Shown piece by piece: positions 1 through 64,000 of a stretch of DNA of 64,000 bases (the stretch's first letter is position 1; each line of letters begins with the position of its first letter). The notes beneath the pieces were generated by a model. That model was given only the letters and a program-made list of their open reading frames with translations. It made no database searches and was not told the DNA's origin. Source of the DNA: Hormiphora californensis (Eukaryota; Animalia; Ctenophora); contig CM035358.1 of assembly GCA_020137815.1 (NCBI GenBank), positions 3,596,001 to 3,660,000 of the forward strand, given 5' to 3'. The position numbers were made by a program, and so were the translations under genes.

Positions 1-33901
<33,901 letters not shown>

Positions 33902-34114
33902 CTGGGAGTGTCCTGGGGAATAAACCGCTCCACAACAGAGACAGTGCCTAGAGAGAGAGAGAGATGAAGATGCTTCACTCGGAATGAGAGAGAGAGAGAG
34001 ACTGTTCAGTAAGGAAAGACTATCTGTTTTTAAAGGTGTATTTGTGTCTGTCTACTTGTGTCTTGTGCTTATCCGGCCACTTCCCCACCCTCTTACTGAG
34101 ATATTCTGAGAGAA

Positions 34115-34165
<51 letters not shown>

Positions 34166-34875
34166 GAGAGAACGAGAGAGAACGAGAGGGAAGAGCAGGT
34201 CGGGTTAAAACACATGATCTCAAGAGAGATAGCTGCTACCCCCGCTATTATTGTGACAGTGTCTGTATTTGTTGAACAAACTCGTGCAAGAGTGACGAGA
34301 TTATGCACGTGAACCGTGTTACAGAAGAAAATCCTCCTCCTCCTTCAAGTTTCTTCCAGAATTTAGAAGACAACTCCTCCCATTTTATTTCGTTTCTGTT
34401 ATTAACCCAACAATCAACATCTGGTTATGGTTACGAAAAAAAAGAGGGAGAAAGAGTGAGAGTGGAAGATAAAGTTTAAATTGCGCCAGTTTATTTCAAG
34501 AAATTATTTAAGATTTTTACCCCCCTTTAACTTATTAAAAATGAGTTATGACCCCCCGATATATTATAGGTCTCTGTTGAGATTATCATTGTGCGTTCGC
34601 TTAAAAGTATGTTATGCGAGAAAAAGAAACATGTTTAGAACTCAAAACAAATATATATCCGTTTTACAAACCTCCCCATGTTTAATGTTCCGTTTATAAA
34701 AGTTTAGATTTAATTTAAAAAAAGAAACAGATAGTTATCAGCCGCGTGTTAGAAAGTGTTAAAACAATTTTGGTGTTTTTGTTCCTATATATTTTTGATG
34801 TTGTTACCAAGTTGGATGGATATGTAAATCCCTCACACAGTGAAATTGAATGTGATGAGTATTTACCCCCATCAC

Positions 34876-35341
34876 GGGGGGGGTTCAGGATTAAGTGGTC
34901 GGACGTATATGCCTAAAAATTGCTTAAGTGGTCAAAATCCAAAAGGACCCCCCCACCCCCTAAAATTGACCACTTAATCAGTTTTTTTAGTGGTCAAACC
35001 CCAAATAGACCCCTAAACCCCCAAAATTTACCGAAAAACTAGCTTTTTTGCCCAAAAAATGGCAAAATTTAGGCTGTTTTCTGGGACCAAAACCAAAAAA
35101 TTTCCAGAAAAATTTTTCGCGCGCGAGAAAATTGAAATTTGAATTTTGAAAATTGAAAATTTTTCAGGTCCACCTCGAAGAATCCCAATTTTTACCGAAA
35201 ATTGACCAAATTTGGCCGAAAATTGACCAAATCTGGCCAAAAAATGACCATTTAGCGAAAAACACTAAGTGGCAAGTTTGAAAAAACACCCACCCCCTTA
35301 AGTGGCATATACGTCCGAACCATTTATCCTGAACCCCCCCC
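34876..35341. mobile_element. MULE/Mutator-like MITE
   Basis: TIRs GGGGGGGGTTCAGGAT..GGTCGGACGTATATGCC / GGCATATACGTCCGA..ATCCTGAACCCCCCCC; imperfect 9-bp flanking duplication ccccatcac/gcccatcat; A/T-tract interior. Confidence 0.75.
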
Positions 35342-36052
35342 GCCCATCATTTTCTTTTTTCAAAACCATTTCCCCTGATATATCCGAGAGAGAGAGTTAT
35401 TGTGTGTAATGTGTGTGTGTGTGATTGGCAGTTTGATGTCATTGCAGGACGCTTCTCTGTTTTATTACCAATTTCCAGCTATTTTCTTATTAACAGACCG
35501 AATGTTTGGGGGAACCTGGCCTCTCTCTCCTATCCAGCTACCAATTAGGAAGAGAGGTACTATCGATAGCACACAAGGGTTTGAGATGCTCGATCTACCA
35601 CCCCTTTGTCTATATATCGATAGTTCTGACCCCAAACAGATTCCGAATTATTGGACGGAGTTTCCAATGTCATCAGCTCCCGTGTGAGAGAGATAGCGAT
35701 CAGAGAGATTTGTGTCATCATATAATATCCTTTCATTGTAAATAGTTTCTTACAACCGAAATCCAATGTGTTTTGAACTTTGTATCCAAGCGCCAACTAC
35801 CCCTCTGACCTGGTCAGTGACCAATGCTCTGACAGCCTCTGACCTACTATGTCTGTCTTGTCGAATTGATAATGGCACACTTCCAAAATTAAAACGGCGT
35901 CTGAGGCACCAGACTTGTTGAGTACTAAACACCCCCGCTGCGTGGGTCCCACGCAACAACAACGCCAGACAGAAGTCAACGAGGTGACCATCGTTTTACT
36001 TTCGGTGATGCTGCATCGCCTGATGCTATGAAAGTCCTCGGCCTCACTCGAA

Positions 36053-36810
36053 GCTGTCTGGCGTCGCGACAGTGCGCTGAGATTGGGTCGGCACCGCCAA
36101 ACAGCACACGAAGTTATTGTCTGATTCCAAAGATTATGAATCACGATATGGGGTTGCTCCGTTGCTACAGTGTGCCCAGATCGGGATTCGGGTCGGCACC
36201 GCCAGACAGGCCACTAGAAGTAGACTTTCCTATTCTAGTTCCACTCGATCACACAGTACAAAATTAGATCAGAAACGCTTGTTATTAGCTTGTTATTAGC
36301 TGTCTGGCGCCGCGACCCATCTGAGCGCACTGTGTTGAGAATCAAATTGGGGTCTGGCGCCGCCAGACAGGTTATTAGAGAGTTTCAGGGCAGCAACACG
36401 AGGCTATCCTACAAAGCTGTCAGGCCAATGCTCTGACCACAGTTCTCGTGCGAGAATAGGGTCAGGTCAATGCTCTGACAGCTACTGTATGGCAGCACCA
36501 TACCCCATTTGGTTCTCAAACCAGACAGGACAGCTACATAGAGACTCAGAAGCGTTTCTGTCTGTTAATTTCAAATAAAAACTCGGCAGCTATGATTGGT
36601 GGTTAAAAAATCAGTTCACACAGTGAGCAAAATATAATAGACCGCCTATAAAAACTAACAGGGCTCTCTTTCCCTATACTGCTGCAGAAGTAGTTGGGGG
36701 CTTGTAAAGCAAGGGGTGGTGAAATTATCTTCACATGATACGCTGTCTGGAGGCGCCAGACCCCATTTTGACAGTGCGCTCAGATCGGGTCAGCGCCGCC
36801 AGACAGCACA
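36053..36810. repeat. Cluster of four short GC-rich palindromic units
   Basis: Units at about 36053-36107, 36166-36210 (partial), 36299-36371 and 36742-36808, bounded by GCTGTCTGG...CCAGACAG and sharing ACAGTGCGCTCAGATCGGGTC-like cores in both orientations. Confidence 0.75.
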
Positions 36811-37046
36811 TGCGTTGGTCTTCCCGACCCCAAGCCGTACACAGCTCTAACCCAATTAACAACAACTAACAGCCATTATAGAAAGCACCTTGAAAAAGTC
36901 TCATCTTGTGAACAGTTCAAAAAACGTCTGATAATATATTGACTACTTGGGAACCTTATTATATAAAACATGTCTTAAACTTGGTGATATATTCGCCAAT
37001 ATCTTAGTCTCACTGTCTCTGCACTTTCTCAAATTAACAGATATTG

Positions 37047-40000
37047 TTACCGGCGTGATCTCCCAGATTTTATCTTAATTTCAATCTGTTTAGAGTCTTT
37101 ATTAATAAGCTTTGGATTATAAGAACTGTTCTTCTTCCCTGCTTTCTCTGCTCCCGCGGATTCACCCTCCTTCTGGGCCTCATCGCGCTGTTTTAAAAAC
37201 TGGACAATCTTATTCAACTCAGATTTGTCAATTTTCACTTTCTTCTTCCGGTCATCTTCATCATCACTTGAACTACTGTCCGAGGAATGCTTTCGTTTCT
37301 TCTTCTTTTTCTGCTTCTTCTTCTCTTTCTTCTTCTTCTTTTTCTTATCTTCTTTGCCCTTCTTCTTCTTAGCTTCACCAGCGGCAGGTGCATCAGGTTT
37401 CACAGCAGCCTCTTCTACTTTAGGCTCCTCCTGTGGGGGGAGTTTCATGGTTAAACTGTGAATTGTGATATTACACTGTATCATATACTGTATTAAATAT
37501 ACTGTATCATATACTGTATCATATACTGTATCATACAGGGTGTTCATTTTGGATCTTTACAAGCGTTGGGCTTCACCAAAAAAAATGTTGACAAGATTAG
37601 GTGATGAAACTTCATACTTGGACTATTCTATACCCTCATTCAAGATTCCTGGGGGTTTCGGAGCTCTAGCACCCTGGGAAGTGTGTTTTAGGCATCAAAA
37701 CTACCAGAAGGAATTTTTTGCTGGTGCTGAAACTTCGCTAAAATGTTTTTTGGGTATTTTCTATGTCAATCCTAAAGTTTCATGGAGATTGGATGTGTTT
37801 TTCGGACTCAAAATTTCGTAGAAAATGGCTAGAATGACTCAATTTTTGCTGTTTTTGAGCCGTTTTCGAGCCTTTCCAGCCACTTTTTTCGACATTTTGA
37901 GTCCGAAAAACACATCCAATCTCCATGAAACTTTAGGATTGACATAGAAAATACCCAAAAAACATTTTAGCAAAGTCTCAGCACCAGCAAAAAATTCCTT
38001 CTGGTAGTTTTGATGCCTAAAACACACTTCCCAGGGTGCTAGAGCTCCGAAACCCCCAGGAACCTTGAATGAGGGTATAGAATAGTCTAAGTATGAAGTT
38101 TCATGACCTAATCTTGTCAACTTTTTTCTGGGTGAAGCCCAACGCTTGTAAAGATCCAAAATGAACACCGTGTACACTGTATCATACACTGTATCATACA
38201 GTAACGTAGTACAGTCGTACGACCTACTCTTGTAAAAGGCGATCCAATAGAGGTAAATAAGATGTGATCTGATTGACACTTACCCCGATCACAGAGAGAC
38301 TATCCTCCTCTCGCATGATGGTAACAACATCCTCATCTCCCCTTGCTTCCTCTTCAGTCAACATTTTAGCTGTTGCAACCTGGAAGAGAGATGTAATTTT
38401 GAATTTGTTTAGGAACTTAGATTTGATTTGATTTGAAAAGATATTATATAAACGTACAAATTGCACATTAAATAAATACCCGACTGACTCTTACTAATAG
38501 TTTAGCAGCCTAAGGCGCGAGTGCTTACGTCTTAAAAAACTCATTTAAAAATATTTAAAAAAAGTAGCTATAAGGCTAAAACACACTCTTATACTAGTTG
38601 TAAGCTAAATTTATTTCACTCATTAATAATAACAATTATACTTAATACTTACCCTTGATTCCCAATCCCCTACCTCCCTCCCCCATGAACCATACCCCGA
38701 ATTTAACGTCATGTCGACTGTTGGGTAGATGTTAAGATCAGTTATAATTCACATCTGTGGTGCGGGCCCACCATCTTGTTTCAAACTGTTCAACACCACT
38801 CCAAACCTTCAATTTGAGTACAATGTAAGCTATGTTCGGAAGAAGGACAGTTACTGTAAAGATAAAAGAAGAGAAAGGGGCCCACACCACAGCAGCGAAT
38901 TAAGTTATGCCGTGTAAGGCTTTCCAGAGATGGTCTTTCAGTCTAGAGGAAAATAAATGGTGTTCAGCTGTATTTCTCAGTTCTTTAGGAAGTAAGTTCC
39001 ACTCAAGGTGGCAGCGATAAAAGTAACAGTTTTTGAACAGGTCTACTCTGGGTTGTTCGGTACATATAATGTCCGTACTGTCTCGTTTTGTTTGTTGTCT
39101 GGTGGCACGTCTGTCATGTAATTCCGGATTGTATTTTTGTAGGAAAGATGGGAGTTTTATAGGAGACGTCTCATAGAATATTTTATGGAACAATTTAAGA
39201 TCATTATATTGAAATTTTTGAGTCATTGGGAGTACGTCAATCTCCCTGAGTTTCTTTATATACGTATCTAAACTATAACTGGTATCTGTTTCACCGAATA
39301 TCCATTTTGTGGCACGTTTCTGGAGTCGTTCAAACTTAAGCAGACTTGACTCACTTTGTGGACGCCATATTTGGCTACAGTGTTCGAACAAAGATCTAAC
39401 TAGACTAATGTAGAGATTCTTCTTTTTAAGGGGACATTTAACTAATACGCCTACACGCTTCACCAGTCCTAATCTTTGAGAAGCTTTGGAAACAACATTT
39501 TTCTGGTGTTCGATTGGCGACAACTTGTGATTAGTTGAGACTCCTAGATCAACTTCATTTTCACATAATTTGATTTCATCTCTGCCTAGGTGATAATTTA
39601 ATTGACGTTGTTTAATAATTTTAGTACACCTAAGCAGCTTACACTTTTTAGGATGGAATATCATTTTATTATCCTTTGCCCATTCCACTAAACTATCGAT
39701 GTCGGGCTGCAAACTATCTTCTTCACTATTTATAACCCGCCAAATTTTCAGATCATCTGCATATAGCCTAATTTTAGTTAGATCATCTTCTCTTAAAACA
39801 TTAACAATATCATTTATGAATAACACAAACAAGAAAGGGCCTAGTATTGATCCTTGTGGAACTCCACTCCTAACCTCTACCCATTCTGAAAAATCCCCAT
39901 CTAACACAACCCTCTGTTGCCTACCAGATAAATAATTCATTAGGAAACGCAACATCTTACCTCCTAAATTAAACTCATTTTTCAGCTTATTTATTATTAC

Positions 40001-43000
40001 ATCATGAGATACACTATCAAATGCTTTCTGAAAGTCAAAGTAAACTATATCAGTTTGATTTCGGTTATTTATGTTCAACGCTAATTCACAATTAAACTCA
40101 ATCAGTTGTGACGTACATGATTTCAAGGGTACAAAACCATGCTGGTAGGGAGTTATTTTTTCTAGACAGGCTTTATACAGGCGTTCTCTTACTAATTTCT
40201 CAAAAACTTTCATAACAAGGCAAGTCAGGGATATAGGCCTATAATTCTCAACGCATGATCGTTCCCCTTTCTTGTAAACTGGGACAACGTTTGCAGTTTT
40301 CCATTCTGTTGGTATACATCCCTCTGAGTATGATTTATTAAATATAAGGGTGAGTGGATAAGCTAGGGATTTATGACATTTCTTAAGTACAACACCGTCA
40401 ATATTATCTGGACCTGTTGCTTTTGACGCATCCAACTTTTTTAGAATCTTTAGAATCTCATCAAATCTAAATATCTCAGAGTTAAAATCATTAGTGTGAT
40501 CTCTATCAATATCAATATCAACAGTTTCTTTGTAGGTGCTAGATTCAGTGAATTGATTACAGAAAAATTCATTGAACATTTCACATTTACGACGACTCGA
40601 AGAGCTAAATTTATTATTAAAGTATACTCTCTCAGGAATTCTAGTGCTATTCGTTTTGGACTTTACGTGTTTGAAAAATTTCTTTGATACATTAGCATTT
40701 GGTGTAAGTTCATCTATAGAGGAAAGCTCGAGAAAGGATGTTTCTTTCTCTATTGCTAGTGTTCTGTATTGATGTTCTTTGAGTTCGTATTCCTCTTTAG
40801 CAACAATACTATCTATATTTTTCAAGAAGGCTTTTCTAGAGTTATCGAACGATTTCTTAAGTTGGCGTAGTTCTTCATCATACCAAGGTGGCTGTGATCC
40901 AATTTTTACATTGACTAATGGTACATTATGACGTAGTGCAATGTCTAACCTAGACTTAAAGACTTGTAGGGACTGCTCTGCTGACAGATCCTTGAACTGT
41001 CCTAACCAATCAATTCCTAAAAGCTCTTCATTTAGAGAGTCCCAATCAGCTTTTCTATAGGAGAATTTCTTACAATTTTTATACTTAGGGCGTGATTTTT
41101 TGAAATTTATCTCACATTTTAGTGTAAGATGGTCCGACTTTACAAGACTATTCTCTTCGAGCAAAACATTAGAATAAGTAGTTTCTATGTTAGTAAGTAT
41201 TAAGTCGAGAATGTTTCCATCCCTATGCGTTGGTACATTAACTAGAGATTTTAGGCCTAGAGATAAAAATAAATTGATAAAACTCTCATGAGTACTATTA
41301 TTTGACACTGGGACGTCCCAGTTATCAACCGAACTTAGGTTTAGATCCCCTATAATAGTGAGATTCTTAAACTTCTTGGCAAGATTAGTATAGTAACGTT
41401 CCGCCTCTTTGAAGTGTTCCGATCCAGAATAATCATATCTATAAAATGTCGAGATACAAATAGGTGCTATATTTCTATGCTTTAGAAGAATAGTAACTAT
41501 TGGTAAATCGGTCTTCGTTTTAACTAACTCTGTCTCAACTCCAATATTGTTTTTACATAGTATTAAAACTCCTCCACCTCCTTTTTTACTAAAAGTTTTC
41601 ATATCCTTCTCAGTGCGGTCTTTTCTAAATATAGAGTAATATTTATCTGATATAAGTTCCCCTTCACTAATATATTTATTCAGCCAAGTTTCATTTAAAA
41701 CAACGATATCGGGCGAGTAGGTGAATAAGTATGCTTTTAGATCCCTAAGTTTAGAGGCCTGAAATTCAGGCTGATCCCCACCTATTGTGTGCATCTTTAT
41801 CAGACCGTTAACATTACAATACACTAAGTTCAACTTTTTATCAGGCCCTGGATTAATGATGTCAGGATGGCTTCTCAGTAGTAGCATTTTCGCTAACGAC
41901 GTAGATGAGGTTATTTGAGTTTGACCTTCAATCACCGCCATGTCTGAATGGTACCCTGTCCCCCATAAAAACAAGAGATATAATTAGGGGCCGCCCAGAC
42001 CCACCAAGAGGGAGTATGGTACGCTAAAGTAGACGCGACCCCGGTAAACAACCGCCGAGCCCGGATTTACTTCTTGTATGACGTCATCATCCTTTGTGAC
42101 GTCATCATGACGTGTGACGTCATTATTGGTTGTTGATTCAGTTGGTTGGAGGGGTGCTGCTGTTTCTACTTCCTCCTTTTCAGCCTTTTCTGATATCTGA
42201 AAGGGTGAAATAATCATTGTATTTGACTGGCCTGGCAATTAAACTTGTGAAGTGCGAATTGAACATTTGAATTGGTGTTGTGTTGAGTAAGGGGTGAAAC
42301 AACTATTTTAAATATCTAGCAATAGAGTCAAATTCAAATTTCAAACCAACCTCTTTCACTGGCCCTGATCCCTCCTCTCCGTTCTCTGGCTGTGGTTGTT
42401 CCTGTCGCAATGGTGAGACCCTTCCAATCGGTCGGAATTCCTTCTTCTTCTTCTCAGGAGGCTCATCATAGATTTCCATCTCCTTATCAGACGGGGTACT
42501 CTTATTCAACTCGGCCTTCTTCTGCTCAAACTCCCGCTTTGATTTCAGGCAGAAGTTCTTAACTTGGCACTCTGGTTTGGATGAGTCAGTGGGGTCTTGT
42601 GCTGGAGGTGGCGGAGAGGGTGTCACTTCTTTCTTTTTCGCTCGGAGAAGTTCCTCCTCTTCGCTAGAATTTATCGTCTCAGATATGATCTTCTTCCGTT
42701 TTTCCCGTTTTGCTCTCTCCAATTCCCGGATGTTGTTCTTGATTGTGGAGTCCCGTTTTGATGCCTCGCTCTCCTCGGGTGGTATGTCGTCTGAAGATTT
42801 TCTCTTATCTGGATCTGATCTCCCCGATCTTTTATCAGGTTCATCATGCCGCCTATCTGAGTTGTTCCTTCGTCCCGTATCTTTTCGCCTCTCAACTTCC
42901 CCTCGACGACGCTCGTAACTCTCTTTCCGTCTCTCGTAGCTCTCACGCCTCCTCTCTGAGTCATATTCATCCCTTCTGCGTTGAGTATCATCCCGCTTTC

Positions 43001-45720
43001 TATCCGAATCATCTCTTCTTCTTTCGACCTTCACCCCAAATTCCTCTCTCTTTCGGTCCCGTTCATCTCTCTTTTTATTGATTTTATCACTCCTTTCCCT
43101 TGGCTGGTGATGATTATCTTTCTTAATCTTCTCCTTAATTTCATCAATTTCATCCCTTTCATCTCTCTTTTCCTCTTTCCGTGGAGGATGTTCCTCTTTT
43201 CGACTTTTCTTCTCAGGTTCCTCCTCCAGGGAATGCTCAACTTTCTCAACTTCCACTTTACCCTCTTTCTTCTTCTTTTTCTTCTTCTTCAGTTTCTTCT
43301 GTGCAACTGGGGTTGGAGATGCCGAGGAGATGCGACTGACAACAGGGGAGACTGGTTGTACGACTTCTGAACGGACTAATCCTTTAACTGCGGGTGGGGG
43401 CTGAGGGGATTCATCTCTCACTTCTCTACTTGTTGTCCTGAAAATATAATTACTAATTAGTATCATTAAAATAGTAAGTGTAGTTAAACTACAGAATAAC
43501 CACAACCACAAACAATCAATGTTTCAGGACCTCTCCAGACGAGACAAAAGTGCAGCTGCCCTTAGAATTATTTACAAAACCTTCCGTTACCTGGTTAATC
43601 GAGGGGGTGGCGGGGAGATGTCTGGTTTGTCCCGTCTGGAGCGCTTCTCAGGCCTCCTTGTCTCACGGTGCTGCTCCGTGGAAAGGTGTCGAGGTCTTTC
43701 TGAATCTCGTGTCACCATCATATCCTTACTCACCTAAGATAGGAGGCAGGATTGTTAGAGGGCGGGGGAGGAAGGATTGTTAGAGAGCGGGGGAGGAAGG
43801 ATTGTTAGAGGGGGCGGGGGAGGAAGGATTGTTAGAGGGTGGGGGAGTGGTAATGTTTTGACAAACTAAGACCTGGAGGGGTTTCTGATAGAGGCTCCAT
43901 ACTAGCCAGCGTCCTGTCGGGTGCTACATAATACCTTGATGGTAAAGACAGTTCCAAATTCAGGTAAGGGAGGAGTGGGGGCATCATCTCGTGCTGACAT
44001 TTTAGGTGTTCTAGATCCATCATCATCATCATCATCTGTATCTACTGAGTCACCTGGAGGAAGGGAGGTGGAGTTGAAATGTCACGTGGTTGAGGAATTG
44101 AAAAAGGGAGCTATCACGTAGTTTGAAGAACCAGTGGTGGCCACCCCCCAAAACTTTTCAAAAAGGGGTTGTTGTGGGTGGTAAAATAGCTTTAAAATGT
44201 GTTCTAAATTGCTTTAAATTGATCAAAATCTAAAATTTTCCGGGGGCTTCGCCAAGGGCTAAAAATCGTTAAAATATTGTTCTAAAATGCTTAAAATTGA
44301 TCAAAAACTAAAATTTTCCGGGGGCTTCGCCCCTTACCCACATCAGGGGCTGAACATCATTAAAAAAGTTTTCTAAAAGGGCTGAAAATTGCCCCCACTA
44401 AGGGCTGAAAATCGATAAAATATTGTTCTAAATTGCTTTAATTCATCAAAATTTCCGGGGGCTGAAACTCGTTGAAAATTTTTTCTAAAAGGGCTGAAAA
44501 TTGTTTAAAAAAAATTCATCAAAAACTAGCCCCTCAAACCCTCTAGTTAGGAACACTATTGGTGCGCGGTCGTGCCCACGGAAGGAGTGCTTGGATCATC
44601 TTGAAACCGGTTTTAAGTTAACTAATGCATATATCCAAAAGTGTCTGTAGCTATTTGGGTGATGTTCTGACAATCCAATCAAGAGTTATGACGAAAAAAC
44701 AGTCAAAAAAGACGTTTTAAAGTGACAAAAAGGAGGACCTGAACACAGCCCTTATATGAAGGGTTGGGGCTATGAAACTTCTTGAGTGGACAGAGAATTG
44801 TCCAAATTTGCAGTGTCAACTTTGGAATAGTTTCTATCTTCTGTAGTTATCTAATTAGAGCCGTTCAAACATGTGAGACGATCTGCAAAACAGGGTAATT
44901 TGGTACTGTTTCCGTCCCATATTGCTTGCTCTCACCGCTTGTATGCTTTAATCCGCTCTCTAATTGGGCAAATCTCGTCAAGTGATCACTTCACAAGCAA
45001 GAATACACAGTATTAGAGGCCCCTGCAGCATCGTCTCACATGTTTAAACGGCTCTAATTAGATAACTACAAAAGATAGAAACTATTCCAAAGTTGACACT
45101 GCAAATTTGGACAATTCTCTGTCCACTCAAGAAGTTTCATAGCCCCAACCCTTCATATAAGGGCTGTGTTCAGGTCCTCCTTTTTGTCACTTTAAAACGT
45201 CTTTTTTGACTGTTTTTTCGTCATAACTCGTGATTGGATTGTCAGAACATCACCCAAATAGCTACAGACACTTTTGGATATGCATTAGTTAACTTAAAAC
45301 CGGTTTCAAGATGATCCAAGCACTCCTTCCGTGGGCACGACCGCGCACCAATAGTGGTCCTGACTACTCGGTCGCTAGGTCTGGAGTTGAAGTGTGGCCT
45401 TCGGCCACACCACCCCACCAAAAAATCCGTGCTGGGGCCACCCCTGTGAAGAATGCTAAAAAGTAAAAGAGGCTTGTTTACGACATGGGGTGATAATGGC
45501 ACCCTTTCTAAATCAATGTACCTGTTGACATAGGGGCAGGTGTACTTGGTATTATATTCCTTAACTCCTCTAATGACTCCTTTCTCTCCCGTGCAGAACT
45601 GAGGGCAGCCTCCCGGAGTAACGCTAACTCTGCCTCTTGCTGCTTCTCCAGTTTCTTGGACATTGATATTAGGGCAGCCTCCCGCAGTATGGATACCTCC
45701 CGATGCTGTGGGGGAGCCAT
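37047..45720 (-). CDS. Uncharacterised low-complexity Lys/Arg/Glu/Asp-rich protein, probably nuclear; 7 exons
   Basis: Phase-consistent exons 45720-45522, 44053-43935, 43733-43591, 43437-42351, 42196-42071, 38379-38284, 37430-37047. RD/RE and poly-K tracts; two N-terminal LREAALxS motifs. No recognisable folded domain. Confidence 0.75.
37536..38172. mobile_element. Foldback non-autonomous DNA transposon, Tc1/mariner-like (copy 2)
   Basis: TA|CAGGGTGTTCATTTTGG...CCAAAATGAACACCGTG|TA; highly similar to 24931-25567; inserted into an (ACTGTATCATAT)n minisatellite that continues on both sides. Confidence 0.9.
38425..42063 (-). mobile_element. Non-LTR retrotransposon (LINE, CR1/L2 group), intronic
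   Basis: Intact APE-RT ORF, about 470-nt 3' UTR ending in a (TCAAA)n tail near 38420-38436, and AAATC at both junctions. Confidence 0.9.
38900..41941 (-). CDS. LINE ORF2: AP endonuclease + reverse transcriptase (about 1013 aa from first ATG)
   Basis: APE motifs NVNGL, LNETWL, GDLNL, GNILDLIL, SDH; RT motifs KATGPD, NYRPISL, QHGF, DFQKAFDSV, GVPQGSILGP, YADD. The ORF-track start at 41974 is TTG; the first ATG is at 41941. Confidence 0.95.
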   Translation of the reverse strand: MAVIEGQTQITSSTSLAKMLLLRSHPDIINPGPDKKLNLVYCNVNGLIKMHTIGGDQPEFQASKLRDLKAYLFTYSPDIVVLNETWLNKYISEGELISDKYYSIFRKDRTEKDMKTFSKKGGGGVLILCKNNIGVETELVKTKTDLPIVTILLKHRNIAPICISTFYRYDYSGSEHFKEAERYYTNLAKKFKNLTIIGDLNLSSVDNWDVPVSNNSTHESFINLFLSLGLKSLVNVPTHRDGNILDLILTNIETTYSNVLLEENSLVKSDHLTLKCEINFKKSRPKYKNCKKFSYRKADWDSLNEELLGIDWLGQFKDLSAEQSLQVFKSRLDIALRHNVPLVNVKIGSQPPWYDEELRQLKKSFDNSRKAFLKNIDSIVAKEEYELKEHQYRTLAIEKETSFLELSSIDELTPNANVSKKFFKHVKSKTNSTRIPERVYFNNKFSSSSRRKCEMFNEFFCNQFTESSTYKETVDIDIDRDHTNDFNSEIFRFDEILKILKKLDASKATGPDNIDGVVLKKCHKSLAYPLTLIFNKSYSEGCIPTEWKTANVVPVYKKGERSCVENYRPISLTCLVMKVFEKLVRERLYKACLEKITPYQHGFVPLKSCTSQLIEFNCELALNINNRNQTDIVYFDFQKAFDSVSHDVIINKLKNEFNLGGKMLRFLMNYLSGRQQRVVLDGDFSEWVEVRSGVPQGSILGPFLFVLFINDIVNVLREDDLTKIRLYADDLKIWRVINSEEDSLQPDIDSLVEWAKDNKMIFHPKKCKLLRCTKIIKQRQLNYHLGRDEIKLCENEVDLGVSTNHKLSPIEHQKNVVSKASQRLGLVKRVGVLVKCPLKKKNLYISLVRSLFEHCSQIWRPQSESSLLKFERLQKRATKWIFGETDTSYSLDTYIKKLREIDVLPMTQKFQYNDLKLFHKIFYETSPIKLPSFLQKYNPELHDRRATRQQTKRDSTDIICTEQPRVDLFKNCYFYRCHLEWNLLPKELRNTAEHHLFSSRLKDHLWKALHGIT
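44132..45446. mobile_element. hAT-like non-autonomous element (host of a nested insertion)
   Basis: Termini CAGTGGTGGCC...GGCCACCCCTG; 8-bp flanking duplication tgaagaac/tgaagaat; internal ggggcttcgcc / gggctgaaaat repeats. Confidence 0.75.
44544..45366. mobile_element. Foldback non-autonomous element, Academ-like termini
   Basis: Inverted arms of about 335 bp around a spacer of about 150 bp; termini TAGT...ACTA; 3-bp duplication CTC. Superfamily call is inferred from termini only. Confidence 0.8.
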
Positions 45721-45889
45721 GTTATAGGGGTTTTTTAGTTGGATTACGAGCTAGAGCAGGTAGTGCTGCAGTGGTTGTCCATCGAGGTAATACTCATAAC
45801 AGAGGGGCTGGGGACTGGGGTCACCAATGAACGGGGTATTCACTACTCAGTACGGAAATTCAGGGAGTGCATGTCATATGTGTAGCAGT

Positions 45890-46110
45890 AGTTTCGAGTT
45901 TCGTTGTGTGTGTATGTTTGCCAAAAAACAACCAAAATTCAAGGCTCCGAGTTTGGAGAGACGGTGCGTGTGGCTGTGGGGGCGTGCGTGGTGCGCCAAA
46001 ATAGTGTGCTTTTCATTGGTGGGGCGCGCACTAAACTAGAAAATGTGACGGAGGGAGCGGAGAGGGGATGGGTTGAGAACGATCTATCACACACTCTCGC
46101 AACATCTCTC
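45890..46110 (-). promoter_or_regulatory. Putative CpG-rich promoter of the 37047-45720 gene
   Basis: Local GC/CpG enrichment (GGGGCG, GCGCGC, GCGCCAAA, ATTGG) 200-350 bp upstream of the ATG. Confidence 0.4.
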
Positions 46111-46406
46111 TCAGTAGTACAACATCTTTAAACGGGCTGTTGCTTCCGTTTAACGGACCTTTCAACTCTCTCTATCCCATTCAAAGTGGTAGGTACTTGG
46201 ACTTGGTCGTAAGGTGGAATGGGGGAGAGAAATTTAAACTTAAAAAGTTTAAAAAAAGATCACCATCAGCAATTTACGTAAGTAAATAATTTTCAATTTT
46301 ATCAAGTTGTTAACAATACTTACATCCATATTCGGTGATGGTTTTAGGATCCCTCAACACATAAACATCCTGTACACAGAATTAACATGAGATTACAGAG
46401 AGAGAA

Positions 46407-46530
<124 letters not shown>

Positions 46531-46713
46531 AGGCTAAACAAGGTAGTGCAGTGTACAGTAATTGGAAACCCAGTGAAATAAAATACAAACGACTCATAAA
46601 CACACATATGTAATCTTCTCAAAATTATCTCAACATTTGTGAACAAAAAAATGTTTTTATGATCCGTTTTTATGATGATAACAATAAGGAGGTCCGGGAA
46701 TATCAGGGTATTA

Positions 46714-49080
46714 TTATTCAGCCTTTTTCTTGGCAGGGAAAGTACTGTAGATCATGGAGGCTGATACAACTAGGAACAGTCCACCTCCAAACGTCCTGAA
46801 AGTGGAAGTTAAATTTGGAATTTGGAGTGGGTGATTGACAGGTTTAACCTCAGGTTTAACGTCACAAGTCTGTGGAAATAATATACCCGGTGGGAGAAAG
46901 TTGTCAATGTTTCTTACATGGTAAAAGATAGTTCCCCAAGGTAGAAGATACTGATAAGGGAGGATAGAATGATAGAGATAGATGTTGCAAACACTTTCAC
47001 GATGTTATCTGTGTATTTTACAACTAGACTGATAAGTAGCCCTCCGTAAGCCTGGGAAAATGTGAGGTTGATAAATAATGGTCTTACAGCCGGGCCCCGA
47101 TTTACTGGGATGCTCGGGGGAAGTGTTTTTCCCCTTAAAATAAGGTAAATCGGGGCCCGACTGTATTCGTACGCAGCACAAATCATGGCTATTTTTTAAT
47201 ATAACATTCTCTCAAACCTTCTAGAAACTTCATCGAAGACTAGAGAATAAAAACCGGCTATTTATAGAACTATTCTCTTCCTCTCGTTCTATAGAAGCTC
47301 GTTGTCTAGACTTGTTTATTATATACCTGAGACAGTATAACAGCAGCGATAGTACCATTAAAATCATGGAAGACCCCCTTTTCTGTTATGTGGTCTTGCT
47401 GAGTTAGAGCAATGTTACCCAATCCTACAATACAGCTGCACAACGCTGTAGGAGGGGGTTAATAATCAGGGGAAAGAGGAGAACAGGATTGATATATAAG
47501 GGAGAATTTTGGAACAATAAACTCTATGAAACCCTCCTCTGAAATCTCTCCCCTAGCTTAAGTAACAATCTCTCTTCTAGTTAAAGTATCAATCTCTCCC
47601 CTAGTTAAGGCCAGAGGGGGGGGGGTCGACGGGTTTTTTGGGGTGTTTTTTGAGGTATACGTTATATGAAAGCGCTGGGCAAGGCGGATCGATTAGAACT
47701 GATGCCGTCGATGTTGCGCGCACCGTTTGGCAAAAATTTGGGGGTTAACATTTGGCCTATAATGGATGTTAACCCCTATAAATCAGGATTGGTGGGGTCT
47801 AGAACATCCATCATTGTACCAAAGGCTTCGTCTTGTCTTGATACAACTTCCTGAAAAGTTTTATGTCGTTACTCCAACTACTTCTTGATTTTTTGGGGGT
47901 TTACAAAATATGCGGAAAAAGCCCTTTTTGCCTCTAATTTTGCTCTTTTTTGGGACATCCTGCCTCACTTCCTGAGATAACGGCTAGGACTCAGACCTTG
48001 CCGTTTGGCATAGTTGTTCTAGAGACCGTGTTCTTCAAATTTGATGTAGCGATTTTTGATTAAGGCCCCCGTTCAAAATTTATAGGGGTTTACATAAAAT
48101 TTTCATGGACAAAACAAATGTTAACCCCTATAATTTTTGAACGAGGGCCTTAATCAAAAATCGCTACATCAAATTTGAAGAACACGGTCTCTAGAACAAC
48201 TATGCCAAACGGCAAGGTCTGAGTCCTAGCCGTTATCTCAGGAAGTGAGGCAGGATGTCCCAAAAAAGAGCAAAATTAGAGGCAAAAAGGGCTTTTTCCG
48301 CATATTTTGTAAACCCCCAAAAAATCAAGAAGTAGTTGGAGTAACGACATAAAACTTTTCAGGAAGTTGTATCAAGACAAGACGAAGCCTTTGGTACAAT
48401 GATGGATGTTCTAGACCCCACCAATCCTGATTTATGGGGGTTAACATCCATTATAGGCCGAATGTTAACCCCAAATTTTTGCCAAACGGTGCGCGCAACA
48501 TCGACGGCATCAGTTCTAATCGATCCGCCTTGCCCAGCGCTTTCATATAACGTATACCTCAAAAAACACCCCAAAAAACCCGTCGACCCCCCCCCCTCTG
48601 GCCTTAAAGTAACAATCTCTCCCCTAGTTAAAGTAACAATCTCTCCCCTAGCTAAAGTAACAATCTCTCCCCTAGTTAAAGTAACAATCTCTCTCCCCTA
48701 GAGTCCCAATCTCACACCTAGTTAAAGTATTAATCTCTCCCCTAGCTAAAGTAACAATCTCTCTTCTAGTTAAAGTATCAATCTCTCCCCTAGTTAAAGT
48801 AACAATCTCTCTCCCCTAGTTAAAGTAACAATCTCTCCCCTAGTTAAAGTAACAATCTCTCCCCTAGTTAAAGTAACAATCTCTCTTCTAGTTAAAGTAA
48901 CAATCTCACACCTACCAAGTTGAACGTTTCTCAGCCACACAGACTTTCCAGATGATTTCAACATGAGTTCGAAGGATACCCCAGCAAATCCAGAGGTAAG
49001 AGAGGCACAGGCAATGGCACCCAGGCCGATCATAGAGGAGGAGGAGGAGGAATCAGCACTTTCTACAGAGTCCTTCCACT

Positions 49081-49153
<73 letters not shown>

Positions 49154-49212
49154 GAGAGAGAGAGGAGAGAGAGAGAAGGTGAGAGAGAGTGAGAGAGAGA
49201 GAGTGAGAGAGA

Positions 49213-49256
<44 letters not shown>

Positions 49257-50243
49257 GATAGAGAGAGAGAAGGAGATTTATATTTTAGAGATGGAGTGGC
49301 AGTAGGGGTGGCACACCTTGTGTGGCTCACACGACACGGCACACCGCTCAGTGAGGGTTACGTTTGGTAGGTCAAATCCTACGACAATTTTAGTTTGTGA
49401 ACCATGTGTAGTAGTACCTGGACAAGACCAACTCCAGCGGCTAAAAGACAAAGTGAGAACCACTGTGCTCCACTAATCCTCCTTCCCAATAGACCAACAG
49501 AGCAGAGAGCTGTGGTGAGGGTCTTTAACTGGTAGGTAATCTGATAGAGAGATAGTGGTGAGTAGGAGAAACAAGGGTCCATTGCTGGGTAAGGTCATGA
49601 TACCCAAAAGATATCTCACTTTTTGTAACTTCTTATTAAGTACTAGAAGGGAGAAATGCTTGCTTCCGCTACCAGACTAGCTGGCTAATAATAGCTAACC
49701 TCACCCCTATCCCCCCCCCCCCCATTAGTACCCCCCCCACACCCCAATCCCCCCATTAGTACCTGATAAGTTGTGGGATCAAGGTGTGCCAGAGCCAGGA
49801 ACAGGAGCTGATTCTGGACGATATAAAGGAAGGCTGGAACACCCACTTTTAGAGTTGTTACCGGGTCTTTAACAATGTCAGCTTTTAGTATTGATAACGT
49901 CCGTCCTATACCCTCACTGAAACAGAGAAAACTCACTTAGAAAATGTTGTTCAATGAAATACAATGCGAATGTATATTGAATGCGTATTGTAAATGAGGG
50001 ACCCTGTTAAATCAGGTTTGGTAAAGTAGGGACCAGGGTCCAGGGACAAACCAAAAAAGTGTATCCAATATCCCTCCCTTACCTGCAGACCATGATAACT
50101 AAGCAGGTGAGAAGTTTCAGTAGCTCCTGACAGAACACAACTACAGGTATGGACACATCGTATGCTCGGGACCTCCGTACCAAGAATACATTTGATACGG
50201 TCTGAATCACTAGCACGGATAAGCAGGCATACTTGATCAACAT
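46714..50243 (-). CDS. Nucleotide-sugar transporter, SLC35A2/A3-like (UDP-Gal/UDP-GlcNAc); 7 exons
   Basis: Approximate exons 50243-50083, 49917-49763, 49542-49419, 49078-48916, 47446-47328, 47051-46916, 46795-46714. Family motifs [68 protein letters not shown]. Confidence 0.92.
47087..47163. mobile_element. 77-bp MITE, Tc1/pogo-like
   Basis: TA|CAGCCGGGCCCCGATTTAC...GTAAATCGGGGCCCGACTG|TA; degenerate relative near 51390-51440. Confidence 0.75.
47609..48603. mobile_element. 995-bp foldback element, Kolobok-like termini
   Basis: Near-perfect inverted arms of about 480 bp; TTAA|GGCC...GGCC|TTAA. Purine-purine start with TTAA duplication fits Kolobok rather than piggyBac. Confidence 0.85.
48604..48912 (+). 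repeat. About 24-bp minisatellite (CTAGTTAAAGTAACAATCTCTCCC)n
   Basis: About 12 units right of the foldback and 2-3 more at 47545-47608; the array ends at the 48915 splice donor. Confidence 0.92.
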
Positions 50244-51144
50244 AGCTACAGCTGTGCAGGGATATATCAGAAGTATGAGAAATGGGAAATCAGTCTTTAG
50301 TGCAATGGGTCATATATGGCCTGTGGTCCTCAAAGGGTTAGAGGGTGTGTAATACACTGTGTATGTGTATTGTGTGACACTTCCCGTCATTTCTCCAACT
50401 TTGAGGGTTAAACACTTAACACATAAATTAAACCGCGTCGTTATTTGTAATTGTAAGAGAGAGAGAAACAGTGACACACCAAGTAGTAAAACAACACATC
50501 ACACAGTGTGTGATTGTGGGGGAGGACAGTGTGACATCTCATATAATTGGCAACATTTTGAGGGTACATTTATCAAGGTGGTCGCTCAACAACAAACAAG
50601 CTTAACTTGAGCCGCTCAGGCTTGAGCAGTGTGGTTTAGTCCAATATATGATAGTTAACTTTTCCTTCTAAATCTTCTACAAATTGTAATTCCATCACAT
50701 CTCGTGAACAGAAAATCATTTAAAACCTCTCAGAGTCCATTGTAAAAATAATTTAGGGCTGCTGCAGGGCTTGTGACGTAGATTTGTGACGTGGGGCCAA
50801 TTAGCCTGGGTGAGGTTAAAATTGGGGTGTGGTGACAGAGAACAAAGGTCCGATTACAGCAACTGCAAAATTACAAAAACATCTTGGGGGATTCTCCTCC
50901 AGTCTTCTGACTCTCTCCGTGTCATTATATCCTCAGCTATTTCTCCAGTCATATTAAAATCAGACCGAAAAAGGGAGGAAGACAAAAGCTCGCTGTGCAA
51001 AAAAGACACAAAAAACATTGTGGGTAACAAAAAACGAGAGAGAAAAACAGTTGTACTAAAAACAGTGATGTGTGCGGTAACCATGGTTACACGACTCGGT
51101 AACCATGGTTACACGACTCTGAATTGATGACGTCATCACGCGTC

Positions 51145-54100
51145 TCACACGGGACCGCCTTCATGGAGAGATTTTAGAGTTTTCTCAAATTGTCCTGCCC
51201 GTTTTAGCTCCAGAAACTTTTCGTAGAGTTGCAGGGAGGCTTGGGCTGCATGTTGGGGTCCGGGGATGAAGTCCGCGGTTAGGAGAGTCGGACAGAGGTA
51301 TTGGAGGGAGTGGGTAGCACCTAGAAGAGATAGAGTGTGGTCAACACATTGAAAGAAATTGTAATGGGTGTCTATAAACTACCAGCACCCTGATTTAAAA
51401 CCCCATTTCCTCAGGGCATCCCGGTAAATTGGGGTCTCACGCGACTGCAGTATCTATTAATTATTCACTGGTTTATGATATATCACAATAAAACATACCA
51501 AGGGGGCTCTTGAAAAGGTCGATGGTATCAATGCACTGTTGACTGGGTAGTTGAATGTTAACGAACTTCAGCTGTTTGGCAATGTTGTGTCCCACCAGGA
51601 TCACTCCCCTATCCACCAGGCACTTGATTTGGAAATAGAGGAGCTTGGTACTCTGGTGTCCCTCCTGGTTGGGGTGTTGACAGGTAAATAATTAATTAAA
51701 TAGGTTAAGAATTAACATCGAACATGAATCATGTCCATGTGAAACGGCAACATGTAAATATTTCACAAAACAAGTTTTTCAGCCAGAAAACAAACTAAAA
51801 ACACACAAACATAGTACATACCGTTCCAAATTGTGTTGGACAGATGCTATGACTGAATGGCACGCCCTCATTGGCACCCTGGCCTCGTACCATAACAACT
51901 CTAAGAAGGAAGGAGGGTCCCTGGTCCATACAGAGGCCAATACCCACCAGCTCTCCCTTCGAGAGGGACTCATTGGCAGTGAGAGGCATCATGTTCATAT
52001 CCATCTGAGGGGGATAGATGTTATCTAGGAGTCGAGCTGATAGTTAGGTTTTAGTTAGGTAAATTGGAGTATGATATTACAGATATATGGACTAAAGAGG
52101 AAGCGTGTACACCCTTTCTCCAGATCCGGGGAGGAAGGTACATCTAAACAAAGGGAAACAAGGAATTTTGCCAAACAAATGTTTCACCCGTAAGGGATCA
52201 TCAGAAAGGAAGGTACATCTAGAGAAAAGCTAAACAGAATGCTGGAATTCTTTCCAAACTTCTCTCTCCCTACCTGTCCACTCTCTTCTCTCCAATCTAA
52301 ATCAGTCAATACAATACAAGCATTCTCTCTAAATAAAGTATCCCTACCTGTCTGACGTTGAAGTTGGTGAACAGTTCCAGGGGGCTGATAGTGGTAGTAG
52401 CTAGGAGGTCCTTGGGTAGTTTCACTTGTTTGTATACCACCACGCAGGCAGTCTTCCAGGACTGACCAAAGTTAGTTGCCTCCTGTAAAACAAGGAGTTA
52501 AAGTAGAGTTAGCACTGGGTTGGTATGGAGGTTCGCTGAGCGTACTCCATGGTTTAGTAACAACAAAAACTGAATTGGAAACGAAATCTGATTCAAACAA
52601 CAAGTATGTCTACCCAGTCCACTAACGCCGATCAAGCAAAAGGTAATTATTAGCTAATTACCCGCTAATTACCCACTAATTACCACCTCATTATCACCTA
52701 ATTACCTTATTATGAGTGCTAGTGGCGCTGCACCCATTAAACAGATACCACTCTGTGTCTTCTGAACCGCCACGTAGTTGGTGGTACTTTCGATCAACAA
52801 GGGAGTGAAGCATTAGCCCCTGGGAAGCTAGAGGGGGAACAGAGAGATGTTAGTATATTTGGGGAAGCTGGGAGAGATTAGAGATGTCAAGATACTGTAC
52901 TTAGATTAGTTAAGAAATATTGAACCTGAGTGAACTACTTAATTTCAAAACTTCATACTTACTCCCGGAGTCTATGTGGGCTATTACAGAACACAGTTCA
53001 TACTCGAATACTCCCATGTAGGGTTGGGATCCCTCCTTTTTGTCGTACAGCCCCCTTCCAAACTTTAGTTCACCCGGCTTTGGGCCAGATGTTATGTGGA
53101 ACTGGGGAAAAGAGAGGTCAAAAATGATATGTGGAACTGGGGATGAAGAGATCAAATTTAGTAACGTTCTAACACTCCTTTACATTTGTAAAAGAGGGCG
53201 CGGTGAGAGAGTCAATCTCAGTTAAGAATCGTTGAAATATAACCGGTTATATTTCAACGATTCTTAACTGAGATTGACTCTCTCATAACCAGAATATACA
53301 ACTGTGGCTGCCCAGGACTGGGCACAACAACAAAATCTTACATTGAGGGGCAGCCAGGCATTACTCTCGTACCCGTGTACTAAAGTACAGTCGGGTATAC
53401 TACACGATGCCCCTGCAGGACACCTCTTACTCAGCTCCGTGTGGACCTTACACTGCTGTTGCCAAAACTCCGTGTTAGTTGGGTGTGAACCTGGAGAAAA
53501 CAGTGAGCTTGGGGTTGACGGTCGTCTCAAGTGAAGCAAGCTGAGAGCCTACACGAGAGATTCATCACAAATCAAGTATATTATGTGTGTAGTAGGTGGC
53601 AAGACTGGAACACGGGCGGTGTTTTCTAAAACTAAATTCAAGAAATGCAACACCCTCCTGCTTTAATCACTGTATGATTACTAACCAATCTGACCCCCAT
53701 TATTACCCCGACCCTCATGATTACCACCCAATTAACCCCCCCAATTACCCCACTATAATTACCACAATTGAGTTGCAGGATATACGGCAGGGATTCCAGG
53801 GTGCCACTCTCTTTGCACGATGTGAATTGTCTGCACCGGTTACACCACTGAGTTGATCCCTTCTCAGGCTGCATGACTTCCTTCAGCAACTGATTGAGAT
53901 AATTATATAGCAGGAACCGACCGACACAAGTAAACAACCAATCAGAACTCGTTATTTAGGTCACGTGACTGGTTATCAGCCAATCAGGGACCAGTATTTC
54001 CTGATTCGGTCGGTTCCTGTTATATGGTATGAATATCTTGGGCATGCATATGAATTGAACTAAAAATAGAATTGATAGAGATTTGCATTTTGCACTGCCA

Positions 54101-57100
54101 CTAGGTGCTGCAGCTTATATCTGAGGTCTTGCAACATTATCACAAATCATAAAGCTAGAGATTCTAAAGAATCATTTTGTGCAAGATACCCCTATCTGTA
54201 AATATAATATCGTATCGTACCTGTACAAAGGGTATTGGATCGGGTGAGGTCCTGTACTCCAGATTGTAAAAGAGGTTAATACTAGATTTGTTAGTTAGCA
54301 CTTGGGTACAACTGGAACACGTCGTTTTGTGGGCTACCTGTGTAATGACTGTTATCAGGAATTTTAATTTTGGAGATTAAAGGTGGGAATTACACCCGAG
54401 CCAGCATGTAAAATCATTGAGTAAATTTAATAAGTATGTTAACTAAGTTAAGTTATTCAAGATGTACCTACCTTGCTCCCAAATGCTGAACACACAGGAC
54501 TGGTATGTTGGGGTGGTTGGATCGCTGCCAGAACCTCATTATGCAGTTGTCGGAGGAGGGTGGTTAGGAAACTTTGGGCCAACTGAAGGTAGTCCCTCTT
54601 TTCCAATCTCTTGTCATGTAGCTTCCAGTTCTGATAGTTCGCCTCGTGTACCTTATCAAACGCCTAAAAAGTATTGATTGGTTTTATGAAGGAGCAGAAG
54701 AATACTCGCTCCTTCATAAAACTAAACATAAACTATTACAGCAACAAAAGAGCTCTCGTTACCTGAATGAAGCTATCCGCCATTGTGACTTTATCATCAG
54801 TAACATCAAGAGTATAAAAGAGCAGGCCAAGGGAGCACGCCATGCACACGGTATTTTGACAGATGTGAGATTTTAATGCCAGGGCTATCGGTTCGATGTA
54901 GTAAAGTAACTGAAGGACAGTGATGTTGAAATCTTGTTGAAATATCAAATCAATTTTCTCTAGAACTTTGCAATAACAATCCAAACATTCAGATTTTAGC
55001 TATGTCCTAGATAGTGATATTGTTTGAAGGACTAGGAACTTTGAAGTACATACCTGTAGTACAGGGCAGATGTAACCATTTCCCTTAGTATTGCAAAGGA
55101 CACTAAACTTAGTTCTATTTATATTGTGAAGCTCATTCTCCGTCAATGTAGTTAGGTCAACATCAACACACTGATACACCTGTAATTAACAACTAATTAA
55201 CAACTAATTAACAAATAATTAACAATTAATTACTCATTATCCAGAGCTATATAGAACAAAGTTTCTAAAGAGCATTATACATAGTAATTGTCCCATCAGT
55301 ATGAAATATGAACTCATCCTGTGTCCCTGTACAAAGGAACTGTTTGCTACTATAAAACAAGGATTAGCTTTGGAACAACAACTCATTCTGAGCCTAGCTG
55401 CAGGAACAGCCCCTATTACTACATACCCGGGGTATTTTACTGAAACCGTTATCCTTCCCCCGGGGATCATCTATTCTGGGTTGCAGTTTCAGTTCGTATG
55501 GTATCGTATTCTTGTACATGTTGTTAGGGTTAGGTGAGTACCCGCCCATGTACTTTACCTAGAGAATAAAACAAAAGTTTATTTATTCAGTTAATTAGCT
55601 AAACACCAATCGATTCGCTAATTTACCATTTTCATGTTCCTCAAGAGGTCAGCATCAATTGGTTTCACTCTCCTTCCGCCGGGTCTGTTAAATTCAGAGG
55701 GCCAGTCGCTTAGCAACGGTTCTGAGGTGTGTGGTACTGGAACTGTAGACAGCGGGAAACTGTAATCGTCAATCTGAGATTTGAACTAGTTTTAAAAATC
55801 TTCATTCTAAAAAAAAGTTTATCTGGGACAATGGATATATTATGATGAATTAGTGCATCATACAGATCCTTTTTTATTTCCACATAAATACCTACATTGA
55901 CTTTAGGGAAGTTGAGGATCTGTTCGGAGGGAAAGTAGGTTGGTTGGGAGTATTGGTTAAAGGATGTCGTCTCGTGGGATGCTAACAGGTGCACCATACC
56001 CGCTGTATCGCCTGGACAGAGAGAATAATGTCACATGTTGTATTGGTGTTACTTCTTACATAGTTGTATCTCTCATTCTACCAAACAGCACAAGGGAATC
56101 ATATCATTTCCAATATCAGTTCATTTTCTAGTACACACCGAAAGGGTAAATTTAGTGCCGTATATTGGGGTCCACAGTTTATTCAGGGGTTAGACTGTAC
56201 AAAATTGTACGTGAGGGAGAACGGGGAGAACACCTAGAAGCCAACTACACACACCACAGTAGAGAAGCTTGGGTATATGACTATAAATGGGCATAAAACT
56301 ACAATTCTCATACAACATCACAATTCACACAATTGAGACATTTACGTAATGGCGACATTACCTATCGCGAGGGCTTTTGATGAAGATGACAAATCGAAGT
56401 CATAACATGAGTAACCCCCTAAATCAACCTCAAAGTATTTAGTACTCTGGGGCGTGGAAGACGCTACCTCCACCTGTTGGAACTGTCCAGGCTGAGAGGC
56501 AATCAGGACCTACATTGGAAGAGGGGGATTAAGATAATTCTGGACGTTCCTCTCAACAAAAAGATTTTAAAATTGGGGAGAGAGTATAATAGCTGTTCAC
56601 CGATACACTTACCTGTTTTATAATGATAACACGCCCCTATTGTGCCCATGCCAGATCACAAGATAGTCGATATCAGGACACCTTTTTCGACTCTACTAAG
56701 AGATCACAAGAGAGAGAGACCTACCTGTGAGTGGTACATGGGCATGAATCGTAACTGGAGTGGATCGATTGAGCAGTGTACTGCAGTTAGACTCCGCATC
56801 ATTCTCAGATCGTACACTAACAATGCACGTGTAACACTCAACTCGTTTCCACGGGAAGCAAAACCACATGACACCTGAGAGGAAGAGATAGAGATTTAGT
56901 GAAACTGAACTTTTAGTTCGGCTGGATATATTGGGTTGAAAACATAATTTTTCGCTCTGAATCACTCTCTTACCAGAAGGTTGTCACAAATATCAAAATC
57001 TGAAATCGTCCCCGAGTGTGCTTGAATTGTGTTAGTCCTCTTGTAACTATTCTTATCATACAACAATATATCCCCATCTGGGCACCCGAGACACACCAAA

Positions 57101-57912
57101 CTTTGTGTTTCTCTGATTAGGACACACTCCGAACTACCCAGATCAATTTCAGTCGTTATGGCCTGTTTTCCGAGATCGTATTTAGTGACAATGTTAGTGT
57201 GGCCTCCAAGGTAGAGCTCCGTCCCCGTGGGATCTTTAGACATACAGCACATTCCGGTGAGGTTAGGCGAGGTAAAGGAGTGCTGGGGGACACCCTGGGG
57301 GAGGAAGATAGGTGAAGGGGTACTGGGGGACACCCTGAGGAGGAGTGGGGTTAAAGGTTTGTAAAACATAACCCTTCCGCAGCCTTCGGGATTCGATTCG
57401 CTATTTGGCAAGGGGCAAGTAAGGAACTACCAAGGTCAAAGGGCAAGTACATTATATATATAGGGTCCTAGCCGATAAATATAACATACCCCTCGAGTGT
57501 GAAGATTAAGCCGGTTTGAGGAGAGAGACAGAATACCAGCATCTATCGGGTGTAGTTCCCTCACTTCGCTATTAGCATAGAACTTGGTATACGGCTGCAA
57601 CCCACAGGAGTAGTAACTCGTTACACTGCCTTTCTGTCCTCCCACCCATATCAACTCCTGATATATGAAGTGTTTTTTAGTACACAATGTTGTTAACTTT
57701 TTTTACAGTGATGATGATTCTTTTAGGGAATCCGCCCTAGCCCCTAAGTCAATGATGATTCAACTAAGACCTTTTGAGTTTTTCAATTTAAAATCGAGGT
57801 AGTTGTGCAAATCTTCTTTATTGACCTGTTTACTGTCGAATGCAACAAAGCTAACACTTCCTTGAGTCTCGACAACCTCGGTGCGGCTGAATTCAAAGAG
57901 GCGATCCGTCAT
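51145..57912 (-). CDS. PAN2: PAN2 poly(A) nuclease subunit orthologue (WD40 - UCH-like - exonuclease-like), nuclease site degenerate
   Basis: Exons read include 57912-57826, 57657-57490, 57294-56974, about 54950-54762, 53490-53342, 53101-52963, 52482-52348, 52004-51822, 51664-51499, 51320-51145; further internal exons at 53.8-56.9 kb not fully resolved. Motifs ELIWVGG..GSVTSYY, AHSGTISDFD, VLQLLYYIEP..HIC...CMACSLGLLF, VRGQGANEGVPF, GVILVGH, SLQLYEKFLEL. Confidence 0.92.
53204..53285. repeat. Perfect 82-bp palindrome
   Basis: TGAGAGAGTCAATCTCAGTTAAGAATCGTTGAAATATAACC followed by its exact reverse complement, no spacer. Confidence 0.95.
53911..54019. mobile_element. 109-bp MITE, hAT-like (copy 2)
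   Basis: Same TIRs as 14081-14189; 8-bp flanks ttatatag/ttatatgg (7/8 match). Confidence 0.85.
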
Positions 57913-58217
57913 TTCATCATTGCCGCCTCTCCAATGTTAAATCGCCGTGTGTGTGACCCTTACTATACATTAGTAGGGAGTATTATAGAAGGAGATAGGG
58001 GGTCTAACAAGATGTAGGAAAACAATGATGGCAGTCAGAAATATGGTAAACTTTGAACAATTGTCCAGCAATTTCAGAGAGTCAAAGAAAAAAAGATTAA
58101 TACACATTCAATGGAATCATACACACGCACACGTACACACACAACATTCAAAATAATAAATTGTCTCAGAACACTTTTCAAAGTCTTAATGATAATCACA
58201 GAAATTCCCTCTTTTTC

Positions 58218-60521
58218 CTATGTTCGAACTTGGAAATTCCCAGCTTTAGTGATGTATTTAACACCCTTGAAAGGCTTATAATTCTCGTTGAACATATCTA
58301 GCCTGTTTAACTTTGAGACCACTGACTGCCAACTGACTTATCTTGAAATCCACATGTATCGTTGGGTGGGCTGCTTTGCAGGTAGCACCAGTCGCAATTG
58401 TACACTGGGAGGGATATATTAGCTTGAGAATGAGAATCACAACAATCCAGGTACTCGAGAGAAGAAAATAATATATTTTTAGAATAGATAGAAAAAGGCT
58501 GCTTCAAAAAGAAACTTACTGTGCCCCGCATGGTTGGTATTTTCAGTGGCTGGATCTTCCCAATATCCCACTTTAGCTGCTTAGTAGTTGGATCGAAGGT
58601 GTAAGTTCCAACCGATGTAGTCATGGAGCAGCCTGTCACCTCTTTCGGTAGGGGAACTGATATAATCACGTTATCCACCTGTGTGAGGAGTTGTGGTTCC
58701 AGGAAACTGTTGCTATGGTAACCAAGAAAACTGTTACTATGGTAACCAATGAAACTGTTACTATGGTAACCAAGGAAGCTGTTACCATGGTAACCAATTT
58801 GTAGCTACTGTTACGGTATACTAAGAAGAATGATAACGTACCGTTTTCCCCAGAGTTTGTTTTGGTCCCACAGTAATGTCAACCTTACCAATCTGACCAT
58901 CGTTGAAGTTGATCATGGCCCGTACATACACCGGGATAGCAACCTGACTGGCAATATACCGAGAATTAGAAAAGATGCATAACCCATGTATGACCATGTA
59001 TGATAACACTGAATTACAAATACAAAACGGTTTTTACGGTCTATACTAACACTAGATTACGACATTTTAAGAACTATGAATATAATGCCATAAATTAGGG
59101 CATAATAACACCAACTGATTTCACTGTACTCACTTCTGAGAACTAATGTGGTAGCTCATCAGCACAAAGTTGCCATCTGGGGGAATGAAAGAGAGAACTT
59201 TCTCACTCTCCCACCTCTTCAGCCGGACACAAGGGTGAAAAGAGACATCATCAAGGAGTCGGGGGTTGATAAAGGACATGCTGAGGTCGGGCATCCCAGA
59301 TAAATGGACGTTACAGTTTATCTGGAGAGAGGTCGGGGGAGATTAGGAAAAGAGTTGGGGTGAGAAACGGTATTTGATGTACACACAAAATCGTTTCTTT
59401 AGTAGCAGGGGTCCTGCACGAAAAGTTGGGTACAGCAAATTGGAGTAGTTCCAGAAAACTTAGACATTTGCCAAACATACATTTCTGGCCGGAATAGTAT
59501 TCCCAGAATACTACCACACACTGACGTATAATAGGTAAACTCGGAAATTTCACAGTGTTGTGTGTACTCACATTACACATGAATTGGGAAGTTTTACAAC
59601 TTACATTTCCATGAATTTCTGCAGAGACAACATTTCCATTGGCATCAATAATAACATCCACATCTTCTACACAGTCAAAATATGCTTCGTTATTGGCATA
59701 TTTAACACCCTGTCTCCTCCAGGGGACGTTAGACAACTGAGAACCAGGGAGAACTGAACTTACTCTGCAAATGAAAAGGAGAGTTAGGAAATGTAAGTTA
59801 GTTTCCAGGAATTGGATATCCAGATATTGGAAAAGTTACCTACCCTTCTTTTCCGGTTACCATAGACACTGCCTTGTTGAGAATGGTTGGTGGTTTTATG
59901 AGCTCAGTTAAGATGTTCAGTTCTGTAGCCAAGGGAAACCCGTTATCGAGCATTTCTTCCAACAACTGACAATAAATGTGGCGTTAAAAACAAATAATCA
60001 ATTTTCAAGAAGTAGTAAATTAACGCACTGTATTTAAATATTTGAATACCAACCTGATACACAACAATGATATTGTCTTTGATTGCTGTCTCAGTGCAGT
60101 CATCGAAATACTCAGTGAACGTATCCATCACTCGGTGCATGAATTCAATGACAAACAACGGCTGGACTGAAATAGTGGTATATGAGATCTGAGTTACACA
60201 TTTGATAGTAATTGAGACACTTCAGAATCAATTTCCACTGACCTTCCATTTGAGTTACGGCAACTAGATAGATTTTCTCTCTGTAAATATTAATCAAGCA
60301 GTTCTTGTTGGCTGTAATTATAGGAGGGACATCTTCAGGAGTAGTAGCCTTGGTCTGGGCATCAAAAAAGTGGTCACAAACACTCCGACTGACGATCGTC
60401 CGCCAGTGTTTCTCCAGGAAAATGTCCCTGGGGGAGGAATTTGATAGCAAAATCTTCACAGAATACTGATATAATAAACTTACCCTGATTGGTTAATGAA
60501 AAATATGCTGTTTATGAGCAT
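58218..60521 (-). CDS. AP3M1: AP-3 adaptor complex mu subunit; about 9 exons
   Basis: [13 protein letters not shown]|[21 protein letters not shown]; [18 protein letters not shown]; [18 protein letters not shown]; [29 protein letters not shown]; C-terminus [19 protein letters not shown]. Confidence 0.95.
58703..58797. repeat. 24-bp tandem repeat, each unit containing an RFX X-box palindrome
   Basis: GTTGCTATGGTAAC (58709), GTTACTATGGTAAC (58733, 58757), GTTACCATGGTAAC (58781). Confidence 0.85.
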
Positions 60522-60529
60522 TTTGTAAC

Positions 60530-60810
60530 AGAAACAGCCGACAGCGGAGAGGCCAGAGAAGAGTTTCGTTTTTGGGGCAAAAAAAGAAGCAAAAAGTTTT
60601 CACGGACACTGCATAGTGGGGAGCCTAAGTCCAACGTTGTGCGCGCCGCCGTCGGCTTTTCGTCGGCGGTACCGCTAACTGAACTGACACTGGCATCCTC
60701 ACTCGCGCGCTGAGAGCTTTTTTCGCGCGGTACATGTTAGTTCGTTCAGACTGTGAGTGTGACTGAAAATGGATTTTGTCACCTAAAATGGCCGGTCGCC
60801 TTGGAAACTT
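60530..60810 (-). promoter_or_regulatory. Putative CpG-rich promoter of AP-3 mu
   Basis: CpG-dense patch (GCGCGCCGCC, CGCGCGC, TTTCGCGC, AAAATGGCCG) directly upstream of the ATG. Confidence 0.45.
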
Positions 60811-61256
60811 GCAGGACACCATTGAGATAGTGAGTTAAACGGAAATATCGCACTTGGTATTCCCAACATGGTAATACAATATAGAGTTGGCCGTGGGGAA
60901 GGTATATCATACAATGGTGTCCTATGAACAACAGTTATAAAGTAGACCAATTTATCAAAACTACCGCAGTGGGTAGTGGCACTGAGTCGCAAAAAAAACA
61001 GAAAACATCAATGAAAGGATGGCATTTTTAGGTCAGCTCGATAGTCAAAACACTCTATAATCATGATAATGAAAATTCCGCTCTGTATTCTCCTTCCAAT
61101 AAGAGGGATAATAATATACATGTTCGGTATTGTTTATGAGTCCATTCACTGTTATTCCTATTCCATGTAAACAGCCAAAATGGAGCTGGATCAATACTGC
61201 AGTCAGTAGATGATGTATATCTGACACCACAACAGCACCCACAGGCCACAGTCGCC

Positions 61257-62728
61257 GTCATAGTAACATGTGGTGCAGTTTGTTACGGTCAACTCCAAAG
61301 TCGAATTCCGGCTCTGAGTGGTCCTGGAGAGGGGGAGATGGGGTGTTAGGGCCTGGTTAATCAGGGGTGAGTTAGGGGTGTTGGTGTGGGATAGATAGAA
61401 ACTGGGGTTTCGGTTCAGATAGCAGGTGTTGAGTAATTTGATATAACATGGGCTATACCAGTACACGAGAGTGTAAATTAGCAGTTACGCTCCAGTTGCA
61501 GATTGGAGGCTGGCTCCAGTTTCTGGCGCCAGCCTCCAGTCTGCAACTGGCGCAAGCTGGGAGAGTCCCTGTGCACGCCAAATCTTCGTTGACTAGCAGG
61601 GTTTTCGATGTGAATTGCATGTAAAGTAGCGTGCGCGGCAGTGTCAGCAGTGTCAGCAGGGGCCTGCTTCATTGTAACTAACGTCAGTCGCAAAATCTCT
61701 AACTGGACCCTAACGCGATTGAGAAAAACAAAACACAAACCTTATCACAGTAATCCTCCACATCATCAGTTTCAGGTCGAGATGTGATCTCCTTATCATT
61801 CTGGGTCTCAGCTTCCAGCTGAGATCTCTTGGCTGCTGGGCCGGGCTGTTCCTCTTCAAGATCTCTTTCCTGAGAGGGAAGGCGTGTTAGAGGGTCAGAG
61901 GGTCAAAAAAAGAGGGTTGGTAAAAGTGGGACAGTGTTCGACTAATCGTAACGTTATCTGTAGAGAGAATATATGTTATATTTTATATCTGCTATGTTGG
62001 GAATAGCAAGTGTCATGTTGTTCGGGCCCCAAACAACATGACACTTTCATAGTAACCCTACAGGGTTACTAGGAAAGTTTTATAAATTTCGGGGGGTCAC
62101 CAAAAATGAAAAAAGAAGGTTGTGAAATTAATACCACCCAGGGAAGATAAACGGTTGCCAGGGATTACTATGGGTGGTTGTTGAGTAAGGGCAGGGGCCA
62201 GGGTTTATGTCTGCTAAACAACTGATAAAACCTAACATCACATTCGAGTGATCCGGTCCCGCAACACAACCACCCACAACTAGAAGGATAGGATCACATA
62301 CGCGAGATCTTATCCCGTACTACAGCTACATACAACGAAAGAGAGAGGAGATTGAGAGAGGCGGAGAGAGGTAGATAGAGCCAGAGTGAGAGAGTGACAG
62401 CTACTGAGGTGTCATAGAATGGTAGCTAGCAGGTAGGGTGAGAGAAAATAATTAGAGAATTCAAATATTTTGACTTGTCAACTAAAATATAGAGAACTAT
62501 AAAGCATAATCTGCCACTGGTTGCTCTCACCTTATAATGTCGATGCCATAACCACTTGACGGCGAACAGAGGGGCGCGACATGCAACAGAACTTCTTTTC
62601 CCATCGATCACTGACAGTGATTCACTGCTTCCTTTCCTGTTCCACCTGCAGCTGTAGCTGTTGATGTGTGAGATAGTAGTTATCCTCTGATGGACTATTT
62701 TTGAGAACGACAATCAACCGTTGAACAC
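61257..62728 (-). CDS. Probable 3' exons of an unidentified gene
   Basis: AG/GT-bounded open segments at about 62728-62511 (frame problem), 61869-61741 (ERDLEEEQPGPAAKRSQLEAETQNDKEITSRPETDDVEDYCDK) and 61322-61257 (DHSEPEFDFGVDRNKLHHMLL*). Full structure not resolved. Confidence 0.4.
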
Positions 62729-63136
62729 CTGGAATTGAGTGTGTGGGTTACAGATATGATGTCAAGAGTACTGAGTAGGTTGGCATCCCTATATCTAAAT
62801 TCTCAGCATGCTGCATGAGGCCCATAACGACGTTATAACCCTCCTTTGTAAATTTGTAAAAGAGGGCGGGTCGCATGCAAAGAGGGTAGAGCCAGGCAAT
62901 GACGATGAGTCAGTGTAAAATTTCGGCTGACCTCTTGAACACCACCCCACCCAAAACAAAAAGAGTTTAATAAATATATACCAAAACTACTCAACATTTG
63001 CTACTCAACATTTGCTACTCAACATATGCTTATTTGGAGTGTTAGACGATATGAGACACGATTTGGAGAAGGTTTCTCTCACTACACAGTATCCAGTACC
63101 CACCCCTCTCTCTTTCCCCCGTGCGCTCTCTCTCTC

Positions 63137-63171
<35 letters not shown>

Positions 63172-63319
63172 GGCGGGGTTTTTCTCAACAGGACCACCCT
63201 GACATAACTGACAGTAACACTAGCCACAGCCCCACACAGTCACCTATATATCCCCCGGTCTCTCTACCCCCGAACTTGATCACCCACAGCCCCACATTTT
63301 TTTTAGTAATTTAATCTCG

Positions 63320-64000
63320 TTAACGGTCCTTCGATACCAGTTGAAGTCCTAGGGGGAGGAAAACGTGTAAAACAGATTTTGGTATAACAAAGCTTTGACG
63401 AAAAAAACCTAGACGTCACCCCCTGAAAAGTTACCCCCCTTAAGAACTCTCCATTTTAACTCTCGGGCGTTATGGTCAACATTTAAAGGGTATTCAGATC
63501 CCCATATCACTTTTAGGGGGTTTCATATTATCTAACTCTTGGGGGTATCTATCCCCCACCCCATTTTTAAAATCACCTGAACCTGCAGCGGGGGAAAGGG
63601 AGGGTGAGTTAGAAAAGGCTTTTTTGAAAAAAAATGATGCCAAAAAGGGTAAGGAAGGAAGGTCGGGGGAAGGAAAGGGGGAGGTAGGTGGTGGTGGGGA
63701 AGGGAAGGGGGACGGGGGGTTTGGGTGGGGGGGGGGGTGGGGAGGTGGGTGGGGGGGGGGGGGGGGGGGGAAAGGGGGGGGGGGAAGGGGGGAAGGGGGG
63801 GAAAGGGGGGGGCAGGGGGGGGGGGGGGAAAGGGAAAGGGGGAAGGGGAAGGAAGGGGGGAGGGGGGGGAAAAAAGGGGGGGGGGGGGGGGGGGGGGACG
63901 GGGGGGGGGGGGGGGGGTGGGGGGGGGTGGGGGGGGGGGGAAGGGGGGGGGGTGGGGGGGGGAAGAGGGGAAGGGGGAGGGAAGGGGGGTTTTTTTTTTT
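63320..64000. other. Low-quality homopolymer-rich sequence (also about 1280-2150, 2410-2780, 11450-12000)
   Basis: Progressive decay into G/A/C/T runs, typical of unpolished or failed reads. Confidence 0.7.

Follow-up and report, generated by a model that had tools for sequence, protein, structure and literature searches.

A natural PAN2 in ctenophores with a nuclease predicted to be inactive, maintained by selection and likely kept as a scaffold

We have analysed a window of 64,000 nucleotides from the genome of the ctenophore Hormiphora californensis. It carries an intact, spliced PAN2 gene whose nuclease is predicted to be inactive and whose product likely survives as a scaffold on PAN3 and PABP-coated poly(A), without cutting. 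PAN2-PAN3 is one of the two conserved cytoplasmic deadenylases that shorten mRNA poly(A) tails and it is generally held to work by means of the nuclease alone. A destroyed active site in a protein of ca. 1000 residues that has been selected across deep splits would imply a second, non-catalytic job. We are confident that ctenophore PAN2 is both dead and maintained; as to its role, we lean slightly towards the PAN3/PABP scaffold. The gene is organized as follows (window coordinates).

57912-51145, minus strand: PAN2 gene, 20 exons, all introns GT-AG, a single open frame of 1015 codons
55896..57912, minus strand: exons 1-6, WD40 propeller (in known structures the site of contacts with PAN3 and PABP), with Pfam PAN2_N on exons 2, 3 and 4
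55427..55773, minus strand: exons 7-8, core of the PAN3-interacting linker, with motifs PLS..P, LLSDW and GYSPN
52348..55179, minus strand: exons 9-17, pseudo-UCH domain, with Pfam UCH_1 on exon 10
53375..53422, minus strand: CCCH zinc finger within the UCH domain, ligands retained
52004-51822, minus strand: exon 18, ExoI with D>G and E>C, post-ExoI loop deleted, terminating at the second deletion
51664-51499, minus strand: exon 19, ExoII with D>Q, best PDB sequence match human PAN2 (9qtu_C)
51320-51145, minus strand: exon 20, ExoIII without His and with D>A, conserved C-terminal helix, stop codon

The single chain has the domain order of PAN2, that is, an N-terminal WD40 domain (PAN2_N), a pseudo-UCH domain (UCH_1, which also matches the Mnemiopsis orthologue) and a C-terminal RNase-H-like domain, with sequence motifs of the PAN3-interacting linker between WD40 and UCH. 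It aligns end to end with Mnemiopsis leidyi KAL5251197.1 at 65% identity (655 of 1004 pairs). The original prediction dealt with the last three exons, from the start of exon 18 at 52004 to the end of the stop codon at 51145, and held that they splice cleanly, stay open and match the PAN2 nuclease. All of this was borne out: the exons have GT-AG ends within the 20-exon frame, and exon 19 matches human PAN2 (E 2.9e-06) with its Q aligned to the catalytic D. Searched singly against Pfam, exons 18, 19 and 20 gave no match, and Pfam RNase_T gives none to the degenerate ctenophore nuclease domain. At the start of exon 3 there is a short tandem duplication (57294-57345, minus strand) with two similar splice acceptors, the downstream of which agrees with the Mnemiopsis protein.

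All five DEDDh positions are substituted in the window protein, as had been claimed. ExoI reads LVGIGLCM, where the first Asp has become G864 (51938-51936) and the Glu C866 (51932-51930); ExoII reads GHNIAKQL, with Q933 (51574-51572) for Asp; and ExoIII reads PGPQHAA, with A982 (51249-51247) for Asp. The ExoIII His position corresponds to P977 if aligned without gaps, or to Q980 if a three-residue deletion relative to the lobate proteins is allowed, and there is no His either way. Nothing is left of what characterizes an active DEDDh enzyme, namely the Asp and Glu of ExoI, the Asp of ExoII and the His-x4-Asp of ExoIII, and since all five catalytic residues are absent the nuclease is predicted to be inactive. 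The deletions reported after ExoI and further on were also recovered. ExoI and ExoII are separated by 59 residues, compared with a median of 99 among 104 other PAN2s, and the ca. 40 residues deleted between them include the loop that carries the base-stacking aromatic, whose column is a gap in 7/7 ctenophore rows. This column is probably the counterpart of Y975 of yeast Pan2, described as a base-stacking residue (PMC7116106). Hidden exons that could supply the acidic motifs were considered and ruled out: every reading frame of introns 17-19 is interrupted by stops, none of five canonical motif patterns was matched in any of the six frames of the window, and the continuous, transcript-sized contigs of the relatives described below are without the same segments. 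The extra-exon objection to the original prediction failed on this last point.

As a control we used 164 other PAN2-like proteins (150 representatives and 14 from a whole-length search), 119 of which span ExoI to ExoIII. All five catalytic residues are retained in 110 of these 119 (118, 117, 113, 115 and 115, position by position). Of the nine without the full set, seven look on inspection like truncated or exon-skipped models and two, P0080 and P0039, are truly degenerate, so that such loss is rare, not unique. P0080 keeps two and P0039 one of the five residues, and both have internal deletions. Although they share a degenerate nuclease with the ctenophore proteins, they retain a canonical zinc finger, and a tree that excludes the nuclease columns does not group them with the ctenophores, placing P0039 instead with the intact P0048. 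It is possible that they are independent losses or dead duplicates.

The same damage is found in other ctenophores. Searches with the exons led to an ENA fragment cluster and to Mnemiopsis KAL5251197.1, which clusters with Bolinopsis microptera XP_063688047.1 and with a JGI protein from a 3.8-kb contig. The whole-length search added a third deep ctenophore lineage from 3.2-kb Logan and JGI contigs, one of which (L001) encodes a PAN2 of 1018 residues in one unbroken frame. A locus search by full-length alignment gave one locus among 441 candidates. Identity to the window protein is 65% in the lobates and 55% in the third lineage, and both deletions, the change of the first Asp to Gly and the loss of the ExoII Asp are common to the window protein and all these relatives. 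At the five positions the window has G/C/Q/-/A. Mnemiopsis has G/S/Q and Bolinopsis G/C/Q, both retaining the ExoIII Asp with a His just two residues ahead of it, a broken spacing, and the third lineage has G/E/S/Q/E, that is, the ExoI Glu is retained and a Glu replaces the ExoIII Asp. The first Asp is Gly in every ctenophore row and the ExoII Asp is Gln or Ser. Only the window lineage has lost all five residues; its relatives keep one or two, which differ by lineage, and no acidic residue at the catalytic sites is common to the three. This pattern suggests that the enzyme was inactivated once, early on, and that the sites still left then drifted freely. The tree without nuclease columns (32 rows chosen from 62 aligned, all PAN2, midpoint root) placed the ctenophore clade (SH-aLRT 100) on a long stem inside an animal group supported at 94. 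Since relatives that have diverged to 55-65% identity are damaged in the same way, artefact, noise and chance are not the explanation; the original prediction had already set sequencing noise aside, and the comparison extends its claim beyond this species.

The dead domain is under purifying selection. Between the window and L001 the second codon positions of the nuclease are 71% identical (161 codons), against 22% of four-fold sites (40 sites, saturated). Its rank among the domains has changed, however. Among 11 canonical animal PAN2s, conservation of the nuclease exceeds that of the WD40 in 55/55 pairs (mean 68 vs 46%), whereas in the three ctenophore pairs it is always less conserved (nuclease/WD40, 64/72, 47/67 and 52/69), which indicates that the ctenophore nuclease has been released from catalysis. 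Of the columns conserved across 54 canonical rows, those kept in all three ctenophore lineages are 19/22 in WD40, the best-kept domain, 8/9 in the PAN3 linker, 28/47 in UCH and 18/68 in the nuclease. The three linker motifs are found in 4/4 ctenophore rows with the Leu/Trp pair kept, and the C-terminal helix is strongly conserved among ctenophores. What is kept is the protein-contact set (WD40, linker and C-terminal helix) and what is lost is the RNA-contact and catalytic set.

The UCH domain requires one correction. Its Cys-box had been read as DFN in place of YCN, a mistake: the true box, in the final part of exon 9 (55074 onward), reads Y-I-C, and the Cys of Y-C-N is Ile or Val in ctenophores. 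The DFN belongs to the in-frame end of intron 9, which is removed in a contig of the presumed RNA run X1 described below (joint 54909-55054). Within the UCH domain, the CCCH pattern matched 32 of 123 full-length rows, and in 32/32 of the non-ctenophore fingers so found the positions R-[YFW] and [FY]-x-H are invariant. None of the ctenophore rows examined has the Arg that follows the first Cys or the F/Y that precedes the His, the window and the lobates lack the aromatic following that Arg as well, and of the conserved positions only the ligands are retained. These Arg and aromatic positions presumably contact RNA. The finger gives a weak Pfam match to the Nab2-type finger, and in the PAN2 literature consulted we found no discussion of a CCCH finger in the UCH domain.

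Structure prediction points to a retained PAN2 fold. The AlphaFold model of Mnemiopsis PAN2 has a mean pLDDT of 81.4 (52-92 in blocks of the nuclease domain), the top Foldseek matches are PAN2 entries, and the UCH-nuclease superposes on Neurospora 4czw (Z 35.1, rmsd 3.7, 540 residues), all on the basis of aligned rows, 61 canonical and 6 from ctenophores, that bias the model to the canonical fold. Predicted alone and without an alignment, the nuclease domain reached a mean pLDDT of 32.9. A comparison in the ESM Atlas put the Mnemiopsis domain close to RNase_T clusters (0.92-0.94), which we take as a lead only.

We favour the scaffold reading because the protein-contact set is kept while the RNA-contact and catalytic set is lost. 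Catalysis would have been lost once, on the ctenophore stem. The dead PAN2 would still hold PAN3 and attach to poly(A) tails coated with PABP, and the emptied nuclease domain may have been retained as it packs on the UCH domain and touches PABP. Trimming would then fall to CCR4-NOT and other deadenylases, and the dead complex would act as a length-sensing adaptor or shield. Several published observations make such a protein conceivable. PABP is contacted by the base of the Pan2 WD40 and by the C-terminal helix, on which its RRM1 packs (PMC6547884, PMC4158885), the linker binds the Pan3 dimer through a hydrophobic/Trp pair (PMC4158885), and the UCH and nuclease domains are structurally a single unit (PMC7116106). 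Catalytically dead Pan2-Pan3 co-elutes with poly(A)-PABP particles of 70A and 90A, and not of 30A (PMC6547884). Besides, RNA adaptors have been described that recruit PAN2-PAN3 (bioRxiv 2025.09.27.678968), which fits an adaptor role. Against this reading, a dead mutant of yeast resembles the deletion both for tail length (PMC6547884) and for mitotic stress (bioRxiv 2024.05.01.591760), so that in yeast no non-catalytic role on tails is established; we have also counted against it that the UCH domain is eroded like the nuclease (28/47 columns). Of the original proposal of a non-catalytic PAN2 kept as a scaffold, the part concerning maintenance by selection is well supported by the sequence comparisons, and the part concerning the scaffold is better read as a suggestion.

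With canonical PAN2 (USP52; PDB 9qtu, 6r5k, 4czw), which gives the best sequence and structure matches to the window and Mnemiopsis proteins, the ctenophore protein shares the domain order; unlike it, the DEDDh set is destroyed, ca. 40 residues are deleted, RNase_T does not match and the basic and aromatic finger residues are lost. The closest functional parallel is in engineered enzymes. Inactive mutants in use include D1020A and E912A of yeast and D1087A of human, and single substitutions at the ExoI Glu or the ExoII Asp are the standard way to kill the enzyme (PMC6547884, PMC4158885). Like them, ctenophore PAN2 is predicted to be without catalysis at the same positions, but it is natural, fixed across deep lineages and under purifying selection, and its substrate-binding loop is gone as well. 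The PXL module of PML is described as keeping the DEDD fold without the acidic set, and it is a separate family and not, as here, a PAN2 orthologue. Maelstrom, which we take to be a DEDD-fold pseudo-nuclease, presumably also belongs to a family separate from PAN2.

There are other possible explanations. The loss of both the stacking loop and the basic and aromatic finger residues may mean that the protein has left RNA biology altogether, with WD40 and UCH binding and stabilizing protein partners away from poly(A) and the nuclease shell kept as a rigid unit with UCH. We consider this the best of the alternatives, although unlikely. It accounts well for the decay of both RNA-facing features (deleted aromatic loop, lost finger positions), a WD40 that is the best-kept domain suits partner binding, and human USP52/PAN2 is reported to bind ASF1A through its WD40 without PAN3 (PMC5876348); the single structural unit of UCH and nuclease (PMC7116106) would explain the shell. 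However, a role independent of poly(A) does not predict a PAN3-binding linker that keeps 8/9 columns and the Leu/Trp pair, nor a strongly conserved C-terminal helix. The deubiquitinase activity claimed for the domain is disputed, with a report that it lacks protease activity (PMC10590902), and the Ile or Val of ctenophores at the Y-C-N Cys argues against a UCH function of this kind.

Less probable still is that we are looking at a diverged duplicate and that ordinary deadenylation is carried out by another PAN2 that is still active, or by an active nuclease domain encoded separately. This matters, as the rewired deadenylation proposed for this lineage would require the degenerate copy to be the only PAN2. 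A whole-length search with the Mnemiopsis query, both proteomes included, found no second PAN2 in Mnemiopsis or Bolinopsis among its 18 matches (2 ctenophore-clade clusters and 16 canonical PAN2s, 4 of them Logan proteins), with a word-based method that is insensitive at the distance of canonical PAN2: just these 16 were returned, and a copy older than the ctenophore stem could be missed. The second-copy search covered proteins of 554 aa or more, and the grouping of the degenerate P0039 with the intact P0048 could represent just such a dead/active pair. On the other hand, every copy recovered from a ctenophore falls in a single clade. The additional Bolinopsis entry matches the first perfectly over 639 aa and is a partial version of it, and of the 164 other PAN2s none is above 40% identity to the window protein except one exon fragment, itself from a ctenophore.

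That the nuclease still works through a rearranged active site is very improbable. Lobates do retain the ExoIII Asp with a His close by, the ExoI Glu persists in the third lineage together with a Glu at the ExoIII Asp, and the fold is predicted to be intact, but these remnants differ by lineage, the window has none of them, no acidic residue is common to the three, and single substitutions inactivate the yeast and human enzymes.

Transcript evidence comes from two runs, X1 and X2, that consist of contigs and are presumed to be RNA. X1 is close to the window (42 of 61 placed records at ≥95% identity), and X2 comes from a less closely related organism (13 of its 16 records below 90%). Joints in X1 show that at least 5 of the 19 PAN2 introns are spliced (3, 4, 9, 10 and 12); none of the three nuclease-domain introns is among the X1 joints listed, and X1 depth over exons 18-20 is ca. 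1, including a contig across part of exon 18 (51821-51951) that differs from the window by 5 letters. Among the at least 21 exon differences listed between X2 and the window, 16 of the 18 changed PAN2 codons are synonymous, as are 5/5 of those listed in exon 20. Splicing in presumed RNA, together with purifying selection, speaks against an unexpressed or neutrally evolving locus, another objection that the original prediction had left standing. That the gene is decaying, or an artefact of assembly or gene model, is hardly credible: a single-base assembly error lies nearby (at 58312) and X1 support is thin over exons 18-20, where the nuclease introns are missing from the listed joints, but 1015 codons are open across 20 exons, independent assemblies and transcript-sized contigs carry the same damage, and the protein is conserved while silent sites are saturated, with most of the listed X2 codon changes synonymous.

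The error in question is in the neighbouring AP-3 mu-like (AP3M1-like) gene (58218-60700, minus strand, Pfam Adap_comp_sub), which ends ca. 300 bases before the start of PAN2. An extra base at 58312 frameshifts its last exon; the base is absent in X1 and is likely an assembly error, so that the assembly does carry single-base errors. None of them breaks the PAN2 frame. Within PAN2, intron 14 contains a perfect palindrome of 82 bases (53204-53285) and intron 12 a short inverted repeat (53905-54025), both likely repeated elements, since many loose-ended X1 contigs are found at both.

We return to PAN2 as a scaffold to consider how far the result may reach. PAN2-PAN3 would here combine three dead domains, a pseudo-protease, a pseudo-nuclease and a pseudokinase. 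Tentatively, and with less confidence than for the scaffold itself, one can imagine that Ctenophora as a whole phylum is without PAN2 deadenylase activity, and that the complex reads tail length via PABP and shields long tails or passes them on to CCR4-NOT. If so, ctenophores would be a natural knock-in exposing a non-catalytic function of PAN2-PAN3 that is hidden in other animals. Non-cutting roles of the complex, and the way in which tail length is determined when the initial trimming is missing, are testable in Mnemiopsis, a laboratory animal. The RefSeq name of the Bolinopsis protein, "catalytic subunit PAN2-like", is likely misleading for ctenophores. These animals have also been reported to be without Drosha and Pasha (PMC3840309, PMC4793324); their control of mRNA may differ more widely, although any link between PAN2 and Drosha/Pasha is speculation.

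A literature search, mostly outside the subscription journals, found no account of ctenophore PAN2 or of a naturally inactive PAN2 and no mention of a ctenophore PAN3, and one supplement file from each of three ctenophore papers (PMC11184263, PMC11797021, PMC6278862) had no PAN2 or PAN3 entry. A natural inactive PAN2 appears to be new, even though the sequences were already public.

The rest of the window contains other features. A LINE-like element (38903-43523, minus strand) looks intact, with a frame of 1027 codons containing endonuclease and reverse transcriptase, preceded by one of 406 codons with no Pfam match. At ca. 26700-32300 (plus strand) EGF repeats, a Cys-rich repeat and ankyrin repeats follow in the same orientation, which suggests a Notch-like gene. 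Finally, two foldback elements (44544-45366 and 47605-48607) have long nested arms that are 98-100% complementary and are probably non-autonomous DNA transposons.
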